Shown: positions 1 to 64,000 of the stretch, piece by piece
How positions within the stretch are numbered: the first letter of the stretch is position 1
Layout: each line of letters opens with the position of its first letter
Source of the DNA: Felixounavirus LF110P4
Sequence record: OZ035790.1
Length of the DNA stretch: 64,000 nucleotides
Strand: one strand, 5' to 3'
The notes under the pieces: generated by a model
What the model saw: the letters and a program-made list of their open reading frames with translations, nothing else
What the model was told of the DNA's origin: nothing
Database searches by the model: none
Made by a program: the position numbers and the translations under genes

Positions 1-29
1 CTGAATAATTCTATTTGCGGAGGCGCTTA

Positions 30-1631
30 ATGGACTTAAATGCTGTTAAGCAGAAGCGAGTGGAAGATGTTAGGAAAGTCCTAGCTGGAGAGTTGGGGCT
101 TTCTGATGAAGTAAAAGAAATTATCAAATCATTCGGTAAAGACCCCTCTAAATTCCTTCCAACTCAAATTCTGACTTTATTAAGATACACACCAGACCAA
201 GTTCGCCTCATCTTTAAATTGATGACTGATAAGAACTATGTAGCCCCTCAGCCGGGTTCTCAAGAGGTCTTTTTAAATACTAATGCTGACTTGGTTCTCT
301 ATGGTGGTGCTGCTGGTGCTGGTAAAACTGCCGCATTGTTAATGGACTCTTTAAGATTTATTGAAGACCCTAACTATAATGCTGTATATTTCCGTCGAAA
401 TACAACACAGTTACAAGGTGGTTTATGGCCTGCTGCAAAGAAACTATTTGGTAAGTTTGGTGGGATTCCTCACGAGCAGAAAATGACTATCACATTCCCT
501 TCTGGGGCGACTATCAAGTTTACCTACCTAGAACTTGAAAAGCACGCTGAAGGTCATCAGGGTATTGAATACTCAGCTATTTACTTTGACGAAGGTACAC
601 ACTTCTCTGCTTCACAGATTTCATACCTACAGACCCGTCTACGTTCTGGTGCTGAAGGTGATTCATACATGAAGATTTCTATGAACCCAGATAGAGACCA
701 CTTCATTTATGATTGGGTAGAGCCATTCTTAGATGAAGAAGGTTACCCAGACCCTGAGAAATGTGGTCGTATTCGTTGGTATGTTATGAATGATGGTGTG
801 ATGGTTTCTGATTGGGAGAGAGACAAGATTCTTGAAATGTTCCCTATTGAGATTCCTCAAACATACACCTTCATCTCTGGTACGATTGATGATAACCCAA
901 TCCTTGACTTCTTAGAGCCTAAGTACCGTGGTAAGTTGGAAAACAACACCCCTGTAAACGTTGCAAGACTTCGTTTCGGTAACTGGAAGGCTCGTGCAGA
1001 AGGTTCAAACTACTGGCAAAGACAATGGTGTGAGATTGTTGATTCACTCCCAGAAGATGTATTTGATGTTAGAGCATGGGACTTAGCAGCAACTTTACCA
1101 TCTGAGATTAACCCTAATCCAGACTGGACAGCAGGTGTTAAGATGGGTAAATCTAAAAAAGACGGTTGCTATTATATCATTGATGTAGTAAGATTTAGAG
1201 ATAGACCCTCTGGAGTCGAAACACAAATTAATTTGACTGCTGAAAGTGACGGTAAGCGAACTGGTATTTTTATCCCTCAAGACCCAGGCGCTGCTGGTAA
1301 ATCCTACGCAACATCCCTCATCAGGAAACTTGCCGAGAAAGGCTATCGAGCAAGAGCTAAACCAACAAATAAAGATAAAGTTACCCGCTTTGCGGGATTT
1401 TCTGCTGCTTCTGAGGCTGGACTTGTAAAAGTCTTGAGAGGTAGTTGGAATGAAGCTTACTTTCAAGAGCTTGAAGGCTTTTGTGGTGATGGCAAAACTA
1501 AAGATGACCAAGTGGATGCTACCAGTGATGCTTTCAACAGTCTTAACGAAGTTAAATTATTCAAGCCACCATCAATGGGTGCTCACACAGACTTAGTGAG
1601 GGGAAACCCATATGAGGGGCTTAGACGTTGA
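30..1631 (+). CDS. terL: terminase large subunit
   Basis: ORF 15..1631 (TTG in track; first ATG at 30). Walker A P-loop GGAAGAGKT near the N-terminus; first gene of the head module, followed by portal. Confidence 0.85.
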   Translation: MDLNAVKQKRVEDVRKVLAGELGLSDEVKEIIKSFGKDPSKFLPTQILTLLRYTPDQVRLIFKLMTDKNYVAPQPGSQEVFLNTNADLVLYGGAAGAGKTAALLMDSLRFIEDPNYNAVYFRRNTTQLQGGLWPAAKKLFGKFGGIPHEQKMTITFPSGATIKFTYLELEKHAEGHQGIEYSAIYFDEGTHFSASQISYLQTRLRSGAEGDSYMKISMNPDRDHFIYDWVEPFLDEEGYPDPEKCGRIRWYVMNDGVMVSDWERDKILEMFPIEIPQTYTFISGTIDDNPILDFLEPKYRGKLENNTPVNVARLRFGNWKARAEGSNYWQRQWCEIVDSLPEDVFDVRAWDLAATLPSEINPNPDWTAGVKMGKSKKDGCYYIIDVVRFRDRPSGVETQINLTAESDGKRTGIFIPQDPGAAGKSYATSLIRKLAEKGYRARAKPTNKDKVTRFAGFSAASEAGLVKVLRGSWNEAYFQELEGFCGDGKTKDDQVDATSDAFNSLNEVKLFKPPSMGAHTDLVRGNPYEGLRR

Positions 1632-1647
1632 TAGCTAGGTGAGAAGA

Positions 1648-3114
1648 ATGGCAGATATTACAGAAACACAAGAAAGCTTACCACCATTTAGAATGGGTGA
1701 AGTAGGTTCTTTGGGTCTGAAGGTTAAGAATGGAAGAATCTATGAAGAACCTCGTCAGGCACTAAGGTTCCCTGAAAGTATTAAAACTTTCCAATTAATG
1801 ATGCGTGACCCTGCTGTAGCAGCATCTGTAAATATTATTAAGATGTTTGTCAGAAAAGTCAACTGGAGATTCGTACCTCCAAAGGGAAAAGAGCAAGACC
1901 CTAAAATGCTTGAAAGAGCAGACTTCTTTAATTCTTTAATGGATGACATGGAGCATGATTGGGCAGATTTTATTAATTCTGTAATGTCATTCTGCACTTA
2001 TGGGTTCTGTGTTAACGAGAAAGTTTATAAGAAGCGTCAGGGTAAGAAAGGAAAGTACCAGTCAAAATTTGATGATGGTCTAATTGGATGGGCTAAATTA
2101 CCAATCAGAAACCAGTCAACGCTTGATAAGTGGTATTTTGACGAAGACTTTAGAAAAGTTACTGGTGTTAGGCAGAATCTTAGAAATGTTTCACATATTG
2201 CTGGAGCAATTAATCTTGGAGAAAGACCACTAACAAGAAAACTCCCACGAGCTAAATTCATGCTGTTTAAGTATGACGATGAATATGGAAACCCAGAAGG
2301 TCGTTCACCATTACTTAATGCCTATGTGCCGTGGAAGTATAAAGTTCAGATTGAAGAGTACGAAGCAGTCGGTGTTTCAAGAGACTTGGTAGGTATGCCA
2401 AAAATTGGTTTACCACCAGATTATCTGGATGAAAATGCAGAACCTGAAAAGAAAGCTTTCGTACAATACTGCAAAACTGTTGTTAACGATATGATTGCTA
2501 ATGATAGAGCAGGCTTAATCTGGCCTAGATATATCGACCCAGATACTAAAGAGGATATTTTCGAGTTCTCATTAGTTTCTAGACAGGGTGCTAAAGCATA
2601 CGATACAGGTTCTATTATTGACAGATATTCCAAGCAGATTATGATGGCATTTATGTCAGATGTTCTTGCTATGGGTCAGTCAAAATATGGTTCATTCTCT
2701 CTTGCAGATTCTAAGACAAGCTTACTAGCAATGTCAGTAGATATTCTGCTTAAGCAGATTAAGAACGTAATTAACCGTGATTTAGTTGCACAGACTTATG
2801 CTCTTAATATGTGGGACGATGAAGAACATGTACAAATCACTTATGATGATATCGAAACTCCAGACCTTGAAGCAATTGGTTCTTATATCCAGAAGACTGT
2901 TGCAGTAGGTGCTTTGGAAGTTGACAAAGAGCTATCTAACAAGCTTAGAGAGCATATTGGTCTTCCTCCTGCTGATGAGTCTCAGCCAGTATCTGAAAAG
3001 CTTTCTCCAAATAGCCAAAGTCGTTCAGGAGATGGTTATAAGACCGCTGGAGAAGGTACTGCAAAGACACCTTCAGCGAAAGACCCAAGCACAGCAAATA
3101 AGGCAAATAAATAA
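1648..3114 (+). CDS. portal protein
   Basis: ~490 aa ORF directly after terminase; ATG 1648 preceded by aggtga RBS; acidic/basic C-terminal tail; position and size typical of portal. Confidence 0.65.
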   Translation: MADITETQESLPPFRMGEVGSLGLKVKNGRIYEEPRQALRFPESIKTFQLMMRDPAVAASVNIIKMFVRKVNWRFVPPKGKEQDPKMLERADFFNSLMDDMEHDWADFINSVMSFCTYGFCVNEKVYKKRQGKKGKYQSKFDDGLIGWAKLPIRNQSTLDKWYFDEDFRKVTGVRQNLRNVSHIAGAINLGERPLTRKLPRAKFMLFKYDDEYGNPEGRSPLLNAYVPWKYKVQIEEYEAVGVSRDLVGMPKIGLPPDYLDENAEPEKKAFVQYCKTVVNDMIANDRAGLIWPRYIDPDTKEDIFEFSLVSRQGAKAYDTGSIIDRYSKQIMMAFMSDVLAMGQSKYGSFSLADSKTSLLAMSVDILLKQIKNVINRDLVAQTYALNMWDDEEHVQITYDDIETPDLEAIGSYIQKTVAVGALEVDKELSNKLREHIGLPPADESQPVSEKLSPNSQSRSGDGYKTAGEGTAKTPSAKDPSTANKANK

Positions 3115-3614
3115 TGGCTGAAGTTATCTCTATTTCAAATGCTACACGGGTGCATTCGTATAGAGGTGTTCTTATCATCACTGACAAGTTATCTGTAGAG
3201 GCTGGCTCAAGGGTCAGCCTTTCAGGTTATGTAAGTGATGGTGGAGCCTCTGACGTTTTCACTATTTGTAGGTTACTTGATGCACCAATGAGTGGAAAAC
3301 CGTTTATTTCAGGAAATTGTAGTGAAATTGTTAAAATTCCATTTGACAGTTCATGCCTTTTGGGTGTAAAGTTATATAACTGCGAGAATAAACGTATCAA
3401 TGTTAATAGCATTGAAGCCGCTTTCATTACCCTCGACACTGCATTTCAATCTCCAATGACAGTTAATAAAGAAACAAACAGACTTGAATACATTTTTTCA
3501 CAAAATGATTACAAAGTACTTGTCAAAGGCAAAGTATATGATATGATTGTAAATGTGGTAGATGAATCTGGTAACCATTCAACAGTCCTTAAACAAAAAG
3601 TAAGGTTTAATTAA
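3114..3614 (+). CDS. hypothetical head-module protein
   Basis: 166 aa ORF between portal and prohead protease; no recognisable motif. Confidence 0.4.
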   Translation: MAEVISISNATRVHSYRGVLIITDKLSVEAGSRVSLSGYVSDGGASDVFTICRLLDAPMSGKPFISGNCSEIVKIPFDSSCLLGVKLYNCENKRINVNSIEAAFITLDTAFQSPMTVNKETNRLEYIFSQNDYKVLVKGKVYDMIVNVVDESGNHSTVLKQKVRFN

Positions 3615-3946
3615 TGGGAACATTAACTATTGATGGTAAGAATAAAATCCTCGCCACGCTAACCCCAACGACTATTATTTTACACAATGTAGACCCAACG
3701 GCAGACCCTACAGCAAATAAGGTTACTCAGCCAGTGGCTATTTATTTTTCTGAACCGGATAATGGCTTAATTGCCTCAGAAGATACAGTTAATATTACTG
3801 TTCCAGCTTCTGCAACGGTCTCACACTATAGCTTGTGGGATGCTAACGATAAATGCGTGGCAACTGGTGCTCTTAGCAAACCTCAATTCTTTGCTGAAGA
3901 AGGTATCTATGTTATCTCTTCAGTCTCTGTAGATTTAAACAAATAG
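3614..3946 (+). CDS. hypothetical head-module protein
   Basis: 110 aa ORF, start overlaps upstream stop; head module context. Confidence 0.4.
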   Translation: MGTLTIDGKNKILATLTPTTIILHNVDPTADPTANKVTQPVAIYFSEPDNGLIASEDTVNITVPASATVSHYSLWDANDKCVATGALSKPQFFAEEGIYVISSVSVDLNK

Positions 3947-3957
3947 GGTGAGTAAAA

Positions 3958-5304
3958 ATGAGTTCGAATATCTTCAGACTTGCTGATAGATTATTCAACC
4001 AACCTTTACTAGCCACTGAATCATTAGCTCACTCAGCAGCAACTTATGTGAATAACAGATTGCTGGGTGATGTCCAAGCAGCAGTAAACTTTGATAAACC
4101 CAAAGGTGAAGCAAGAAGTCTTTTAAAAGTAAAAGATGACATTGCTATTATTCCTATTATGGGTGGTTTAACCCATCGTATGACATTCATTGATGCAATG
4201 TGTACTGGTGGATTAAGCTCTTATGAAGGTTTGCGTAGAGGCTTTGACGAAGCTTTAGCAGATGAGTCAATCAAGACTATTGTTCTGCATATTGATTCCG
4301 GTGGTGGTGAAGCTTCAGGTTGCTTTGAATTAGCACGTCACATTATGGCTTCAAGAGGCCAAAAGAAAATTATTGCTTATGTAGATGAGTTCGCTTGTTC
4401 CGCTGCATACGCTCTTGCATCTTCTGCTGAAGAAATTATTGCATCACCAGATGCAGATGTTGGTTCTATTGGTGTAATTATGGTTCATCAGGAATTAACT
4501 AAGGCATTTGAAAAGAATGGCGTAACAATTAACGTCATCAAAGCTGGTGAGTTTAAAGGTATGGGTTCACCATTCCAAGCACTCTCAGAAGAAAGCAAAG
4601 AAAGACTTCAAAAGAGAATTAATGATACCTACGCAACCTTTACAGGTTTTGTAGCCGAATCTCGTAATCTCTCTGAAGAAGCTGTAAAGAATACTGAGGC
4701 GAATGTTTATTCTGCTCAGGAAGCTCTTGAACTTGGTTTAATTAACTCAATCATGTCTCAAGATGATTTCTTAAATTACTTACAAGGTTCTGAAGAGGCT
4801 CCTGTAAGTTTAAACGTTAACAATTCAGGTGAAGAAATGACTGAACAAGAAAAGCAAGAACTAGAAGCTTTGCGTCTTCAGGTTGCTCAAATGAAAGCTA
4901 AAGAACAGGAAGCTGCTTTGTCAGATTTGACTAATAAGATTTCTGCTTCTGCTGAAGCTTTTGGATTTGATGCAAAAGAAGCTGCAACGACTATTTTAGG
5001 TGCTGGTCTTGATAACCCTCTGAGTGTTCTATTTATGAATGCTATGGAAGGTGCTAACCAGAAACTTAATGAAACTATCGCGTCCCATGCTTCTGCAATG
5101 GAAGAAAAAGAATCAGAAATTACCAAGCTGAAAGAAACTGCTGGTGCTGTTCTTGAACATTCCAACGCTATGGAAGAAGTGGGTAATGACGGCGAAGCTG
5201 ATTTGGTTGAAGAAGAAAAAGAACCAGCTAAGAATGCTTCCGAAGACACCGCTGAACAACGCAAACTGGCTCTCCAGAATGCTCTAAAATCTCTTATCAA
5301 ATAA
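3958..5304 (+). CDS. prohead protease / scaffold fusion (S49 ClpP-like peptidase with C-terminal coiled-coil acidic scaffold domain)
   Basis: N-terminal half resembles S49/SppA-type serine peptidases (HIDSGGGEASG, VDEFACSAAYALAS); C-terminal ~170 aa is E/K/A-rich and coiled-coil-like; sits between portal and capsid. Confidence 0.7.
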   Translation: MSSNIFRLADRLFNQPLLATESLAHSAATYVNNRLLGDVQAAVNFDKPKGEARSLLKVKDDIAIIPIMGGLTHRMTFIDAMCTGGLSSYEGLRRGFDEALADESIKTIVLHIDSGGGEASGCFELARHIMASRGQKKIIAYVDEFACSAAYALASSAEEIIASPDADVGSIGVIMVHQELTKAFEKNGVTINVIKAGEFKGMGSPFQALSEESKERLQKRINDTYATFTGFVAESRNLSEEAVKNTEANVYSAQEALELGLINSIMSQDDFLNYLQGSEEAPVSLNVNNSGEEMTEQEKQELEALRLQVAQMKAKEQEAALSDLTNKISASAEAFGFDAKEAATTILGAGLDNPLSVLFMNAMEGANQKLNETIASHASAMEEKESEITKLKETAGAVLEHSNAMEEVGNDGEADLVEEEKEPAKNASEDTAEQRKLALQNALKSLIK

Positions 5305-5315
5305 GGAACACAATA

Positions 5316-5693
5316 ATGGCATATCAAGGTTTTACTAAGTTAGGTAACAGAGAACCTCTGAATGATATCATTCTTTGGGAACAGATTACCCCAACAGGCC
5401 ACTCTCGTAAAGAGTACACTCCAGTTGCTTCAACAGAATACCGTGTAGGTGAAGTTCTGAAAGCAGATGGTACTAAGGTACAAGCTGGAGAAGAAGCCCA
5501 AGCAGACTCTGTATGTATCGTTAATTTCTACGCAGACCTGCAACTGTCTTATCATGGTCAGTTGAAAGTGGTAGGTATCCACCGTGATGCAGAACTAAAA
5601 GACCTGCTGACTCTTGAATCAAGCGTTAATGCTGATGAAGTCAAGAAAGCTTTGGCTGCTAAAGGTATCGATTTCGTACCAACTGGCCTGTAA
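5316..5693 (+). CDS. putative head decoration protein
   Basis: 125 aa ORF between protease and major capsid gene (lambda C-D-E-like order); optimal-codon-rich. Confidence 0.4.
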   Translation: MAYQGFTKLGNREPLNDIILWEQITPTGHSRKEYTPVASTEYRVGEVLKADGTKVQAGEEAQADSVCIVNFYADLQLSYHGQLKVVGIHRDAELKDLLTLESSVNADEVKKALAAKGIDFVPTGL

Positions 5694-5726
5694 TAACAAT
5701 AATAAGACCTTCTGGAGAATTTTACA

Positions 5727-6833
5727 ATGTTGACTAATTCTGAAAAAAGCAGATTTTTCCTTGCTGACCTGACTGGTGAAGTCCAGTCTATCCCAAATAC
5801 TTATGGGTATATTTCCAACTTAGGTCTGTTCCGTTCAGCACCAATCACCCAAACGACTTTCCTTATGGACTTGACTGATTGGGATGTTAGCTTGCTTGAT
5901 GCGGTAGACCGTGATAGCCGTAAAGCAGAGACTAGCGCACCTGAGCGTGTTCGTCAAATTAGCTTCCCAATGATGTATTTCAAAGAAGTTGAAAGCATCA
6001 CTCCTGATGAGATTCAGGGTGTACGTCAGCCAGGCACTGCAAACGAACTGACTACTGAAGCTGTAGTACGTGCTAAGAAGCTGATGAAGATTCGTACCAA
6101 GTTCGATATTACTCGTGAGTTCCTGTTTATGCAAGCTCTGAAGGGTAAAGTTGTCGATGCTCGTGGTACTCTGTACGCTGACCTGTACAAGCAGTTCGAC
6201 GTTGAGAAGAAGACTGTTTACTTCGACCTTGACAATCCTAATGCTGACATCGATGCTTCTATCGAAGAACTGCGTATGCACATGGAAGACGAAGCTAAGA
6301 CTGGCACTGTAATCAACGGTGAAGAAATTCACGTAGTTGTTGACCGTGTATTCTTCAGCAAACTGGTTAAGCATCCTAAGATTCGTGACGCTTATCTTGC
6401 ACAGCAGACTCCACTGGCTTGGCAACAGATTACTGGTTCTCTGAGAACTGGTGGTACTGACGGCGTTCAGGCTCATATGAACACCTTCTACTACGGTGGT
6501 GTTAAGTTTGTCCAGTACAACGGTAAGTTCAAAGACAAGCGTGGTAAGGTTCACACTCTGGTGAGCATTGATAGTGTAGCAGCAACTGTTGGTGTTGGTC
6601 ATGCCTTCCCTAACGTATCTATGCTGGGTGAAGCTAACAACATCTTCGAAGTGGCATATGGCCCATGTCCTAAGATGGGTTATGCAAATACACTTGGTCA
6701 GGAACTGTACGTATTCGAATACGAAAAAGACCGTGACGAAGGTATTGACTTCGAAGCTCACTCTTACATGCTGCCATACTGCACTCGTCCTCAGTTGCTG
6801 GTAGATGTTCGCGCTGACGCTAAAGGTGGCTAA
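5727..6833 (+). CDS. major capsid protein
   Basis: 368 aa ORF after protease and decoration genes; strongly biased codon usage (CTG, CGT, GGT, AAC) suggests high expression; synteny. Confidence 0.7.
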   Translation: MLTNSEKSRFFLADLTGEVQSIPNTYGYISNLGLFRSAPITQTTFLMDLTDWDVSLLDAVDRDSRKAETSAPERVRQISFPMMYFKEVESITPDEIQGVRQPGTANELTTEAVVRAKKLMKIRTKFDITREFLFMQALKGKVVDARGTLYADLYKQFDVEKKTVYFDLDNPNADIDASIEELRMHMEDEAKTGTVINGEEIHVVVDRVFFSKLVKHPKIRDAYLAQQTPLAWQQITGSLRTGGTDGVQAHMNTFYYGGVKFVQYNGKFKDKRGKVHTLVSIDSVAATVGVGHAFPNVSMLGEANNIFEVAYGPCPKMGYANTLGQELYVFEYEKDRDEGIDFEAHSYMLPYCTRPQLLVDVRADAKGG

Positions 6834-6853
6834 TAAACTTAGGAGGGTTATGA

Positions 6854-7303
6854 ATGTGTTATACAGGCGACCCAGCCAATAACCCTCTTGATAGAGTAAG
6901 AATCCTCTGCACAGACACCAATAATGATGAAATTCTTATTGAACAGTCTGTGCTAGAGTGGTTCTATCTAGAATCTGGAAAGGATGAAAAGAAAGCAGCC
7001 ATCAAAGCTCTTAAATATTTACTCTTTCAAGTAGCCAAGATGGGAGATGAGAAGGTTGGTGGTGTTTATTTACGTAACTCTTCCAGATTCAAATCTCTGA
7101 AAGCTGTTTATGATGACCTTGTTAAAAGCTCTGTTTCAGGACTACCCTATGCAGGTGGTATTAATCAGTGTGATATTGATATGCGTCGTCAGAATCCTTG
7201 CTCTGTCAAGAAATACACAGAATATGGTGATGCTGCCAGATACGAAGGCAGAGATTACTGCAACCGTGTTAATGGCGTATTTATTATCGAGCGAGATGAA
7301 TAA
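6854..7303 (+). CDS. hypothetical head-tail joining protein
   Basis: 149 aa ORF with strong aggagg RBS; between capsid and sheath. Confidence 0.4.
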   Translation: MCYTGDPANNPLDRVRILCTDTNNDEILIEQSVLEWFYLESGKDEKKAAIKALKYLLFQVAKMGDEKVGGVYLRNSSRFKSLKAVYDDLVKSSVSGLPYAGGINQCDIDMRRQNPCSVKKYTEYGDAARYEGRDYCNRVNGVFIIERDE

Positions 7304-7785
7304 TGGTTAAAAGGGTTATTCACCCCGCGAGAGCAAAATTAGTCGGGGCTATGAAGAACTTGCAAACGGCTAATGCTCAAGTTGGGTATTTTCAAGAACA
7401 AGGTCAACATAGCTCTGGTTTTTCTTATCCTGCTTTAATGTATTTACAAGAAGTTATTGGGGTTCCTTCAGCTTCTGGTAAAGTATATCGTAGGTTGTTT
7501 GAAATCACTATGATGCTAAACAAACAGACCTTGTTAGAGCAGACTAAGAAGAATCTATATAAGCAACTTAGCAGTCTCAACACAGACCCTTCAAATACCT
7601 TAGAAGCATTTGCAAAGAATGCTCAAAAGGCAATTAAAAGAGGTTTTGGTAATTCTGCTATCCTCCCTCCTAACGCACCTTCCACAGTCAAGAAAAAAGG
7701 CTTTAACGCACCTCTTGTTGAGACAGGTGACTTAAGAGATAACCTTGCTTATAAAATTTCTACTAAGAAGGGTATTAAGAAATGA
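7303..7785 (+). CDS. hypothetical head-tail connector/completion protein
   Basis: 160 aa ORF, start coupled to upstream stop; synteny. Confidence 0.4.
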   Translation: MVKRVIHPARAKLVGAMKNLQTANAQVGYFQEQGQHSSGFSYPALMYLQEVIGVPSASGKVYRRLFEITMMLNKQTLLEQTKKNLYKQLSSLNTDPSNTLEAFAKNAQKAIKRGFGNSAILPPNAPSTVKKKGFNAPLVETGDLRDNLAYKISTKKGIKK

Positions 7786-8183
7786 GACTCTTAAACAGAC
7801 ACAGCTTTGTAGTAAAGCGTAAAGTCTCTGAAGACGGCTATTATAATGATGATGGTGATTGGGTAGCTTCACAAGATATTGTAGAGGTTAACTGCAAAGG
7901 TAATATCCAGCCATATATCAAAGGTTCTGTAAAGAATGGTACACAGATTGCTTTACCGGAAGGTATTAGACTCACCGATACAAGAATCCTGTATACCACA
8001 TATAAACTTAGAACTTCAGATGATGTAGAGTGGAATGAGTCTGATATTGTTATGATTGATGGTCATGAGTATGAAGTATTTATGACTATGGATTGGTCAC
8101 AGCAATTAGCCCATACGTCCCATTATGAATATATCATTATTAGAAGGGATAAAATGAATGCAGTTAGAAACAGCAGAACTTGA
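7782..8183 (+). CDS. hypothetical head-tail connector/completion protein
   Basis: 133 aa ORF overlapping neighbours by a few nt. Confidence 0.4.
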   Translation: MRLLNRHSFVVKRKVSEDGYYNDDGDWVASQDIVEVNCKGNIQPYIKGSVKNGTQIALPEGIRLTDTRILYTTYKLRTSDDVEWNESDIVMIDGHEYEVFMTMDWSQQLAHTSHYEYIIIRRDKMNAVRNSRT

Positions 8184-8757
8184 AAAAGGTCTAGTTAGAA
8201 CCTTAGTGGATGTTATTGGTCACAGATTAGCTCGTGATAAAAATAATAGACCAAACGTAATTAGAGCTTACCCTTCTGATAACTCAAATGACAAAGGTTT
8301 AAAACCTGACCAGCCATTTATCACCGTATATTGTCAAGATGCTGCAACACCTTATGGTTGGGTTCTGGATAAGTTTGTTGAGGATGATGTAGTTTGCTAC
8401 AGAATTGCTTTTCAGATTCCAGTATTAATTACGGTGAATGGTAAAGGTGCTCACAGTATTATGCTTGAGCTTAAACAACGATTAGAGATGAGTTCAGTCA
8501 GAGATTTAATCCTTGAAGAAACAGGGGCTACAGTACTAGACACTGGAGCAATCCCGAATGACTATACTTATCTCAATACAGATTTCGAAAATTCTGCACC
8601 TCTTGTTGTAACTCTTGTAAAAAACTCAGTCCTGAAAGATGAACGTGGAAGTATTATTGAGCGTGTCATTGTTGATGGTGAGTTGGTTTATGAAGAAGGA
8701 CAAGAGCCACCAGAATATACTATCCATCTAGATGTAGACTCCAAAGGGGTAAAATAA
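8158..8757 (+). CDS. hypothetical tail completion protein
   Basis: 199 aa ORF directly upstream of sheath gene. Confidence 0.4.
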   Translation: MQLETAELEKGLVRTLVDVIGHRLARDKNNRPNVIRAYPSDNSNDKGLKPDQPFITVYCQDAATPYGWVLDKFVEDDVVCYRIAFQIPVLITVNGKGAHSIMLELKQRLEMSSVRDLILEETGATVLDTGAIPNDYTYLNTDFENSAPLVVTLVKNSVLKDERGSIIERVIVDGELVYEEGQEPPEYTIHLDVDSKGVK

Positions 8758-10110
8758 ATGTGGAATCCAATTGTTAATGTAGATATTACATTGAACACCG
8801 CAGGAACTACAAGAGAAGGTTTTGGCTTGCCACTATTCTTAGCTTCAACAGACAACTTTGAAGAAAGAGTCCGTGGTTACACTTCCTTAACTGAAGTTGC
8901 TGAAGATTTCGATGAAAACTCTGCTGCATATAAGGCTGCTAAACAACTTTGGAGTCAGACTCCTAAAGTAACTCAGCTTTATATTGGTAGACGTGCTATG
9001 CAGTACACTGTATCAATCCCTAATGCTGTTACTGAAAGTACTGACTATTCAATTACTGTAGCTGCTGGCGGTGGAATTTCTCAACCATACCAGTACACAG
9101 CACAAGATTCAGACACTGCTGAGAACGTGTTGCAACAGTTTAAAACACAGATTGAAGCTGACCCAACAATCAAAGATAAGGTTTCTGTGAACGTAACTGG
9201 TAGCAATGGTTCTGCCACAATGGTTATTACCAAAGCTGGTGATAATGACTTTGTGAAAGTAACAACTACAGCACAGACTGTATATATTGCAAGTACAACT
9301 GCCGATACAGCATCAACTGCTCTGGCAGCTATTGAAGCTTATTCTACTGACTGGTATTTCATTGCAGCAGAAGATAGAACTCAACAGTTTGTCTTAGCAA
9401 TGGCTTCTGAGATTCAGGCTCGCAAGAAAATCTTCTTTACAGCTAACTCCGATGTAACAGCACTGCAAGGTACAGAGTTAGCCAGTGCAAATGATGTTCC
9501 AGCACAGCTTGCTAAGAGTATGTATACTCGCACAGTTTGCTTGTGGCATCACACAGCGGCAGAAGATTATCCAGAGATGGCATACATTGCTTATGGTGCT
9601 CCATATGATGCAGGTTCAATTGCTTGGGGTAATGCTCAGCTAACTGGTGTAGCTGCTTCTCTACAGCCAGCTAATAAGAGACCTCTGACAAGTATTCAGA
9701 AGTCAGCTTTAGATGCACGTCACTGTAACTTTATTGACCTTGATGGTGGTGTTCCAGTGGTTCGTAGAGGGATTACTTCTGGTGGGGAGTGGATTGATAT
9801 CGTCCGTGGTGTTGACTGGTTAGAATCAGACCTGAAAACTTCTCTGAGAGACTTGCTAATTAACCAGAAGGGTGGTAAGATTACTTATGATGATACTGGT
9901 ATTACCCGTATTCGTCAAGTCATTGAAACCTCTCTACAAAGAGCAGTCAACAGAAACTTCCTGTCATCTTACACAGTTAATGTTCCTAAAGCCTCTCAAG
10001 TTGCTTTAGCAGACAAGAAAGCACGTATCCTAAAAGACGTTACCTTCGCAGGTATCTTAGCAGGTGCTATCTTGGATGTTGACTTGAAAGGTACAGTGGC
10101 TTACGAATAA
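8758..10110 (+). CDS. tail sheath protein
   Basis: 450 aa ORF followed by a ~150 aa tube gene, chaperone pair and tape measure: canonical contractile-tail order. Confidence 0.65.
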   Translation: MWNPIVNVDITLNTAGTTREGFGLPLFLASTDNFEERVRGYTSLTEVAEDFDENSAAYKAAKQLWSQTPKVTQLYIGRRAMQYTVSIPNAVTESTDYSITVAAGGGISQPYQYTAQDSDTAENVLQQFKTQIEADPTIKDKVSVNVTGSNGSATMVITKAGDNDFVKVTTTAQTVYIASTTADTASTALAAIEAYSTDWYFIAAEDRTQQFVLAMASEIQARKKIFFTANSDVTALQGTELASANDVPAQLAKSMYTRTVCLWHHTAAEDYPEMAYIAYGAPYDAGSIAWGNAQLTGVAASLQPANKRPLTSIQKSALDARHCNFIDLDGGVPVVRRGITSGGEWIDIVRGVDWLESDLKTSLRDLLINQKGGKITYDDTGITRIRQVIETSLQRAVNRNFLSSYTVNVPKASQVALADKKARILKDVTFAGILAGAILDVDLKGTVAYE

Positions 10111-10125
10111 TAGAGGTAAATTGGA

Positions 10126-10572
10126 ATGGCTATGTATCAGCAATATTCCCCTAAAGACGTTGTATGTAGCTGGAATGGTATTGCCATTGAAGGCTTTGCC
10201 CCAGACTCATTCTTGCGTCTACAGAGAACATCACCACTTGTGACACCAGTTGTTGGTGCAGGTGGTCAGGTTGCTCTGACAAGAAATGCAGACAAGACAG
10301 GTACTATCGAGATTGAGTTAATGCAGACTTCTCTCTCTAACCAGATGCTTTCTGCAATTCAAGCTAAACAAGACAATATGGAACTTGAAGAAGACATCTC
10401 TTCTAACTTCGTAATCTACGACCCATCAGGCTCTGTTCTGGCAACTGGTATTAATGCTTGGTTGCAGGAGTTACCACAGATTGAACTTGGTCGTGACCAG
10501 AACTCTAAAACTTGGATTTTTGGTTGTGAGAAGCTAGACTACACTTCTACAATTCCAGCGTCAAGTGTTTAA
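10126..10572 (+). CDS. tail tube protein
   Basis: 148 aa ORF after sheath; followed by intrinsic terminator. Confidence 0.6.
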   Translation: MAMYQQYSPKDVVCSWNGIAIEGFAPDSFLRLQRTSPLVTPVVGAGGQVALTRNADKTGTIEIELMQTSLSNQMLSAIQAKQDNMELEEDISSNFVIYDPSGSVLATGINAWLQELPQIELGRDQNSKTWIFGCEKLDYTSTIPASSV

Positions 10573-10584
10573 TAAATCCTATAA

Positions 10585-10616
10585 GGGGGAGACTTTAAAA
10601 GGTCTTCCCCTTTTTT
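10585..10616 (+). terminator. intrinsic terminator after tail tube gene
   Basis: gggggagac-loop-ggtcttcccc then TTTTTTGTTT. Confidence 0.65.
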
Positions 10617-10645
10617 GTTTCTTTTAAAAGTATTAAGGAATCACA

Positions 10646-11044
10646 ATGAAAACAGAATCTAGAGTAATTAATGGTAAGAAAGTAAATATCGTTCTGCTTG
10701 GGGCAAGAGATGGTATTAAGATGTCTATGAAGTTGGGTAAAATTGTTGTTCCAACTTTTGCACAGATGCTGTCAAGTCTGACTGACAAGGGTAAGAAAGA
10801 AGCTCCAATGGTTCCATTTAAAGAACTTGTTGAAGCTTGTTTTGACAGAATTGAAGAAATTAACCTTGAAGAAATGGCTACCCTGTTATTTCAAGGAGCA
10901 ACTGTTGATGACTTCCCACTTAATATTGATACATACTTCCAAGCAAACTATGGTGAATTTATTGATTACTTAGCATTTGCGCTGGAGGCAAACTTCGGAA
11001 GTTTTTTCGAAGCAAGCATTTTCAAAAGCCTAACTTCTCAGTAA
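10646..11044 (+). CDS. tail assembly chaperone (G-like, zero-frame product)
   Basis: 132 aa ORF between tube and tape measure; contains slippery heptamer near its 3' end. Confidence 0.6.
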   Translation: MKTESRVINGKKVNIVLLGARDGIKMSMKLGKIVVPTFAQMLSSLTDKGKKEAPMVPFKELVEACFDRIEEINLEEMATLLFQGATVDDFPLNIDTYFQANYGEFIDYLAFALEANFGSFFEASIFKSLTSQ

Positions 11045-11285
11045 ACATGGGTAACACTCTACAGACACCACTAACTGATGCTGCTGTAGAGGCAACCTAT
11101 GAAGAAGCAGACGAGATGAAATTTGTGCTTGCTATTTATGGTATGGAAGGGTGTAAAGAAACACTTGACCAACTCTTTGCTATGACATTCTCTGATTTAT
11201 TATCATTGAGACAATTTCTTGAAATTCAGAGGTCGTATAAAGAGGAAATTGCTTACAACGAACTTAGAAGAGCAGGAAAAATGTA

Positions 11286-11286
<1 letters not shown>
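10646..11286 (+). CDS. tail assembly chaperone -1 frameshift fusion product (GT-like)
   Basis: -1 frame is open from 10966 to 11286 and overlaps the end of the 10646 ORF; T_TTT_TTC slippery site at 11002-11008; canonical position upstream of tape measure. Confidence 0.5.
11002..11008 (+). other. candidate -1 programmed ribosomal frameshift slippery heptamer (T TTT TTC)
   Basis: zero-frame codons agT TTT TTC; -1 frame continues into the ORF annotated 11047..11286. Confidence 0.5.
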
Positions 11287-19305
<8,019 letters not shown>

Positions 19306-19307
19306 TA

Positions 19308-20495
19308 ATGGCAGTAGGTGAAATTCAAATTAGTGCCTTGCCTCAAGCAGCCTTACCAATTGACCTTAGCGATATCTTCCATCTTAAGCAGGGTATTGAG
19401 GATAAGAGGTGCACTCTTGAGCAATTGCTTGCTCCACACTCAAGCCTAAGAAATAACCCTCATGGTGTTACTAAAACACAAATTGGTTTAGATAATGTTA
19501 TTAATGCTCTTCAGTTAGTTGCTGCAAATAACTTATCAGATGTTGCTAATGTCGCTGAGGCAAGGGCAAATTTACAGATTATGTCTTCAGAAGAGGTTAA
19601 TAATCTTGTTCAACAGCATATTCAGGACAAGAGCAACCCACACAATACAACTAAGGCACAGGTAGGGTTGAGTAATGTTCAGAACTGGACAACATCGAAC
19701 CTTTATAACGAAGATGCAGATAAGTATGCTACAGCAAGAGCAGTAAATAACTTGTACAAGGCTGTTCAGGCTTCTTATCCAGTAGGTACTATCCATCTTT
19801 CCATGAACTCTGCAAACCCTTCTACGTATTTAATTTGTGGAGGAACTTGGGAGTTAGTTTCAAAAGGTAGAGCATTGGTTGGTTATGACTCTGAAACAAG
19901 ACCAGCAGGTTCTGTATTTGGTGCTTCAACTGTCACTTTGTCAGTTAATAACATGCCTCAACACTCTCACTCTGTGTCTCTTAGTGGTGGTGGTCACACC
20001 CATAATGCAACGGTGTCAATTTCAGCTTTTGATTATGGAACTAAGACTACCAACTCTTTTGACTATGGAACAAAGACCACTAACACGACTGGTAACCACA
20101 ACCATGTGGGCAGTGGGTCAACAAATGCGGCTGGTGCTCACAACCACAGATTGACCTATGAAGCAGGTGGTGGTTTATCGGAAAGACCTGCAATGGTTTG
20201 GTCTACAAGGAATGACCAATCATGGTACTCAGCAGATGCTGTCTGTGAAGTCGCTGGTTCACACACTCACTCTTTCAGTGTTACCACTAACACGACTGGT
20301 AACCACAGCCACACGGTTGGTATTGGTGCTCACAGCCATACGGTCGGTATTGGTTCACATACACACAATGGTACTGTGGCAGTTTCTTCTTCTGAGCATA
20401 CACATAGCGGGAACACTAACAGTGTTGGTGGTGGACAAGCTTTCAACATTGAGCAGCCATCCTTCGTACTGTATGTATGGCAGAGAACAGCTTAA
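19308..20495 (+). CDS. tail fibre protein (short) with phage tail-fibre repeat and HxH-rich tip
   Basis: Two NPHGVTKTQIGLDNV / NPHNTTKAQVGLSNV repeats; C-terminal HSHS, GHTHN, NHNH, SHTHS, AHSHT, SHTHN, EHTHS motifs resembling T4 gp37/gp12 metal-binding tips. Confidence 0.75.
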   Translation: MAVGEIQISALPQAALPIDLSDIFHLKQGIEDKRCTLEQLLAPHSSLRNNPHGVTKTQIGLDNVINALQLVAANNLSDVANVAEARANLQIMSSEEVNNLVQQHIQDKSNPHNTTKAQVGLSNVQNWTTSNLYNEDADKYATARAVNNLYKAVQASYPVGTIHLSMNSANPSTYLICGGTWELVSKGRALVGYDSETRPAGSVFGASTVTLSVNNMPQHSHSVSLSGGGHTHNATVSISAFDYGTKTTNSFDYGTKTTNTTGNHNHVGSGSTNAAGAHNHRLTYEAGGGLSERPAMVWSTRNDQSWYSADAVCEVAGSHTHSFSVTTNTTGNHSHTVGIGAHSHTVGIGSHTHNGTVAVSSSEHTHSGNTNSVGGGQAFNIEQPSFVLYVWQRTA

Positions 20496-20504
20496 TTTCT
20501 TTAC

Positions 20505-20527
20505 AGGGGCTTGATAGCCCCTTTTAA
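20505..20527 (+). terminator. intrinsic terminator after short tail fibre gene
   Basis: aggggc-ttgata-gcccc then TTTT. Confidence 0.5.
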
Positions 20528-20541
20528 GAGGAAAATTTATA

Positions 20542-22926
20542 ATGGCAGATTACAAGTTGAGTGAATTAAACTCAATCGATACAATCCGTTCAGATGACCT
20601 TCTTCATGTCAGAGTTAAAAAGAGACCTGAAATGCTGGGTGATGAAGACCGTCGAATGACCTATCAAGACTTCTTAGCTTCTTTTAAACTTGAAAGATTT
20701 GTTCAGATTGCTGGTAGCACTATGACTGGTGACTTAGGGATTGTTAAGTTACTTTATGGTGGTAAGGCAGTCTTTGACCCAACAGGCTCTTCTGAGATTA
20801 CTATTGGGGATGTTTTAAAGACTTTTAAAATCAACGCAAATGGCCTTAAACTAACTATTGCAGATGCTTCAAGGTCGGCAACTGTTTATCATACTCTGAA
20901 TAAACCAAGCCCTAATGAACTTGGGATGAGAACTAATGAAGAGAATGATGCAAGATACTCAAGATTAGCGGCAAATAACATCTTTACCTTCCAGCAAGTT
21001 ATCCAAGCAAATGGTGAAGCTATTAGGTTAAAAAACTCTTCTGAGAACTCACCGTTGTATATCAGAGGTCAGGATAGTGCTGGGGTTAATAGGTGGTATG
21101 TAGGTAATGGTTCAGGGAATGATGATGTTATTATCTACAACTACAAGACCGGTTCCCAAGTTAATCTTACTAATGATATTGCTATCAATAAAACACTAAG
21201 AATCACTGGTCAAGTTCAACCTTCTGACCTCTCTAACTTAGATGCTAGATACTTTACTCAGACAGCAGCTAATCAGAGATTTGCACAGTTAACTGCGAAT
21301 AACACTTTTAGTGGTTTAAACACCTTCAGCAACTATATTAGTGTTAGCTCTAATGCTGCTGCTATCATGCTAAAAAATAAAGCTGTTAATGAGTCTTTGT
21401 TCATCCTAGCAAAAGATGTTGAAAACAATAATCTGTGGTATATCGGTAAAGGTGATGCAAATGACAATATCACATTTTACGATTACAAAGGCAATACCTC
21501 AATTGTCTTAAACTTGTCTGGTGTTGCGTTTAATAAGGATGTAAAAATCACTGGCCAAGTTCAGCCATCTAATTGGTCTAACATTGATTCTCGATACATT
21601 CCAGCAGCTACTTTGAGTAATCTCCCTAAACTTAATGTGGCAAACACTTTCGTGAATGTGCAAACTATCGTATCAAATAACGAAGGTGTAGTATTAAGAA
21701 ACTTGACACAGGGGCAGCCACAATATATCCGTGGTGTTGATACTGCGAATGTATCTAGGTGGTGGGTAGGTGTAGGTGGCACAAATTCTACTGATGTAGC
21801 CTTAAACAACAGCTACTCTGGGACTCAAATTACTCTTATGCCTTCAGCGATTAAGGCTAATAAGAATCTAACCATTACTGGTCAAGTTCAACCTTCTGAT
21901 TGGTCTAACTTAGATGCTAGATATTTTGTTAAAACTCAGTTATTAAACCAATCCTTAATGACTGTCTCTGTAGATAACCTTGGAAACCCTTCAGGTTTTA
22001 ATCTTGGATATTCAGGTTTTGTCAGAAACAATCAGGTTACTAGTGGACTGAAAGAATTGGCAATTCATGTTGCTCACTCTAATAAGACTGCTGCACATGC
22101 AAGAGGAATCTCTTTTGTGTATGGCTCAAATGGACTGGCAACATTTACCTATGCCTATGACAAAGACGGCAGATATGCTGGAGAAGCACAGATTTATACA
22201 ACTGCCTTTAAACCAACCCCTTCAGATATTGGTGCATACACTAAAGCTGAAACTGACCAGAAGATTGCACAGGCAGTAAGTGACTCTACAGACCTTAATA
22301 AAATCTATCCAGTAGGTATTGTAACGTGGTTTAACAGCAACGTTGACCCTAATACAGCACTTCCTGGTCTAACTTGGACGTACCTGAACAATGGTGTTGG
22401 GAGAACTATTAGAATTGCAGCAGCAAATGGTTCAGATGTTGCTACAACTGGTGGTTCAGATTCTGTGACGTTAGCTGTTGGTAACTTGCCATCACACACC
22501 CATAGTTTCTCTGCTACCACTTCATCTTTTGATTATGGTACGAAGGGGACTAACAGTACGGGTGGTCACACTCACTCCGTAAGTGGCACAACAAGTGCTG
22601 CTGGCAACCACGCTCACCACTTAGGTCTGCTATTAGTTAACGGTGGTGATGCTCTGTACGGGTATACAACCGTTGGTAACAGTCTGCCTAGAACACTTGA
22701 CTGGCTTGACAGAAGAGACAATAAATTTCCTAACACTAACACGACTGGTAACCATACACACACATGGTCTGGTACTACAAGTGGTGCTGGTGACCATTCC
22801 CACTCTGTAGGTATTGGTGCTCACAGCCATACAGTTAGTGGTAACACTGGTAGTACGGGTTCTGGTTCAGCGTTTAGTGTTACTAACCAGTTCTACAAGT
22901 TAATGGCTTGGGTGAGGACTGCTTAA
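20542..22926 (+). CDS. tail fibre protein (long) with three internal ~110 aa repeats and HxH-rich tip
   Basis: 794 aa; three repeats each ending ITGQVQPS(D/N)(L/W)SN(L/I)D(A/S)RY(F/I); C-terminal HxH cluster; shares a 23-nt identical stretch with the 19308 gene. Confidence 0.8.
20950..21930 (+). repeat. three tandem ~330-340 bp coding repeats inside long tail fibre gene
   Basis: repeat ends at ~21203-21250, 21546-21600 and 21874-21927 encode near-identical ITGQVQPS...RYF motifs. Confidence 0.7.
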
Positions 22927-22933
22927 TCCCTTG

Positions 22934-22962
22934 TTGACTGATTGTTAAGATGGTGTTAATAT
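22934..22962 (+). promoter_or_regulatory. sigma70-like promoter (TTGACT-17-TAATAT)
   Basis: ttgact at 22934-22939, taatat at 22957-22962, upstream of 23006 ORF. Confidence 0.4.
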
Positions 22963-23005
22963 TCTTTATGGGTATTCTCACCATCTTGGCTGATGAGGTG
23001 ATTAA

Positions 23006-23200
23006 ATGCCTACAATCCTAGCAATTCTTCTAAAAAATCTAGGTAGCTTCTTCTGGAAACTCATTTTATCCCTTCTAAGTGAATACATGATTGAGAAAGT
23101 GTTCTTTAAGCTTGCAAGATACCTTGCGAGTAAAACAGACACACCTATTGATGATGAGTTCGTAGATAACTTAGAAAAAGCTTTTAAGGGGGAGAAATAA
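23006..23200 (+). CDS. small membrane protein (possible holin-like)
   Basis: 64 aa; gaggtga RBS; hydrophobic N-terminal segment ILAILLKNLGSFFWKLILSLL; downstream of tail fibres. Confidence 0.45.
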   Translation: MPTILAILLKNLGSFFWKLILSLLSEYMIEKVFFKLARYLASKTDTPIDDEFVDNLEKAFKGEK

Positions 23201-23566
23201 ATGAAGTGGCTAGAGGAAGCTTTTAAAAATAATATTGGTGCAATTGTAGTTGGTATTTTTAGTGTTATTGGGATGTATACCACCATGCAAGTTTCGGATG
23301 GTAAGCAAGAAGTGTCTGTCACAACAAAGTTACAGCAGCTAGATAATTACAGCAAAGCTAATTACTCAGCTATTCGTGATTTACAGTCTGACATGAGACT
23401 GATTCAGCTAGGGATGGAGAACCAGAAAGTTCAGTTAGAGAATGTTAAGGGTGAAAACGCAAAACTTACCAAAACTCTTGATAAATTCTCTGACAGTGTA
23501 AATAATCTGGCTCAATCAGTATCAGCCCTCCAAGCTATTACTGAGAAGAACACAAAAGAACACTGA
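23201..23566 (+). CDS. membrane-anchored coiled-coil protein (possible lysis-related or fibre assembly)
   Basis: 121 aa; aagggggag RBS; one TM helix (IGAIVVGIFSVIGMY) then coiled-coil-like region. Confidence 0.45.
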   Translation: MKWLEEAFKNNIGAIVVGIFSVIGMYTTMQVSDGKQEVSVTTKLQQLDNYSKANYSAIRDLQSDMRLIQLGMENQKVQLENVKGENAKLTKTLDKFSDSVNNLAQSVSALQAITEKNTKEH

Positions 23567-23574
23567 AAATAAAA

Positions 23575-23612
23575 TTTTAAGGCTCCTTTTTACGGGAGCC
23601 TTTTTTGTTTTT
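23575..23612. terminator. bidirectional intrinsic terminator between convergent gene blocks
   Basis: ggctcc-tttttacg-ggagcc hairpin flanked by an A-tract upstream and T-tract downstream. Confidence 0.7.
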
Positions 23613-24510
23613 ACTTACCTACTGACAAAGGTGCTTCAATCTTTCCTGCATGTTTGTAGTTGTTGATGCCACCAATAAAGTCACTTGCAGTAAGATGTTT
23701 AAGGTCACTTAGAGTGTTAAGCTGTACACCAATCTCAAAAGTAGGTGCATGGAACTCTTCATTGTTCATCAGTTCATAAACCTGCTTCATATGGTTCTGA
23801 TAAATTTGAGTATCTCCAAAGACACCTATCAAGTATCGTGGAGTGTATCCAGTCATCTTACAAAGAACTTCTAAGATAAAGCCATAAGACGCAATATTAA
23901 ACGGAAGTCCTAAAAAGGTGTCTACAGAACGCTGATACCATTGTAAGTCAACTTCACCTTCGTTAGTGATATAAATCTGAAACAGTACATGACAAGGTGC
24001 TAAAGCCATCGAGTTAGCTGCAATATCTGCTGCATTCCAAGCATTAACAAGCATGTAGCGGTCTGTAATATCACCCTTCATCTTCGTTACTAAGGTCTCT
24101 AACTGGTCTACAACACAACCATTATGACCTTCAAAGTTTCTCCACTGAACCCCGTAGATTCTCCCACCTGCATCTTCTAACCAGTCTTGTTCAGAAGAAT
24201 AGTTAGAGCTTAACCAGCGTTTAAAATCATCTGACCAGATAGTCCAGCGTTCCCCATCATTTTCACCCCAAGTACGGTAACGGAGTTCGCCAAGTTTATT
24301 CTCACCATTCAGGAACCATAAAGCTTCCCCGATAACTTGCCGTGTAAACACCTGTTTAGATGTTAAGAGTGGGAAACCAGTACGCATATCAAAACGAAAT
24401 TGTGGTGGAGCAAATGCAGAGATAACATCTCCAGTTCGTGTAGTACGCAGTTCACCAACGGATAAAACATGGTTCAGGATATTTTTGTAACTCAAATCAG
24501 CTTGTGACAT
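23611..24510 (-). CDS. thyA: thymidylate synthase
   Basis: ThyA signature including active-site ALAPCH and LQWYQRSVDTFLGLPFNIASYG motifs; 299 aa, colinear. Confidence 0.95.
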   Translation of the reverse strand: MSQADLSYKNILNHVLSVGELRTTRTGDVISAFAPPQFRFDMRTGFPLLTSKQVFTRQVIGEALWFLNGENKLGELRYRTWGENDGERWTIWSDDFKRWLSSNYSSEQDWLEDAGGRIYGVQWRNFEGHNGCVVDQLETLVTKMKGDITDRYMLVNAWNAADIAANSMALAPCHVLFQIYITNEGEVDLQWYQRSVDTFLGLPFNIASYGFILEVLCKMTGYTPRYLIGVFGDTQIYQNHMKQVYELMNNEEFHAPTFEIGVQLNTLSDLKHLTASDFIGGINNYKHAGKIEAPLSVGK

Positions 24511-24511
24511 A

Positions 24512-25057
24512 TCAAAAGTGTCCTTTTACTTGTGGAACATAAATCTCAAAGGTTGCTTTACCATCATCTGAGGGTCTTGACTGCACCTTTGCAAATACAC
24601 GGCTATCATACAGTTTATCGAAGAAGTTTTCAAAAGGTAAATGTACAGTGACCTCTTCAGTAACTTTATGGAAAACAGTATGGAACACTACATCAGCATA
24701 TGGTAAAGCATTGACAAGGACACCTGCACCACCAATTACAAAGACATCTTCATCAATAGAGCTATCAAGATACTTCAAAAATGCTCCAAAGGATTCTTTG
24801 CTGGCCTTAGCATACATTACATCATCTTTGCCAAAATCTATGCCTAAATATGGTACAGAATTTGTTAAGATTAGGTTTGCACGTTCTGGTAATGGTTTGC
24901 TACCCAGAGTCTTAAAAGTCTCATTACCCATCACTACTAAGTTGTTTTTAGTGAGTCTCTTAAACTCTTGCATATCTTGCTTATGTCGAGGCCACGGCAT
25001 ACCAGTTGGAGTACCAAATTCACCGTTTTCACCACTTGCAAATATTAGCTTAATCAT
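24512..25057 (-). CDS. frd: dihydrofolate reductase
   Basis: 181 aa; DHFR-like N-terminus IKLIFA...GMPW and VVMGNETFKTLG motif; adjacent to thyA. Confidence 0.85.
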   Translation of the reverse strand: MIKLIFASGENGEFGTPTGMPWPRHKQDMQEFKRLTKNNLVVMGNETFKTLGSKPLPERANLILTNSVPYLGIDFGKDDVMYAKASKESFGAFLKYLDSSIDEDVFVIGGAGVLVNALPYADVVFHTVFHKVTEEVTVHLPFENFFDKLYDSRVFAKVQSRPSDDGKATFEIYVPQVKGHF

Positions 25058-25314
25058 TTTGTAAACCCTTTCTTAATGAACCAGTTGATGACACTCTTCA
25101 CAACTTTACTACGATGGTAGATAAAATGTGGAGAGGGTTGGTATGAACCATAAGCCCAGAAAGCGATAATTTCATTACACCCTGTGCATCGGGTACTTTC
25201 TTCAGCAATATGACCGTTGACTATTTCACTTACCTCACCTTGTAAGTCTGTACACCCACAATGTGGGCATCGGATAGGTGTTCCATCAGACTCATAGCAG
25301 TGTTCAATTTTCAT
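25054..25314 (-). CDS. small zinc-ribbon protein
   Basis: 86 aa with CPHCGC ... CTGCNE cysteine pairs. Confidence 0.45.
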   Translation of the reverse strand: MKIEHCYESDGTPIRCPHCGCTDLQGEVSEIVNGHIAEESTRCTGCNEIIAFWAYGSYQPSPHFIYHRSKVVKSVINWFIKKGFTK

Positions 25315-25830
25315 TTACTTAACCTCAAAAACTGGCTCAAGAACCAATATAAAGTCTACACAGTCATCTTCTTCATCCAGAATACCATCAAAGTTCTTAG
25401 GAACGAAGTCGAAGAGGCTCATCACAAAGCAGTCAGAAGTGACCTTGATAGTTCCTCCCATGTTCTCTACAGTTAACACTGTACGACTTTCTTTTACCTC
25501 CCTCAGAAGATTACCCACAAAGTCATCTAAGAAGTACTTCATCAGTGACTTAAAACCTTTAGGATAATCTGTACCAGAGTATGTTTCAATCTGAGGCACA
25601 AGCTTAACATTTATACTAGTCTTTGTTAAGAACGTGTTAGAGAACATACTATCAGGTAGTTTGCAAACAATCTTTCCAGTACCTTCATGTTCAATCTCAA
25701 CAAAACCAGCTTCGTCGCCACATGTAACTATTTTAAAAGATGCTTCATTCTCATACTGTGAAGCCATAAACTTTTTAAGCATCTCTTTAAGGAAATCTGC
25801 ATGAGCATCTTGTAAGTAGATATCAATCAT
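25315..25830 (-). CDS. hypothetical protein
   Basis: 171 aa ORF in compact leftward operon. Confidence 0.4.
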   Translation of the reverse strand: MIDIYLQDAHADFLKEMLKKFMASQYENEASFKIVTCGDEAGFVEIEHEGTGKIVCKLPDSMFSNTFLTKTSINVKLVPQIETYSGTDYPKGFKSLMKYFLDDFVGNLLREVKESRTVLTVENMGGTIKVTSDCFVMSLFDFVPKNFDGILDEEDDCVDFILVLEPVFEVK

Positions 25831-25843
25831 AGTTAATCACCTA

Positions 25844-26203
25844 TTATGGGAACAGACACTTAATGTCATCATTTTTGAAAACGAAACTTGTGTAGTTGTG
25901 ACCGTCAACATCCAGCCAAACAGCCTGAACATCTACACCATCAAGATTCTGGTAAAGCTCTTTGATGAAGTGGTCTTTCACAACCTGACTGCTAGTTGTT
26001 TCCAGTTTAATGTTTGAGATTGCTGAGCCTACAGCCATATAGCCCATGACACGTTTCTTCTCAGTGTGCTTAATCTTACCATCTTTGTAAGCCATAATGA
26101 GATTGGAGAGAATCTTCACACCATAATACTTTTCAAGGTGAGTTGGTACGCCATAAAAGCCTAATGCGAAGTTTTCAGAGTGGATAATGTTTTCACGTTT
26201 CAT
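25844..26203 (-). CDS. hypothetical protein
   Basis: 119 aa ORF. Confidence 0.4.
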   Translation of the reverse strand: MKRENIIHSENFALGFYGVPTHLEKYYGVKILSNLIMAYKDGKIKHTEKKRVMGYMAVGSAISNIKLETTSSQVVKDHFIKELYQNLDGVDVQAVWLDVDGHNYTSFVFKNDDIKCLFP

Positions 26204-26204
26204 A

Positions 26205-26504
26205 TTAATCTGCCAACCTTAAATTGAAATTAACACCAAATTTTTCACATACTTCCAACATATACTCAAGGGAGACGTTACCAGTGAGATGGATTATGTT
26301 GGATACACGAGCCTGAGAGATACCACAAATTTTAGCAACTTGCTCTTGAGAAAGACCTCTGGATTTAATCTCTCTCTTAAAACGATGTGCAACGAAGTCT
26401 CTCATTTCGTCTACATCCATTGGACAAATATAACTCTCCATTTCAGCCTCTCTATCAGCCTCCCAATCATCTTGTGGGGCATAAGGGTCAAAAACCTCAT
26501 TCAT
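26205..26504 (-). CDS. XRE-type helix-turn-helix protein
   Basis: HTH-like segment GLSQEQVAKICGISQARVSNIIH; likely ATG at 26504 with ggaag RBS (track ORF extends to 26534). Confidence 0.5.
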   Translation of the reverse strand: MNEVFDPYAPQDDWEADREAEMESYICPMDVDEMRDFVAHRFKREIKSRGLSQEQVAKICGISQARVSNIIHLTGNVSLEYMLEVCEKFGVNFNLRLAD

Positions 26505-26709
26505 CTTTCTTCTTCCGTTTGCGTGAAGTGTCAATTAATGAATCTATGTTTGTAGCCCTAACCTTTTCACGTTCATCGTTAAGATAATCATCAAGAGCCT
26601 TTTCAATCTGTGAATCATCTTGACAGATGACTGTAAAGACTGTAAAGCCGTCTGTATCGTCAATTATCTTACCATAACCGCTTCTGGGATGTAACTTTTT
26701 AAGAGCCAT
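26497..26709 (-). CDS. hypothetical protein
   Basis: 70 aa ORF with basic C-terminus. Confidence 0.35.
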   Translation of the reverse strand: MALKKLHPRSGYGKIIDDTDGFTVFTVICQDDSQIEKALDDYLNDEREKVRATNIDSLIDTSRKRKKKDE

Positions 26710-26710
26710 A

Positions 26711-27094
26711 TCAGATACCTGTGCAGCTTCTGTTTTCTAAGAAATACTCAACACCATACATGGCTTTTTGCATCAAATCTTCTTTAAACTGAATACGATG
26801 ATTGAGCATAGTTTGTACATCAATATCGTCATGGTGTTTCTCTTTAATATTTGCAGATTGTAGGAAATACTCTGCAAGAACACGATACTGATAGTCAGTT
26901 ACCTTATCAGTCATCTCTGTTAAAGACTCTTCAGAGATTGGTTTCAGTAGCTCACCATTAGCTAGAGCAACACCTTTTACAATCTGGCAAGTATCTTCTG
27001 GAACACCTGACAAGTCCACATTTGGGAGTTCTGTTGCATTGACTGGTAAATTCATTGCCATAACCATTGCAGCAGCTAATAAAATCTTTTTCAT
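26711..27094 (-). CDS. secreted (periplasmic) protein of unknown function
   Basis: 127 aa; N-terminal Sec signal peptide MKKILLAAAMVMAMNLPVNA; has its own promoter. Confidence 0.55.
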   Translation of the reverse strand: MKKILLAAAMVMAMNLPVNATELPNVDLSGVPEDTCQIVKGVALANGELLKPISEESLTEMTDKVTDYQYRVLAEYFLQSANIKEKHHDDIDVQTMLNHRIQFKEDLMQKAMYGVEYFLENRSCTGI

Positions 27095-27132
27095 AATGAC
27101 CTCAAAGTTATATTAAATTTTGTATTACATTG

Positions 27133-27167
27133 AGTATAAAAATAAGCTATAACACCTGACTTGTCAA
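27133..27167 (-). promoter_or_regulatory. sigma70-like promoter (TTGACA-17-TATTTT, TATACT further downstream)
   Basis: minus-strand ttgaca at 27167-27162, ~40 nt upstream of the 27094 start codon. Confidence 0.45.
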
Positions 27168-27189
27168 CAGATTTTATAGCTTATTTGGC

Positions 27190-27592
27190 AGATTTTTTAT
27201 AAGGCTACTGCCATCCTTCCATACCCTACCTTACCACACCTAACCATACCTAACCAAACTACACCATACAATACCTTATTAAAAGACCCTCTTAAAGACC
27301 TTTTAAAAAGGTAAGTCTCATTTTAATGTAGCTCCGATTAACTACCCACACCTTACCTCACCTGACCTGACCTGACCCTACCTAGCATTACCGTGCCACA
27401 CCTCACTTAAAAACCCTCTTAGAAGACTCTTAAGTGATGTAATCGGATTTTAATGTAGCTCCGATTAACTACCCGCACTTTACCAAACCTCACCCTACCC
27501 TACCAGACCTTACCTAACCGCGCCGTACCTCATTAAAAGACCCTCTTAAAGACCTTTTAAAAAGGAGCCTCCGAAGAGGCTACCTAGTCAAC
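27190..27592. repeat. composite non-coding repeat region A (NNACC pentamer tracts, conserved hairpins, 33-nt and 37-nt direct repeats)
   Basis: no ORF; exact 33-nt repeat at 27279-27311 and 27533-27565; 37-nt block 27403-27439 recurs at 28969-29005; pentamer tracts 27211-27276, 27344-27402, 27471-27531. Confidence 0.8.
27560..27587 (-). terminator. intrinsic terminator after the 27593 gene
   Basis: minus-strand agcctc-ttcg-gaggct hairpin followed by TTTTT. Confidence 0.6.
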
Positions 27593-28033
27593 TTAGAAAG
27601 GTTTTCTACGTTGCTTGTTAATGTTAGCTTTCATAGCAGCTAAATGGTTTTGCTGTTCAATTAGTCGTGAACGTTCTTGATGGCTAAGTACCATAGTGTT
27701 CACATTCTCAATCGCTTGAGTGGCTTGCTTTAAAGCACGACCAATCTTACCAGACATTTTACGTTTTGCAATAGTTGCTTGATGCTTAGGTTCAACCACA
27801 CGATAACCAACACCCATTGAAGCAACCAGATAAATCTTCTCTTCTTTAAGAAGCTTCTCAATAAACTTCTCAAGTCGATTTAAGCGTGTAAGCGCATAAG
27901 CCTTCATTTCATCTTCGTACTTAACAATGTCACCTTGATAAGTTGGCTTCACAATACCTAAGAAGGTGTCCATCTCAGAATGTGATACAGTGTCACCGTA
28001 ACTAAACTTTGCTGCTAATGCTTTTGTATTCAT
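27593..28033 (-). CDS. hypothetical protein (repeat-flanked cassette gene 2)
   Basis: 146 aa, basic C-terminus; start is 2 nt from upstream stop. Confidence 0.5.
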   Translation of the reverse strand: MNTKALAAKFSYGDTVSHSEMDTFLGIVKPTYQGDIVKYEDEMKAYALTRLNRLEKFIEKLLKEEKIYLVASMGVGYRVVEPKHQATIAKRKMSGKIGRALKQATQAIENVNTMVLSHQERSRLIEQQNHLAAMKANINKQRRKPF

Positions 28034-28035
28034 AA

Positions 28036-28641
<606 letters not shown>

Positions 28642-28654
28642 TTAGTTGATTGTT

Positions 28655-29005
28655 AAGTTGTTTGTAAAGAACCCTCAATAGAAGACTCTTTAGAAACTTG
28701 GTAGATTTTTAACGTGGCTACTACCATCCACCCACACTTTGCCATACCTCACCGCGCCTTACCCGACCTGGCTGCACCTTGCCTTGCCAAACATCACTTA
28801 AAAACCCTATGAGATACCCTATCGAGTATAATTTAAAGGCTCTTAAGTGATGTAAGTCTCATTTTAATGTAGCTGAGACTAACTACCCATACCCTACTTT
28901 ACCTTGCCGTACCGTACTTTACCCGACCACACCGGACAATACTTAACCCTACCTCACCCGACCGGACATCACTTAAAAACCCTCTTAGAAGACTCTTAAG
29001 TGATG
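28655..29005. repeat. composite non-coding repeat region B (NNACC pentamer tracts plus hairpins with 10-bp arms)
   Basis: hairpins with catcacttaa / ttaagtgatg arms at 28792-28852 and 28967-29005; stem-loop 28855-28880; pentamer tracts 28724-28790 and 28884-28966. Confidence 0.8.
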
Positions 29006-29035
29006 CTGGTGAGTACCCGTTGGTCTATGCTGTTC

Positions 29036-29063
29036 AGTATACTCACCAAATTTTCTATGTCAA
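29036..29063 (-). promoter_or_regulatory. sigma70-like promoter (TTGACA-16-TATACT) driving the repeat-containing leader and cassette
   Basis: minus-strand ttgaca (29063-29058) and tatact (29041-29036), immediately downstream of the ligase stop. Confidence 0.45.
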
Positions 29064-29069
29064 CAACTT

Positions 29070-30173
29070 TTATTCATAATCTCGTATAATGAGACCAACA
29101 GGGAACTGTAAAGAACCCTTACGAGTCATCTTCTGGAACTGAACCGTTAAAGGTTTCCCGATAAACTCTTCAGGATGCTCAGCAAGATACTGTTTCTTCT
29201 CATGAGTAGTCTTCCATGAGACATCTACAAAGACGTTAGGAAGAGTCTCTACAACGAACTTACCATGACCACGTTTATCAGTCTTTACACCAGTAACTTT
29301 AAACTCTTCAGTGTGCATCTTCTTGTGCTTAATCAAGAAGTATGAACGGTGGCCACACTCATAGAAAGATTCTTCAGAGATTGAACGGTACATTGCACCT
29401 TCAAACTTAGCTTCAACCCACTTATCATGAGCTTCATCAAATTCTTCCCAAGAATTTACACGACGAGACTTAACAGGAATAACTTTACAGCCATCTCTGA
29501 AGTCATTCAATGGTGAAGTCTCAATAATATCTCTACGCTCAGGCCACGTCTTAGTGCTGTCACAGATATCGTACCAGTAAAACTTGAGTAAATGTCGGTC
29601 AGGATTGTCTTCATTTTTAATCATGGAGACAATATCTTCTAAGTCCAACCCGTGAGCATAGATTTCACCATCAAATTCATCAACGTCTTTATGGAGCCTC
29701 AACATTGCCATAATGTCAGGTATTAGCTCAGTAGGAATTTTATAAATAGTGTTCTCACGAGAATATGCTGTAAATACGCTGCCAATACTTAAGTGTCTTG
29801 AAATTCTACAACGGACACCATCAAGTTTTGGTTGAGCATCAGCAGGGAACTTCAGATACTTTGCATGGCTAACCTTTGCAGCATCATGAGCAAGCTGTAC
29901 ACCTACCTTCTCAGTATTCTGTGCAGACTCTTTTGTGTAAGAATAACCTTTGCGGTCAACTTGCTTTTTATACTTAGCAGCAACTTCAAAGAGGGCTTGC
30001 TGTTCAGTGTTACGCTCATTCTTTTTACCGATGTTTTTAGGTTCTGCTGTATACTCTTCAAACATCATCTTGCCATTTTCTTTACCGTAGGTTGTAATAA
30101 CTTTGTCACCTACAGCAACGCATGACCAGACGTTGAAGGAACCGTCTTTATTTTGTTTGTACAGAATTGTCAT
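29070..30173 (-). CDS. ATP-dependent DNA ligase
   Basis: adenylation motif KLDGVR; ATG at 30173 with gaggt RBS (track ORF extends to 30209). Confidence 0.85.
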   Translation of the reverse strand: MTILYKQNKDGSFNVWSCVAVGDKVITTYGKENGKMMFEEYTAEPKNIGKKNERNTEQQALFEVAAKYKKQVDRKGYSYTKESAQNTEKVGVQLAHDAAKVSHAKYLKFPADAQPKLDGVRCRISRHLSIGSVFTAYSRENTIYKIPTELIPDIMAMLRLHKDVDEFDGEIYAHGLDLEDIVSMIKNEDNPDRHLLKFYWYDICDSTKTWPERRDIIETSPLNDFRDGCKVIPVKSRRVNSWEEFDEAHDKWVEAKFEGAMYRSISEESFYECGHRSYFLIKHKKMHTEEFKVTGVKTDKRGHGKFVVETLPNVFVDVSWKTTHEKKQYLAEHPEEFIGKPLTVQFQKMTRKGSLQFPVGLIIRDYE

Positions 30174-30366
30174 TTTTAACCTCTGAGTGATACCAAGTGT
30201 CACAAGCATTACATGCGTAAAGCTCTAAGTCGTTTTTATCTGGTTTATGGAAACAGTTTGACCCACAACGACACCGGAATAACTTACCATCAACACGAAG
30301 AATGAATGTTTCAAGCTCACCATCTTCTGTAAGAACTGCGTTCTTAAATTTATCTTCTACAGTCAT
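30148..30366 (-). CDS. small zinc-ribbon protein
   Basis: 72 aa with CRCGSNC ... CNACD cysteine pairs. Confidence 0.4.
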   Translation of the reverse strand: MTVEDKFKNAVLTEDGELETFILRVDGKLFRCRCGSNCFHKPDKNDLELYACNACDTWYHSEVKNDNSVQTK

Positions 30367-30569
30367 TTTCTCTTACCACCAATCTCTACGTCAATAACTT
30401 GAACATCACCAGCAACATCAAACTTATGAATGATGCTTTCCACAGTGTAAGTCCAACCATCAATGCGAACCAACTCACCTTCTCGTGGAACTATTGGATT
30501 ACGTTGAGCTACGGTTGTAGTGGAGTGAACAACATCATAACAGTAGATATAGTTTACTAGAACTTCCAT
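30363..30569 (-). CDS. hypothetical protein
   Basis: track ORF 30363..30668 trimmed to internal ATG to avoid 89-nt overlap with the lipoprotein gene. Confidence 0.35.
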   Translation of the reverse strand: MEVLVNYIYCYDVVHSTTTVAQRNPIVPREGELVRIDGWTYTVESIIHKFDVAGDVQVIDVEIGGKRK

Positions 30570-30579
30570 CTTGAGCACC

Positions 30580-30837
30580 TCACTCAATAACAGTAGTGTG
30601 TGATTGACCATTTTTGCCATAGCTATAAGATGTTGTTGTTTGAGAGTTTGGACACCTGACAACAACAATGTCTCTGCTTATGGCATCACCATGTAACTTA
30701 TAGACTCTGCAATCTTGCATCTCTGGTGGGAGGCTATAAGAAGCGTTTTTGTCCTCGTAAGAGGGATTACAGCCAGATAGAAAAATTACTCCAAGTGCAA
30801 CCATTGCTTTCACACAACTCTCAACCTTATTGTTCAC
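30580..30837 (-). CDS. small lipoprotein
   Basis: 85 aa; signal peptide with lipobox LSGC; GTG start preceded by gagagg RBS. Confidence 0.5.
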   Translation of the reverse strand: MNNKVESCVKAMVALGVIFLSGCNPSYEDKNASYSLPPEMQDCRVYKLHGDAISRDIVVVRCPNSQTTTSYSYGKNGQSHTTVIE

Positions 30838-30969
30838 GATAGTCTACCTCTCTGTATGTTTTTAAATAGTGAGTGATGAGTTCTGGTAATTCACTACGTT
30901 TAACGTTTGAACGAAGAAGTGTCCAGTCAAAACCTTTACCAACCCTTCCCCAGAGACTGTACATTTTCT

Positions 30970-31203
30970 TCATAGCAACTCCAGAATATCAATACGTTCA
31001 CCTTTGAGTACTCCAGTACGGTCTTTTGCAATCTTACCTTCAACAATAAGAATGTGTGCAGACCTTAAAGTGTCACTGTTAAAGGCTTTTACGAACTTGC
31101 TAGGCATCACTACAATACACATCTCCTGAATCAACTCTGGAGTATAGCAGTTGTCGTGAAGTTGCTGAATAACGTCTGCAAGTGTCATTTTTGATGTCTC
31201 CAA
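30970..31203 (-). CDS. hypothetical protein
   Basis: 77 aa ORF. Confidence 0.35.
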   Translation of the reverse strand: METSKMTLADVIQQLHDNCYTPELIQEMCIVVMPSKFVKAFNSDTLRSAHILIVEGKIAKDRTGVLKGERIDILELL

Positions 31204-31394
31204 TACTCAATGTCAATAAGTTCTTGTGCAATGCTTTTCAGATTACCTTTCAAGAAAACCTTCTCAGAACCTGAAAGAGATGAATTGTCAATTAACCTGT
31301 TCATTCTCTCAAACAACTTCTGCTTACGATTTTTGATAGTCTCCTTTGAAGCACCTTTCATCATCGCTGCATGGGTTCTTCCACGATGGCTCAT
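31185..31394 (-). CDS. hypothetical basic protein
   Basis: 69 aa ORF. Confidence 0.35.
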   Translation of the reverse strand: MSHRGRTHAAMMKGASKETIKNRKQKLFERMNRLIDNSSLSGSEKVFLKGNLKSIAQELIDIEYWRHQK

Positions 31395-31445
31395 AAGCCC
31401 TCCTATACAAGATACAGTATAAGGTACTCTTCCCTGAGCACCTTG

Positions 31446-31961
31446 TCAACTTAGTTTTGCAAACTCTCCGTGGAGTTTCACAGCAGCTTCACAGTAAGCT
31501 TTATGGGCTTCTTCTTCCGTTGTGTATGTCCCTATATGTATAGTCTTGCCATTATGGTTAATCTGGGCTATCCACTTACCAGACTTGCTTCTACTTGTGC
31601 CTTTTAAGTTTTTTGATGTTCTAGGTTGTCTCCTGTTAGACATGTTCTGTTCTTTTGTGGCCTCTCTTAGATTGTCCCAAGCATTATTCAAACCATCTCC
31701 ATCTTTGTGGTCAATATGTTTATCAGGCCACTTACCTGTCATCCAGAACCAAGCAATTCGGTGATTACCTGTCCTGTACCCTAAAATCTGTGTGTGCATA
31801 TACACACCAGACCTTGTGCGCTTAATTGCTCCAGCTTGGCTTCCAATAACCACCCTACTACTATGTGGAGGTCTGCCAATCCATGTTAAGACCCCTGTTT
31901 CGGGGTCATAATCTAACCAAGACTTTAACTGTTCATGTGTGAATCCACAATCTCTCATCAA
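31446..31961 (-). CDS. HNH homing endonuclease with AP2 DNA-binding domain
   Basis: HNH_3-like IDHKDGDGLNNAWDNLR plus AP2-like GTSRSKSGKWIAQINHNGKTIHIGTYTTEEEA; overlaps DNA polymerase gene by 4 nt. Confidence 0.8.
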   Translation of the reverse strand: MMRDCGFTHEQLKSWLDYDPETGVLTWIGRPPHSSRVVIGSQAGAIKRTRSGVYMHTQILGYRTGNHRIAWFWMTGKWPDKHIDHKDGDGLNNAWDNLREATKEQNMSNRRQPRTSKNLKGTSRSKSGKWIAQINHNGKTIHIGTYTTEEEAHKAYCEAAVKLHGEFAKLS

Positions 31962-34657
31962 TGCACCTCATACCAGCTCTTACCAACCTTACCTGTGCCA
32001 GTTACAAGTGTCTCACTCTTCAAACCTAAATTCTTAGATGCCTGACCATACATCCAGTCAGTTATGGCTTTAACTTCTTGAGTCATACTTTCTGGGCATT
32101 CCCAACTGTTTTCATCGTGGTATGCCAGCAAAAGCCTAGCACCAATTGCTGGTTTTCGTCCATTTAATTTTGTCAGTCCTTCTTCACATGCTCTTCTACA
32201 AGCAAGGTTAATTGCCTCATTTTGAATCTGAGCCTCCGAACCCATAAGCAAATAATTCAATAACTTATGTGGAGATTTGCACCACAACCAAGCTCCAGCA
32301 ACTTTTACAAAGCCCCCTTTAGAGATTGCAGCAGTCTTACCAAACACCTCTTCAAGTGCCTTTTTAGTTGCTTTGTAGTCAGCTTCCAAATCATCCAGCA
32401 ACTTCTTAATTTTAGGCAAACGGATAAAGTAAGTCTGCTTAGTCAGTGCACCTTCCTGAGTAGTTGCAGCTTTAATCGTCTTAGCAAACTTCTCATCACC
32501 TGCACCGAACAGCAGTGCATAGATACCGTTCTTAGCTTTCTTACGACCTTTGCTAATCTCATGAAGAAGGTTCTCATCCTGAGTAGCTCGACAAGTCAAG
32601 ATGTCCTGCTCATCGTTCAAGCTAAAGTAAATACTGTTCAGTGTATGTGCATCAGTCCCTGAATAGACAACGTACAGGTCATTCTCAGAGTCATAGCGAA
32701 GGTACTTATCAATCTCTGGGTTGAGGTACTCATCAAAGTGTTTGCAGTAATAGCGTCTATCTTCTTGACGAATAAACTCAATCTCTTCTTTACCTTGCGT
32801 TACCGCTTTGGTGAAGTCTTTGTCACCCATAAAGTTACAAAGGAGGACTAGCTGGGCTGAGTTCATGTCTACAGAGACAACGTTAGTACCTTCTTCACAA
32901 ATCCACACTGCCCTCATTGGTTCCCCATAGACAGCAGCACCAGACGGTACGTTTACAATACCGTACTGTGTCATACGTCCAGTTGAAGTACCAAACACCA
33001 TTGCACCAGCACTAAGGCGACCATCTGGACGAATCTGGTTCAACCAACCTTTTTCATCATCCTTTGAGTTCTCAATAGTTCTGCGTCGGTGCATCAAAGT
33101 GTAGTATTTAGCAATCTTCTGTCCAAGCTCACCTTCAATCGTATCGTAAGATGATTCAGTAAGTTTTGGTGAAGTACGGATTAAGCAAGGCTCAAGCAAA
33201 TCTGTGTACTTCTTCACAGACCAGTTATGCTCAATGTACTGGACGCCTTCGTGTTCAACATAACTCAAACCACACCGCTCAACCATTTCCTGCCACTTAG
33301 GATGCTTTGTAATCATCTTTTTATTGTCTTTGAAACGACAAACTTTGACAGGGCGACCATCAGAGTCTTTCTTGTAGTTCCAGTCATCTGGAATCCAACC
33401 AACTGATTTCAAGTAGTCTTTAACAACTGCTACCTGAGTCATACGAGAAACTTCAAACTCAATTGGTGTATATGGTGCATCAATCAAACCTGTGTAGCGA
33501 CTTGACTCAAGTTCAAAGTGGTTAACAACGTGGCTGTTATAGTACTTCACAGTTTTGACTGTTTTTACTGGCTTCCAGTCTTTGCATTTCTTACCAATCT
33601 TTGCGTTCAACTCATTGCAAATTGCACGAGCATCCTTCATTGCTACAAAGCCTTCCTTGTACTCTTCACCAGTTACAGTGTTGGTTGGTGTATAGCAATT
33701 CCTTTTTTCAATGTTAAAAATCTTTGTAGTTGGCTTACCAAATGGTTTGATTTCGTATGTCTGCATCTCGCCATTACGTACCTGCTGACGATACTTTGTC
33801 TTAGGGTACTTGGTAATTCTTTTCAGTCCATCTGCATGACCAAATGTTTCAACATACTCATTCCAAGCTTTTGCAAACTCTTCTCCAGTGACTTTACCTT
33901 TGGTCTTAATAGTTGGAGGTAGATGCGGTTCAACTTCTGAAGCAAGTTCATTAGTCAACTTGTCAAGTTCCTTTACATGGAACTCCATAAGCTCTTTATC
34001 AGCTTTCCAACCATTGATAGCCTGTTGACTCATCCAGAAAGATGTTTCTTTAGCTCGCATGTAAGTTTCATAAGTGTCTATACCACACTTCTTAAGCTTG
34101 AGATACTCGTTATCAAGTGCCCGTTTAGTTTTGGCGTTAATACGGATATCTTCTACAACACGAGTGAAGATTTCTGCATTCCACACACCCCAATGCTCAA
34201 TCTCTGGCTTACGAACACCAACACGAGCACCCCATGCAGCCAAACCATGAGCACCTTTATAACCCTTTGGAGTTGGTCTATCCATCCACTGAACACGAGA
34301 CTGGATAAGAGAATCCTGAAAGTAATTACTCCACGGTTTACACTTTGGGTTATCAAAGTTCCATAAATCAGGTGCAATGTGATTAAAAACCCACCAGTCA
34401 TAACCGAGACCGTTATGGATGCAAAGACGTTTTGCCTTTAACGCAAATTCAACACCTTCACGTAAACCACCCTTAATGTACTTGGTATACTTGTGACCGA
34501 GGATAGGTTCATCTGTAAAGACCCATACAGGTGGCTCTTCATCGTCAGATTTATAGTCTGCGAAAGCCATTACGTGCACTTTAGTGAACTCAAGGAGTAA
34601 ACCATCAGTTTCTGTATCACCAACTAAATGTAAGTTTTTAAAATCTACGTTTTCCAT
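31958..34657 (-). CDS. DNA polymerase, family A, with 3'-5' exonuclease domain
   Basis: ExoI DTETDG; motif A DMNSAQL; motif B KNGIYALLFGAG; motif C YHDE; ATG at 34657 with agagggag RBS (track ORF extends to 34687). Confidence 0.9.
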   Translation of the reverse strand: MENVDFKNLHLVGDTETDGLLLEFTKVHVMAFADYKSDDEEPPVWVFTDEPILGHKYTKYIKGGLREGVEFALKAKRLCIHNGLGYDWWVFNHIAPDLWNFDNPKCKPWSNYFQDSLIQSRVQWMDRPTPKGYKGAHGLAAWGARVGVRKPEIEHWGVWNAEIFTRVVEDIRINAKTKRALDNEYLKLKKCGIDTYETYMRAKETSFWMSQQAINGWKADKELMEFHVKELDKLTNELASEVEPHLPPTIKTKGKVTGEEFAKAWNEYVETFGHADGLKRITKYPKTKYRQQVRNGEMQTYEIKPFGKPTTKIFNIEKRNCYTPTNTVTGEEYKEGFVAMKDARAICNELNAKIGKKCKDWKPVKTVKTVKYYNSHVVNHFELESSRYTGLIDAPYTPIEFEVSRMTQVAVVKDYLKSVGWIPDDWNYKKDSDGRPVKVCRFKDNKKMITKHPKWQEMVERCGLSYVEHEGVQYIEHNWSVKKYTDLLEPCLIRTSPKLTESSYDTIEGELGQKIAKYYTLMHRRRTIENSKDDEKGWLNQIRPDGRLSAGAMVFGTSTGRMTQYGIVNVPSGAAVYGEPMRAVWICEEGTNVVSVDMNSAQLVLLCNFMGDKDFTKAVTQGKEEIEFIRQEDRRYYCKHFDEYLNPEIDKYLRYDSENDLYVVYSGTDAHTLNSIYFSLNDEQDILTCRATQDENLLHEISKGRKKAKNGIYALLFGAGDEKFAKTIKAATTQEGALTKQTYFIRLPKIKKLLDDLEADYKATKKALEEVFGKTAAISKGGFVKVAGAWLWCKSPHKLLNYLLMGSEAQIQNEAINLACRRACEEGLTKLNGRKPAIGARLLLAYHDENSWECPESMTQEVKAITDWMYGQASKNLGLKSETLVTGTGKVGKSWYEVH

Positions 34658-34687
34658 TTTTACTCCCTCTAAAATCATTAACCTCAT

Positions 34688-34914
34688 ACATTACTGCAAA
34701 AAATTATAAAAAGCAAGTTGACAATGCACTTGACAAGGTGTTAATCTTTGCGAAGTGGGTTTTTACTTAAAAGGTTACTTAACAGTTTAACTATACAGAT
34801 ACTTTAAAACTCTTAAAAGATTATTTAATAGCTTTTAAAAAGCTTTAAAGTATAACGTATAGAATACGTTAAGATAAAAGATTAAAACTTAATAGTTACT
34901 TAAAAGAGGCTTAC
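34688..34914. promoter_or_regulatory. divergent control region between leftward and rightward gene blocks
   Basis: TTGACA boxes at 34718 and 34730 (+), minus-strand TATAAT at 34703-34708, repeated cttaaaag motifs, palindrome aacgtat-aga-atacgtt at ~34853-34869. Confidence 0.5.
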
Positions 34915-35337
34915 ATGCAGAAAATGTTTGTTCACCCAGACATAGCTGACTTTGTTAGAGCTTTGCAGAAGTTGGAAGAACTTGACATTGCTGCTCAACG
35001 GGAATATGCTCACCATCACAGGAGAATGGTTGATATACAACATGAAATAGAGTTGTCTGAAAACTATGAAGATGACTTAAAATGCTCTGTATTTGAGCAT
35101 ATGAAAGATGTTGCTACAGCAAGACGTAAAGCTAAAGACACAGTTGCTTTACTAGATTCTCTTAAAAAGAGGTTGCAAAGTGGTACAGACCTGTGTAATC
35201 TAGCGTCACTGATTAACGATGTTGAAACTTCTTGGGATAGGCACTATTATCCACGTTCTGAAAAGACACTTGACTTTTCTTCATCAGAAAACTTAAAATG
35301 TTCTAGAAAGAAACTTAACCAACTGAGAGAGAAATAA
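34915..35337 (+). CDS. hypothetical protein
   Basis: 140 aa ORF, first gene of rightward block. Confidence 0.4.
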   Translation: MQKMFVHPDIADFVRALQKLEELDIAAQREYAHHHRRMVDIQHEIELSENYEDDLKCSVFEHMKDVATARRKAKDTVALLDSLKKRLQSGTDLCNLASLINDVETSWDRHYYPRSEKTLDFSSSENLKCSRKKLNQLREK

Positions 35338-35338
35338 T

Positions 35339-36151
35339 ATGAATATCAATGTGGAACAGATGCTTGAAGAGAAAGGTGTTGATGAAGCATTCTTAATCAA
35401 TGCCGTAGAAAGCATGGCTATGATTCTTCGTGGAAATAACTACACAGAACAGTTTATGCCTGCAAGCTACAACTTACCTGAAGACAAGTCTGATAGTAGT
35501 GCTTTTGCAGAGCAGGTTAATATGATGCTGTGTGACAAAACGCTTGCTTTAGCATCTATCGTTGTAGGTGTCGATGCTCTTGCAGAGTTCATTTTTTATG
35601 AGATGCAGAAAAATGACTATATTGCCATGACATCTGAAGAAAAAGACTCGCTGCTGCTCTTAGATAATGATGAGCTAGTTGGCCTGTTAATTTCTTCAAC
35701 GAGTGCTGTTATGGCTGCTCTTGAGAAGCGTATGAATGAGAAGTTGTCACGGTATGAAAAACTTGATTGGGGCGTAGAAGAATTAAACCCACGAATCAAA
35801 GAGATTATCCAGCAAACCAAAGCTTCTTTGGAAGAAGCTGTGAAAGATGATTATGTAGCTGGCATAGAACCACTACAGGTGAAAGTTGCATTGATGATGC
35901 CAGCTATCTCTACGATGATGAATATCGTTGCATTAATCCAGCTTTCACAGATGATGGGTACAACCATCGAGTTCATTGAGAGTATGACTGGTGGTGTCAG
36001 TATGCAAGCAATCAATGATGTTTTGGTGAGCATTGGAGCTTCAATCATTGAAGAGAAACTGCGCATTAACTTTGGTGACGATTTTGTGAAGCAAATCGCA
36101 GCTATGGCTGAAAAAGAACACTCACAGATTACCACTGAACAACTGCACTGA
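35339..36151 (+). CDS. hypothetical protein
   Basis: 270 aa ORF, coupled to upstream gene. Confidence 0.4.
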   Translation: MNINVEQMLEEKGVDEAFLINAVESMAMILRGNNYTEQFMPASYNLPEDKSDSSAFAEQVNMMLCDKTLALASIVVGVDALAEFIFYEMQKNDYIAMTSEEKDSLLLLDNDELVGLLISSTSAVMAALEKRMNEKLSRYEKLDWGVEELNPRIKEIIQQTKASLEEAVKDDYVAGIEPLQVKVALMMPAISTMMNIVALIQLSQMMGTTIEFIESMTGGVSMQAINDVLVSIGASIIEEKLRINFGDDFVKQIAAMAEKEHSQITTEQLH

Positions 36152-36169
36152 GTTTTTATAAATATTACA

Positions 36170-36196
36170 AGCCTCCTTAGTTGGGGGCTTTTTAGT
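36170..36196 (+). terminator. intrinsic terminator
   Basis: aagcctcc-ttagtt-gggggctt hairpin then TTTTT. Confidence 0.5.
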
Positions 36197-36212
36197 AATT
36201 AAGGGAGATAGA

Positions 36213-36956
36213 ATGAGTAATATTATCGCATTTACTGGAAAGGCACGCTCTGGAAAAGACACCTCATGTTCTATTGTGAAGAACATCTTAGAGGATGAGT
36301 ACGGCTACAATGTTGCTGTAATGGCCTTTGCAGACAACCTTAAAATGTCTGCATCAAAGATATTTGACCTGACTTGGAATGACCTGTATGGTGAAACTAA
36401 AGAGACTCCACAGGTATTTGACTTATCATATCCTGAACTGATGTTTAAAGTTACGGAAGCTATGGAGTTCACCTTCAGAGATGAACGTTACCATATGGAC
36501 TTCAAGCTTATGTCAGAGTTAACCGGACGATTAATCATGGAGCTTAAGAAGGTTGCTAAACCGACTCTATTGACACGTCTGGGGTTTAGTAAAAAGTATA
36601 AATTCTCATCAAGACAAATTCAACAGATTTGGGGTACTGAAGTTGTCCGTAAAGTAATGGGCGACAAGTTCTGGTCTAAAGACCTTGAAAAAAGAATGGT
36701 TAGATTCCATGAAATGTGCTCACTTAGAAATCAATATGGTTTTGTCTTAATCAGTGATTTAAGATTTGACTCTGAAGCTGAATGGCTGAGTAGATTTGCA
36801 CACCAAACTATTGAAGTAAAAAGAGACAATGTGGACAAAGTTTCATCACATGTTTCAGAAAATGGGATTTCTACAAAATATGAGCGTGACATTATTCATA
36901 ATAATGGTACTCTTGCAGACCTTGAGAACAAGCTAAGAGCCATCATTAAAGTTTAA
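36213..36956 (+). CDS. deoxynucleoside monophosphate kinase (T4 gp1-like)
   Basis: N-terminal P-loop IAFTGKARSGKDT and C-terminal HNNGTLADLENKLRAIIK resemble T4 dNMP kinase. Confidence 0.7.
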   Translation: MSNIIAFTGKARSGKDTSCSIVKNILEDEYGYNVAVMAFADNLKMSASKIFDLTWNDLYGETKETPQVFDLSYPELMFKVTEAMEFTFRDERYHMDFKLMSELTGRLIMELKKVAKPTLLTRLGFSKKYKFSSRQIQQIWGTEVVRKVMGDKFWSKDLEKRMVRFHEMCSLRNQYGFVLISDLRFDSEAEWLSRFAHQTIEVKRDNVDKVSSHVSENGISTKYERDIIHNNGTLADLENKLRAIIKV

Positions 36957-36964
36957 AAGAGAGA

Positions 36965-37165
36965 ATGAAGATGAGAGTAAAAGACAATTTTAAAGTTATT
37001 GACCACCGTTTAGTGGAACTCTCATCTCTTTCCAATGAGGTAATGATTGAACGTCTTAAGAGAGTTGAATCACGAAGGAAAGAGATTGCAGATGAAATTC
37101 ATGAACTGGACAAGATTGAAAACGGATTGAAGGCAGAACTACAACGAAGAGGTGCTAATGTCTAA
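36965..37165 (+). CDS. hypothetical coiled-coil protein
   Basis: 66 aa ORF. Confidence 0.35.
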   Translation: MKMRVKDNFKVIDHRLVELSSLSNEVMIERLKRVESRRKEIADEIHELDKIENGLKAELQRRGANV

Positions 37166-39143
37166 AGGTCGTAAATTGAAAGAGGCTGGTCAGTTTGTTG
37201 GTCATTGCGCATGTCCACGTTGTGGTTCATCAGATGCTGGTTCAATCTATCATCATGACGATGATTCTTATTCAATGACTTGCTTTAGTTGTAACAAAGG
37301 TTTCCCAGAGTGGGATTTTGATAAAGGACAAATCGTGAGCACTTATTCTACTGGTTCAGACAATAAAAACCGTACTTTCCGTGGAATGGATTTAGACGAT
37401 GTAAAAGAAAACCTTGAAGCAATGGACTTAAAAGACAGGAAGATTCCTGCAAAAGTTCTTGAGCGATTGGGTATCAAGGTTGACATTGACAGTGACGGTG
37501 AAATTGACGCACATTTCTACCCAACTTACAAACGCAATGAAGATGGCAAGCTAGAGCATGTTGGCTACCGTGTTCGGCACCGTTACCCAGAAGACCATCC
37601 AAAAGAGCACCTACGTGGTAAGTTAAAAGACTTTTCTGGTGGTGTTGGAGACATTAAAGGTGAGCTGGCAATGTTCGGTTCATGGATTGCTCCAGAAGGT
37701 GGTAACCGTCTATTCATCTGGGAAGGTGAGATGGAATGTGCGACAGCAATCTATATGACTTCTCTTGCGATTAAAGACAAGTCTCGTCGTAAGAATTACT
37801 GTCACGTATCTGTTCCATCAGGTGCAAACATCAAGTCTATCAAAGATAACTATCAGTACATTACATCATTTGATGAAATTTACTTGTGCTTTGATAACGA
37901 TGAAGCAGGTGCTAAAGCCACTAAAGAGGCTGCTGGTATCCTACCTATTGAGAAGGTTCGTTTATTCCAGTATCCAGAAGGTGTAAAAGACCTTAACGAA
38001 TGGTGGACAAAGTTCTATAAAGAGAAAGACACAGTTCTGGAAGGATTTAAGCAGCGTATCTACAATGCACCTCGTTACTGTCCTGCTGGTATCAAGAACT
38101 TTGCAGACGGTTTTGAGGCAATGAAGAATCGTGGTCAGATTCCATTGATTCCTTTCCCAGAATCTTTCGGGGATTTGAACAGACTGACTTATGGTGGTTA
38201 CGGTTTAGGCGAGATTACGACTATTGCAGCACCATCTTCAGTAGGTAAGTCAGCTTACACTCGTGAGATGATTTATTCAGCTTGGAAAGAGACTGAATAC
38301 AACATCGGTGTAATTCCGGTAGAGGATACCTATGAAGAGTTGATGGAGATGCTCTGTGCAATCCACCTGAGCAAGCAGATTTCTGAGATTCCTTATGATG
38401 AACGAGATTGGGATGAATTAAAGGGAGCACACGCCGAGCTTTCAAAAGGTCGTCGCATTCATATCGTTGACCATCAAGGGGCAATTGACCAAGATAACCT
38501 GCTGGAGTTTGTTGACTATCTTGTTAATAGTTTAGACTGTAAGATTATCATTCTTGACCCTATTACGTTGGCTCTGTCACGTTCTGATACGGATGAAGAA
38601 GAAGTCTTGTCTGAGTTATTGCGTCGTTGCAAACGCTACCAGTATGCGCAGGTAAACGTATGTCACGTTCGTAAGAGTGCAGGTGGTCAGAAAGCTAACT
38701 CTGAAGGTGGGGATATCTCTGAAGAGGATATCAAGGGTTCTGGTGCGTATTTCCAGATTTCCATGAATAATATTTTGTTAATGCGTAACAAGGTTGACCC
38801 AGACCCTGTTAAGAAAAACTTGACAAAAATCAAGTTAACTAAGTGTCGTCGTCATGGTAAGTCAACAGGTATTGCTGGTCATACTTGGTACAATCCAGAT
38901 ACAGGTCGTCTTATCAAAGCTTCTGGATGTGGTGTTGACATTGATGGTGCAGCAGAAAATATTCGTCAACAGTTTGGTATTGGCGAAGCTGAAGACCATT
39001 ATGATGACTCTTTGCCACATTATGAGGATGAAGTGTTTGACCGTGAGACTGGTGAAGTCTATACTGAAGAGCAGCGTCAAAGCTCAACGATTCCACCTGT
39101 ATTAAGTGAGGATGCAGATGACTGCCCGTTCGAAACTGAGTGA
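37158..39143 (+). CDS. DNA primase-helicase (T7 gp4-like)
   Basis: zinc ribbon CPRCGSSD ... CFSCNKG; TOPRIM-like CFDNDEAG; helicase Walker A APSSVGKSAY and Walker B IIILDP; ATG 37158 with gaggtg RBS. Confidence 0.85.
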   Translation: MSKGRKLKEAGQFVGHCACPRCGSSDAGSIYHHDDDSYSMTCFSCNKGFPEWDFDKGQIVSTYSTGSDNKNRTFRGMDLDDVKENLEAMDLKDRKIPAKVLERLGIKVDIDSDGEIDAHFYPTYKRNEDGKLEHVGYRVRHRYPEDHPKEHLRGKLKDFSGGVGDIKGELAMFGSWIAPEGGNRLFIWEGEMECATAIYMTSLAIKDKSRRKNYCHVSVPSGANIKSIKDNYQYITSFDEIYLCFDNDEAGAKATKEAAGILPIEKVRLFQYPEGVKDLNEWWTKFYKEKDTVLEGFKQRIYNAPRYCPAGIKNFADGFEAMKNRGQIPLIPFPESFGDLNRLTYGGYGLGEITTIAAPSSVGKSAYTREMIYSAWKETEYNIGVIPVEDTYEELMEMLCAIHLSKQISEIPYDERDWDELKGAHAELSKGRRIHIVDHQGAIDQDNLLEFVDYLVNSLDCKIIILDPITLALSRSDTDEEEVLSELLRRCKRYQYAQVNVCHVRKSAGGQKANSEGGDISEEDIKGSGAYFQISMNNILLMRNKVDPDPVKKNLTKIKLTKCRRHGKSTGIAGHTWYNPDTGRLIKASGCGVDIDGAAENIRQQFGIGEAEDHYDDSLPHYEDEVFDRETGEVYTEEQRQSSTIPPVLSEDADDCPFETE

Positions 39144-39399
39144 TAGTTATAAAAGAGAGGGGTTCACACCCTTCTTTGAAGAAAAAAGTTTAAATAAATT
39201 TCAGGAAGAGTGTTTGACAAAGATTGATAGGTTCTATAGAATGCTCTACATGAAATGTGATGGAGGTGTTGAGGTAGAAGAAAAGTTCCATCACAGCATA
39301 ATCACAGTCACTATTACTACACCTAAACATAATATTGGTTGGCTGTTTGTAATAAAAGAAAATGTGTTTGAATATCAAGTATATCGGAGAATATCATGA
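39118..39399 (+). CDS. hypothetical protein
   Basis: track ORF 39106..39399 trimmed to ATG 39118; overlaps primase-helicase 3' end. Confidence 0.35.
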   Translation: MTARSKLSDSYKREGFTPFFEEKSLNKFQEECLTKIDRFYRMLYMKCDGGVEVEEKFHHSIITVTITTPKHNIGWLFVIKENVFEYQVYRRIS

Positions 39400-39545
39400 A
39401 ACACTCTAAAGCATTTGAAAAAGTTTTTGGGGATTCCTTAAAAGCCACTGCTGGAAAACCAGCAAAATACTATGAAGAAAAACGTGTAAGAACTGGAAAA
39501 ACTGCACGTAAAGCAGCTTCTAAAGATAAGCACAACTTCCAGTAA
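39396..39545 (+). CDS. small lysine-rich protein (49 aa, absent from the >=60 aa track)
   Basis: ATG 39396 preceded by ggaga RBS; MKHSKAFEKVFGDSLKATAGKPAKYYEEKRVRTGKTARKAASKDKHNFQ. Confidence 0.45.
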   Translation: MKHSKAFEKVFGDSLKATAGKPAKYYEEKRVRTGKTARKAASKDKHNFQ

Positions 39546-39552
39546 TTAGTGT

Positions 39553-39581
39553 TTGACAATAGAGTATCAACAAACTAGAAT
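39553..39581 (+). promoter_or_regulatory. sigma70-like promoter (TTGACA-17-TAGAAT)
   Basis: ttgaca 39553-39558, tagaat 39576-39581, upstream of the SSB-like gene. Confidence 0.5.
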
Positions 39582-39617
39582 TGGTACTCTTCATAAATTG
39601 AGATAGAGGTTTAAATA

Positions 39618-40475
39618 ATGTCTAAAGTTGTTAAAATGAAAGCTCCGGTAGAGAAGTACAACGGTACTGAACGCCAAACTCTGCGTTACCTGCTGAAAGA
39701 TGTCTGGTTTTATTACCTGAACACTTCACCACGTCCGGGAAAAGGTAAATCCATTGATAAGAAATTCCCAGGAAAAGACTGTAACTACAGCGTATCAATT
39801 CTGGCAGAAGACGGTAACAAGCTCTTTAAAGAGTTTACTAAGTCTAAGAAGAACCCAGAAGGTTGGGATAAAGTTACTACTGAAGCAGTTGATGCAGATG
39901 ACTTCGAAGAGAAGTTTGGTTGCAAACCACCATTTGAAGCAGACACTTACTACATCTTGAAAGTAAGTCGTGCAGCAGCTTATAAAGATGGTGCTGTGTG
40001 GACAGCTAAACAGTCATTCCCTGTAATGCTGATTGAAGAAGTAAATGGTAAACGTGTAGCTGTTAAACAGCCGATGAAGAAAATCAAAGCTCAAGCATCC
40101 GATAAACATGAAGATGACAAGAACTATGATGTAATTCATCCAGATATTGCAGTTGGTAACGGTTCTTTTGGTAGTGTGATTCTTTCTACTCACTTCTACA
40201 CTTTTGAGAACAATGTTCTGACAAAACCTATTCAGGAACAGTTTATCATTGATACTCTTGTCCCTTACACTGGTGGTAATGGTGCTAACGGTGAACCTGA
40301 ACTGGATGAAGATGAACTGGCTATGCTTGGTCTTGATGGTGTTGAAGATAACGGTGAAATCACTGAAGAAGACGCAAAAGACCACAAACCTTCGAACGAT
40401 TCTGATGATGGTGATGATGAAGATTTGCCAGACCCAGATGACGAAGAAGATGAAGACTTCGATACAGAAGACTAA
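39618..40475 (+). CDS. single-stranded DNA-binding protein (T7 gp2.5-like, acidic C-terminal tail)
   Basis: 285 aa, biased codon usage; extremely acidic C-terminus DDGDDEDLPDPDDEEDEDFDTED; replication module context. Confidence 0.55.
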   Translation: MSKVVKMKAPVEKYNGTERQTLRYLLKDVWFYYLNTSPRPGKGKSIDKKFPGKDCNYSVSILAEDGNKLFKEFTKSKKNPEGWDKVTTEAVDADDFEEKFGCKPPFEADTYYILKVSRAAAYKDGAVWTAKQSFPVMLIEEVNGKRVAVKQPMKKIKAQASDKHEDDKNYDVIHPDIAVGNGSFGSVILSTHFYTFENNVLTKPIQEQFIIDTLVPYTGGNGANGEPELDEDELAMLGLDGVEDNGEITEEDAKDHKPSNDSDDGDDEDLPDPDDEEDEDFDTED

Positions 40476-40493
40476 TCTCTAAAAGTTACTTTA

Positions 40494-40522
40494 AAGCCCT
40501 GTACTTAGTATGGGGCTTTTTC
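40494..40522 (+). terminator. intrinsic terminator
   Basis: aaagccc-loop-gggcttt hairpin then TTTTT. Confidence 0.55.
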
Positions 40523-40537
40523 ATATGGAGAGTCACA

Positions 40538-41584
40538 ATGGAGAAGTACACATTAAAAAAACTTCCCGATTCAGTTACACATGTCTTTATTGACTCTGAC
40601 AGTATTGCCTATAAAGGTGCTTGTGTAGTTGAGAAAGCAAAATATAAATATGTCAATAAACTCACAGCAGAAGAATCTGAATCATTTGATAATGCAAAAG
40701 ATGCTGCAAGATGGTTAGCAGACCAGAGAATCCTTGTAGAAGAGCTTGGCCTAGCATTTGATGAAGATGAATGGGAAAGACAGACTTGGAAAGAAGCTAA
40801 GAGTGAAAAAGAAGCTATCATGGCTACTCAGCAGGTTCTTCAGGAATGGCTTAAGGTTGTTGGTAAAGAAAGAACTTGGGTAGGTTATTTAACAGAGAAA
40901 GGTGTGCATAAACATAAAGACATTAAAGGTCTTGAGCACCAATATCAAGGGAACCGTAAAGATGCTGTCACACCAACACACTTAGTTGCTTGTCGTGAAT
41001 ACCTTCTGTCAAGACCAGAGTTCAAATTGATTCTTGATGGATTTGAAGCTGACTCTATCGTTATTGCTAAAGCTGAAAAGATGGGTAAAAAGGCTGCCTT
41101 AATGAGTATTGATAAAGACCTTCGCCAAGCTGAAGGGACTTACTGCATTGATATGACCTATGAAAAGTCGCCTTTGATTTTCATTGCTGATAACAACGTA
41201 GGTGAAATTTGGGATTGCCCAATAAAATCGACACCAAAAGCTAAGAAGACAGTTGGGGTAGGTTTTAAATTTCTTTGCTATCAAGCCGTGGCTGGTGATA
41301 ATGCGGATAATTATTTTGGCTTAAAGGGTGTTGGCAAGGTTACTATAATGAAAGCCCTTGAAGGCAAAACCACCTACAAAGAGTGTCTTGATGCAATTTA
41401 TGAGCTTTATGCTAAGAAAGAGTCATACACTTATATCTCGTGGGATGGTCAAACAATTACCAGAACACCTTTAGAGTTAATGCAGCAACACTTTTTCTTA
41501 GCTTATCAGGAAAGAAACAAGAAAGATGATTTCACTTTTGATAAGTATGGATGGACACCAAATGTTAACCCAACAAACTCTTAA
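40538..41584 (+). CDS. 5'-3' exonuclease / flap endonuclease (RNase H-like)
   Basis: N-terminal acidic PIN-like FIDSDSIAY; H3TH-like GLKGVGKVTIMKAL. Confidence 0.6.
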   Translation: MEKYTLKKLPDSVTHVFIDSDSIAYKGACVVEKAKYKYVNKLTAEESESFDNAKDAARWLADQRILVEELGLAFDEDEWERQTWKEAKSEKEAIMATQQVLQEWLKVVGKERTWVGYLTEKGVHKHKDIKGLEHQYQGNRKDAVTPTHLVACREYLLSRPEFKLILDGFEADSIVIAKAEKMGKKAALMSIDKDLRQAEGTYCIDMTYEKSPLIFIADNNVGEIWDCPIKSTPKAKKTVGVGFKFLCYQAVAGDNADNYFGLKGVGKVTIMKALEGKTTYKECLDAIYELYAKKESYTYISWDGQTITRTPLELMQQHFFLAYQERNKKDDFTFDKYGWTPNVNPTNS

Positions 41585-42053
41585 AGAATACCTACACTAT
41601 GACCCCGAAACAGGGGTCTTTACTTGGATTAAGAAGTCTGCTAGACACACAAAAATTGGCTCTGTTGCAGGTACAAACTTAAGAGGGTACACCAGAATTT
41701 ATTTGTTTGGTAAGGGTTATTATGCACATACTCTAGCTGTTCTGTATATGGATGGATACCTACCTGAGTGTGTTGACCATAAAAATCATGTAACACTAGA
41801 CAATCGATGGGTAAATCTTAGGGCATGTACATTATCAGAGAACCAATGCAATAGGTTGCTCAATAAGAACAATAAATCAGGTGTTAAAGGTGTGTACTAC
41901 AAAAAACAGTATGGTAAGTGGTCTACACAGATAACTTTTAAGAAGAAAGTTTACTTCTTCGGAAACTATGACACTATTGATGAAGCAGCAGAGGTTGTAA
42001 ATAGGGAACGCCAACGTTTACACAAAGAGTTTGCTAATAAAGGTGATGAATGA
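41547..42053 (+). CDS. HNH homing endonuclease with AP2 domain
   Basis: YDPETGVFTW, HNH_3-like VDHKNHVTLDNRWVNLR, AP2-like GVKGVYYKKQYGKWSTQITF; paralog of the 31446 and 55269 genes. Confidence 0.75.
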   Translation: MDGHQMLTQQTLKEYLHYDPETGVFTWIKKSARHTKIGSVAGTNLRGYTRIYLFGKGYYAHTLAVLYMDGYLPECVDHKNHVTLDNRWVNLRACTLSENQCNRLLNKNNKSGVKGVYYKKQYGKWSTQITFKKKVYFFGNYDTIDEAAEVVNRERQRLHKEFANKGDE

Positions 42054-42550
42054 GAAAAATAAAAGGTTTTGGCAATTGCCCTGAATATGGACATTGGGTT
42101 TCACTATGTGGTGAAGTTGACCCAGCAAAGCACTTTGGTTTTGTCTACCTAGTATACTGCAAAAAGACCGGACAGTACTATTTGGGTAAGAAACAGCTTA
42201 ACAGTGTGACCAAAAGAAAAGTTGCTGGGAAGACTCGGAAGAAGGTAGTCACTAAGGAGAGTGATTGGATGACTTATGAGACTTCTTCTGAGTATATTAA
42301 AAAAGATATTGAGAGCTTTGGAAAAGAATTTTTTGACTTTTACATTATCCAAACCTACTACACAAAAGGTGGCCTAGTCTATGGTGAAGCAAACCTTCAA
42401 CATAAATTCGATGTAATGACAAAAAGGATTGACTCTAAGCTCAGACTCTTCTACAATGCCAACATTGCAGCAATTAAGTTTATCACTAAAGAAACTTATG
42501 AAGATGCTGAAAAAAGAATCCATAAGGTAATGAAAGCGAATTGTGCTTGA
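42050..42550 (+). CDS. hypothetical protein, possible GIY-YIG-like nuclease
   Basis: FGFVYLVYCKKTGQYYLGKK loosely resembles a GIY-YIG motif. Confidence 0.3.
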   Translation: MRKIKGFGNCPEYGHWVSLCGEVDPAKHFGFVYLVYCKKTGQYYLGKKQLNSVTKRKVAGKTRKKVVTKESDWMTYETSSEYIKKDIESFGKEFFDFYIIQTYYTKGGLVYGEANLQHKFDVMTKRIDSKLRLFYNANIAAIKFITKETYEDAEKRIHKVMKANCA

Positions 42551-42571
42551 TAACTATTGAGAGAGAATAAA

Positions 42572-42802
42572 ATGTTTAACAAAAGTAAAGCTGTGAGTCA
42601 TGTAGCAAAGGTTGACAGCAAGATTGAAGAACTTGAGCGCATTCTTGCAAATGCCAGAGAGTCAATAATTAAAGAAGTTGAAGCTGTTGAATCTCAAATG
42701 CAACACCTAATGCTTAAACGTCAAGAGTTACGTGAGCATCTGGAATATATTGAAACACGAGAGCTAAAGGTTAACAGATTTTTAAGGAGTCCAAATGTTT
42801 AA
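42572..42802 (+). CDS. hypothetical coiled-coil protein
   Basis: track ORF 42557..42802 trimmed to first ATG. Confidence 0.35.
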   Translation: MFNKSKAVSHVAKVDSKIEELERILANARESIIKEVEAVESQMQHLMLKRQELREHLEYIETRELKVNRFLRSPNV

Positions 42803-43550
42803 CTCAAGAGAAGCAGTAAAAAACTGGAATCTTCGTTGTGGAAACACTCAAAAGCAACCTTACAGTGATGAGTATTGGGAATCTTTAAAATCCCAGTCTC
42901 TGTGTATGCTTGAAGAAGCAAAAGAGCTTGTAAAAGCAATTGAAGAGAAAGACCCCATTGAGACACTGGATGCTCAGGCAGATTTGCAATATGTTCTTGA
43001 TGGTCTGATTTATCTGTCACAACATGACCATAACGGTGCTATGAAAGCTGTTTGCCATAATAATGACCTGAAGTACACAGATGACTATGAAGAAGCTTTA
43101 AAGCGTCTTGTAGATGTTGAGAAGCGTACTGGTCAAGAGTGTATCATCAGAATGTCAGTGGTTGATGGTAAAGAGTGGTATGCGATTGTCCGTGCAGCCG
43201 ATGGGAAGATTATGAAGCAATCAAACCTCCCTAAAGTGCAGCTTGGTGAATACATTGTAGAGCTTGAAAGCCAAGAACTTTTTGTGGTAGTATCTGAGAC
43301 ATGCGTTATCTGCAAAGGTATTGTAGGTAGCTTAAAGGATTTGGGTGTAGATGGTTTTGTAGAAGTTAATCCAATTACCTCTAAAGCAGATAAAGATTTC
43401 TGTAAAGAGAATGGACTATGGATTGCAGATATTGTCTACTATGATGGTGAGCAGTTCCATGTAACCTCATACCCGAAACTGAATTATGATGCTAATAACC
43501 TGAAGTGCTGGTTAAAAGGGGTTGGTTATAATGGATTCACAGAACATTAA
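42795..43550 (+). CDS. hypothetical protein (N-terminal region with weak MazG-like acidic helices)
   Basis: 251 aa; EEAKELVKAIEE ... DLQYVLDGL pattern only weakly suggestive. Confidence 0.3.
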   Translation: MFNSREAVKNWNLRCGNTQKQPYSDEYWESLKSQSLCMLEEAKELVKAIEEKDPIETLDAQADLQYVLDGLIYLSQHDHNGAMKAVCHNNDLKYTDDYEEALKRLVDVEKRTGQECIIRMSVVDGKEWYAIVRAADGKIMKQSNLPKVQLGEYIVELESQELFVVVSETCVICKGIVGSLKDLGVDGFVEVNPITSKADKDFCKENGLWIADIVYYDGEQFHVTSYPKLNYDANNLKCWLKGVGYNGFTEH

Positions 43551-43854
43551 TAAAGAGGGTGTGGCTCAGAAGAGCCACTTCTCAAACTACAATATTTCTA
43601 TGACGGTGTTTATGAATGACCCGTTACTAGAAAAATATGGTGAGACTCCAGATACACTTCTGGACAATGAACAAGTTTTAAAAGCAGTCCTGTACAAATA
43701 TGGGATTGATATTGAGAAAGAGTATTCTTTTGAAATCTGCCAACACAGGAATACTTTCGGTAAAGTTGTGATGGCTCCGCTCTTTATGGGTGTAGAAAGG
43801 ACTGACTATGGTTGGCTGTATCTGAAAAGAAACTTGGAGAAATACCGTGTTTAA
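43531..43854 (+). CDS. hypothetical protein
   Basis: track ORF 43522..43854 (TTG) trimmed to ATG 43531. Confidence 0.35.
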   Translation: MDSQNINKEGVAQKSHFSNYNISMTVFMNDPLLEKYGETPDTLLDNEQVLKAVLYKYGIDIEKEYSFEICQHRNTFGKVVMAPLFMGVERTDYGWLYLKRNLEKYRV

Positions 43855-44182
43855 AGCAAAAAAGCTATCTTATGATGATATCATTTCTGGCGCTAAATTA
43901 GGTGTTGACAGTCTCGGACAAGACGTTAAACACGGAGACACAGTGATGTACTGTGATGACCGAAGAGGAAGAAGTGCAATCTTGTTTGGAAAAGTTGTAT
44001 GTAAAATACGCGGTAATTATGTTGTTTCAGATATGGATGTCAACGTCGCACAAAAGCTCAAAACAATCATGGATAGCAAGATTTCATCATGGCTCTTAAA
44101 TTGTATGCACGCATCGTCAATCACAAAGGTAAGTGATAAGTTTTACGATATGTGGCAGAATGAGCAAATTTTCAAGATTTAA
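43847..44182 (+). CDS. hypothetical protein
   Basis: 111 aa ORF followed by terminator. Confidence 0.35.
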   Translation: MFKAKKLSYDDIISGAKLGVDSLGQDVKHGDTVMYCDDRRGRSAILFGKVVCKIRGNYVVSDMDVNVAQKLKTIMDSKISSWLLNCMHASSITKVSDKFYDMWQNEQIFKI

Positions 44183-44187
44183 ACTAG

Positions 44188-44212
44188 GGAGCCTCTTCGG
44201 AGGCTCTTTTCA
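44188..44212 (+). terminator. intrinsic terminator (UUCG tetraloop)
   Basis: gagcctc-ttcg-gaggctc then TTTT. Confidence 0.65.
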
Positions 44213-44228
44213 TCTGTAGGATTTAAAA

Positions 44229-46463
44229 ATGATTAAGACAATTAAAAAATCAAACGGTACAGTAGTAAGCTTTGACCCAGAAAGACTGAATAAATGGGCA
44301 TCATGGGCAGATAAGCGTGGAATTATCTGGTCAGAAGTCACTATGGAAGCTATGAAACGTGTCTATGAAGGTTGCACTACAAAAGAGATGCACCAAGCCA
44401 TGATTGATGTTTGTGTTGATAAACAAACTCAAGAGTACTCAGATATGGCTGGACGGCTACTTCTAGGAATTATCTACAAAGAAGCCTTTGGAGGCTTTAC
44501 TAAGGTTCCTACGCTGGTTACCTTCGTTAAAAATATGGAGAGAGCAGGACTTTGGGAGAAGATGGACTATTCTCAGGAAGAGCTTGAATACCTGCAAGGG
44601 TACATTGTGCACTCAAAAGATATCTCTTATGGTTATGCAGTCCTGAAACAGTTCAGAGACAAGTATGGTATCCGTGATATTAAAACTGGAAGACTTTTTG
44701 AGTCACCACAATTTATGTTTATGGGTATGGCTATGAAAGCCTTTGAGAAGCAACCAAAGCACCGTAGACTGCAAGATGTTATCAAGCTGTACACTTACCT
44801 ATCTGACCTGAAGATTAACGCTCCTACGCCCTATTTAAACGGTTTAAGAGCAACTAAATCGGGCTATGCGTCATGCTGTTTGATTAAGGCAAATGACACT
44901 GCTGAATCACTTGGTATTGCTGCAAAGGTTGCTTATGATATGACTACAAAGCAAGCTGGTATCGGTATGCTGATGGAGACTCGCACTATTGGTGATGGTA
45001 TCCGTCAAAACACTATCGAACACATGGGTAAACTGCCTTATTACAAGCTTGTACGTTCATCTGTAGAGGCAAACAAACAGAAGAGTCGTGGTGGTTCAGC
45101 TAATAACTTCTACACTGCTCTAGACCCGCAGATTGAAGATTTACTGCGTTTGAAGCACCCTACAACGGTTCCTTCTAAACGTATTAATGAGATGGACTAC
45201 TCATTCGGCACAAACGATTATTTCTGGCAGTGTGTTCAGTATGATACAGATTGGTTGCTATTCTCTTACAAAGATGCACCAAAACTCTATGACATGTTCT
45301 ACACAGCATCTGCTGATGAGTTTGCTATGGCAGTTGGTCACGCAGTACATTCAGGAGTTAAGCACAGACGAGTCAAGGCTCGTGAAATTGCTAAGCTGTT
45401 TATTCAACAGCGTTATGCTACAGGTCGTGTGTATCCATTCTTCACTAACAATGCAAACACACATACACCATTTAAAGAACCATTGAAGATGTCAAATCTT
45501 TGTATGGAAATTGTGTTGCCAGTGTATGGTTTTGAGAAAGAGACAGACCTTTACAGAGACGATGCTGTGAAAGAGGATGGTGAGGTGGCTCTTTGCTTCC
45601 TAGCTAGTTTGGTTGCAGGGAGAATTTCAGAAGATGAATACGCTGACGTTGCTTATTATGCTCTTGCAATGGTTGACTCCGTTATTGACCTTATGGATTA
45701 TCCGTATCCGTCGATGTGTAACCATGTTCAGAAGCGTCGTTCTGTTGGGATTGGCCTTACAAATGTGGCTCATTACCTTGCGAAGAACTACGTGAACTAC
45801 TCTTCACGAGCAGGTAAAACGAAACTTCATGAACTTGCAGAGATGCACTCTTACTATCTGCATGAAGCCTCGCTGAGACTTGCTAAAGAGCGTGGCGTTC
45901 CAGAGTACATGAAGTTCACTAAGTATCCTGAAGGCTGGGTTCCTCCAAAGACAGCTAACAAGAAGATTGATGAGAAGCATGATGCAAAACTGAGATATGA
46001 TTGGGATGACTTAGCACAACGTATCAAAGAAAACGGTGGCATCCGAAACTCTGTACTTGAGGCTTATATGCCTAATGAGAGTTCTTCACTGGCAACTAAT
46101 ACGACAAATGGCTTGTACCCAATTCGTGACTTTATTTTAACTAAAAAGTCTGCAACTGGTAACGTGCTGTTTATTGTTCCAGATTATGAAGAGTTGAAGT
46201 ATGTATATGAAATTGCTTGGGGTATTGACACCTTTGACCTGATTGATTGTTATGCAATTGTTCAAAAGTTCACTGGTCAAGCTATCTCTTCAGATTTCTA
46301 TGTTGACTACGCAAAAGCTAAGAAGGTATCATTGGCTCAAGCTTTGAAGTACATGATTTATGCCAACTCGGTAGGTATGAAAACCATGTACTACCTTAAC
46401 AGTCGCATTGGTGTAGGTAAATCTGCACTGCAAGATGCTTATTGCGAGGGCTGTGGTGTTTAG
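44229..46463 (+). CDS. nrdA: ribonucleoside-diphosphate reductase alpha subunit (class Ia)
   Basis: N-terminal ATP-cone; catalytic NLCMEIVLP; C-terminal cysteine pair CEGCG; 744 aa colinear. Confidence 0.9.
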   Translation: MIKTIKKSNGTVVSFDPERLNKWASWADKRGIIWSEVTMEAMKRVYEGCTTKEMHQAMIDVCVDKQTQEYSDMAGRLLLGIIYKEAFGGFTKVPTLVTFVKNMERAGLWEKMDYSQEELEYLQGYIVHSKDISYGYAVLKQFRDKYGIRDIKTGRLFESPQFMFMGMAMKAFEKQPKHRRLQDVIKLYTYLSDLKINAPTPYLNGLRATKSGYASCCLIKANDTAESLGIAAKVAYDMTTKQAGIGMLMETRTIGDGIRQNTIEHMGKLPYYKLVRSSVEANKQKSRGGSANNFYTALDPQIEDLLRLKHPTTVPSKRINEMDYSFGTNDYFWQCVQYDTDWLLFSYKDAPKLYDMFYTASADEFAMAVGHAVHSGVKHRRVKAREIAKLFIQQRYATGRVYPFFTNNANTHTPFKEPLKMSNLCMEIVLPVYGFEKETDLYRDDAVKEDGEVALCFLASLVAGRISEDEYADVAYYALAMVDSVIDLMDYPYPSMCNHVQKRRSVGIGLTNVAHYLAKNYVNYSSRAGKTKLHELAEMHSYYLHEASLRLAKERGVPEYMKFTKYPEGWVPPKTANKKIDEKHDAKLRYDWDDLAQRIKENGGIRNSVLEAYMPNESSSLATNTTNGLYPIRDFILTKKSATGNVLFIVPDYEELKYVYEIAWGIDTFDLIDCYAIVQKFTGQAISSDFYVDYAKAKKVSLAQALKYMIYANSVGMKTMYYLNSRIGVGKSALQDAYCEGCGV

Positions 46464-46518
46464 TTTTAACAACTATGAGGGTCGTAAAAGACCCTCTAAA
46501 AATAACTTTGGAGAGACC

Positions 46519-46776
46519 ATGAAAGATTTAATAGAAAAACATGAGCGACCAATATACTTGCTCTACAAACCCCGCAAAACATTGTACTATGTGAGCAGCA
46601 CAGGTATCATGATAAAGCAGAATGATGACTTATGGGTCACTGGAGCCTCTTACATCTCTACAGCAGATGGTAAAATCTACGCAAGACCTTATGAGATGTT
46701 TAACAAAGAGAATTGGGAAGTTTTAGACAGAAAACAAGCCTTAGAAATGATAAAGAAAGGAGAAATCACGCTATGA
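46519..46776 (+). CDS. small protein between nrdA and nrdB
   Basis: track ORF 46435..46776 trimmed to ATG 46519; stop overlaps nrdB ATG (ATGA). Confidence 0.4.
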   Translation: MKDLIEKHERPIYLLYKPRKTLYYVSSTGIMIKQNDDLWVTGASYISTADGKIYARPYEMFNKENWEVLDRKQALEMIKKGEITL

Positions 46777-47846
46777 TTAACCAGCACCCAATCTTTTTAG
46801 GTGGTGAGAGAAAAACTTTTGACTCACTCAATAAGCACTACCCAAAAATCTTTGAACTTTATAAACAACAAAAAGCACAAGACTGGTCAGAAGATGAGTT
46901 CCCTTTTGAACAATCACGTCTTGATTTTGAGAGTGTCCCAGCATCAATGTCAGGTGTAATGCTTGAGATTCTTAAGTGGCAATGGGAAGCAGACACTCAA
47001 GTTGCTAAGAGCTTGGCATTTGCCTTTGCACCTTTTATCTCTGATGACATTTATGCAACTGCAATTATGAAGCAGTCTGAGATTGAAAACCTACATGCTC
47101 TTACTTACTCAGAGATTGTAAGACAATGTATTAAAAACCCTGAAACAATCTTAGATGAGATTAACCAGAATGTTGCTGTGCAAGACCGATTAAAAACTGT
47201 GAATCGTGTTCTTGAAGAATTACTGGATGAAGGTATAAACTATCGTCTGAGTTATGTGCGTGACTCACTTCTGGACAAAGACCCTTTACACTTCCATAAA
47301 GTGATTCTGAAAGGTCTATTTGCAGTGACTGCACTGGAAGGAATATCTTTTATGGCATCCTTTGCATGTACTTTTGCACTTGATGCTCAAGATAAATTTC
47401 AAGGTATTGCTCAAGCTGTCCAGAAAATTATGCTTGACGAAATCCTTCACACTAAAATTGATATTGAAGTTTTAAAAGAAACTTTAAGAGATGATGAGTG
47501 GCAAAAAGCTTTCCAACAAATTCTTCCAGAGATTAAAGTAATCTTAGATGAAGTAGTTGAAAGTGAAGAGAAATGGTCGTATTATATCTTCTCCGAAGGA
47601 CGTGCTGTAGTTGGGTTAAATACAAAGCTTCTTCATGAGTGGGTTTACTATAATGCTGCCCCACTGTATGATATGTTTGGCATTCCCAGAGATTTTGTAG
47701 CTCCTAAAGAACCACCTTTGAAGTATATGATTAAGAAGATGGAAATTGATAAAGAGCAGAATGCTAATCAGGAGCAACAGAACGGTGCGTATTTATTGAA
47801 TACTGTTGTAGATGATTTGAATAGTGGATTTTTAGAGGTTCCTTAA
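46773..47846 (+). CDS. nrdB: ribonucleoside-diphosphate reductase beta subunit
   Basis: 357 aa after trimming to ATG 46773; ferritin-like helical protein between nrdA and a glutaredoxin-like gene. Confidence 0.8.
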   Translation: MINQHPIFLGGERKTFDSLNKHYPKIFELYKQQKAQDWSEDEFPFEQSRLDFESVPASMSGVMLEILKWQWEADTQVAKSLAFAFAPFISDDIYATAIMKQSEIENLHALTYSEIVRQCIKNPETILDEINQNVAVQDRLKTVNRVLEELLDEGINYRLSYVRDSLLDKDPLHFHKVILKGLFAVTALEGISFMASFACTFALDAQDKFQGIAQAVQKIMLDEILHTKIDIEVLKETLRDDEWQKAFQQILPEIKVILDEVVESEEKWSYYIFSEGRAVVGLNTKLLHEWVYYNAAPLYDMFGIPRDFVAPKEPPLKYMIKKMEIDKEQNANQEQQNGAYLLNTVVDDLNSGFLEVP

Positions 47847-48088
47847 TGACTTATGTAATTTACTCCAAAACTGGATGCCCTCAGTGTGAGACTGCAAAGA
47901 ATTTTGCGAAAGCTCGTGGTATTGACCATGTTGTGAGAATGTTAGGGCAGGATTATGAACTGCCAGACCTGATGGATATTGCACAGATGCCAGTTCGTCA
48001 GATGCCATTCATCATGAAAACTGACGGTCAAAACCTAAAACCTGTTGGGACGCTACAGAATTTTATGGCAGAGGTGAATAATGCTTAA
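47846..48088 (+). CDS. glutaredoxin/NrdH-like redoxin
   Basis: 80 aa with N-terminal CPQC active-site motif; adjacent to nrdB. Confidence 0.75.
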   Translation: MTYVIYSKTGCPQCETAKNFAKARGIDHVVRMLGQDYELPDLMDIAQMPVRQMPFIMKTDGQNLKPVGTLQNFMAEVNNA

Positions 48089-48287
48089 ACGCATTTGGGA
48101 AGGTTTGGTTGTTGATGCACCAGCTATTGTGATTGGTATGCTGATTGTTAACCTATTTACTGACTTTGAACAAGGTTCATTGTTTGGAGCCATGTTACTA
48201 TGGGTTATCTTCGAAATATTAGAGATACAGCTAGGCATCACTGAAAAACTAAGAAAACTCGTTTCAAAGTTTTCTAAAAAGATTTAA
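48081..48287 (+). CDS. small membrane protein
   Basis: 68 aa, two hydrophobic segments; gaggtga RBS. Confidence 0.4.
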   Translation: MLKRIWEGLVVDAPAIVIGMLIVNLFTDFEQGSLFGAMLLWVIFEILEIQLGITEKLRKLVSKFSKKI

Positions 48288-48292
48288 AATGA

Positions 48293-48318
48293 AAGGGTCT
48301 CTTCGGAGACCTTTTTAG
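48293..48318 (+). terminator. intrinsic terminator (UUCG tetraloop)
   Basis: gggtctc-ttcg-gagacc then TTTTT. Confidence 0.65.
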
Positions 48319-48335
48319 CATGTAAAGGGGCAATA

Positions 48336-50480
48336 ATGAACAAAGTACAGATTATTAAAAAGAATGGCTCACTTGAAGAACCTGATATCAAAAAAGTTTT
48401 AGCAGCAGTAACTAAGTCAGCTAACAGGGTTGGATATAAAGAACTCCCACCAGATGTTACCCAAGCTCTTGAGTCAGCATTTATGAGGATTCTGGTAAAG
48501 TCCACTAAACAGAATAATTTGCTAATTTCGGTAAATGATATTCACAGTATTGTTGAGGGTGCTTTGGCAGAAGTCAATCACGAAATCTATGAGTCTTACT
48601 CAACATATAGAAATTACCGTAAAGAAGTTGCTCAAAATTGGGATGAACTCTACCAGAAGACCAGAGATACACTCTTCTTAGGTGACAGAGAGAATGCTAA
48701 CTTTGACAGCAGTTTAATTTCTACAAAAGGTTCAATTATTCGTGGTTACCTGACTAAAGAAATCTTTAAGCAGTACCATTTAACACCAGAGGAACTTGAA
48801 GCCATTGAAAAAGGGTTTATCTATATCCACGATTTAAGAGACCTGATTTTTGGCGGCATTAACTGTTGCTTGTTTGACATTGGTAAAGTACTGAAAGGTG
48901 GCTTTGAGATGTCTGGCATCGAATACTGTGAACCGAAGTCTGTGCTGTCAGCCTTACAGGTTATTGGTGATGTAGTTCTTTCAGCAACTGCACAGCAATT
49001 TGGTGGATTTACTTTAGCAGAGATTGATAAGGTGCTTGTACCGTATGCTAAAAAGTCTCTACGCTACCATGCTGAGAAAGCAGCATCTTACGGTATTCCT
49101 AAAGAACATTACCACAATTATGTCATGGAGCAGCTACAGCTTGAATTAACTCAGGGTTTCCAGTCACTCGAAATGAAACTAAATACTGTACCTTGTAGCC
49201 GTGGTGATTTTGCATTTACAACTTTGACATTTGGATTACTTGACTCAGATATGTCTAATGAAGACAACCGACTGCAATACATGATTGCAAACACCATTCT
49301 TGATGTTCGCATGAATGGACAAGGTAAGAGTAAGAAGCCTGTTGTATTCCCTAAACTGGTTTATATTCATGACCAGAAGAGACACGATGAGAATATCTGT
49401 CAAGGCCAACTGTACAGTAAAGCTATAGAGTGTTGCTCTAAAGCGATGTATCCAGATTTCTTAAGTGTATCTGGTCATGGTGCTGTAGCAGAAGCTTTTG
49501 AGCGTTCTGGCAAGGTAATCTCGCCGATGGGTTGTAGAGCCTTCTTATCTCCATATCTTAACGAGGATGGGGAAGAGTTCTACGTTGGTCGTGCTAACAT
49601 TGGTGCTGTATCTTTGAACTTACCAATGATTTACCAGTATTCTAAAGAGAATGGTTTAGATTTCTGGAAAGAGCTTGATAAGTACCTAGAGATGATTCGC
49701 AACTTCCACAAGAAACGCTACGAAATGATTGCTAATATGCCAGCAAGTTCTAACCCTCTTGCGTTCACACAAGGTGGTCTGTACAAAGGAACTAAGAAAC
49801 CTACTGACAAGGTTGGTTGGGATATTGTGAAGTCCTTCACAGCTTCTTTTGGTGTTACTGCGCTTGATGAGTTGTCTGTTCTTGCTGAAGGTAAACGACT
49901 TCATGAAGTTGGAAGCTATAGTTTTGCATATGATGTTCTGGCATACATTAACATGAAAACCGAAGAGTTTAAAAATGAAGATGGCTTCTTATATGCCGTC
50001 TATGGTACTCCAGCAGAATCACTATGTGGGACTCAGCTAAAACAGTTCAGAGATATGTTTGGGGTTATCAAAGGTGTTTCCGATAAGGAATACTTTACAA
50101 ACAGTTTCCATATGAATGTTGTAGCAGACATCTCACCATTTGAGAAGCAGGACTTAGAAGAGCCATTCTTCCATATCTGTAGAGGCGGTAGAATCCAGTA
50201 TGTAAGAGTAGCTAACCCAGAAAACTTATCAGCACTTAAGAGCTGTATTACAAGAGGAATGTTGAAAGGTTTCTATCAGGGACTTAACTTTGACTTAGCA
50301 ATCTGTGAACATTGTGGTAACAGGCCAAAGGCTGATGTTGAAGAATGTGAAGTTTGTCACTCACATGATATCTCTGTGATTAACAGGGTGTGCGGGTACT
50401 TGTCATTCACAAAAATTAAAGGTCAGTCTCGAATGAATGACGCTAAGATGGCAGAAATTAAGGATAGGGTTTCTATGTAG
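48336..50480 (+). CDS. nrdD: anaerobic ribonucleoside-triphosphate reductase
   Basis: N-terminal ATP-cone; zinc ribbon CEHCGN...CEVC; glycyl-radical motif RVCGYLS near C-terminus; 714 aa colinear. Confidence 0.9.
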   Translation: MNKVQIIKKNGSLEEPDIKKVLAAVTKSANRVGYKELPPDVTQALESAFMRILVKSTKQNNLLISVNDIHSIVEGALAEVNHEIYESYSTYRNYRKEVAQNWDELYQKTRDTLFLGDRENANFDSSLISTKGSIIRGYLTKEIFKQYHLTPEELEAIEKGFIYIHDLRDLIFGGINCCLFDIGKVLKGGFEMSGIEYCEPKSVLSALQVIGDVVLSATAQQFGGFTLAEIDKVLVPYAKKSLRYHAEKAASYGIPKEHYHNYVMEQLQLELTQGFQSLEMKLNTVPCSRGDFAFTTLTFGLLDSDMSNEDNRLQYMIANTILDVRMNGQGKSKKPVVFPKLVYIHDQKRHDENICQGQLYSKAIECCSKAMYPDFLSVSGHGAVAEAFERSGKVISPMGCRAFLSPYLNEDGEEFYVGRANIGAVSLNLPMIYQYSKENGLDFWKELDKYLEMIRNFHKKRYEMIANMPASSNPLAFTQGGLYKGTKKPTDKVGWDIVKSFTASFGVTALDELSVLAEGKRLHEVGSYSFAYDVLAYINMKTEEFKNEDGFLYAVYGTPAESLCGTQLKQFRDMFGVIKGVSDKEYFTNSFHMNVVADISPFEKQDLEEPFFHICRGGRIQYVRVANPENLSALKSCITRGMLKGFYQGLNFDLAICEHCGNRPKADVEECEVCHSHDISVINRVCGYLSFTKIKGQSRMNDAKMAEIKDRVSM

Positions 50481-50487
50481 AATACAA

Positions 50488-51066
50488 ATGAATTACGAAC
50501 TAATATATAATGCAATTATTAAAAAGGCACATTCTGAAAGGGGTGTGCCTCTCACATACTACAAATGTCAAGGTAAGGGTTATGAAAGACACCATATCAT
50601 ACCAGTATGTCTAGGTGGCGATAAAATTAGTGGAGATAACATTGCTTTACTTACACCTAGAGAGCATTATATAGCTCATAAATTACTGGTTAAGATGTAT
50701 CCAAACAATCATAAGTTATGGTTTGCATGGAGCAGGTTAGCTCATGATGGCCTAGATAGGAAAATATCATCCAGAGACTATGAAAAGGTAAGGGCTTTAA
50801 ACTCGAAAGCTCTATCGATTGTGAATAAAGGTAGGGTTTTCACTGAAGAGCATCGAAGACGATTAGGAGAAGCTCAAATAGGTAATACAAAGTCAAAAGG
50901 TTGTAAAAGGTCTATGGAAACAAGGAAGAAGATGTCAGAAGCCGGAAAAAAGCCAAAGAAAAAGAAAACTTGCCCGCATTGTGGCATGACTGGTGGTGCT
51001 GGTAACATGACTCGATATCATTTTGACAATTGTAAGAAAAAAAAAATAACCTTATGTAAAACTTGA
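50488..51066 (+). CDS. HNH homing endonuclease with NUMOD-like repeats
   Basis: HNH motif RHHIIPVCLGGDKISGDNIALLTPREH; NUMOD3-like FTEEHRRRLGEAQIG and SMETRKKMSEAGKK; between nrdD and nrdG. Confidence 0.75.
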   Translation: MNYELIYNAIIKKAHSERGVPLTYYKCQGKGYERHHIIPVCLGGDKISGDNIALLTPREHYIAHKLLVKMYPNNHKLWFAWSRLAHDGLDRKISSRDYEKVRALNSKALSIVNKGRVFTEEHRRRLGEAQIGNTKSKGCKRSMETRKKMSEAGKKPKKKKTCPHCGMTGGAGNMTRYHFDNCKKKKITLCKT

Positions 51067-51121
51067 CAAGGTGGTGTGGGTCTTGATAGGCTTACATCAC
51101 CTTTTTATTTGGAGTTACATT

Positions 51122-51457
51122 ATGGACTTGTGGCTTTATGTAGCAGTTTGTGGGATTGTATGTCTGATAATCTTATTTATTCTTGGAATAATGCGATTTA
51201 GAGACATCATACAGTCAGATTTTTTGCCTGAGTTTGCCATGATGGTTGGAGTTATTGCACTTTGTGTCTTGGCGGTGTTCTATTCATACAAAACTGTGAT
51301 ATGGATGAAGTCAAACAATTGTGTAAAAACTCATCAACATCGTGAGGTTACTTATTTTGTGAGTGTACTTAGTGGGAACACCACTGTACTTGTCCCACAA
51401 ACTTCTGTAGAGTATCTTTACACATGTGATAATGGTAAAACTATATGGTGGAATTAA
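51122..51457 (+). CDS. small membrane protein
   Basis: two predicted TM helices; track ORF 51071 (GTG) trimmed to ATG 51122. Confidence 0.35.
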   Translation: MDLWLYVAVCGIVCLIILFILGIMRFRDIIQSDFLPEFAMMVGVIALCVLAVFYSYKTVIWMKSNNCVKTHQHREVTYFVSVLSGNTTVLVPQTSVEYLYTCDNGKTIWWN

Positions 51458-51459
51458 CA

Positions 51460-51660
51460 ATGGCAACACTCTTAAAGGTATTGACACCCACACTACACAT
51501 AGTAATCTTCTTCTTTGGGGTTAGTGTTATGGTATGGGGTTTTTCAGACCCACAATGGAGTTTCTCATATCATGGTCAGATGGATTTATGGTCATGCTTC
51601 AAACCATTTTTAGGGTTAGTCATAGCATTCAGTGCATTACCAACTAAGGTGAAATTATGA
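51460..51660 (+). CDS. small membrane protein
   Basis: hydrophobic segment HIVIFFFGVSVMVWGF. Confidence 0.35.
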   Translation: MATLLKVLTPTLHIVIFFFGVSVMVWGFSDPQWSFSYHGQMDLWSCFKPFLGLVIAFSALPTKVKL

Positions 51661-52052
51661 TTAAGTTGAGCCAAAAACAGTTAGAGTGGATTAAAGATTA
51701 TGCCTCAGAGTGTGGCTCTTGTGAAAAGAATCACGTAAGATACTCAACATTCCACACGGTCTTCACATTGTATATCGGCGACAATGTTCTAAGTGATTCT
51801 GTAGAAGATGGTGTAGCATTGCCTAATGAATTGCTTGACAAATTAGCTGTAGTCACTGGAACTTGGTCTGAAGAAGATGGTCACGAACTATCTGATGATG
51901 TTGTCTTCTACAGTCTTGAAAACATCATGAATCCAGAGTACATTATGCTAATGACTTGCGCACAAGATTGTGTACCATTACAAAACTTCATTAAAGAGCA
52001 CTGTGAAGAATTTATTACTAAACAGGTTCCTTGTCAGGTGGTGTTTGAATGA
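51657..52052 (+). CDS. hypothetical acidic protein
   Basis: 131 aa ORF. Confidence 0.35.
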   Translation: MIKLSQKQLEWIKDYASECGSCEKNHVRYSTFHTVFTLYIGDNVLSDSVEDGVALPNELLDKLAVVTGTWSEEDGHELSDDVVFYSLENIMNPEYIMLMTCAQDCVPLQNFIKEHCEEFITKQVPCQVVFE

Positions 52053-52348
52053 GTAAAACAATTCGAAGAAAAGGTTTAAAGAACGTTCATGGACTCTATG
52101 AGTGGAGAAATGAGGTACGTAACAGAGAAAATGCTTCAGATGTCTACTTCCATTCTGATATGATGTCCAGAAAAGGTGGCTCTTACGACTTCACAAGCCA
52201 GCCTTGTAGAGAGATTAAGAAGGCCACTAAACGTCTTACAAGAACACAAATAAGGCAGCTTTCTAAGACATCCTTCTTAGATGAAGATTTTGATATTGAT
52301 AGCAAGTCTCCAAAGAAATCCGCTAAGAACACTTATATGTATTGGTGA
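52049..52348 (+). CDS. hypothetical basic protein
   Basis: 99 aa ORF. Confidence 0.35.
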   Translation: MSKTIRRKGLKNVHGLYEWRNEVRNRENASDVYFHSDMMSRKGGSYDFTSQPCREIKKATKRLTRTQIRQLSKTSFLDEDFDIDSKSPKKSAKNTYMYW

Positions 52349-52357
52349 GGTAACTAG

Positions 52358-52843
52358 ATGAATTACATGGAGATTCGACCATTTGACACAGCTAATGGTG
52401 AAGGGGTTCGTGTAAGCCTCTTCGTAGCTGGTTGTAAGCATCACTGTGAAGGTTGCTTTAATAAGGAATCTTGGAAGTTTAATGCTGGTAAAGAGTTCAC
52501 TTATGCAAACCTTTATGGCATCATTAAGTTAATGGATGATAATGCCATCAGTGGGCTGTCAATACTTGGTGGAGAACCTCTGGATGATAGAAACATTCAA
52601 GAGGTTACCAACATATGCAAACGTATTAAAACCGTTTACCCAGAAAAATCTATCTGGCTCTGGACAGGTTTTCAGTTACATGAAAAAATTCACCTTGATG
52701 TGATGAAATATGTTGACGTGGTGATTGATGGTAAGTATGATTCATCTAAACCAACAGTTAAACCGTATCGTGGTTCAGATAACCAAAACCTCTGGAGAAA
52801 AGAGTACGGATGGCAAGGTGATTGTCAGTGGAGAGCAGAGTGA
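52358..52843 (+). CDS. nrdG: anaerobic ribonucleotide reductase activating enzyme (radical SAM)
   Basis: radical-SAM cluster motif CKHHCEGC near N-terminus; 161 aa; ggtgagg RBS. Confidence 0.85.
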   Translation: MNYMEIRPFDTANGEGVRVSLFVAGCKHHCEGCFNKESWKFNAGKEFTYANLYGIIKLMDDNAISGLSILGGEPLDDRNIQEVTNICKRIKTVYPEKSIWLWTGFQLHEKIHLDVMKYVDVVIDGKYDSSKPTVKPYRGSDNQNLWRKEYGWQGDCQWRAE

Positions 52844-52939
52844 TTATTCTGGCAAATGGACTAAGGTATAACTCCAATTGGTATCACTGAAGAAGAACTT
52901 CATAAGTTCTGTATTAAACTTTAATGAGAGAGACTAAAA

Positions 52940-53206
52940 ATGGGAATTTTAGGTAATATGAAAGCTGGATTCTTAAAGGCACTGGAAAAAGCAGCAGCAA
53001 TTGTTTCTATGACTGGAAAGCAGGTCGGTGTAGATGCTTCAGCGGTTGCACAGGTTCTTGCAAGCCAAATTGAACAGCAGCCTTACATCTACGTAGGACG
53101 TGGTAAAGGTGGTAAGAAACAAGCCCACCGCCAATCTGGTGCAGCAGCTATTAAACGAGCAGCTAAGAAAGCTCGTAACCGTAAACGTAACAAGAAGGTT
53201 AAATAA
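52940..53206 (+). CDS. hypothetical protein with basic C-terminal tail
   Basis: 88 aa ending KKARNRKRNKKVK. Confidence 0.35.
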   Translation: MGILGNMKAGFLKALEKAAAIVSMTGKQVGVDASAVAQVLASQIEQQPYIYVGRGKGGKKQAHRQSGAAAIKRAAKKARNRKRNKKVK

Positions 53207-53208
53207 CC

Positions 53209-53529
53209 ATGAGCAAAGTTTATAACACTCGTAAATTACAGATTTTCGTACTGTGCCAGTTTATGGCTAAAGAATGCAACTTCTACTATTGTGGTACAGG
53301 TTTTATTAGCGATGATGATGGCTCATACCTCCCATTCAAAGAAGCTGTAAAACTCTTTAATGAAGAGAAAAGCTCTAAGAAAGATATTGAAAAGGTTAAG
53401 CTAACCTACAGCAAGAAAGATAAGAAGATTATCTGCCTAGATAACTTTGTGAAAGTTACTGGAGAAGCAAAAGAGTTTATGGATGAGAGTGAGATTTCAT
53501 TCACAAGCATCTTGAAAGTAGCTCAGTAA
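53209..53529 (+). CDS. hypothetical protein
   Basis: 106 aa ORF. Confidence 0.35.
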   Translation: MSKVYNTRKLQIFVLCQFMAKECNFYYCGTGFISDDDGSYLPFKEAVKLFNEEKSSKKDIEKVKLTYSKKDKKIICLDNFVKVTGEAKEFMDESEISFTSILKVAQ

Positions 53530-53540
53530 ACAGATACTAT

Positions 53541-53573
53541 AAGGGGACTGTAAAGGTTCCCTTTTTATTTTGG
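53541..53573 (+). terminator. intrinsic terminator
   Basis: aagggga-loop-tccctt then TTTTTATTTT. Confidence 0.5.
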
Positions 53574-53580
53574 AGGTAAA

Positions 53581-54096
53581 ATGTATCTGTCAAACCTGAA
53601 ACGTTCGGTTGCAATGTCAGTTCTAAGACTCAGCTTTGATGAGCGTCAAGAGTTTATAGACTCCCACAAATATGACCCTTCAAATTCTAATCACATGGTT
53701 CTTTGGAATCGTGATAACTTCCGTGAAAGAGCACTTGTCCGTTATTACCCACACTACACAATAGATAACCTGTATGAATGGTGTGTTGTGAAGAACACCA
53801 TTGCAACACTGAACAATCTTTGCAGGTATACGGGTAAGCAAACATTTACATTAGGTCATCACAAACCTGTTACAAAAGGTGGTGAACATCACTGTGCAAA
53901 CTGGTTTATCCAAACTAAAGCTGATAACCAGAAGCAAGGAGATAGCCTCCTAAGTATCCCTAAGATGACCTATGAAGAGCAAGAGAAATATATCAAAAAT
54001 AATATGCCAGATGTGCTTGACAACAACTATACAGATTTGGCAATATCTCTCCTGTTGAAGTTCGAGACAGTTTATAGGGCAACTTATAATGGCTAA
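53581..54096 (+). CDS. hypothetical protein with HNH-like motif
   Basis: LGHHKPVTKGGEHHCANWFIQTKADNQKQG resembles an HNH nuclease core. Confidence 0.4.
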   Translation: MYLSNLKRSVAMSVLRLSFDERQEFIDSHKYDPSNSNHMVLWNRDNFRERALVRYYPHYTIDNLYEWCVVKNTIATLNNLCRYTGKQTFTLGHHKPVTKGGEHHCANWFIQTKADNQKQGDSLLSIPKMTYEEQEKYIKNNMPDVLDNNYTDLAISLLLKFETVYRATYNG

Positions 54097-54367
54097 AGAA
54101 AAGTGGGAGATTTTAACATTAGTCAGTGAAGGAGGTAATGGTTGTGAAATGTACATGATACGTGGTCATGTTCCAGAGCCAATTGCACTTGAGATGGTAA
54201 ACAACTTTACAGATGGTTCTTACAAAGACTTAGGCGAACCAACTGTCAAGCAACAATGGGTTAAACCTGTACCAGACAGCACAGGTAACTGTAGTGTACT
54301 TTATCACGTTGTAGACCCTGCAAAATGCAAATCTGCAATGGCAGTAACAAACGTAACTTTTGATTGA
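54089..54367 (+). CDS. hypothetical protein
   Basis: 92 aa ORF. Confidence 0.35.
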   Translation: MAKEKWEILTLVSEGGNGCEMYMIRGHVPEPIALEMVNNFTDGSYKDLGEPTVKQQWVKPVPDSTGNCSVLYHVVDPAKCKSAMAVTNVTFD

Positions 54368-54378
54368 GAGAGAAAACT

Positions 54379-55260
54379 ATGAAAACATCTATCCGTGTTA
54401 CAGTTCATTCACCAACTAAAGGAACTCATGAAGAAGAGTTTAACATCATCCAATTTCCTTCTGGTGAGATTGGTGGACACTTTTCGCCAGAGTTTGTTGA
54501 TTTCACTGCTTATGCAGCATCATCCATCAACAATGTGATTATGATTGTAAAAGGTTATGATAAGGACACTTTGTTTGCTGTGGCACTTGCTAAAGAAGCA
54601 ATTGATGATTTAATTCCTCATGATTATGCTTTAAAGACTGTCATCTTTTACTACTTACCAAATGCACGTTATGACCGTCACATGTTTAAAGGCGACGCAG
54701 CAGCTTTAAAGGTTTTTGCTAAACAGGTAAATGCAATGGGATTTGGTGCAGTCTGTGCAGTTGACCCTCACAGTTACGTTCCAGATAACCTGTTTAACTG
54801 CTTCCAGAGTATTCCTCAAAAGGAGATTGCAGTCCACTATGCAAATGACCCACTGGTTGATTACTTAGTAGCCCCAGATGCAGGTGCTGCTAAGAAGGTT
54901 GCAGAGACCGCTAAAGAGGTGGATAAACCATATATCACAATGTCTAAGGTGCGTAACCTTAAGACTGGTGAAATTACTGGTATGCGAATCCTTGATGATG
55001 TTGATTTGACAGATAAAACCGTCATGATTCTGGATGATATCTGTGATGGTGGTCGAACCTTCATAGAAGCAGCTAAGCATCTTCGTGAAGCAGGTGCAAA
55101 ACGTGTGGAACTCTATGTAACACATGGTATCTTCTCTAAAGATGTTGAAAACCTTCTTGACAATGGTATTGACCACATCTACACTACAAACTCTTTAGGG
55201 GAAGCTAAAGACCGTGGTTTAACACATTATGGTCAAGTTACTGTAGCAAATTTGGACTAG
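54379..55260 (+). CDS. prs: ribose-phosphate pyrophosphokinase-like protein (PRPP synthetase family; candidate NARP1 Adps)
   Basis: phosphoribosyltransferase PRPP-binding motif VMILDDICDGGRTF; ~294 aa; paired with NAMPT-like gene. Confidence 0.75.
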   Translation: MKTSIRVTVHSPTKGTHEEEFNIIQFPSGEIGGHFSPEFVDFTAYAASSINNVIMIVKGYDKDTLFAVALAKEAIDDLIPHDYALKTVIFYYLPNARYDRHMFKGDAAALKVFAKQVNAMGFGAVCAVDPHSYVPDNLFNCFQSIPQKEIAVHYANDPLVDYLVAPDAGAAKKVAETAKEVDKPYITMSKVRNLKTGEITGMRILDDVDLTDKTVMILDDICDGGRTFIEAAKHLREAGAKRVELYVTHGIFSKDVENLLDNGIDHIYTTNSLGEAKDRGLTHYGQVTVANLD

Positions 55261-55268
55261 GTAACAGT

Positions 55269-55760
55269 ATGAATAAGGGTTATTTTGAAAAATACCTAAT
55301 ATATGAACCAGATACAGGTTTATTAATTTGGAAAGTAACCCTTTGCAGTACCGCTATTGCTGGTAATGTGGCTGGCACAAGGTCTAAGAAGGGTTATATC
55401 CAAGTCCAGATAAATAAGAAGAGGTACTATGCACATAATATTGCATGGATTATGTCTGGGGGTGAGATACCAAGTGGATATGAGATAGACCACATAGACC
55501 TTGATAAAGCTAATAATAAGTTGGAGAACTTAAGACTTAGCACAAAGTCACAAAATCAGAGGAATAGGGGTATACACAAGAATAATAAGACTGGTGTGAA
55601 GGGTGTAAGTTTTTGTAAACAAACAGGTCTTTACAAAGCAAGAGTCATGCTTTACCATAAAGAATACTTTTGTGGAAGATTTAAAACAGTAGAAGAAGCA
55701 AAAGAAGCTGTAATTAAAAAGCGAATAGAACTTCATGGTGAGTTTGCAAGACATAACTAA
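55269..55760 (+). CDS. HNH homing endonuclease with AP2 domain
   Basis: YEPDTGLLIW, HNH_3-like EIDHIDLDKANNKLENLR, AP2-like GVKGVSFCKQTGLYKARV; inserted between prs-like and NAMPT-like genes. Confidence 0.75.
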   Translation: MNKGYFEKYLIYEPDTGLLIWKVTLCSTAIAGNVAGTRSKKGYIQVQINKKRYYAHNIAWIMSGGEIPSGYEIDHIDLDKANNKLENLRLSTKSQNQRNRGIHKNNKTGVKGVSFCKQTGLYKARVMLYHKEYFCGRFKTVEEAKEAVIKKRIELHGEFARHN

Positions 55761-55776
55761 GAGAGAGAGATAAAAT

Positions 55777-57558
55777 ATGAGTAAGTCACTTTACGCAGTA
55801 CCAGCAGGTCTTAATGCAGATGCTTACAAGGCATCACATATATATCAGTATCCAGATGCTACACAGTATCTTATGTTGAACCTGACACCACGTAGTGACA
55901 AATGGTTTAACAGCCCCTTAGCAATTGACGGTGTAGTGGCTTTTGGTATTCAACGTTTTGTTAAAGACTACCTGATAGACCACTGGAATGCCACCTTCTT
56001 TGAACGTGACAAAAAAGAAGCAATTGACGAAATCTTAGAAGTCATGAACGGTGTTCTGGGTAAAGATGCTATTGGTCGAGAACATTGGGAAGCACTTCAC
56101 GACTTAGGTTATCTACCAGTTGAAGTATACGCTGTAGAAGAAGGTACAGTTGTTCCTATGCGTGTACCAATGATTGTCTTCCAGAATACTGTTTCAGGTT
56201 TCCATTGGGTAGCGGGGTATCTGGAAGATGCTTTCTCTGCTGAGATTTGGAAGGCTTGTACCATTGCAACTATTGCATTGCACTACAAACGTATCTGTAA
56301 GAAGTGGTCTGACCTTACTTGTGACAACGACTTGCATTTGCCTTATCAGTGCCATGATTTTGCTATGCGTGGTATGTCCGGCTTTACCGATGACGCATTT
56401 AACGCTGTAGGCCACTTAACCAGCTTTAAAGGAACTGATAGCTTCCCTGCTGTGTATACGGCTAAACGAATCTATGGACAGTCTTACCCAATATCTGATA
56501 TTGGTAGCTCTGTACCAGCCACTGAGCACTCTGTAATGTGTGCAAACATTGCTTGGGAAGGTGGTAATGAGTTGATTGAAGAAGAAAGACGCTTTAAAGG
56601 TGAGTTACAAACCTTCCGTCGTTTCTTAACAGAAACTTACCCAACTGGTATTGCAAGTATTGTTTCAGATACTTATAACTTCTGGAGAACTGTGTCAGAA
56701 ATCTTACCAGCACTCCGTAAAGAAATTATGGAACGTGATGGTAAACTGGTAATTCGCCCTGACTCTGGAGACCCTGTACATATTGTCACAGGTTATAAAG
56801 CAATCCACTTAGAGTGTGCTAAAAAGGCTTATTACGAGCACCTAAGCAAGCTTGAAGCCAGCGACACAATGTTGAATGCTGTTCTGAACATGAAGCTTGA
56901 AAACATCAACTATGGTATTGCTGGATGGCTACTGTCAGAAGGCTACGAAATGGTTGTTGACAGAGAAGACTTTGAAGTTGCTGATACAGTGCTGTTGAAA
57001 AACGCTTATATGGTTGGTTCTGCAAACGTTGTAACACGTCCTGTAGCGGAGATTGATGGAGCTATCAAGACACTGTATAACATCTTTGGGGGAACTATTA
57101 ACTCTAAAGGGTTTAAGGTACTGGATGAGCACATCGGCCTTATCTATGGTGACTCTATCACGCTGGAACGTGCAAACGAAATCCTGAAGCGTCTGTATGA
57201 AATGGGTTTTGCAAGCTCTAACGTAGTATTTGGTGTAGGCTCTTACACTTACCAGTACATGACTCGTGACACCTTTGCATTTGCTGTCAAAGCAACTCTT
57301 GCAAGCATTGGTGGTAAAGAGATTATGCTTGCAAAAGACCCTAAAACAGATAGTGGTGTTAAGAAATCTGCCTTTGGTGGTGTAGCACCTATGTGGGATG
57401 GTGAAAATCTGAAAGCTGTAGATGGCTATGGGTTCCAGAGCTTTGCAGATGCACTTGAACACCCAGCTTGTGCTTTACGTCTAGTCTTTAGTGACTCTGA
57501 GCAGTTCGGCTACACAACTCTTGGTGATATTCGAAATAATATTGACAAGCAGCTTTAA
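55777..57558 (+). CDS. nadV: nicotinamide phosphoribosyltransferase-like protein (NadV/NAMPT family; candidate NARP1 Namat)
   Basis: 593 aa; overall resemblance to NAMPT and genomic pairing with PRPP-synthetase-like gene. Confidence 0.7.
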   Translation: MSKSLYAVPAGLNADAYKASHIYQYPDATQYLMLNLTPRSDKWFNSPLAIDGVVAFGIQRFVKDYLIDHWNATFFERDKKEAIDEILEVMNGVLGKDAIGREHWEALHDLGYLPVEVYAVEEGTVVPMRVPMIVFQNTVSGFHWVAGYLEDAFSAEIWKACTIATIALHYKRICKKWSDLTCDNDLHLPYQCHDFAMRGMSGFTDDAFNAVGHLTSFKGTDSFPAVYTAKRIYGQSYPISDIGSSVPATEHSVMCANIAWEGGNELIEEERRFKGELQTFRRFLTETYPTGIASIVSDTYNFWRTVSEILPALRKEIMERDGKLVIRPDSGDPVHIVTGYKAIHLECAKKAYYEHLSKLEASDTMLNAVLNMKLENINYGIAGWLLSEGYEMVVDREDFEVADTVLLKNAYMVGSANVVTRPVAEIDGAIKTLYNIFGGTINSKGFKVLDEHIGLIYGDSITLERANEILKRLYEMGFASSNVVFGVGSYTYQYMTRDTFAFAVKATLASIGGKEIMLAKDPKTDSGVKKSAFGGVAPMWDGENLKAVDGYGFQSFADALEHPACALRLVFSDSEQFGYTTLGDIRNNIDKQL

Positions 57559-57570
57559 AAGTATATGATA

Positions 57571-57597
57571 AGAGGCTCCTACGGGAGCCTTTTTAAT
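57571..57597 (+). terminator. intrinsic terminator
   Basis: gaggctcc-tacg-ggagcc then TTTTT. Confidence 0.65.
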
Positions 57598-57611
57598 TTC
57601 TGGAGAATGCT

Positions 57612-57956
57612 ATGGACAACCTTTCCATATGGTTTAACAAGAAACCTGTGCAACCGAAATACTTACAAGTTGCCTATACAGACATCCTTGAAGTTCTCGG
57701 TAAAGAAAAGTTTGAAAAGTTTTGTGAAGGTATCTACAATCACCACTGCCAATTTGCTACAAAAGAAGGTATGTTTGTCATAGAACAGTTCTTTGGCAGA
57801 GACCCAGATGACTACGAAGAGATTAGCTTTGTAATGAAATACATGATAGAGTATATTGAAAATCGTGGATTCGAAGTTAATCCTGAATTTTATGAACATG
57901 AGGGTGTGCCTTTAGCAAAAGGTTTTGATGGCATACTCGTTAACTGGACTTGGTGA
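57612..57956 (+). CDS. hypothetical protein
   Basis: 114 aa with ggag RBS. Confidence 0.4.
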   Translation: MDNLSIWFNKKPVQPKYLQVAYTDILEVLGKEKFEKFCEGIYNHHCQFATKEGMFVIEQFFGRDPDDYEEISFVMKYMIEYIENRGFEVNPEFYEHEGVPLAKGFDGILVNWTW

Positions 57957-57961
57957 AAATT

Positions 57962-58297
57962 ATGAAAATCAAAGAGATGAACATCAACATTGTCTTAGAA
58001 GAGCGTTGGGAGAACATCAAGAAACCTGAAAATGGTCATAAGTTCCTTAACAAAATCTTGGTAGCAGCTAAAGAAGAACTGACTGGAAAGGTTGCAGCAG
58101 CAATCACAATAAAGGTTTGTGTAAAAGGTCTTCCACAACATCACCAGTTTGCACTTGACGAGTTTAAAGAAAGCTTCTACAATCCAAACAAACAGATGCT
58201 TGAAAGTAACTTTGCAGTATCTACAAGTATCGTTCATGACAGAAGCTTTATCCTTTACAAAAATATGAGAGGTGAGTCATGCAAGCATATTGGATAG
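57962..58297 (+). CDS. hypothetical protein
   Basis: track ORF 57950 (TTG) trimmed to ATG 57962. Confidence 0.35.
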   Translation: MKIKEMNINIVLEERWENIKKPENGHKFLNKILVAAKEELTGKVAAAITIKVCVKGLPQHHQFALDEFKESFYNPNKQMLESNFAVSTSIVHDRSFILYKNMRGESCKHIG

Positions 58298-58455
58298 AAA
58301 TTTTACTGTCACTTGGTAGTGTAGCAGTATTTGTTTACCTCCTTTGTAAGTACTTTGCAGAGCACAAAAAATGTGACTACTGTAATGGAGAGGGGTACAT
58401 AAGGGCAGGATGTTGCCCTATGTGTGGTGGTTCTGGTAAAATGTTTAATAAGTAA
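58279..58455 (+). CDS. small membrane-anchored cysteine-rich protein (58 aa, absent from the >=60 aa track)
   Basis: ATG 58279 after aggtgag RBS; one TM helix (WIEILLSLGSVAVFVYLL) then two DnaJ-type CxxCxGxG motifs (CDYCNGEG, CPMCGGSG). Confidence 0.5.
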   Translation: MQAYWIEILLSLGSVAVFVYLLCKYFAEHKKCDYCNGEGYIRAGCCPMCGGSGKMFNK

Positions 58456-58483
58456 TTTAACAGTAAACTAAGAGGAAAGTATT

Positions 58484-60850
58484 ATGCGCATGGTAAACGA
58501 CCACGCAGAAGTGATTAAGAGTTCAACTTCTTTAGAGACGTCTCAAGCACAGATTACAATGACACCTGAAATGTTCAGCCTTTTGAGTTCTGGTGTATAT
58601 ACCTTTAAAGAGAGGGCAGTGATTCGTGAACTGTCATGTAACGCAGTAGATGCTCAGAAAGAAGCTGGAAAAGAGAACATCCCGTTCCATGTGCATTTGC
58701 CTACTCGTTTTGAGCCTTACTTTGAAGTTCGTGATTTTGGAACTGGATTGACTCATGATAAAGTTATGAGTTTGTATCTGAACTACGGAGCTTCTACGAA
58801 GAATGACTCTAATGATTACATTGGTGCAATGGGTATCGGCTCAAAGTCACCATTTGCAATTGCTCAGTCATTCACAGTATCTAGCTATGTTGATGGTGTT
58901 GTTAATAAGTACTCTGTTTATCTTGAGAATGGTATTCCTCAAGTAACTAAGCTGACAACTAACCCAACAAAAGAACCTAATGGTTTAGCTGTACGTGTGG
59001 CAGTTGCTGACCACCGTATCTCAAAGTTCTTTGAAGAAGCTGGTAATGTATACTCATACTTTGCTGTAAAACCAGAAAGTAATATTGTGTACGACGATGT
59101 ATTAGCAGATATGAACGTCATTGCCCGTGAAGAGGGTGTTTATGATGCCATGATTCATAAGCTAAGCTGGCGTTCTAGTGATAACAGGACAGAGTTTAAT
59201 GTGGTGATGGGTAACATTGCCTACCCTGTTAACATGGAAGCATTACTTGGTGATGATTTCTTCAAAGTATTGCCAGAATTTTTCCGTAGGAGCGTAGACC
59301 TTGTAAACATCTACATGCCTATTGGTTCAGTTGCTATTGCAGCTTCTCGTGAAGCATTGCAGATGAATGATACGACAAAAAATGTCATCATTGAGGCTAC
59401 CAAAAAGATAACTGAAGCCATTACAAAGGATGTTATCAAGAAAGTTAATAACCAACCTACACTCATGGATGCTGCACAGGCTTATGCTGAGTTACGTTTG
59501 AACTCACGAGAGATGTTTAATGCTGTGTGTCCAAAGCTAGAGTGGGGCGGTGTTAAGCTTGATTCTCTGGAAGAAGAATTGCTAAACATTCGTCGTGGGA
59601 TTATCTACGCAGAAGACGGCTCAGTCATTTATGAACGTGACGGTAAAGGTAATATTAAGGTTGATAGGAACGGAAACAACATCCCTAAAGTAGATTATCT
59701 TTATAACCCAGTTGCTTATGTCAAGTTCAACTCTTTAGAGAGTAAGATTCGTGCAACAGCACTTTCCTACACTCAAGAGGCAAGTATGTTCAATATCTTT
59801 GGTGCAATGCGTAAAAGCCAAATTGAACAGTTTTTGTTCGTGATTAATGACCGTCGCAATAAAAACGGTACTGAGAAGACTGTAGGACGCAATCAAATCT
59901 TGCGTGGTGCATGTCGAGACTACGCTAACGAGTCAAGTCTGTTCCACAGATACAATGGTATTGTGTTTGTATTCTCGACTGAAAAAGAGTTAGATGATTT
60001 AATCAATCTACACAAACTTGATAAAAGCTTGTTAAAGATTGTGAAAATGTCTGATAAGGAGCACCATTACCAGCGCAAAGAAGCTGTAAGGGGTGTGGTA
60101 AAACTCTGGAAAGCTGTTCCAGCAGAAGGTGTAGCTGCCTATAAAGAGGTTTCAGAGGACTTCGATACAATTGAAGAACCTCAGCTTTACATTAAGGCAG
60201 TTGGTGATACAGTTGATGGCGAATGTTTTTGCTCATCTCCAGAAGATGTAGCCAAGTCAGTTGCTAATGTTACAGGGAAGACAGTCTATGTTTTCCGAAA
60301 AGCAAATTGGAAAAAGATACCAGAAGACTGGATTGAAGTAGATGAGAAACTCTTGAACGACAGCTTAACTGATGTTCATTGGATTAATCATAACAGGTAT
60401 ATGACACGTATCTATATGAATGGTGTCCTTGACCTTACAAGCAGTTGGATTATTGCCAGAAACTTTACGTTCAATAACAGGAAGATTTCTCGTGGCTATT
60501 GCTATTCACGGGATACAAACAAAACTATCTTCCTAGAAGGAAATGAAGAGGCTGTAGAGGCAATGTTCGGTAAAATCCAATACGTTGCTGCACCATTTGC
60601 ATACACTTATACCATTAGTGTATTGAAAACTTTGAAAGACTGTCTTGACAACGATACAAAGCTTTACAAGAAAATTAAGAAAGCTGGTGACCGTATGGTT
60701 ATTAAGGTGACAAACTATCTTTCAAAAAGAAAACAAGAAAACTTCTTGCTTTCTCATTTAGATTGGAATAAAGTGTCACCCATCGAAGTGAGTAAGTTCT
60801 TAGGTTTTGATGTAAAATGTGTTCCAGAAGGGACTACAATTTACGATTAA
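58484..60850 (+). CDS. rIIA: rIIA-like protein (GHKL ATPase domain)
   Basis: GHKL motifs: N-box ELSCNAVDA, G1 VRDFGTGL, G2 GAMGIGSKS; 788 aa; followed by rIIB-sized gene. Confidence 0.7.
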   Translation: MRMVNDHAEVIKSSTSLETSQAQITMTPEMFSLLSSGVYTFKERAVIRELSCNAVDAQKEAGKENIPFHVHLPTRFEPYFEVRDFGTGLTHDKVMSLYLNYGASTKNDSNDYIGAMGIGSKSPFAIAQSFTVSSYVDGVVNKYSVYLENGIPQVTKLTTNPTKEPNGLAVRVAVADHRISKFFEEAGNVYSYFAVKPESNIVYDDVLADMNVIAREEGVYDAMIHKLSWRSSDNRTEFNVVMGNIAYPVNMEALLGDDFFKVLPEFFRRSVDLVNIYMPIGSVAIAASREALQMNDTTKNVIIEATKKITEAITKDVIKKVNNQPTLMDAAQAYAELRLNSREMFNAVCPKLEWGGVKLDSLEEELLNIRRGIIYAEDGSVIYERDGKGNIKVDRNGNNIPKVDYLYNPVAYVKFNSLESKIRATALSYTQEASMFNIFGAMRKSQIEQFLFVINDRRNKNGTEKTVGRNQILRGACRDYANESSLFHRYNGIVFVFSTEKELDDLINLHKLDKSLLKIVKMSDKEHHYQRKEAVRGVVKLWKAVPAEGVAAYKEVSEDFDTIEEPQLYIKAVGDTVDGECFCSSPEDVAKSVANVTGKTVYVFRKANWKKIPEDWIEVDEKLLNDSLTDVHWINHNRYMTRIYMNGVLDLTSSWIIARNFTFNNRKISRGYCYSRDTNKTIFLEGNEEAVEAMFGKIQYVAAPFAYTYTISVLKTLKDCLDNDTKLYKKIKKAGDRMVIKVTNYLSKRKQENFLLSHLDWNKVSPIEVSKFLGFDVKCVPEGTTIYD

Positions 60851-60854
60851 AGTG

Positions 60855-60884
60855 TTTGACAAGGGGCTTCAAAGCCCCTTAAAA
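60855..60884 (+). promoter_or_regulatory. candidate promoter whose spacer is a stable hairpin (TTGACA-hairpin-TAAAAT)
   Basis: ttgaca 60855-60860; aaggggcttcaaagcccctt hairpin; taaaat; upstream of rIIB-like gene. Confidence 0.35.
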
Positions 60885-60929
60885 TAGCATCACAAAATGA
60901 TTTATTAACTAACAAGAGAGAGTAATAAG

Positions 60930-62039
60930 ATGACTACTAAAACTAAAGCACAGATTGACGCAGAAATTTACAAACTGGTTAAAGAAGGTAAGCTGACTAA
61001 AACAGCTATTGCACAGAAATTTAATACTTCAACCCGTTCAGTCGGTCGTGCTGTAGAGCGTCATGAAGCAACCTTAAAAGGGAATAAGAAGGCAACTTCT
61101 ACACCAGCTACGAAGACTTTGAAACAAGTTGCTAAGACCTTTAAGAAGAAAGCTGGAAAACCAGTTGAAAAGGTAGTTAAAGACGCTGTACAGAAAGCTC
61201 CAGTAAATAAACTGCACGAAGCTATGCAGAAAGATGACAAGATTGAGTACATGATTACTGGTGATTCTGTAATTATGACTTATGGTTCAGAATCTGAAAT
61301 TGTTGAGTCTACTCATCCGAACTATCAAGAGATTGTAGTTCATGTTGTGAAAGGTGAGTTCAAGAAAGCATTTGAACTGATGAACATTCGTAAGTCTATC
61401 GAAAACTTCACTCAGGGTGCTATCACAATCAAAGGCGACAAGCTATTCTACGGTGCTGTTGAGATGCGTTCTACTCTGGTTGACCGTATTCTTCACATGA
61501 TGAAGACTGGAGACAAAGGTTTTGAACGCCTTGTGATGTTCTTCGAAAAACTGATGGAAAACCCATCTAAAGACTCTGTAGAACAACTTTGGGGCTTCGT
61601 ATCTCACCTTGATGTCGAAATTGATGAGGAAGGCTACATCATTGGTTGGAAGAAAGTATCCACTCGTGAAGGCAAGCTGGTTGACTCCCACACCTACAAA
61701 GTACCTAATGATTTGGGTAACGTTGTAGAAATGCCACGTTGGATGGTTGATAATAACCGTAACGTGACTTGCTCTCAAGGTCTTCACGTTGGTGCTTGGG
61801 ATTATGTTCGTTGCTTCTCAGGTGATACAATTCTGAAGGTTCGTGTCCATCCACGAGATGTTGTATCTGTTCCAACTGATTACAATGATATGAAGATGCG
61901 CTCGTCTCGTTATGAAGTTGCAGCAATCGTTGATAATCAACGTAAGGTACTGAAAGCGTGGGATGGCAAGACTGAAGCTCTGCATGTCATCGTTGGCACT
62001 GCTGGTGAACTTATCTCTCAGCGTAAACGTGAAATCTAA
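60930..62039 (+). CDS. rIIB: rIIB-like protein
   Basis: 369 aa directly downstream of rIIA-like gene; biased codon usage; call by synteny only. Confidence 0.45.
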   Translation: MTTKTKAQIDAEIYKLVKEGKLTKTAIAQKFNTSTRSVGRAVERHEATLKGNKKATSTPATKTLKQVAKTFKKKAGKPVEKVVKDAVQKAPVNKLHEAMQKDDKIEYMITGDSVIMTYGSESEIVESTHPNYQEIVVHVVKGEFKKAFELMNIRKSIENFTQGAITIKGDKLFYGAVEMRSTLVDRILHMMKTGDKGFERLVMFFEKLMENPSKDSVEQLWGFVSHLDVEIDEEGYIIGWKKVSTREGKLVDSHTYKVPNDLGNVVEMPRWMVDNNRNVTCSQGLHVGAWDYVRCFSGDTILKVRVHPRDVVSVPTDYNDMKMRSSRYEVAAIVDNQRKVLKAWDGKTEALHVIVGTAGELISQRKREI

Positions 62040-62053
62040 TAAGTAATTTCTTA

Positions 62054-62083
62054 AAAGGCTGCTTCGGCGGCCTTTTTTATTTG
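62054..62083 (+). terminator. intrinsic terminator (UUCG tetraloop)
   Basis: ggctgc-ttcg-gcggcc then TTTTTTATTT. Confidence 0.65.
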
Positions 62084-62108
62084 TATTTTGTGCAGAGTGC
62101 TGTATAAT
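62081..62108 (+). promoter_or_regulatory. sigma70-like promoter (TTGTAT-16-TATAAT)
   Basis: ttgtat 62081-62086, tataat 62103-62108, upstream of 62140 gene. Confidence 0.45.
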
Positions 62109-62139
62109 TGTTGTCACGATAAACTAAACAGGAGAACCA

Positions 62140-62688
62140 ATGAAGAAATTGATTCTAGGTTTGTGCTTAATGTTTACAGCACACTTATCTTATGCAGTTG
62201 ACTGCCCAGAGCTATCAATTAGCCAAAAAGTAAACATGTTAAAAGCTTACCAGTATGGTGAGAATAACATGGGTAAAGGTTGGGGTATCACTCTAGCTGC
62301 TATAGCCTTACAAGAGTCAGAGTTAGGTCTGAAGGTAGAGAATAAAAAGACACATGATTATGGTATTTTCCAGAATCACTTGAAGACTGTTGTAAAGCGT
62401 AACAAAATTAGTCCTAATGTGGCTAAAAAGAAACTCTTAAAAGACTTTGACTATGCTGCAAAGGAAACGCACAAAGAACTTGAATTTTGGACAAAGGTGC
62501 ATGGTCAGCCAAAGTCAAAGAAGACTTTACAAAAAGTTTTAGCATCATATAATGCTGGGTATTCGTACAGAATCCCTAAAGCTAAGAAATATTCTCAAGA
62601 TGTCTATAACAACATGAAAGTCATCGCTCAATGTGAATTTGCAACAAACATTTCTAAGGTAAACCATGAAAAAATTAAGAAAGTCTGA
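62140..62688 (+). CDS. secreted lytic transglycosylase (SLT domain)
   Basis: signal peptide MKKLILGLCLMFTAHLSYA; SLT family-1 motifs: catalytic ES (IALQESELG), GIFQ (GLMQ-like), SYNAG (AYNAG-like). Confidence 0.65.
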   Translation: MKKLILGLCLMFTAHLSYAVDCPELSISQKVNMLKAYQYGENNMGKGWGITLAAIALQESELGLKVENKKTHDYGIFQNHLKTVVKRNKISPNVAKKKLLKDFDYAAKETHKELEFWTKVHGQPKSKKTLQKVLASYNAGYSYRIPKAKKYSQDVYNNMKVIAQCEFATNISKVNHEKIKKV

Positions 62689-63361
62689 TGAAGTCCTGTG
62701 TCATGCTTATGACTTGCATCCTCATGAGTTTGGTCTTGATTCCTGTGTATGGACTCCAGAACAGTGCAGGGATTTTGAAGACACAGCAAGAGAAGTTGTA
62801 TGTTCACTTGAAGAGTTCCACACATCAGAGCCAATTGTGAATGTTGTAGATAAAGAGACTGGACAAACTATAGGGGTAAGTCGTGATAGTTTAGTCATAG
62901 TCAATAAAGACCTTGTAGAAAAAGGTAACCTCATCTTAGCAGATATTGATGGTGTTCTTACAAATTTTAATCACGAAGATTGCTCAACGGAATTGACTGA
63001 TGGGTCATTCTCACAGTACACTAATCTTCTTGACTCTGTAAGAGCAAAACCAACGTATGTTTTTAGTATTATTGATGCAATTGCTAATCATGCTGCCATT
63101 GGACTCTTGACAGCGAGAGGTGAATCTCAGAGAATACCTACTGAGATGTTTTTAAGGCATAACATAGAGCATGACTACATGCTTTTTATGCGTGGTTTTG
63201 GAACTAACTCTATAAGTGCAGAAAGTTTGAAAGTGAGGATGATTCAGTCTTGCATCCTGCCTTACTTTAATATAGTATGTTTTATAGAAGACACAGAGAA
63301 GAATGTGCAGAAGGTGAACAGAATCCTTCCACACATTAAAACCATGTTAGTTAAACATTGA
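62666..63361 (+). CDS. hypothetical protein, possible HAD-like phosphatase
   Basis: LILADIDGVLTNF resembles HAD motif I (DxDGx); weak. Confidence 0.3.
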   Translation: MKKLRKSDEVLCHAYDLHPHEFGLDSCVWTPEQCRDFEDTAREVVCSLEEFHTSEPIVNVVDKETGQTIGVSRDSLVIVNKDLVEKGNLILADIDGVLTNFNHEDCSTELTDGSFSQYTNLLDSVRAKPTYVFSIIDAIANHAAIGLLTARGESQRIPTEMFLRHNIEHDYMLFMRGFGTNSISAESLKVRMIQSCILPYFNIVCFIEDTEKNVQKVNRILPHIKTMLVKH

Positions 63362-63371
63362 GAGAAAACTT

Positions 63372-63836
63372 ATGAACAATATCATTACGGTAGCACTGGA
63401 CGATACGGTAAACAAATCTGCAATAGTTCGTAAAATGATTCAAGGTAACTTTGAAGGTAAAATTTTTCGTGCTGTTAATGTAAAAGCTGATGGCAGCATT
63501 CGTGAATATCGTGCATTATTGAATGTTAAAAAACACGTAAAAGGTGCTGGTTCAACGACTGCACACAAAGAAAACCTGATGACTATCTATGATATGGGTA
63601 AGGCTTCAGAGTTAGGTGCTGAAGGTATCGTTAAAGAAGGTGCTCCGTATCGCTCTTTCAATCTGGAAACTACTCTTATGCTTTCCTTTACAAGTGATTC
63701 TAAAACAATCACTTACCTCTTTACTGATGCTGCAACGGTATCTGCTATTAAGGATAGCACTGTCAAAGCTGGCGTAGTTGCTGCTGCAAAAGCTTCTTCG
63801 ATGGCTGCGAATATCCTTGCTAAAGTCCTCGGTTAA
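63372..63836 (+). CDS. hypothetical protein
   Basis: 154 aa ORF followed by terminator. Confidence 0.4.
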   Translation: MNNIITVALDDTVNKSAIVRKMIQGNFEGKIFRAVNVKADGSIREYRALLNVKKHVKGAGSTTAHKENLMTIYDMGKASELGAEGIVKEGAPYRSFNLETTLMLSFTSDSKTITYLFTDAATVSAIKDSTVKAGVVAAAKASSMAANILAKVLG

Positions 63837-63846
63837 GGTTAAGATA

Positions 63847-63873
63847 CAGGCTCCTTCGGGAGCCTTTTTCATT
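63847..63873 (+). terminator. intrinsic terminator (UUCG tetraloop)
   Basis: ggctcc-ttcg-ggagcc then TTTTTCATTTT. Confidence 0.65.
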
Positions 63874-63888
63874 TTAGGAGATTGTTAA

Positions 63889-64000
63889 ATGACATTTAAA
63901 GAGTTCTGTCAAGCTACTTTCATAATTGTTTTCTTAGTTGGGGCAGGTGTCTGGGGAGGATACTCTTACAGAGACTACCAAGTTGCTGAAACTGAGCTAA
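63889..64000 (+). CDS. hypothetical membrane protein, 5' fragment truncated by window end
   Basis: ATG 63889 after aggag RBS; hydrophobic N-terminus; no stop before window end. Confidence 0.4.
   Translation, partial: MTFKEFCQATFIIVFLVGAGVWGGYSYRDYQVAETEL

What the first reader, a model, noticed from the sequence alone, without database searches (positions are those of the whole stretch)
10966..11044. Programmed -1 frameshift site in the tail assembly chaperone
The -1 frame is open from 10966 through 11286 and overlaps the last 26 codons of the 10646-11044 ORF. Within the overlap, the zero-frame codons agT TTT TTC (11002-11008) form a canonical X_XXY_YYZ slippery heptamer. Position between tail tube and tape measure matches the conserved G/GT chaperone frameshift of long-tailed phages. 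The track lists the second frame as a separate ORF (11047-11286).
Basis: partly seen in the sequence, partly recalled or inferred. Interest (0 to 1): 0.5.

Follow-up and report, generated by a model that had tools for sequence, protein, structure and literature searches.

The report
Tail chaperone -1 frameshift site, FelixO1-like phage
This is the usual programmed -1 ribosomal slip that long-tailed phages use to make a short and a long tail-assembly chaperone from one start; it is well supported here by comparison with relatives, and already reported for the sister genus.

Summary
The window is a Felixounavirus (FelixO1-like myophage) with the gene order sheath, tube, chaperone ORF1 (10646-11044), ORF2 (11047-11286), tape measure. 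The -1 frame is open from 10966 to 11286. T_TTT_TTC sits in phase at 11002-11008.

- The heptamer lies at the same codons in five groups of Ounavirinae-type phages. It is T_TTT_TTT in distant viral contigs with 27-35% protein identity.
- The downstream domain has no start codon in Erwinia (Kolesnikvirus) phages.
- The ATG at 11047 has no Shine-Dalgarno sequence and is not positionally conserved.
- Synonymous variation in ORF1 collapses from the heptamer to the stop: 1 of 14 third positions vary, against 84 of 106 upstream (p=2e-7).
- No downstream RNA structure was found, as reported for phage P2 E/E+E' (TTTTTTG).
- A GGAGG 13 nt upstream may act as a dnaX-like stimulator. That is inferred only.

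It is not new. The same frameshift is published for the FelixO1-like phages Moogle and Michonne and is annotated as a joined CDS in the RefSeq record of Mordin. All six Felixounavirus phages I checked still list two separate genes. Interest is low; the value is a correction to annotation.

The parts
10126..10572 (+). Tail tube gene (context: upstream neighbour that defines the chaperone position)
   Evidence: PHROG 280, E=1.2e-47; Pfam KPP10_Orf10. Follows the sheath gene 8758-10110 (PHROG 205, E=3.5e-124).
10646..11044 (+). Tail assembly chaperone ORF1. Zero-frame product is the short, G-like protein (132 aa).
   Evidence: Pfam Phage_TAC_15 E=1.7e-19; PHROG 1613 E=2.9e-48. Its start has a good Shine-Dalgarno sequence, -6.1 kcal/mol.
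10984..10988 (+). GGAGG, a Shine-Dalgarno-like sequence 13 nt upstream of the heptamer. Possible dnaX-type 5' stimulator (inferred, not shown).
   Evidence: Sequence read. GGAG is invariant in 32 Felixouna-, Moogle- and Suspvirus sequences. GGAG lies 11-13 nt upstream of the heptamer in 8 of the 12 lineages compared, is weakened in YenP778 and L044, and is absent in Kolesnikvirus. The 9-14 nt spacing rule for -1 shifts comes from PMC5009743.
11002..11008 (+). Slippery heptamer T_TTT_TTC (zero-frame codons agT TTT TTC). Proposed site of tandem -1 slippage of two tRNA-Phe.
   Evidence: Phase confirmed. Present at the same codons in every relative compared. U_UU.U_UU.C is listed among shift-prone motifs in E. 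coli (PMC4066793).
11009..11041 (+). Dual-coding stretch read in both frames: zero frame EASIFKSLTSQ, -1 frame RSKHFQKPNFSV. Almost invariant at the DNA level.
   Evidence: Only 1 of 14 ORF1 third-codon positions varies from 11002 to 11041, against 84 of 106 upstream (Fisher p=2e-7). A 41-nt island (window 10991-11031) is the only DNA match to Erwinia phages, at 92.7% identity. Alignment.
11008..11286 (+). -1 frame continuation (T-like C-terminal extension, 92 codons plus stop). With 10646-11008 it gives a predicted 213-aa fusion protein.
   Evidence: Translation. ORF2 part matches PHROG 4963 'tail assembly chaperone', E=2.8e-55. The homologous domain has no start codon in Kolesnikvirus.
11047..11049 (+). 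ATG used by annotators as the start of a separate ORF2. Probably not a conserved initiation site.
   Evidence: No Shine-Dalgarno sequence: +0.7 kcal/mol, with only 3.5% of 85 genes as weak or weaker. Positions 11047 and 11049 vary among relatives and the linker 11042-11059 is hypervariable.
11286..13514 (+). Tape measure protein gene (context: downstream neighbour)
   Evidence: Pfam TMP_3 E=1e-16; PHROG 4036 E=0.

Best explanation
This is a programmed -1 ribosomal frameshift in the tail assembly chaperone gene of a FelixO1-like myophage.

Proposed mechanism:
- Ribosomes start at ATG 10646. Most of them terminate at TAA 11042-11044 and make the 132-aa chaperone.
- A minority slip while TTT (11003-11005) is in the P site and TTC (11006-11008) is in the A site. 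Both tRNA-Phe move back one base and re-pair with TTT and TTT.
- Decoding then continues with CGA at 11008 in the -1 frame and ends at TAA 11284-11286.
- The result is a 213-aa fusion protein (...NFGSFF|RSKHFQKP...), with ORF2 as its C-terminal domain.

By analogy with lambda gpG/gpGT and P2 E/E+E', the shared N-terminal domain would bind the tape measure protein, and the extension would recruit the tube protein. The slip frequency would fix the ratio of the two products.

Shown here: the anatomy, the conservation, the lack of an independent start, and the dual-coding constraint.
Inferred: the slip itself, its efficiency, the roles of the two domains, and any help from the upstream GGAGG.
For: - Anatomy is exact.
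- ORF1 is a chaperone, lying between the tube and tape measure genes.
- T_TTT_TTC is in the same phase and at the same codons in Mooglevirus, Suspvirus, Kolesnikvirus and Yersinia phage P778.
- T_TTT_TTT sits at the homologous NFxSFF position in viral contigs of 27-35% identity (L041-L045). Each has a -1 ORF running 57-69 codons beyond the ORF1 stop. The order tube, chaperone, tape measure was checked in L041.
- In Kolesnikvirus the -1 frame has no ATG, GTG or TTG before the conserved domain. phiEa21-4 leaves the region unannotated.
- ATG 11047 lacks a Shine-Dalgarno sequence, and its position is not conserved.
- Synonymous variation drops to 1/14 from the heptamer to the stop, against 6/12 in the overlap before the heptamer and 84/106 further upstream. 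This places the start of dual coding at the heptamer.
- Only 1 of 25 Phe-Phe dipeptides in the window is slippery.
- The RefSeq record of Mordin has a joined CDS whose length matches the predicted 212-aa fusion.
- The Moogle and Michonne papers state that a -1 frameshift occurs in this gene.
- U_UU.U_UU.C is shift-prone in E. coli.
- P2 uses TTTTTTG without a hairpin.
Against: - There is no protein-level evidence for this phage or, as far as I found, for any Ounavirinae member. The published statements are annotations by homology.
- No downstream stimulatory structure was found: fold z-score 0.46, consensus fold about 0 kcal/mol with no covariation, and no Rfam match. Efficiency may therefore be low.
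- In this genus an ATG lies 2 nt after the ORF1 stop, so some termination-reinitiation cannot be excluded.
- The strong conservation downstream of the heptamer could come from two conserved peptides alone. It does not separately prove an RNA signal.
- The sequences in the synonymous-site test are related, so the p-value is approximate.
Confidence: 0.86

Rival explanations
1. ORF2 is made only as a free 79-aa protein. Translation starts at ATG 11047, either on its own or by termination-reinitiation after the TAA at 11042-11044. On this view the heptamer is an accident of encoding Ser-Phe-Phe.
For: An ATG lies 2 nt after the ORF1 stop in Felixounavirus. All six Felixounavirus phages sampled annotate two separate CDSs. 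In-phase heptamers are not rare: 54 occur in the window.
Against: - The ATG has no Shine-Dalgarno sequence: +0.7 kcal/mol, weaker than the median background ATG at -1.6.
- The ATG moves or is duplicated in Mooglevirus and Suspvirus, becomes TTG at best in the Yersinia phage, and is missing in Kolesnikvirus and the distant clade, while the domain itself is conserved.
- Synonymous sites are frozen upstream of the ATG, from the heptamer onward.
- The codon choices AGT and TTT that create the T run are kept in all lineages, although TTT makes up only 60% of Phe codons and AGT 17% of Ser codons.
Confidence: 0.07
2. The frame change happens during transcription. RNA polymerase stutters on the T6 run and adds one U, and the edited mRNA encodes the same fusion protein (S-F-F-R-S-K).
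For: The site is a homopolymer: T6 here and T7 in the distant clade. Sharma et al. note that U7 is depleted in E. coli genes, possibly because of transcriptional slippage. The resulting protein sequence would be identical, so mass spectrometry could not tell the two routes apart.
Against: By general knowledge, efficient bacterial transcriptional slippage needs runs of about 9 or more, so six T is short. The motif is a perfect in-phase tandem-slippage heptamer of a type measured as shift-prone in E. coli. The closest characterised case, P2 TTTTTTG, is described as a translational frameshift.
Confidence: 0.04
3. A frameshift occurs, but at a different place in the 79-nt overlap, or needs an unrecognised stimulator such as the conserved GCAAGCATTTTCAAAAGCC block.
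For: The near-invariant block extends 23 nt or more past the heptamer and survives in Erwinia phages, where the rest of the gene has diverged.
Against: T_TTT_TTC is the only in-phase X_XXY_YYZ heptamer in the overlap in every Ounavirinae lineage. Variation continues up to 10993 and stops just before the heptamer. The block is fully explained by two conserved peptides (EASIFK and RSKHFQKP) and folds no better than shuffled sequence. The distant clade keeps the T run but not the block.
Confidence: 0.03

Closest known systems
Tape measure chaperone frameshift of the FelixO1-like Citrobacter phages Moogle, Michonne, Mordin and Mijalis (Mooglevirus, Ounavirinae)
   Same: The genes are orthologous, about 80% DNA identity over the region and 77% protein identity for ORF1. 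The heptamer TTTTTTC is identical and at the same codons, the downstream block is the same, and the -1 ORF ends at the tape measure start. The frameshift is published (PMC4319497, PMC4591319) and annotated as a joined CDS in NC_041977.
   Different: The window belongs to the genus Felixounavirus, where all six phages sampled list two separate CDSs. The linker after the ORF1 stop and the position of the in-frame ATG differ. The overlap is 79 nt here against 88 nt there.
Phage P2 E / E+E' (myovirus tail chaperone, -1 shift at TTTTTTG)
   Same: Both are contractile-tailed phages with the gene just upstream of the tape measure gene. Both use a T6-run heptamer, have no downstream hairpin, and make two products from one start (PMC3091744).
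   Different: The last base of the heptamer is C, not G. No sequence similarity was detected: the Pfam hit is Phage_TAC_15 only. The products are larger, 132/213 aa against 91/142 aa. P2 is experimentally verified; this site is not.
Phage lambda gpG / gpGT (the founding example; Levin 1993, Xu 2004, as summarised in PMC5009743)
   Same: The genome position is the same, and the logic is the same: a short chaperone plus a rare fusion whose extra domain binds the tube protein. Neither product is expected in virions.
   Different: Lambda is a siphovirus. Its heptamer is G_GGA_AAG (from my own knowledge) and involves different tRNAs. The proteins are unrelated at the sequence level.
E. coli dnaX -1 frameshift (A_AAA_AAG with an upstream Shine-Dalgarno-like stimulator and a downstream hairpin)
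   Same: A GGAGG lies 13 nt upstream of the heptamer, inside the 9-14 nt range reported to stimulate -1 shifts.
   Different: There is no downstream hairpin. The Shine-Dalgarno-like sequence is not conserved in all lineages, and its effect is untested. The outcome is an extended protein, not a truncated one.

Membership tests
G/GT-type tail assembly chaperone with programmed frameshift (Xu, Hendrix & Duda 2004) | The gene pair lies between the major tail/tube gene and the tape measure gene | tested here: met
   Tube 10126-10572, ORF1 10646-11044, ORF2 11047-11286, tape measure 11286-13514.
G/GT-type tail assembly chaperone with programmed frameshift (Xu, Hendrix & Duda 2004) | The upstream ORF is a tail assembly chaperone | tested here: met
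   Pfam PF21822 Phage_TAC_15, 71 bits against a cut-off of 22; PHROG 1613.
G/GT-type tail assembly chaperone with programmed frameshift (Xu, Hendrix & Duda 2004) | The second ORF overlaps the 3' end of the first in a shifted frame and lacks credible initiation signals of its own | tested here: met
   79-nt overlap in the -1 frame. ATG 11047 has no Shine-Dalgarno sequence. Kolesnikvirus and the distant clade have no start codon at all. Caveat: an ATG does exist in this genus.
G/GT-type tail assembly chaperone with programmed frameshift (Xu, Hendrix & Duda 2004) | An in-phase slippery sequence lies within the overlap | tested here: met
   T_TTT_TTC at 11002-11008, the only such heptamer in the overlap.
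G/GT-type tail assembly chaperone with programmed frameshift (Xu, Hendrix & Duda 2004) | The slippery site and the two-frame arrangement are conserved among diverged relatives | tested here: met
   Five Ounavirinae-type groups plus five distant viral contigs. Synonymous-site suppression begins at the heptamer.
G/GT-type tail assembly chaperone with programmed frameshift (Xu, Hendrix & Duda 2004) | Two proteins with a common N-terminus are made at a fixed ratio | not testable with these tools
   Needs proteomics, western blot or a reporter assay. The text of the VpaE1 virion proteome paper held here did not mention these genes.
G/GT-type tail assembly chaperone with programmed frameshift (Xu, Hendrix & Duda 2004) | Both products are required for tail assembly and are absent from mature virions | not testable with these tools
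   Needs genetics and virion proteomics.
P2 gpE / E+E' protein family | Sequence similarity to P2 gpE | tested here: not met
   A Pfam scan at E<=0.1 returned only Phage_TAC_15 and one weak unrelated hit. The resemblance to P2 is in mechanism (T6-run heptamer, no hairpin), not in homology detectable here.
dnaX-type stimulated -1 frameshift | An internal Shine-Dalgarno-like sequence 9-14 nt upstream of the shift site | tested here: inconclusive
   GGAGG is present 13 nt upstream (spacing rule from PMC5009743). It is conserved in enterobacterial members and most distant contigs but absent in Kolesnikvirus. It also encodes the conserved Leu-Glu-Ala, so its function cannot be judged from sequence.
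dnaX-type stimulated -1 frameshift | A downstream stimulatory hairpin or pseudoknot 5-9 nt after the heptamer | tested here: not met
   Minimum free energy -12.4 kcal/mol against a shuffle mean of -13.7, z=0.46. Consensus fold about 0 kcal/mol with no compensatory pairs. No Rfam family matched.

The most novel reading that the evidence does not exclude
The near-invariant 31-nt block around and after the heptamer (AGTTTTTTCGARGCAAGCWTTTTCAAAARCC) is kept at about 93% identity in Erwinia phages, where the rest of the gene has diverged beyond DNA-level detection. It might be more than dual coding. It could be a structure-free frameshift stimulator, acting through mRNA-rRNA contacts, through the nascent peptide ...NFGSFF in the exit tunnel, or together with the upstream GGAGG. 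That would set slip efficiency without any hairpin.
Probability: 0.1. Interest if true: 0.45.

Novelty: already known. Interest (0 to 1): 0.15.

Why it matters
The biology is textbook. The chaperone frameshift is conserved across long-tailed phages, and it has been described for FelixO1-like phages of the sister genus at an identical heptamer.

The practical value is curatorial. All six Felixounavirus phages I sampled, including the RefSeq record of VpaE1, list the T domain as an independent 79-aa gene. The Erwinia phage records either leave it unannotated or truncate it. FelixO1-like phages are widely used for Salmonella and E. coli diagnostics and biocontrol, so a correct gene model (join 10646..11008, 11008..11286) is useful.

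The comparative signals here give a clean example for benchmarking frameshift predictors. They are a start-codon-less T domain in one genus, frozen synonymous sites that begin at the heptamer, and a T run retained at 27-35% identity.

Tried and rejected
- **Downstream stimulatory structure.** A single-sequence fold of 11002-11090 was no better than shuffles (z=0.46). An RNAalifold run on 7 lineages gave about 0 kcal/mol and no covariation. An Rfam E-value scan of 10500-11500 hit only the terminator region weakly. Rejected for Ounavirinae. By eye, distant contigs L041-L045 may have a short hairpin 5-6 nt downstream, which I did not test.
- **Small hairpin plus T run at 10982-10998.** The terminator scan flagged it, but at chance level (2 found against 1.1 expected) and with weak G-U-rich pairing. 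I do not consider it functional.
- **+1 frame.** Closed by stops at 11031 and 11052.
- **Other heptamers in the overlap.** None in Ounavirinae.
- **Solved-structure relatives of the fusion protein.** None.
- **NCBIfam.** No family matched.
- **Virion proteomics in the VpaE1 paper.** The protein list is in a figure that is not held as text, so nothing could be read. Chaperones are not expected in virions anyway.
- **Phage-encoded tRNA-Phe that might modulate slippage.** The window holds no tRNA genes.
- **Not used, because the answer would not change the verdict:** the large protein database searches, structure prediction, and the metagenome or genome collection scans.

Full report
**1. What the window is.**
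The 4.9-kb stretch around the finding is 97-98% identical to Escherichia phage vB_EcoM-VpaE1 and to many other Felixounavirus genomes. In all, 297 phage records match it. The 731-nt core is up to 99.7% identical to phage ECML-1. The local genes, all on the + strand, are:
- tail sheath, 8758-10110 (PHROG 205, E=3.5e-124; Pfam DUF3383);
- tail tube, 10126-10572 (PHROG 280; Pfam KPP10_Orf10);
- ORF1, 10646-11044 (Pfam Phage_TAC_15, E=1.7e-19; PHROG 1613 'tail assembly chaperone');
- ORF2, 11047-11286 (PHROG 4963 'tail assembly chaperone', no Pfam match);
- tape measure protein, 11286-13514 (Pfam TMP_3; PHROG 4036).

**2. The observation.**
It is correct in every coordinate. ORF1 codons run ...GGA AGT TTT TTC GAA..., so T_TTT_TTC at 11002-11008 is an in-phase X_XXY_YYZ heptamer. 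The -1 frame carries 19 stop codons between 10660 and 10963. It then has none until TAA at 11284-11286, so it is open from 10966 to 11286. ORF2 lies in that frame. The +1 frame is closed (stops at 11031 and 11052). A -1 slip on the heptamer predicts a 213-aa fusion: MKTES...LEANFGSFF|RSKHFQKPNFSVNMGNTLQTPLTD...RRAGKM.

**3. Is it more than chance?**
A heptamer alone is weak evidence. I counted 54 in-phase X_XXY_YYZ (Y = A or T) motifs in about 59 kb of ORFs in this AT-rich window. That gives about 0.07 expected in a 26-codon overlap. Only two of the 54 are followed by a long open -1 frame. One is this site, with 92 codons. The other sits one codon before a gene end at 55248, which I read as an ordinary overlap with the next gene and did not check. 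Of 25 Phe-Phe dipeptides in the window's genes, only this one is encoded as T_TTT_TTY.

**4. Comparative evidence, the core of the case.**
- *Conservation of the heptamer.* I fetched the homologous region from Mooglevirus (Mordin, Sf17), Suspvirus (mistaenkt, PC79-13), Kolesnikvirus (phiEa21-4, SE5) and the unclassified Yersinia phage P778. ORF1 protein identity to the window falls to 52% (Yersinia) and 42% (Erwinia). Every one still has TTTTTTC in the same phase at the same codons (S-F-F), followed by a -1 ORF that ends at the tape measure start.
- *Deeper relatives.* A scan of IMG/VR with the ORF1 alignment returned 36 loci. The five most useful distant ones (L041-L045, 27-35% identity) have T_TTT_TTT at the homologous NFxSFF position. 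Each has a -1 ORF running 57-69 codons past the ORF1 stop. L041 has the same order tube (PHROG 280), chaperone (PHROG 1613), tape measure.
- *No independent start.* In Kolesnikvirus the -1 frame reads FFRSKHFQKPVFRVGDGAVKCPRTEAAVDEGYKPDEATKF..., with no ATG, GTG or TTG ahead of the conserved domain. The phiEa21-4 record leaves this stretch unannotated, and SE5 calls only a 37-aa remnant. The distant clade likewise has no Met before the conserved YxVYxSKYNKE motif. Where an ATG exists its position drifts: SVNMGNTLQTPL here, SVSMSSAMQTPL in Suspvirus, SAGRLSYSMQTPL in Mooglevirus.
- *Weak start signal.* In this window the ATG at 11047 has no Shine-Dalgarno complementarity. The duplex energy is +0.7 kcal/mol, against a median of -5.7 for 85 genes and -1.6 for background ATGs. 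Only 3.5% of genes are as weak or weaker.
- *Synonymous constraint.* I aligned 32 distinct Felixounavirus, Mooglevirus and Suspvirus sequences, which are 78-99.8% identical to the window. ORF1 third-codon positions vary at 84 of 106 sites upstream of the overlap. They vary at 6 of 12 sites in the part of the overlap before the heptamer, and at 1 of 14 sites from the heptamer to the last sense codon (Fisher p=2e-7 against upstream). Variation returns immediately after the ORF1 stop: 11042-11059 is hypervariable and includes the A and G of ATG 11047. This is the pattern expected if the -1 frame is translated from the heptamer onward, not from 11047.
- *DNA island.* In the DNA search, the only segment of the query that still matches Erwinia phages is a 41-nt island, window 10991-11031, at 92.7% identity.

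**5. Stimulatory signals.**
- *Downstream.* I found none. The fold of 11002-11090 gives -12.4 kcal/mol against -13.7 for shuffles, z=0.46. The consensus fold of seven lineages is about 0 kcal/mol with no compensatory changes. No Rfam family matches. This fits the closest characterised myovirus case, P2 E/E+E', which shifts at TTTTTTG without a hairpin (PMC3091744).
- *The motif itself.* Sharma et al. list U_UU.U_UU.C among motifs giving more than 0.1% frameshifting in E. coli without stimulators. It falls within the H_HH.U_UU.Y class, which they rank among the most efficient (PMC4066793).
- *Upstream.* GGAGG at 10984-10988 lies 13 nt before the heptamer. That is inside the 9-14 nt range at which Shine-Dalgarno-like sequences stimulate -1 shifts (PMC5009743). 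GGAG is present 11-13 nt upstream in the enterobacterial genera and in most distant contigs. It is weakened in the Yersinia phage and absent in Kolesnikvirus. It also encodes the conserved Leu-Glu-Ala. Its role is a reasonable inference, not a finding.

**6. Mechanism.**
Most likely this is tandem -1 slippage of two tRNA-Phe on U_UUU_UUC. It would give a major 132-aa chaperone and a minor 213-aa fusion. By analogy with lambda gpG/gpGT (PMC5009743), the common domain would coat the tape measure protein and the extension would recruit tube subunits. The slip rate would set the stoichiometry. Shown here: anatomy, conservation, absence of an independent start in relatives, and dual-coding constraint. 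Inferred: the slip, its efficiency, and the binding partners.

**7. Rivals.**
- *A free ORF2 made from ATG 11047, including by termination-reinitiation.* This is contradicted as the conserved route by the points in section 4. It cannot be excluded as a minor extra product in this genus.
It is unlikely for a run of six (general knowledge), and the motif is a measured ribosomal shift motif.
- *A different shift site, or a novel stimulator in the conserved block.* The heptamer is the only candidate in the overlap. The block is explained by two conserved peptides, and the distant clade keeps the T run but not the block.

**8. Comparison with what is known, and novelty.**
This is a member of the conserved tail assembly chaperone frameshift class (Xu, Hendrix & Duda 2004, as cited). 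It is already described within the subfamily:
- The Michonne paper states a -1 shift in the tail assembly gene preceding the tape measure gene (PMC4591319).
- RefSeq NC_041977 (Mordin) carries a two-piece joined CDS of 638 nt. That matches my predicted 212-aa fusion at the same TTTTTTC.

In contrast, all six Felixounavirus phages I opened annotate two separate CDSs: VpaE1 (RefSeq record), GEC_vB_B1, ekra, Seyj1-1, BPS15S6 and pEP20. I did not survey all of the roughly 298 related records.

**9. Verdict.**
It is an already known kind of feature, already reported for close relatives. Interest is low (0.15). What remains of value is a corrected gene model for Felixounavirus and Kolesnikvirus records, and an untested possibility that the upstream GGAGG or the conserved block tunes the slip.

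Noticed in passing
window 10583-10612 (plus T run to about 10621): A strong intrinsic-terminator-like hairpin (13-bp stem, 6 G-C pairs, 4-nt loop, then TTTTGTTTCT) lies between the tube gene and the chaperone gene. The equivalent site is annotated as a terminator in Mordin, wV8 and the KhF records. It could lower transcription of the chaperone and tape measure genes relative to sheath and tube.
   Followed up: partly
window 10982-10998: A small weak hairpin (CTGGAG-GCAAA-CTTCGG) immediately before the T run was flagged as terminator-like. It overlaps the GGAGG. The scan total (2 found against 1.1 expected) is at chance level, and the pairing is G-U-rich.
   Followed up: partly
window 55248-55254: An in-phase AAATTTG heptamer lies one codon before the stop of ORF 54364-55260, with the -1 frame open for 168 codons. 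It is most likely just the next gene overlapping the stop, not a recoding site.
   Followed up: no
window 11042-11059: The linker right after the ORF1 stop is hypervariable among relatives, including the A and G of the annotated ORF2 start codon. It sits directly next to a near-invariant stretch, 10994-11041.
   Followed up: yes
GenBank MG065664.1 (hit H34), positions 15285-16015: A record named 'Campylobacter phage A132' (70.7 kb, host Campylobacter jejuni) is 98.8% identical to this Felixounavirus chaperone region. The record may be mislabelled or contaminated.
   Followed up: no
L006 (phiEa21-4, EU710883) 1070-1305; L010 (SE5, MK770412) 1189-1302: In the Kolesnikvirus records the T-domain coding region is either unannotated or called as a 37-aa fragment, because it has no start codon. 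These gene models appear incomplete.
   Followed up: partly
L041 1854-1885; L042, L043 and L045, equivalent positions: In the distant viral contigs with T_TTT_TTT, the sequence 5-6 nt downstream can form a short hairpin by eye (for example AAAGGG-TATACAAG-CCCTTT in L041, GGAAACG...CGTTTTC in L042). This clade, unlike Ounavirinae, may therefore use a 3' stimulator. Not folded or tested.
   Followed up: no
GenBank LR699048.1 (hit H53), positions 42462-43192: The record of VpaE1_ev035 labels the features under the chaperone region 'Hc1 head closure protein | Phage protein | Tail sheath protein'. This looks like an automated misannotation.
   Followed up: no

Follow-up and report, generated by a model that had tools for sequence, protein, structure and literature searches.

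That the two fibers of Felixounavirus phages carry gp37-like HxH tips is already known, having been published in 2015 for phage VpaE1 and in 2025 for phage Bas63. The VpaE1 study was the first to report that both Felix O1-like fibers, gp74 and gp75, are homologous to the adhesin region at the C terminus of T4 gp37 (PMC4690856). In Bas63 (Escherichia phage JohannRWettstein), a member of the same genus, cryo-EM and AlphaFold revealed a collar, an HxH needle, and a head in both gp26, the short tail fiber (STF), and gp27, the long tail fiber (LTF), each of which combines a baseplate-binding domain with a C-terminal gp37-like tip (PMC12609058). In T4 itself, the histidines of the gp37 tip bind seven irons, with each HxH motif, contributed by three chains, holding one iron ion. 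Mutagenesis of gp37 residues 929 to 959 showed that LPS and OmpC are bound by the tip and that folding requires the histidines, which act as iron ligands.

Here we compare these systems with a 64,000-nt stretch of Felixounavirus LF110P4 (OZ035790.1; hereafter, the window; related genomes are 84 to 90 kb). An earlier note on this DNA had described two tail fiber genes with similar C-terminal tips and identical DNA words, and suggested possibly ongoing gene conversion between them. We are confident that these genes encode the STF and LTF of a Felixounavirus with gp37-type tips, and that the repeated words are conserved scaffold motifs rather than the product of recent copying.

Two tail fiber genes in a Felixounavirus baseplate locus

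The window matched 262 phage records by megablast, with the best match to Felixounavirus LF82P5 (94% nucleotide identity), and the phage is a Felixounavirus, that is, a Felix O1-like myophage of E. coli. Two open reading frames (ORFs) on the plus strand are its STF (19308 to 20495, 395 aa) and LTF (20542 to 22926, 794 aa), in agreement with the earlier note. The STF matched the PHROG tail fiber family phrog_2097 (E = 1e-136) and Pfam Gp10_C; the LTF matched the tail fiber family phrog_4277 over its full length (1241 bits) and contained three Pfam gp37_trimer matches (E = 7e-68). Directly 5′ of the fibers, a 100-aa gene (19003 to 19305, plus strand; phrog_4141, E = 7e-61), which served as the anchor for retrieving related loci, would correspond by position to the Bas63 long-fiber platform gene gp25. 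Baseplate J-like and DUF2612 wedge genes (489 aa and 285 aa) lie upstream. The locus thus reads baseplate J-like, DUF2612 wedge, 100-aa gene, short fiber, long fiber, which is the Felixounavirus gene order; both the order and the wedge protein sizes agree with those of Bas63, which was compared through its published description. The IMG/VR relatives (L001 to L029) have the same order and a fiber pair of corresponding sizes.

Scanning positions 18900 to 23700 for promoters and terminators gave counts at the level of shuffled sequence; the sole convincing terminator (23579 to 23602) lies 3′ of two small ORFs downstream of the fibers (23006 to 23566), which had no informative Pfam or PHROG family. 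A "cos site" annotated within the LTF gene of phage KhF2 is a 10-nt pattern feature that we judged not meaningful.

A gp37-type tip module common to both fibers

The C-terminal parts of STF and LTF are homologous. Composition-adjusted BLASTP aligned STF residues 136 to 395 with LTF residues 562 to 794 at 34% amino acid identity (E = 2e-26), over a span that takes in the nonrepetitive collar segments YPVG...TW... and ...W.RTA. Each protein also matched the solved structure of the T4 gp37 tip (2XGF) in phmmer searches of the PDB. STF residues 146 to 366 aligned with residues 18 to 227 of the 2XGF chain (E = 9e-26), a span reaching from the collar over the outbound and return strands of the needle and the position of the head, and LTF residues 647 to 774 aligned with chain residues 94 to 219 (E = 6e-22). 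Because the needle has a biased composition and internal repeats, we considered whether the similarity reflects nothing beyond a low-complexity, G/T/N/H-rich composition, with the identical DNA words arising by chance. This reading is extremely improbable given that the alignment stands after composition adjustment and includes the nonrepetitive collar, that both proteins independently match one solved structure and the same Pfam and PHROG families, and that shuffled sequences are expected to yield no matches to the repeated words. The duplicated tip domain proposed earlier is therefore borne out as a paralogous module with similarity beyond composition. The earlier comparison to both gp37 and gp12 of T4 holds for gp37 only: gp37 and gp10 were matched, and no T4 gp12 chain was among the PDB matches at E ≤ 1 for either fiber.

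Alignments divide the two proteins as follows (all features on the plus strand). STF residues 1 to 156 comprise the baseplate-binding part and shaft, and residues 157 to 395 the gp37-type tip. The N-terminal half of the STF collar (residues 157 to 218, YPVGTIHL...; 19776 to 19961) aligned with the T4 gp37 collar in 2XGF and with the C-terminal domain of T4 gp10 (2FKK), and scored 68 bits against Pfam Gp10_C (cut-off, 27). The outbound needle strand (residues 219 to 280; 19962 to 20147), defined by alignment to 2XGF, carries four HxH motifs (at 219, 230, 264, and 278) and two FDYGTK units. A head cassette follows (residues 281 to 318, RLTYEAGGGLSERPAMVWSTRNDQSWYSADAVCEVAGS; 20148 to 20261), located between two HxH motifs at the position of T4 gp37 residues 932 to 965. 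Five HxH motifs and two xVxIGxHxH units lie on the return strand (residues 319 to 366; 20262 to 20405), which leads into the C-terminal half of the collar (residues 367 to 395, ending in GGGQAFNIEQPSFVLYVWQRTA; 20406 to 20492), which is kept in both fibers and aligned with the T4 gp37 end, ...IAFNYIVRLA. In the LTF, a shaft of three gp37_trimer-type repeats (21016 to 21930), detected by Pfam and by repeat search, has an 82-nt direct repeat (at 21174, 21519, and 21846) at its unit ends; this shaft also matched the T7-type fiber (4A0T/4A0U) in phmmer searches of the PDB. The LTF collar was located by BLASTP against that of the STF for its N-terminal half (residues 589 to 651; 22306 to 22494; Gp10_C at 23.5 bits, under the cut-off of 27) and by comparison with STF and relatives for its C-terminal half (residues 766 to 794; 22837 to 22923). 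Its head cassette (residues 694 to 737; 22621 to 22752) lies between HAHH (690 to 693) and HTH (738 to 740).

In both fibers, then, HxH motifs on the outbound and return strands surround a short head insert, and the collar is made of a pre-needle segment and the extreme C terminus. By regular-expression count, STF has nine HxH motifs, four before and five after the head cassette, and LTF has six, three on each side. The motif clusters listed earlier (SHTHS, GHTHN, AHSHT) were all found, as were the similar protein ends (...YVWQRTA in STF, ...AWVRTA in LTF). These ends belong to a common pattern, ...AF..........W.RTA, that aligns with ...AFNYIVRLA of T4. The two heads themselves are unrelated. 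The tips of STF and LTF are thus old paralogues (34% amino acid and about 60% nucleotide identity) with a common scaffold and unrelated heads.

Structure prediction added little to this assignment. For the STF tip, an alignment of 68 sequences yielded an AF2 monomer model of only moderate confidence (pLDDT of 70, pTM of 0.37), with the N-terminal collar half at a pLDDT of 85 to 91 and the head below 50. Foldseek of this model against the PDB gave weak matches only, at the level of the collar (gp10 C-terminal domain 2FKK, E = 0.025; C24 6OV6, E = 0.3), and 2XGF was not among them. We set the model aside as fold evidence, since a monomer of an interdigitated trimer is uninformative. The fold assignment consequently draws on sequence homology and the published Bas63 work, from which both fiber ends are predicted to be T4 gp37-type tips with collar, HxH needle, and head. 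In such a tip, the collar would be built from the N-terminal YPVG... segment and the very C terminus (...W(Q/V)RTA). The needle would be formed as each chain runs out and returns, giving six strands in the trimer clamped by HxH motifs, and the small insert between outbound and return strands would be the head that contacts the receptor. By homology with T4, the HxH motifs appear to be structural metal staples, and the receptor-binding head the variable insert between them, with STF residues 281 to 318 and LTF residues 694 to 737 as putative receptor-contacting tips. The HxH-rich region had previously been described as the receptor-binding tip; its assignment to a gp37-type metal-binding module stands, but the histidine clusters would be structural iron sites by T4 homology rather than the receptor-binding surface. 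Searches of the 64-kb window by tblastn with gp38 of T4 and of SHBML-50-1 gave nothing better than E = 0.75. With no gp38-type chaperone found there, tip assembly may differ from that of T4.

Repeated DNA words and gene conversion

The 23-mer GGTATTGGTGCTCACAGCCATAC occurs in exactly two copies, as first noted, at 20319 to 20341 in the STF return strand and at 22810 to 22832 in the LTF (both plus strand); shuffles expect none. It encodes G-I-G-A-H-S-H-T, and we refer to it as a "His box," a term not met in the literature searched. The second copy marks the 3′ end of a needle-head module common to LTF and T-even gp37 (22520 to 22835, plus strand), whose two limits are the last FDYGTK unit and the first GIGAHxH unit, with the head between them. 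The 14-mer ACGACTGGTAACCA (T-T-G-N-H), for which no matches are expected in shuffles, occurs at 20085 to 20098 in the STF outbound strand (plus strand), at 20292 to 20305 in the STF return strand, and at 22741 to 22754 in LTF, where the head meets the return strand. These are the three copies reported before, two of whose coordinates (20084 and 20291) were off by one. Since all three copies precede an HxH, they represent the same type of His box.

These identities could be read as the outcome of recent conversion between the two fiber genes of this genome. Exact identity of at least 23 nt arose in only 0.9% of 5,000 back-translations of both proteins with the codon usage of the window. The box thus exceeds what codon bias alone produces, and some homogenizing force or deep nucleotide conservation acts on it (P of about 0.009). 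Such rarity under random codon choice would favor recent conversion, and exchange between the two loci does occur in relatives. As a test of conversion, however, codon usage is the wrong null, as judged by an empirical comparison across genomes. In none of five tip segments did the within-genome STF-LTF nucleotide identity exceed the between-genome value (within/between, 0.57/0.59, 0.63/0.63, 0.48/0.48, 0.68/0.69, and 0.60/0.60). The 23-nt box differed by 2.50 mismatches within genomes versus 2.53 between (permutation P = 0.49) and was identical within 4 of 18 genomes versus 12.7% of cross-genome pairs. Exact runs of equal or greater length joined each fiber of the window to the other fiber of different phages, up to 26 nt for its STF against LTFs of other genomes and up to 30 nt for its LTF against their STFs. 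The box codons GGT ATT GGT GCT are near-invariant across the genus, with only three two-state synonymous sites varying, and in this genome the boxes flank heads that have no relationship to each other. Recent conversion as the origin of the 23-nt and 14-nt identities is accordingly very improbable, and the data give no support to recent STF-LTF conversion in this genome. The signature of concerted evolution, higher identity within than between genomes over a bounded tract, was absent from the window and present in UAB_Phi87 (L007), in which STF and LTF have a 113-nt exact tract with HxH codons at its borders and a head identity of 1.00 within the genome versus at most 0.85 with any other one.

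The 23-nt identity is therefore a genus-wide property of the motif and not special to this genome. Together, the 23-mer and 14-mer are scaffold motifs (GIGAHxH and TTGNHxH) conserved at the nucleotide level in both fibers genus-wide and in T-even gp37.

Head cassettes among relatives and T-even phages

Heads vary across the genus. Several unrelated head types were found between conserved HxH boxes among 31 genomes. The STF head of the window (query 20139 to 20273) matched 31 GenBank Felixounavirus records, with one match per record, and this head type sat in the short fiber in all five sampled genomes carrying it. Head copies are unsorted by locus; for example, the LTF copy of L004 is 95% identical to the STF copy of L015. 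Salmonella Felix O1-like relatives, UAB_Phi87 among them, carry the same head in both fibers. Isolation host and head type go together: of 78 Salmonella phage records, 72 had the Salmonella type, and further types include an O157/Shigella type and a K-12 type.

The LTF head also occurs beyond the genus. Window positions 22520 to 22835 were 89.9% identical over 316 nt to gp37 of SHBML-50-1 (a Tequatrovirus) and 88.6% identical to that of AV122; the SHBML-50-1 match stops at the 23-mer box, and the flanking LTF collar had no nucleotide similarity to gp37 of SHBML-50-1 or AV122. The head alone (query 22609 to 22764) was 94.9% identical to SHBML-50-1 versus 84 to 91% for most Felixounavirus records, 92 to 95% identical to gp37 of SHBML-50-1, AV122, sutha, BYEP01, and N2, and identical in protein sequence to the SHBML-50-1 head. 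The VpaE1 LTF is likewise 92.7% identical to T4 gp37 over 287 nt. Sharing with T-even phages is not universal, as the LTF head types of L001, L018, and L009 gave a single weak match to these phages (63 nt at 79%), for one of the three types.

Comparison across relatives thus confirms part of what had been anticipated. The heads vary with isolation host, and tips are exchanged in relatives and across phage families, which matters for host range; ongoing conversion between the two fibers of this phage, by contrast, is undetectable.

Discussion

Given the common scaffold and the unrelated heads of the two tips, it is most likely that this phage displays two distinct specificities, which would probably be directed at LPS core or outer membrane structures. 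The His boxes lie where the exchanged needle-head cassettes end, although the similarity may also stop there simply through a difference in repeat architecture. Their placement at cassette ends, both in the LTF module shared with T-even phages and in the Salmonella fibers with the same head, points to homology arms in host-range-changing cassette exchange as their most likely role. In its broadest form, in which the FDYGTK-coding boxes and the GIGAHxH-coding boxes (the latter including the 23-mer) are portable recombination junctions that let needle-head cassettes pass among STF, LTF, and T-even gp37, in phages of two unrelated families, we hold this proposal tentatively, at somewhat below even confidence.

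The competing explanation is that the boxes are conserved solely by their peptide, through metal ligands and tight glycine turns, together with codon bias, and that they have no role in recombination, the boundaries being simply where the homologous scaffold begins. The HxH residues and adjacent glycines are structurally essential in T4; this phage favors the codons GGT, ATT, and GCT; a BLAST alignment has to end where alignability stops; and T-even proteins have extra repeat units past the junction. Against this, three independent exchange tracts (T4/VpaE1, SHBML-50-1/window, and UAB_Phi87 STF/LTF) end inside boxes, and box identity lies above the codon-usage null. Moreover, nearly every Ser-bearing box copy in both fibers uses AGY for Ser, despite the preference of this phage for TCN. 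The same recombination idea is also said to have been proposed for T-even gp37 by Tetart, Krisch, and colleagues (1996, 1998), who reportedly described adhesin swapping and duplication at His boxes in laboratory host-range mutants, with conserved GxHxH-coding motifs flanking the specificity determinant and coinciding with recombination and duplication end-points. On balance, peptide constraint with codon bias as the whole explanation seems rather unlikely. That earlier work concerned exchange within T-even phages, whereas here the boxes bound cassettes common to two fiber genes of one genus and to T-even phages.

The feature itself leaves current understanding unchanged; what is useful in practice is the correction, together with the additional results. 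The place to look for specificity is the head of about 40 aa that separates the His clusters, not the histidines. This phage has two dissimilar heads, of which one is shared almost unchanged with T4-like phages, and in more than 200 sequenced relatives the head type goes with the host of isolation. Host range can thereby be read, or redesigned, by a simple rule in phages that serve diagnostics and biocontrol of Salmonella and E. coli. If the boxes are indeed portable junctions, host range would be drawn from a shared cassette pool, would be predictable from head type, and could be re-engineered by cassette swaps at the boxes.

Among known systems, the T4 gp37 tip (2XGF, residues 785 to 1026) has FDYGTK, GxHxH, VGIGAHxHTV, and a C-terminal [IW]xR[LT]A in common with the window fibers, whereas the head sequences differ. 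LTF has one FDYG-type and one IGxHxH unit, STF has two of each, and T4 has about two of each by eye. The T4 tip lies on the distal subunit of a multiprotein fiber with the gp38 chaperone gene downstream, whereas the window fibers are single proteins. Likewise, the gp37 proteins of SHBML-50-1 and other T-even phages differ from the window LTF in their extra FDYGTK and IGxHxH units and downstream gp38, and outside the shared cassette the Tequatrovirus protein has no relationship to the window LTF, its phages also belonging to an unrelated family, Straboviridae. Bas63 has seven HxH motifs in STF and six in LTF (PMC12609058), compared with nine and six counted here by regular expression, and the extra His beside the head-proximal HxH of LTF, HHxH in Bas63, appears here as HAHH. 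VpaE1 gp74 and gp75 are orthologues of the two window ORFs, and their LTF heads differ, being of T4 type in VpaE1 and of SHBML-50-1 type in the window.

The short and long tail fibres end in homologous gp37-type tips

The short tail fibre (STF; plus strand, 19308-20495, 395 aa) and the long tail fibre (LTF; plus strand, 20542-22926, 794 aa) both fall in PHROGs tail-fibre families (E = 1e-136 for STF; 1241 bits for LTF). A sequence search with the 4-kb fibre region matched 262 phage records, the best of which (about 94% identity) belonged to Felixounavirus, whose members are Felix O1-like myophages infecting E. coli, Shigella, and Salmonella. Baseplate genes adjoin the fibre pair, encoding a Baseplate_J-like protein (489 aa), a DUF2612 protein (285 aa), and a conserved 100-aa protein. 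The sizes and order of these neighbours agree with those in Felixounavirus Bas63, whose virion structure places wedge proteins and a fibre platform before an STF of the 395-aa class (gp26) and an LTF (gp27) (PMC12609058).

Two small plus-strand open reading frames (23006-23200 and 23201-23566) lie 3' of LTF, where T4 has gp38; they belong to PHROG families of unknown function, match no Pfam family above the cut-off, and are followed by a strong terminator-like hairpin (23579-23602). No gp38-like chaperone was found within the 64-kb window (related genomes span 84-90 kb). Upstream of the fibres, a 207-aa protein (15632-16255) matches a Pfam phage N-terminal domain (E = 6e-20) and carries, near its C terminus, a stretch that looks like the HxH iron site (H188/H190) of the Bas63 central puncturing spike (PMC12609058).

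As the earlier note had described, both fibres carry clusters of HxH motifs (nine in STF and six in LTF by regular-expression count) and end alike (...YVWQRTA and ...AWVRTA, respectively). The pairwise alignment of the C-terminal domains that it proposed revealed more than shared composition: composition-adjusted BLASTP aligned STF residues 136-395 with LTF residues 562-794 at 34% identity (E = 2e-26). Since this alignment takes in non-repetitive segments at both ends, a low-complexity artefact was ruled out as the source of the likeness. At the nucleotide level, the identity reported between the two genes is exact, with the 23-mer GGTATTGGTGCTCACAGCCATAC occurring just twice in the 64-kb window (20319-20341 and 22810-22832), where shuffles expect none. 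The 14-mer ACGACTGGTAACCA does recur three times, at 20085, 20292, and 22741, the first two positions having been placed one base low (20084 and 20291).

The resemblance to T4 gp37 and gp12 tips that had been suggested holds for gp37. Its receptor-binding tip (2XGF) was matched by both proteins (E = 9e-26 for STF; 6e-22 for LTF), and no gp12 chain appeared among the structure matches of either. The STF collar also matched the C-terminal domain of T4 gp10; Pfam Gp10_C was detected in both fibres (with the LTF score below the cut-off), and three gp37_trimer repeats were found in the LTF shaft. Read against T4, the chain of each tip would run from a collar (the YPVG segment together with the very C terminus) along an outbound needle strand (FDYGTK units and HxH motifs) to a head, returning through a strand of xVxIGxHxH units. 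On this homology, STF residues 281-318 and LTF residues 694-737 are the putative receptor-contacting heads, and the two are unrelated to each other. In T4 gp37, each HxH motif binds one iron through three chains (seven irons in all), residues 929-959 form the LPS- and OmpC-binding surface, and the histidines are needed for folding. By analogy, the needles described here would adopt a trimeric geometry, with HxH layers that bind iron and heads that touch the receptor. An AF2 monomer model of the STF tip was uninformative for fold.

In 31 genomes, the outbound strand carried as many FDYG-type units as the return strand carried IGxHxH units, a rule that held for every STF and nearly every LTF. 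Counts were 2/2, 3/3, or 4/4 in STFs and 1/1 in nearly all LTFs. These equal numbers fit, and suggest, a needle that lengthens or shortens by one matched layer at a time. Elsewhere, in the STF shaft, the motif NPH..TK.Q.GL.NV.N was seen by eye twice (19440-19500 and 19620-19690; residues ~48-66 and ~108-126), in a stretch matched by several PHROG tail-protein families.

The 23-nt identity reflects genus-wide conservation

The earlier note raised the possibility of ongoing gene conversion between the two fibres. We retrieved 33 related loci from IMG/VR, using the conserved 100-aa gene as anchor, and extracted both fibres from 30 of them and from the window. Tips from 29 loci and the window were aligned by codon; one locus (L030) was left out because it lacks the YPVG landmark. 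The STF-LTF nucleotide identity of the window matched the mean of between-genome pairs in all five segments: N-terminal half of the collar (0.57 within versus 0.59 between), outbound needle (0.63 versus 0.63), head (0.48 versus 0.48), return needle (0.68 versus 0.69), and C-terminal half of the collar (0.60 versus 0.60).

The 23-nt box behaved likewise. Its codons GGT ATT GGT GCT are near-invariant across the genus in STF and LTF alike, with variation limited to three two-state synonymous sites. Among 18 nonredundant close relatives, the mean number of mismatches was 2.50 within versus 2.53 between genomes (permutation P = 0.49), and the two copies were perfectly identical in 4 of the 18 genomes versus 12.7% of cross-genome pairs. 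The window STF and LTFs of other phages have exact matches as long as 26 nt, and STFs of other phages match the window LTF exactly over as many as 30 nt. Under a random back-translation null, runs of at least 23 nt had a P of about 0.009, so that codon bias alone does not account for how well the box is kept. That this box and the other conserved His boxes (coding for FDYGTK, GIGAHxH, and similar motifs) are a scaffold constrained by peptide alone strikes us as less likely than not. Conservation of the box is a genus-wide property that carries no mark of recent copying in the window genome, and the proposal of ongoing conversion there finds no support in either the five segments or the box.

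Head cassettes are shared between fibre loci and phage groups

In relatives, transfer between the two loci is evident. UAB_Phi87 (locus L007) has a 113-nt exact tract common to STF and LTF (6140-6252 and 8599-8711 of that locus), comprising the entire head and flanking HxH codons, with background identity outside it. Of 78 GenBank records that contain the "Salmonella head" (GGxYGGDSIGGKxRVQ...), 72 are of Salmonella phages, and a genome usually has two copies, one per fibre, as does Felix O1. The copies show no grouping by locus: an LTF copy from one genome shares 95% identity with the STF copy of another but 77-82% with other LTF copies. Taken together, the tract, the paired heads, and the unsorted copies demonstrate that cassette transfer between fibre loci is real in the genus. 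Further LTF head types follow isolation host (an O157/Shigella type and a K-12 type), so that head type tracks host. With the STF head of the window as query (20139-20273), only 31 records were matched, all Felixounavirus and with one copy each; the five sampled genomes with this head all have it in the short fibre. The window phage bears two different heads, one per fibre, which may give it dual specificity.

The LTF cassette is also shared with T-even phages. LTF 22520-22835, which starts at the last FDYGTK unit, spans the head, and ends with the first GIGAHxH unit, matches gp37 of Tequatrovirus SHBML-50-1 at 89.9% identity over 316 nt (a match that stops three bases past the 23-mer) and gp37 of AV122 at 88.6%; no nucleotide similarity to either was seen in the flanking collar. 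In both phages, the match lies in a true gp37 gene, with gp38 and then a holin downstream. In protein sequence, the LTF head does not differ from that of SHBML-50-1. With the LTF head alone as query, T-even copies were 92-95% identical versus 84-91% for most Felixounavirus copies, and the nearest overall relatives of the window showed 81-85% identity in the head versus 93-98% in the flanks. Similarly, VpaE1 LTF matches T4 gp37 over 287 nt at 92.7%, between the FDYGTK and GIGAHxH boxes. The His boxes fall at the borders of these exchanged cassettes, where they may serve as homology arms. T-even work of the 1990s reportedly described them as borders of swappable adhesin segments.

Apart from the tip, LTF has a second mosaic segment in the second shaft repeat unit (21300-21600), with 50-68% identity to the closest relatives of the window (LF82P5, ECML-1, and KhF2) and flanks at 90-99%. 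This fits the remark in the Bas63 paper that LTF beta-helix repeats are poorly conserved (PMC12609058). Three 82-nt direct repeats (21174-21255, 21519-21600, and 21846-21927; 71-76% identity, spaced by 345 and 327 nt) encode ...ITGQVQPS(D/N)(L/W)SN(L/I)D(A/S)RY(F/I) and mark where each of three gp37_trimer-type shaft repeats ends. Among the database records, GU169904.1 (Staphylococcus phage SA1) and MG065664.1 (Campylobacter phage A132) contain Felixounavirus fibre genes (86-89% identity), probably through contamination or mislabelling. The KhF2 record (L037) annotates a 10-nt "cos site" inside LTF (3473-3482) and a P22 C1-binding site nearby, both of which look like bare pattern matches.

Comparison with known fibre systems

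The literature searched held no explicit account of nucleotide-level sharing of the needle-head cassette between Felixounavirus LTF and Tequatrovirus gp37, of a single head occupying both fibres in Salmonella Felix O1-like phages, or of matched repeat counts on the outbound and return strands. These observations are modest extensions of known mosaicism. The feature itself is already known and belongs to a described family: both fibres of VpaE1 were likened to the gp37 adhesin in 2015 (PMC4690856), and the collar, HxH needle, and head reported for both fibres of Bas63 (PMC12609058) are the layout found here.

Follow-up and report, generated by a model that had tools for sequence, protein, structure and literature searches.

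A predicted exported accessory protein encoded at the head of the DHFR/ThyA operon of Felix O1-like phages

The Spackle protein of phage T4 (gp61.3) has a signal peptide and a 75-residue helical bundle with one disulfide, and it excludes superinfecting phages by binding gp5, the tail lysozyme, at a basic patch (PMC7677548). Llp of phage T5 and Cor of the lambdoid phages are also exported accessory proteins that protect the infected cell, in their case as receptor-blocking lipoproteins with a lipobox and a cysteine at position +1. The T4 protein RI, which is small, helical, periplasmic and non-essential, is anchored by an uncleaved and releasable signal-anchor-release (SAR) domain.

Here, we analyzed a protein that can be compared with each of these systems. 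It is encoded in a window of 64,000 nucleotides (sequence record OZ035790.1) of the genome of Felixounavirus LF110P4, a Felix O1-like myophage, where the initial annotation had described it as a periplasmic protein of 127 residues. Like Spackle, it comes from a virulent myophage, is encoded in a pre-late transcription unit, has a predicted cleavable signal starting with MKK and a small mature domain, predicted to be all-helical, with exactly two cysteines (disulfide-bonded in Spackle), and is dispensable in single infections. Homology to Spackle was rejected, as hhalign aligns only the signal peptide, with a probability of 13%, and the Spackle fold is not among the structural matches of the protein. 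The likeness to RI lies in a small, helical and non-essential protein, here predicted to be periplasmic, from a phage to which a class III holin is ascribed, whereas the predicted signal is cleavable in place of the SAR domain and there is no homology. With Llp and Cor it would share the protection of the infected cell, which is the role proposed below, but it lacks a lipobox, and its predicted cleavage site is one for signal peptidase I (SPase I). The outcome of our analysis is an improved annotation, and not a new mechanism: at this level, what is new is the inference of an exported periplasmic accessory protein, encoded by the first gene of the DHFR/ThyA operon, that forms a three-helix bundle with a probable disulfide.

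Family, operon and expression of the gene

The reading frame claimed in the initial annotation is a real gene of the minus strand, preceded by a GAGG motif (Table 1). Across 23 distinct Felixounavirus alleles its dN/dS is 0.067 overall (dS 0.205, dN 0.014), and 0.044 in the mature part (residues 21-127). Since these values are low and syntenic orthologs with 30-35% identity are found in other lineages, the frame is coding beyond chance. These orthologs occur in the same slot in Mooglevirus (Michonne, ESh22, Sf13), in Suspvirus (SUSP1/2, EP1) and in an uncultured lineage represented by L007, a 73.9-kb metagenomic contig. The shared slot starts with the ligase gene, continues with the secreted-protein gene, a gene for a protein of about 65 residues and that of a Cro/C1 HTH regulator, and ends, after other genes, with those of dihydrofolate reductase (DHFR) and thymidylate synthase (ThyA). 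The 4.5-kb stretch around the gene matches 259 phage records, the best of them with 92-96% identity. An ortholog is present in 258 phage genomes (tblastn) and is labelled hypothetical in every one; the protein of Felixounavirus LF82P5 is 100% identical.

Table 1. Positions of the gene, its parts and the neighbouring features in the window.
Feature	Position	Strand	Remarks
Secreted-protein ORF	26711..27094	minus	127 aa, begins MKKILLAAAMVMAMNLPVNA/TELPN (cleavage at slash)
Shine-Dalgarno GAGG	27100..27103	minus	5 nt before ATG; annotated as RBS in phages Mushroom and Michonne
Predicted Sec/SPase I signal peptide MKKILLAAAMVMAMNLPVNA	27035..27094, codons 1-20	minus	MKK n-region, 13-residue h-region, V-N-A c-region
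Mature domain (predicted)	26714..27034, codons 21-127	minus	107 aa, pI 4.6, net charge about -9
Stop codon TGA of secreted-protein gene	26711..26713	minus	1 nt before ATG of 70-aa gene
Rest of operon	23611..26709	minus	70-aa protein, Cro/C1-type HTH regulator, 119-aa, 171-aa and 86-aa unknowns, dihydrofolate reductase, thymidylate synthase
Bidirectional intrinsic terminator	23579..23602	both	after thyA; annotated in ASO1B, listed as t79/t80 in Felix O1
64-aa membrane protein (phrog_402), then 121-aa protein (phrog_4038)	23006-23566	plus	
-35 hexamer TTGACA	27162..27167	minus	perfect; operon promoter
-10 hexamer TATTTT	27139..27144	minus	17-nt spacer; most likely -10
19-nt inverted repeat around the -35, then U-run	27140..27186 (arms 27140-27158, 27168-27186)	minus	arms 89% complementary
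Terminator-like hairpin	27566..27581	minus	closes upstream unit (200-aa + 146-aa genes), before repeats

The protein belongs to phrog_4332 itself, a family without assigned function from which it differs in nothing and which it matches over its full length (E-value 6e-67, residues 1-127 against positions 1-126 of the 126 of the profile). Its orthologs ORF87 of Felix O1 (Felix01p159) and gp037 of SUSP1 (AVU07_agp037) are members of the same family, and the gene is at the orthologous position in all the genomes of Felixounavirus, Mooglevirus and Suspvirus that we examined. The family is thus already known as one of hypothetical proteins, and its recognisable relatives are confined to this phage subfamily. 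When 1.84 billion cluster representatives were searched exhaustively with phmmer, 5 related clusters were recovered, all of the Ounavirinae type, with no relatives outside the phage group, and a profile search of 5.8 billion proteins gave 32 clusters, all of the same kind. One additional phmmer match, in a repetitive protein of 1571 residues, was spurious. Searches of Pfam, NCBIfam, PADLOC and the PDB sequences with the secreted protein returned no meaningful match; a match to the fimbrial StaA in NCBIfam was discarded, having a score of 18 bits for a cutoff of 230 and starting at the N-terminal signal peptide.

The initial annotation had given the gene a dedicated promoter. This is not the case, since the stop codon of the gene and the ATG of the 70-residue protein are 1 nt apart, the next genes overlap, and there is no terminator-like site on the minus strand before 23602..23579, all of which makes this promoter the head of an operon of 8 genes. 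The secreted-protein gene is therefore the first, promoter-proximal gene of the DHFR/ThyA operon, and its spacing from the next gene is indicative of translational coupling between the two. The gene order of the operon is the same in L007, Michonne and SUSP1. Between genera the secreted-protein gene diverges fastest in the operon, with 30-34% identity versus 52-88% for most of its neighbours, and the 171-residue unknown comes next (34-41%). The genes of the 64-residue and 121-residue proteins are convergent with the operon at a shared terminator, and these two proteins are 81-82% identical to those of L007, far above the secreted protein (30%).

Published data on orthologs document the expression of the gene and the effect of its knockdown. 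By RT-PCR, ORF87 of Felix O1 reaches its transcript maximum 25 min after infection and falls in the 'middle' class, as do ORFs 80, 83, 84 and 88 (PMC3185647 Table 3). As these are the sole published expression data, the assignment to an early region made in the initial annotation is contradicted. In contrast, a structural role in the virion, which would have spoken against the initial annotation, is disfavoured by the absence of ORF87 from the shotgun proteome of the Felix O1 virion (PMC3185647). In SUSP1, gp037 was classified as 'Not Fit' by CRISPRi-ART, a transcriptome-wide knockdown with dCas13d (fitness -0.76, P 0.87; PMC11879866 supplement), as were all the downstream genes of the operon (PMC11879866). 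This class is as expected of a gene involved in exclusion or competition. From the RT-PCR, proteome and knockdown data on orthologs, the gene is therefore expressed, non-structural and dispensable in pure culture, and its product is in all likelihood a non-structural accessory protein.

Signal peptide and mature domain

The N-terminus of the protein is that of a textbook Sec/SPase I signal and reads MKK, followed by the h-region ILLAAAMVMAMNL and by PVNA/TE. The MKK of the n-region is invariant in the 32 sequences of the family alignment. The h-region has 13 residues, is rich in Ala and Met, and is followed in all lineages by a helix-breaking Pro or by Gly/Ser. Its maximum Kyte-Doolittle score over 10 residues is 2.7, the same in all lineages, and it is not detected by a scan for transmembrane segments (19 residues, Kyte-Doolittle 1.6) that did detect the true membrane proteins of the window, so that it is both too short and too weakly hydrophobic to be a transmembrane anchor. 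A small-x-Ala motif (V-x-A or A-x-A) occupies one alignment column in five lineages, namely Felixounavirus, Mooglevirus, Suspvirus, the Sf13 type and the metagenomic L007. The signal peptides of the other lineages (MKKLLVGIVALGMSFSAAA/M, MKKLMVGVILATLSFGASA/M, MKKIVLCLFAALSFNAYA/D and MKKLLVAALIFASFGASA/N) are unrelated in sequence, and all five lineages keep two lysines and a hydrophobic core of 13-15 residues. The signal peptide has neither a lipobox (no L-x-x-C at the cleavage site) nor a twin-arginine motif (no RR).

Because the n/h/c architecture and the cleavage motif have been kept across the five lineages despite an unconserved signal sequence, the Sec signal peptide and the periplasmic location claimed in the initial annotation are well supported, and the two invariant cysteines of the mature domain add to this support. 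Export to the periplasm is thus predicted with high confidence, and cleavage by SPase I would take place after Ala20. A natural chimera is encoded by the Shigella phage vB_SflM_004 (protein P0013), in which a signal peptide of the Felixounavirus type precedes a mature domain of the Mooglevirus type, with the recombination point at the cleavage site. The signal peptide and the mature domain are hence modular.

Other genes of the window also encode proteins with export signals. A stand-alone gene upstream of the ligase gene (30580-30837, minus strand) encodes an 85-residue protein of phrog_902 with a lipoprotein signal (lipobox VIFLSG/C), which could be an exclusion lipoprotein like Llp or Cor, or an o-spanin. 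A second protein with a Sec signal (62140-62688, plus strand; 182 residues, MKKLILGLCLMFTAHLSYA/VD, phrog_600) has a weak match, below threshold, to the SLT lytic transglycosylase of Pfam (E-value 9e-4).

The mature domain has an acidic pI (4.5-5.2) and a negative net charge (-3 to -10) in every lineage. From the 32-sequence alignment, AlphaFold2 predicts a three-helix bundle (H1 at residues 31-45, H2 at 55-86, H3 at 93-121) with a mean pLDDT of 86, and of about 95 over the mature part; the values are of 90-99 in most 10-residue blocks of the mature part, in the low 80s around residues 81-100, and below 50 in the signal peptide. The mature cysteines are exactly two, Cys36 (26987-26989) and Cys124 (26723-26725), and they account for two of the mere 22 invariant columns of the alignment. 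Such an invariant pair in an exported domain is the usual signature of a periplasmic disulfide, and we regard a Cys36-Cys124 bond as probable from this pattern of conservation. Conservation peaks in the loop between H1 and H2 (residues 46-54, with G47-E-L-x-K-P52-x-S54) and in the C-terminal tail (residues 122-127, with R122-x-C124-x-G126). One face of H2 carries D63, D67 and Y70, and the most variable segment is the first half of H3. The structure prediction and Foldseek search suggested in the initial annotation thus gave a confident fold on the one hand, and no significant relative in PDB or BFVD on the other: the best E-value in PDB is 1.1, and the sole match in BFVD is the family member of Sf13. 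The protein has no catalytic signature and no homology or fold match pointing to a specific activity, be it the envelope modification or the enzyme inhibition evoked in the initial annotation.

Candidate functions

A small and acidic helical bundle, exported and disulfide-bearing by prediction, with a patch of conserved residues at one of its ends and devoid of catalytic motifs, points to a periplasmic binding or blocking protein. The account that we propose, and on which, taken as a whole, we are evenly divided, is the following. The host sigma70 RNA polymerase would transcribe the operon before the late phase, and the other products of the operon would include the Cro-like regulator and the enzymes of dTMP synthesis. 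The small accessory protein would be exported by the Sec pathway and cut by signal peptidase I after Ala20, which would free into the periplasm an acidic three-helix bundle of 107 residues, probably stapled by the Cys36-Cys124 disulfide. There, it would bind or block a target in the periplasm or envelope in a stoichiometric manner. Contact would likely be made through the conserved end of the bundle, where the GELxKP loop, the residues D63/D67/Y70 and the tail with R122-C124-G126 are found. The protection of the infected cell, either by superinfection exclusion or by a block of the penetration machinery of the incoming phage, would be the most likely role; we rank it first, albeit tentatively and at less than even odds. 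It follows the strategy of Spackle, to which the protein is unrelated.

Along these lines, phrog_4332 might be a new and structurally unrelated family of periplasmic proteins for superinfection exclusion or penetration blocking, specific to the Felix O1-like myophages, although we only advance this as a possibility. The end of the bundle with GELxKP and R-x-C-x-G would then act on a lineage-specific partner, for which the candidates are the machinery with which incoming phages act (their tail tip or that of DNA entry), or an exported muralytic protein of the phage itself. The fast divergence of the gene between genera, together with its strong constraint within the genus, is more easily reconciled with a lineage-specific partner than with a conserved host enzyme. 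If this is true, the family would be a second, independent invention of the strategy of Spackle. A target of the Spackle type is not evident, because Pfam, at its sensitivity, detects neither a lysozyme nor a peptidoglycan-hydrolase domain in ten proteins of the tail (other than the tail fibre), baseplate and spike, among them the tape measure, Dit-like, hub, spike, baseplate J and gp10-like proteins.

In the literature on Felix O1-like phages, we found no superinfection exclusion, lysis inhibition or functional study of the gene. These phages are widely used in Salmonella typing, biocontrol and therapy. A conserved, strongly constrained, dispensable and exported protein is a good candidate for a factor of phage-phage competition or of lysis control. 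In the former case, it would bear on the design of phage cocktails, where mutual exclusion between related phages matters.

The protein could also inhibit or modulate a periplasmic enzyme, which is the kind of function suggested in the initial annotation and which we rank second, as rather unlikely. The enzyme would be a peptidoglycan hydrolase, protease or nuclease of the host, or the exported SLT-like protein of the phage itself, to which the secreted protein would be an immunity-type partner. The acidic helical bundle with its conserved surface patch and its lack of catalytic motifs would suit an inhibitor, and the SLT-like protein with a Sec signal (62140..62688) is encoded in the same genome, but the SLT match of the latter is below the threshold of Pfam and the secreted protein matches neither the fold nor the sequence of Ivy, PliC/MliC, T6SS immunity proteins or other families of inhibitors. 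Furthermore, the strong divergence of the gene between genera that infect the same hosts is contrary to what a conserved host target would predict.

A role as antiholin comes third and is less likely still. In analogy with RI of T4, the secreted protein would delay lysis by binding to a holin of class III, which has one transmembrane domain (TMD) and an N-in/C-out topology, at the periplasmic domain of the latter. A class III holin has been stated in print for phage Mushroom, and a candidate in the window is the 121-residue protein encoded past the terminator of the operon (23201..23566), with a single N-terminal TMD and a coiled coil in its C-terminal part. The records of phages dune and SUSP1 call this protein a holin; yet the Mushroom record labels its homolog of this protein as hypothetical. 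As in the case of rI, the gene is dispensable and expressed before the late phase. Against this stand the lack of similarity to T4 RI (hhalign probability 0.25%), the lack of a homolog of T4 T in the window, the conserved cleavage motif in place of the uncleaved SAR anchor of RI, and the lack of documented lysis inhibition in Felix O1-like phages. In addition, the candidate holin and the secreted protein do not co-vary, since their identities between the window and L007 are 82% and 30%, respectively.

It is improbable that the protein is not released, be it because its N-terminus is an uncleaved membrane anchor or because it is cytoplasmic, with another role for its cysteines. The localisation is predicted from sequence, which leaves some room for this view, and the low confidence of AlphaFold2 at the N-terminus is neutral either way. 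However, the hydrophobic run is short (13 residues) and rich in Ala and Met, it fails the transmembrane scan, the Pro or Gly/Ser and then the small-x-Ala follow it at the same column in all lineages, and two cysteines are too few for a metal site. Finally, a component of the virion or of its assembly, for which we found no supporting point, can be dismissed almost entirely given the absence of ORF87 from the Felix O1 virion, the location of the gene in a nucleotide-metabolism operon outside the structural module, and the lack of fitness effect of the knockdown in SUSP1.

Promoter, hairpins and repeats upstream of the gene

The initial annotation had placed a sigma70-like promoter at 27167-27133. 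Its perfect -35 hexamer was retained, but the TATACT at its other end (27138..27133) would need a spacer of 23 nt, which is outside the range of sigma70. A consensus scan identified instead TTGACA-17-TATTTT (27167..27139), with 10 matches over 12 positions, and the record of phage ASO1B also has a promoter annotated over these 29 nt. Since promoter-like sites are no more numerous in the region than in shuffled sequence, the support for this promoter comes from its intergenic position and its conservation. More precisely, it is essentially invariant in all Felixounavirus loci, and is also present in SUSP1/2, Moogle, another locus of the Moogle type (L038) and L007. In Michonne, ESh22, EP1 and Sf13, a second type of promoter (TTGACA-16-TATACT) replaces it upstream of the secreted-protein gene.

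The second type (GTTGTTGACA-16-TATACT) also occurs in the window, after the ligase gene (29036-29063, minus strand). In this type, of which L003 (2364-2425) and the upstream regions of L005, L006 and L037 are instances, an inverted repeat encloses the -10 along with a conserved core, ATATA..AAAAT..TATAGGAAC. The arms of this repeat are wholly different between phages and yet still complementary (fold z-score of -6.9 in Michonne). The type of promoter has thus been shuffled independently of the genes.

The sequence around the translation start is also peculiar. In the 60 nt of the codons of the signal peptide (1-20, 27035-27094), dS is 0.02 versus 0.245 in the rest of the gene, i.e., ten times lower, and amino-acid changes are tolerated in these codons despite the low dS. 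The segment at 27095-27170, which comprises the 5' UTR and the promoter, is nearly invariant among Felixounaviruses. Together, and within the bounds of such a small sample, these observations point to a constraint at the nucleotide level around the translation start.

The inverted repeat at 27140-27186 forms a hairpin that has the -35 hexamer in its 9-nt loop (RNA fold of -17.8 kcal/mol, z-score of -4.1). The equivalent hairpin of L007 (5917-5950) differs in sequence and includes 4 G.U pairs, possible on the sense strand only (z-score of -3.5). This suggests a terminator for the transcripts leaving the repeat region, overlapping the next promoter. We also considered that the palindrome could be the operator of the HTH regulator of the operon. 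This is unlikely, because the palindromes of the two promoter types differ entirely, those of the second having variable arms, while the recognition helices of the regulators are nearly identical.

The initial annotation located the gene next to a repeat region, and three tandem repeats of 127 nt are indeed found at 27193..27560, upstream of the -35 and separated from it by about 25 nt. The unit of about 127 nt is present in five copies, the other two being at 28680-29000, upstream of the pair of genes for the 200-residue and 146-residue proteins. Each unit contains runs of GGTNN pentamers (on the sense strand) as well as the palindrome TCTTAGAAGACTCTTAAGTGA and the sequence GGGTAGTTAATCGGAGCTACATTAAAAT, which is conserved. 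No Rfam family matched in a scan of 26500-29300. Felix O1 lacks the pair of genes for the 200-residue and 146-residue proteins, so that in this phage the ligase gene is directly upstream of ORF87.

What the first reader, a model, noticed from the sequence alone, without database searches (positions are those of the whole stretch)
27190..27592. Composite non-coding repeat region A downstream of a two-gene cassette
About 400 bp with no ORF, in a genome that is otherwise tightly packed. It holds (i) an exact 33-nt direct repeat attaaaagaccctcttaaagaccttttaaaaagg at 27279-27311 and 27533-27565; (ii) a 37-nt hairpin block tcacttaaaaaccctcttagaagactcttaagtgatg at 27403-27439 that recurs exactly at 28969-29005; (iii) a second stem-loop module at 27441-27466 with a degenerate copy at 27314-27339; and (iv) three A/C-rich tracts with 5-nt periodicity. 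This modular, duplicated architecture is not explained by any terminator or promoter and is confined to this locus in the window. Candidate functions are a structured RNA, an iteron-like protein-binding array, or a recombination/mobility scar.
Basis: seen in the sequence. Interest (0 to 1): 0.8.

Follow-up and report, generated by a model that had tools for sequence, protein, structure and literature searches.

The report
VIPR guide-RNA array of a Felix-O1-like phage
The repeat region encodes three guide RNAs of a recently described phage system called VIPR, a CRISPR-like, RNA-guided DNA-binding system that this Felix-O1-like phage appears to aim at a satellite element living in E. coli chromosomes; it is real and remarkable biology, but it was described in two 2026 preprints.

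Summary
The modules are not separate curiosities. They are three tandem ~127-nt units in region A (27187-27565), plus two more units and a partial box in region B (28660-29006), all read on the minus strand.

Each unit has three parts:
- a strong RNA hairpin, here called the "box";
- a ~32-nt 3' tail with a hairpin and pseudoknot.

The two genes between the regions are 97% and 99% identical to Vipr and Vap1 of Escherichia phage SUSP1. SUSP1 is the type example of VIPR systems (bioRxiv 10.64898/2026.04.26.720920 and .720927).

Tests run here agree with that assignment:
- All but one of the nine published GGY-contact residues are present.
- Tail pairing covaries across related phages.
- Under the published "1-nt skip" rule, and under no other spacing, all five guides match an ~11-kb satellite island found in 404 of 5,426 E. 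coli genomes. One guide covers the satellite's promoter -10 region.

Verdict: already known. Still open are the role of the inter-guide box hairpins, one guide with a broken tail, and loss of the cassette in about half of related phages.

The parts
29036..29063 (-). Sigma-70-like promoter (TTGACA-16-TATACT, 11 of 12) just downstream of the DNA ligase stop. It probably drives the upstream vrRNAs and vipr-vap1.
   Evidence: Promoter activity is inferred, not shown.
28967..29006 (-). Box hairpin V1, 5' of vrRNA1.
   Evidence: Folds to 19 bp with 5 G.U pairs, dG -19.8 on the minus-strand RNA against -9.7 on the plus strand.
28887..28966 (-). vrRNA1 guide region: 16 YNNGG pentamers (NN = CC CG GA AG TA AT CC GT CG AA AC AC AA AA AG AT).
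   Evidence: Best 1-nt-skip match is 25/32, in the 185-aa satellite gene, with the skipped base at the codon wobble position.
28855..28886 (-). vrRNA1 3' tail (gamma type: stem AGTCTCA/TGAGACT, pseudoknot GTAG/CTAC).
28791..28853 (-). Long box hairpin 5' of vrRNA2. It is V1 with a ~25-nt apical insertion.
28732..28791 (-). vrRNA2 guide region: 12 YNNGG pentamers (TT AA AA GC CA CG AA GC GA AT AA GT).
   Evidence: Matches 20/24 in the satellite HTH gene, with the skipped base at the wobble position.
28700..28731 (-). vrRNA2 3' tail (delta type: stem GGTAG/CTACC, pseudoknot GTGG/CCAC).
28660..28699 (-). Partial, degenerate box between vrRNA2 and vipr. It overlaps a weak promoter-like site at 28639-28668.
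28036..28623 (-). vipr: a 195-aa RAMP-fold, guide-binding protein (ATG at 28623; the mechanical ORF starts at GTG 28638).
27593..28033 (-). vap1: the 146-aa accessory protein.
   Evidence: 144/146 identical to the SUSP1 protein. phrog_5926, function unknown. In the preprint vap1 enhanced protection.
27566..27581 (-). Intrinsic-terminator-like hairpin (UUCG tetraloop) after vap1. Its T-run is the start of the next box.
27528..27565 (-). Box hairpin V2, 5' of vrRNA3.
27473..27532 (-). vrRNA3 guide region: 12 pentamers (GA AC GC TA AA CT AG AG GA TT AA GC).
   Evidence: Matches 20/24 in the satellite large serine recombinase gene.
27441..27472 (-). vrRNA3 3' tail (beta type: stem AATCGGA/TCCGATT, pseudoknot GTAG/CTAC).
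27401..27439 (-). Box hairpin V1, 5' of vrRNA4.
27346..27405 (-). vrRNA4 guide region: 12 pentamers (GA GT AC AA TA AG CA CA CA GA AA GT).
   Evidence: Matches 22/24 in a 107-aa satellite gene.
27314..27345 (-). vrRNA4 3' tail, a chimera (5' arm AATCGGA of beta type, 3' arm TGAGACT of gamma type) in which 3 of 7 stem pairs are broken.
   Evidence: It is the only such tail among the 54 units examined in 13 loci.
27273..27312 (-). Box hairpin V2, 5' of vrRNA5.
27219..27278 (-). vrRNA5 guide region: 12 pentamers (AA AT AT GT TT TA AT TA GT AA AG AT).
   Evidence: Matches 23/24 over the -10 hexamer and start region of a TTGACA-17-TAGTAT promoter in the satellite.
27187..27218 (-). vrRNA5 3' tail (alpha type: stem GGCAG/CTGCC, pseudoknot AAGG/CCTT).
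27139..27186 (-). Inverted repeat (19-nt arms, 89% complementary) enclosing the -35 of a TTGACA-17-TATTTT promoter for the next gene (26711-27094). It marks the end of the VIPR locus.
   Evidence: (I3).

Best explanation
Region A is the downstream guide-RNA array of a type II VIPR (Viral Interference Programmable Repeat) locus of the SUSP1 clade, carried by a Felixounavirus. The whole locus, read on the minus strand, is: promoter, vrRNA1, vrRNA2, vipr, vap1, terminator, vrRNA3, vrRNA4, vrRNA5.

Each vrRNA has a guide of 12-16 YNNGG pentamers followed by a conserved 3' hairpin-pseudoknot tail.

Mechanism, as shown for the 97%-identical SUSP1 system in the two preprints and inferred here by homology:
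- One Vipr protomer binds each pentamer and sequesters the GGY bases.
- The NN dinucleotides are presented for pairing.
- The filament pairs with double-stranded DNA that reads NNxNNx..., skipping every third base.
- Bound DNA is transcriptionally silenced. No PAM is needed.

Shown here by computation: the five guides of this phage point at an ~11-kb satellite island of E. coli that carries tape-measure and baseplate genes close to the phage's own. Targets include the satellite's promoter and several of its genes, so the array most likely suppresses a parasite of the phage.

The A/C-rich tracts are the guides seen on the complementary strand. The box hairpins are strong, minus-strand-specific RNA hairpins. 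I infer that they act in maturation or 3'/5' end definition of the individual vrRNAs.
For: Identity to the type system:
- Vipr is 190/195 identical and Vap1 144/146 identical to the SUSP1 proteins.
- SUSP1 is the representative locus in bioRxiv 10.64898/2026.04.26.720920. There ~100-nt vrRNAs were sequenced, co-purified with Vipr and reprogrammed.

Fold and contact residues:
- H17, E71, M72, R138, C173, D177, W178 and R179, named as GGY contacts in 10.64898/2026.04.26.720927, are all present.

Guide anatomy:
- The five guides have 16, 12, 12, 12 and 12 YNNGG pentamers on the gene strand.
- GGT is conserved and NN is variable across the window and the Moogle, Si3 and SUSP1 loci.

Tail structure:
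- In 22 distinct tails, 90% of cells pair, against 27-37% when the partners are slid.
- 9 of 11 pairs carry changes on both sides.
- A G.U wobble in several beta-type tails is compatible only with the minus strand as the RNA.

Targets:
- 404 of 5,426 E. coli genomes carry an island 85-95% identical to window 12330-14078.
- Across five such islands, 1-nt-skip matches are 25/32, 20/24, 20/24, 22/24 and 23/24.
- Skip 0, 2 and 3 stay at a background of 15-20 per 24 or 32 positions.
- None of 200 NN-order permutations reaches the observed score for any guide.
- No self-target is found in the window.
- Guides from 12 other Ounavirinae loci behave the same way.

Generality: 30 of 120 IMG/VR loci found by a bare GGTNN x6 scan encode a Vipr homologue beside the tracts.
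Against: - Nothing here shows expression, processing or Vipr loading in this phage. That rests on homology to SUSP1.
- A terminator-like hairpin lies between vap1 and vrRNA3-5, and no convincing promoter was found for the downstream array, so how those three guides are transcribed is unexplained.
- vrRNA4 has a broken tail stem.
- The best vrRNA1 match is 78%, below the preprint's 80% cut-off.
- The vrRNA3 and vrRNA4 targets do not place the skipped base at the wobble position.
- Tail covariation rests on only four tail types, so it reflects few independent events.
- The two papers are preprints.
Confidence: 0.93

Rival explanations
1. The repeats are mainly a recombination substrate. In this view regions A and B are direct repeats that let a mobile two-gene cassette move in and out of phage genomes, like the PeSL cassettes of T4-type phages, and they have no function of their own.
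For: - Si3-type relatives lack both genes. They carry a single hybrid unit whose left end matches region A and whose right end matches region B.
- 117 phage records carry the cassette, of about 230-236 that match the locus.
- Unit copy number varies between relatives.
- vrRNA4 has a chimeric tail, as expected from recombination between units.
Against: - GGY is conserved while NN varies freely, which points to selection on the tract itself.
- The tails covary.
- The guides have specific 1-nt-skip targets.
- The same RNAs are expressed and functional in SUSP1.

Recombination is a consequence of the repeats, not their purpose.
Confidence: 0.04
2. The tracts act at the DNA or transcript level without a guide function. 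Options considered were an R-loop-prone replication origin (G-rich RNA on a C-rich template), an iteron-like array, or Rho-loading (rut) sites for antisense plus-strand RNA.
For: - Extreme GC skew, with a G-rich, C-poor sense strand.
- Location among replication genes such as ligase and polymerase.
- A tract length of ~60 nt would fit a Rho hexamer footprint (my own knowledge).
Against: - No initiator gene or AT-rich unwinding element was identified.
- The scan finds only one weak plus-strand promoter-like site, inside vipr.
- None of these ideas explains the hypervariable NN, the specific satellite matches at exactly one skip spacing, or the co-occurrence with Vipr homologues in unrelated viruses.
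Confidence: 0.02
3. The locus is a decaying, non-functional VIPR remnant in this particular phage.
For: - One tail is broken.
- Several pentamers have lost GG, leaving 10-12 of 12-16 intact.
- Relatives have lost the genes altogether.
Against: - Both ORFs are intact and 97-99% identical to the functional SUSP1 proteins.
- All but one of the nine published contact residues are kept.
- All five guides still match satellite targets above every permutation control.
- The preprint also notes internal degeneracy in functional vrRNAs.
Confidence: 0.03

Closest known systems
VIPR type II system of Escherichia phage SUSP1 (bioRxiv 10.64898/2026.04.26.720920, and the structural companion 10.64898/2026.04.26.720927)
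   Same: - Same gene pair, at 97% and 99% protein identity.
- Same position, between DNA ligase and the downstream early genes.
- Same vrRNA build: YNNGG repeats plus a hairpin-pseudoknot tail.
- Same tail types.
- Same class of natural target (an E. coli satellite) under the same 1-nt skip rule.
   Different: - The array layout here is 2 upstream plus 3 downstream guides, against 1 plus 3 reported for SUSP1.
- The guide NN sequences differ.
- One tail is chimeric.
- The host genome is a Felixounavirus rather than a Suspvirus.
Class 1 CRISPR-Cas effector backbones (Cas7, Csm3, Cmr4 with crRNA)
   Same: - The protein oligomerises along a guide RNA with periodic base flipping.
- A variable guide is capped by a conserved structured handle.
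- An array of alternating conserved and variable segments.
   Different: - No cas1/cas2 or other cas genes, and no classic repeat-spacer array.
- 5-nt rather than 6-nt periodicity.
- Only 2 of every 5 guide bases pair, and the target is read with a skipped base.
- No PAM.
- It is phage-encoded and aimed at another mobile element.
TRAP binding sites in Bacillus trp leader RNA (11 (G/U)AG triplets spaced by 2-3 nt; from my own knowledge)
   Same: Roughly 5-nt periodic conserved triplets with free spacers, read by one protein subunit per repeat.
   Different: TRAP is a closed ring with an unrelated fold. Its spacers carry no information, and it regulates its own transcript rather than guiding DNA recognition. 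This was an early lead and was dropped once VIPR was identified.
PeSL mobile regulatory cassettes of T4-type phages (from my own knowledge; not checked in the library)
   Same: Repeated intergenic modules flank small gene cassettes that are present or absent among close relatives, consistent with recombination between the repeats.
   Different: PeSLs are promoter plus stem-loop modules with no guide function. Here the repeats are the functional RNAs.

Membership tests
VIPR system (type II, SUSP1 clade) | A Vipr protein of ~20 kDa with a RAMP fold (RRM core, glycine-rich loop, thumb). The clade is defined by >90% identity to SUSP1 Vipr. | tested here: met
   - 190/195 identical to SUSP1 Vipr.
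- AF2 pLDDT 95.7.
- The C-terminal motif [12 protein letters not shown] is conserved in 46 homologues.
VIPR system (type II, SUSP1 clade) | Residues that grip the GGY motif in the cryo-EM structures: H17, D177, R138, W178, R179, E71, M72, C173. | tested here: met
   All eight are present at those positions. Position 175 is V in both this protein and the SUSP1 translation, whereas the preprint text says T175.
VIPR system (type II, SUSP1 clade) | A minimal two-gene locus (vipr plus vap1) with long flanking intergenic regions and no cas genes or CRISPR array. | tested here: met
   ORF map. Vap1 is 144/146 identical. The neighbours are DNA ligase and small hypothetical genes.
VIPR system (type II, SUSP1 clade) | vrRNAs made of 9-16 YNNGG tandem repeats, with conserved GGY and hypervariable NN, on the gene strand. 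| tested here: met
   Five tracts of 16, 12, 12, 12 and 12 pentamers. GGT is invariant and NN variable across loci. The tracts occur nowhere else in the 64 kb.
VIPR system (type II, SUSP1 clade) | A conserved 3' tail of about 40 nt with a hairpin and pseudoknot. | tested here: met
   90% of cells pair, against 27-37% in the slid controls, and 9 of 11 pairs change on both sides. Four of the five tails in the window fit. vrRNA4 does not.
VIPR system (type II, SUSP1 clade) | Expression as ~100-nt RNAs that co-purify with Vipr. | not testable with these tools
   Shown for SUSP1 by small-RNA sequencing and pull-down. No expression data exist for this phage.
VIPR system (type II, SUSP1 clade) | Targets follow the 1-nt skip rule (NNxNNx...), natural targets lie on a satellite phage, and there is no self-targeting. 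| tested here: met
   - Matches of 20-25 out of 24-32 positions occur only at skip 1, all inside the satellite islands L133-L137.
- 0 of 200 permutations reach the observed score for each guide.
- The best self-match is at background level.
- vrRNA1 reaches only 78%.
VIPR system (type II, SUSP1 clade) | Binding represses transcription of the target. | not testable with these tools
   Shown for SUSP1 with GFP and lambda cro/cI assays. Here there is only the suggestive placement of the vrRNA5 site over a -10 hexamer.
CRISPR-Cas array | Identical short repeats alternating with unique spacers, adaptation genes (cas1/cas2), and contiguous spacer-protospacer matches. | tested here: not met
   - No cas genes other than the single RAMP homologue.
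- Contiguous (skip 0) matching gives only background.
- Rfam finds nothing.
Iteron-type replication origin | Directly repeated double-stranded DNA binding sites next to an initiator gene and an AT-rich unwinding element. | tested here: inconclusive
   No initiator was identified nearby, and the strand-specific G.U pairing points to RNA. Replication itself was not tested.

The most novel reading that the evidence does not exclude
Parts of the locus are not covered by the preprint text I could read, and they may hide something new.

(a) The conserved 16-19-bp box hairpins between guides could be the maturation signal of type II arrays. They could be cut by a host double-strand RNase or by Vipr itself. 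They sit in the place that hammerhead ribozymes occupy in other VIPR types.

(b) Recombination between the repeated tail and box modules could be the way guides are shuffled between phages. It could also be how the whole vipr-vap1 cassette is lost, leaving orphan guides that could work in trans with the Vipr of a co-infecting phage.
Probability: 0.25. Interest if true: 0.45.

Novelty: already known. Interest (0 to 1): 0.3.

Why it matters
VIPR is a newly described mode of RNA-guided DNA recognition. It uses a gapped code in which 2 of every 5 guide bases are read, and it has been proposed as older than CRISPR.

This window is a clean natural example:
- The cassette is complete.
- It carries five guides.
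- All five map to a satellite island present in about 7% of complete E. coli genomes.
- One guide sits on the satellite's promoter.

That supports the phage-versus-satellite reading on an independent genome. It also shows that a reader of raw sequence can pick such loci out.

For annotation, 117 phage records in the collection carry these genes labelled only as hypothetical proteins. In the records inspected, the arrays were marked at most as repeat_region or terminator.

The finding does not add a new kind of system.

Tried and rejected
**Ideas dropped once the VIPR preprint surfaced**
- Physical genome end or terminal repeat, like the T7 SRL/SRR arrays. UAB_Phi87 has a 608-bp terminal repeat, but its record starts in the tRNA region, which has no match in the window. 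Not pursued further.
- TRAP-like ring binding, a G-quadruplex, a primase hot spot, Rho rut sites, an R-loop origin, and tandem Shine-Dalgarno-like standby sites. Each was considered from the anatomy and dropped when the literature search surfaced the VIPR preprint.

**Searches that found nothing useful**
- Rfam: only three chance-level matches below the gathering score, none inside either repeat region.
- The Felix O1 genome paper lists other repeats but not these.
- The PhageMaP paper on Bas63 says nothing about this region.
- BLAST of region A against E. coli genomes: no match, so the satellites do not carry near-identical tails.
- Exact IMG/VR scan with 10 NN of vrRNA3: no hit.

**Box as a general phage promoter: rejected**
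- The box motif is confined to the VIPR locus.
- Its best -10 candidate, TTTAAT, lacks the conserved A at position 2 (my reading).

**Methods that failed or were too unspecific**
- Single-sequence AF2 of Vipr gave a useless model, pLDDT 44.
- A bare GGTNN x6 scan is not specific. Many hits are pure microsatellites or contig-end repeats.
- Covariation in the box hairpin could not be tested, because the two box families barely vary within themselves.

Full report
**What is in the sequence**

The window is a Felix-O1-like myovirus genome (Ounavirinae, Felixounavirus).
- Region 26700-29100 matches 236 phage records, mostly at 90-99% identity.
- The window is colinear with Escherichia phage ECML-1, which opens at the large terminase gene.
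- All genes around the finding are on the minus strand.

- The direct repeat is 34 nt and lies at 27278-27311 and 27532-27565, one base off the stated coordinates.
- The 37-nt block is exact at both stated positions. None is expected by chance in 100 shuffles.
- A period-5 ACC scan of the whole window, both strands, finds tracts only at three places in region A and two in region B.
- GC skew there reaches -0.76.

The repeat finder and an alignment show what the modules add up to: a composite ~127-nt unit present three times in tandem in A. Two longer units plus a partial one lie in B.

Read on the transcribed minus strand, each unit has three parts:
- a hairpin, here called the box;
- about 60-80 nt of NNGGT pentamers;
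- a second stem-loop with a conserved loop.

**How the identification was reached**

Database annotation of relatives was no help. It offered only repeat_region, DR_4, terminator and hypothetical protein. The Felix O1 genome paper does not mention these repeats, and Rfam has nothing.

Two observations changed the picture.

First, Salmonella phage Si3 and similar relatives lack the two genes between regions A and B. They keep one hybrid unit, with its left end like A and its right end like B. So the repeats and the cassette belong together.

Second, an exact scan of IMG/VR for six GGTNN pentamers returned more than 120 viral contigs. Many unrelated ones carry several tracts of 10-14 pentamers with free spacers, arranged in punctuated tandem arrays. 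Some end just upstream of a start codon.

A constant tract "quantum" with conserved GG(T/C) and free NN suggested one protein subunit per pentamer. A literature search on pentanucleotide repeats then found the answer.

**The known system**

bioRxiv 10.64898/2026.04.26.720920 (25 June 2026) describes VIPR systems. Their components and behaviour are:
- a phage-encoded ~20-kDa RAMP homologue (Vipr);
- an accessory gene (vap);
- ~100-nt vrRNAs built of 9-16 YNNGG repeats (conserved GGY, hypervariable NN) followed by a conserved 3' tail, which forms a pseudoknot in the SUSP1 clade;
- recognition of double-stranded DNA that reads NNxNNx... (the "1-nt skip rule"), without a PAM;
- transcriptional repression of the bound target.

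In the SUSP1 clade, 18 of 20 identified targets lie on an E. coli satellite phage that shares structural-gene homology with SUSP1. The representative locus is Escherichia phage SUSP1, which I had already fetched as L007.

The companion preprint 10.64898/2026.04.26.720927 gives cryo-EM structures.
- One Vipr protomer binds each repeat in a right-handed filament.
- The GGY bases are flipped out and gripped by named residues.
- The NN bases are presented for pairing.
- The 3' pseudoknot is resolved in the maps.

**Membership tests run here**

1. Proteins.
   - The 195-aa product of 28036-28623(-) is 190/195 identical to SUSP1 Vipr.
   - The 146-aa product of 27593-28033(-) is 144/146 identical to SUSP1 Vap1.
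   - Pfam finds nothing, and PHROGs assigns only families of unknown function.
2. Fold.
   - A single-sequence model failed.
   - With 46 homologues out of 519 found, the model reached pLDDT 95.7.
3. Contact residues.
   - H17, E71, M72, R138, C173, D177, W178 and R179 are all in place.
4. Guides.
   - Five tracts of 16, 12, 12, 12 and 12 YNNGG pentamers lie on the gene strand.
5. Tails.
   - 54 units from 13 Ounavirinae loci give 22 distinct tails of four types.
   - With a hairpin-plus-pseudoknot structure, 90% of cells pair, against 27-37% when partners are slid.
   - 9 of 11 pairs show changes on both sides.
   - Because there are only four tail types, the number of independent events is small.
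   - In several beta-type tails a G-C pair is replaced by G.U on the minus strand. On the plus strand that would be an A.C mismatch, which fixes the RNA sense.
6. Targets.
   - No site in the window itself matches any guide above background.
   - Megablast of the structural module (1-23500) against complete E. coli genomes found a chromosomal island in 404 of 5,426 genomes. Its tape-measure and baseplate genes are 85-95% identical to window 12330-14078.
   - Five such islands were fetched. Each is ~11 kb, is usually bounded by a small and a large serine recombinase gene, and they sit at three different chromosomal sites.
   - Matches at skip 1:

| Guide | Best match | Target |
|---|---|---|
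| vrRNA5 | 23/24 | -10 hexamer and start region of a TTGACA-17-TAGTAT promoter |
| vrRNA4 | 22/24 | a 107-aa gene |
| vrRNA1 | 25/32 | the first, 185-aa gene of that operon |
| vrRNA2 | 20/24 | an HTH gene |
| vrRNA3 | 20/24 | the large serine recombinase gene |

   - Skip lengths of 0, 2 and 3 stay at a background of 15-20.
   - None of 200 NN-order permutations per guide reaches the observed score.
   - The skipped base falls on the wobble position for vrRNA1 and vrRNA2, but not for vrRNA3 and vrRNA4.
   - Guides from 12 other Ounavirinae loci behave the same way. About half reach 80% or more against just these five islands, and only at skip 1.

As an independent check of the tract-protein link, 30 of the 120 IMG/VR loci from the bare pentamer scan encode a Vipr homologue within the stored flank. 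These include nearly all the multi-tract arrays.

**How the locus probably works**

Steps shown for SUSP1 are inferred here by homology.
- A strong sigma-70-like promoter at 29063-29036 sits upstream of vrRNA1 and vrRNA2, followed by vipr and vap1.
- A terminator-like hairpin follows vap1 (27581-27566).
- vrRNA3-5 come next, then an inverted repeat around the next promoter (27139-27186) closes the locus.
- Vipr protomers coat each guide, one per pentamer. The filament then binds satellite DNA and blocks its transcription.
- The placement of vrRNA5 over a -10 element fits a repression mechanism.

How vrRNA3-5 are transcribed past the terminator is not explained.

**What remains open**

- On the minus-strand RNA they fold into hairpins of 16-19 bp with 3-5 G.U pairs, at dG -12 to -20 kcal/mol.
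- On the plus strand they reach only 10-13 pairs, at -6 to -10 kcal/mol.
- The motif occurs only in this locus.
- The preprint text I could search mentions hammerhead ribozymes between guides in other VIPR types. It says nothing on processing in type II.
- A maturation or end-defining role is my inference. Within-family variation was too low to test covariation.

vrRNA4 has a chimeric tail with three broken stem pairs, unique among the 54 units.

The cassette is present in 117 phage records at 90-99% DNA identity, out of about 230-236 records that match the locus. The arrays themselves diverge to 75-97% identity and vary in unit number.

**Verdict**

The feature is a member of a system published as preprints in April-June 2026, nearly identical to its type example. 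Interest is therefore low to moderate.

Noticed in passing
L010 (Salmonella phage Si3, NC_041922.1) 2392-2518; compare window 27187-29006: Si3-type Felixounaviruses lack vipr and vap1. They keep one orphan vrRNA-like unit between DNA ligase and the 127-aa gene: its left end is like region A and its right end like region B. Only 7 of 13 pentamers keep GG, and the unit has no satellite match above background (19/26). About half of the records that match the locus lack the cassette.
   Followed up: partly
window 27314-27345 (-): The tail of vrRNA4 joins the 5' arm of one tail type (AATCGGA) to the 3' arm of another (TGAGACT), breaking 3 of 7 stem pairs. It is the only such tail among 54 units in 13 loci, yet its guide still matches a satellite gene at 22/24. 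It could be a recombination product or an assembly chimera.
   Followed up: partly
window 12330-14078; loci L133-L137 (E. coli chromosomes CP029328, CP077477, CP122681, CM149554, CP033401): 404 of 5,426 complete E. coli genomes carry an ~11-kb island. Its tape-measure 3' end and baseplate gene are 85-95% identical in DNA to the phage's own. It is usually flanked by a small and a large serine recombinase gene, and it is inserted at different sites (in mdtG, between yciI and tonB, in a DUF72 gene). This is presumably the SUSP1 satellite of the preprint. No GGY tracts were found in these five copies.
   Followed up: partly
window 27139-27186: A 19-nt inverted repeat (89% complementary) brackets the -35 hexamer of the TTGACA-17-TATTTT promoter of the next gene and is followed by a T-run. 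It could act as an operator or as a terminator for the vrRNA array.
   Followed up: no
window 29006-29063: The strong promoter-like site after the ligase gene has its -10 hexamer (TATACT) inside a hairpin, GGTGAGTA...TACTCACC, with a 24-nt loop. This hairpin is conserved in Si3 and Moogle.
   Followed up: no
L047 2217-3404 (+), L035 3396-3841 (-), L056 11519-12038 (-) (IMG/VR contigs): Unrelated viral contigs carry 7-13 tandem guide-like units of 64-85 nt. Each has 10-14 or more NNGGY pentamers and a short conserved punctuation (for example AAGGAATGGTTTAATGAATTTAATTT, GGCTAATGGGT, TTTGGCAGGT). All have a Vipr homologue nearby. The tails are quite different from those in the Ounavirinae.
   Followed up: partly
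L015, L016, L021, L029, L032, L036, L038, L058 and others (IMG/VR): A nearly identical stretch, AGGTTAGGTTAGGTAAGGTTAGGTTAGGTAAGG, recurs in many ~40-kb viral contigs. No Vipr homologue lies in the stored flank. Its nature (coding pentapeptide repeat, iterons or something else) was not examined.
   Followed up: no
window 28623-28638: The mechanical ORF for vipr starts at GTG 28638. The ATG at 28623, preceded by GGAG, matches the 195-aa protein annotated in relatives and used in the preprints.
   Followed up: yes
Vipr residue 175 (window 28036-28623, and L007): The structural preprint names T175 as part of the pyrimidine pocket. Both this protein and the SUSP1 translation have V at position 175. 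This may be a numbering or text slip in the preprint.
   Followed up: no
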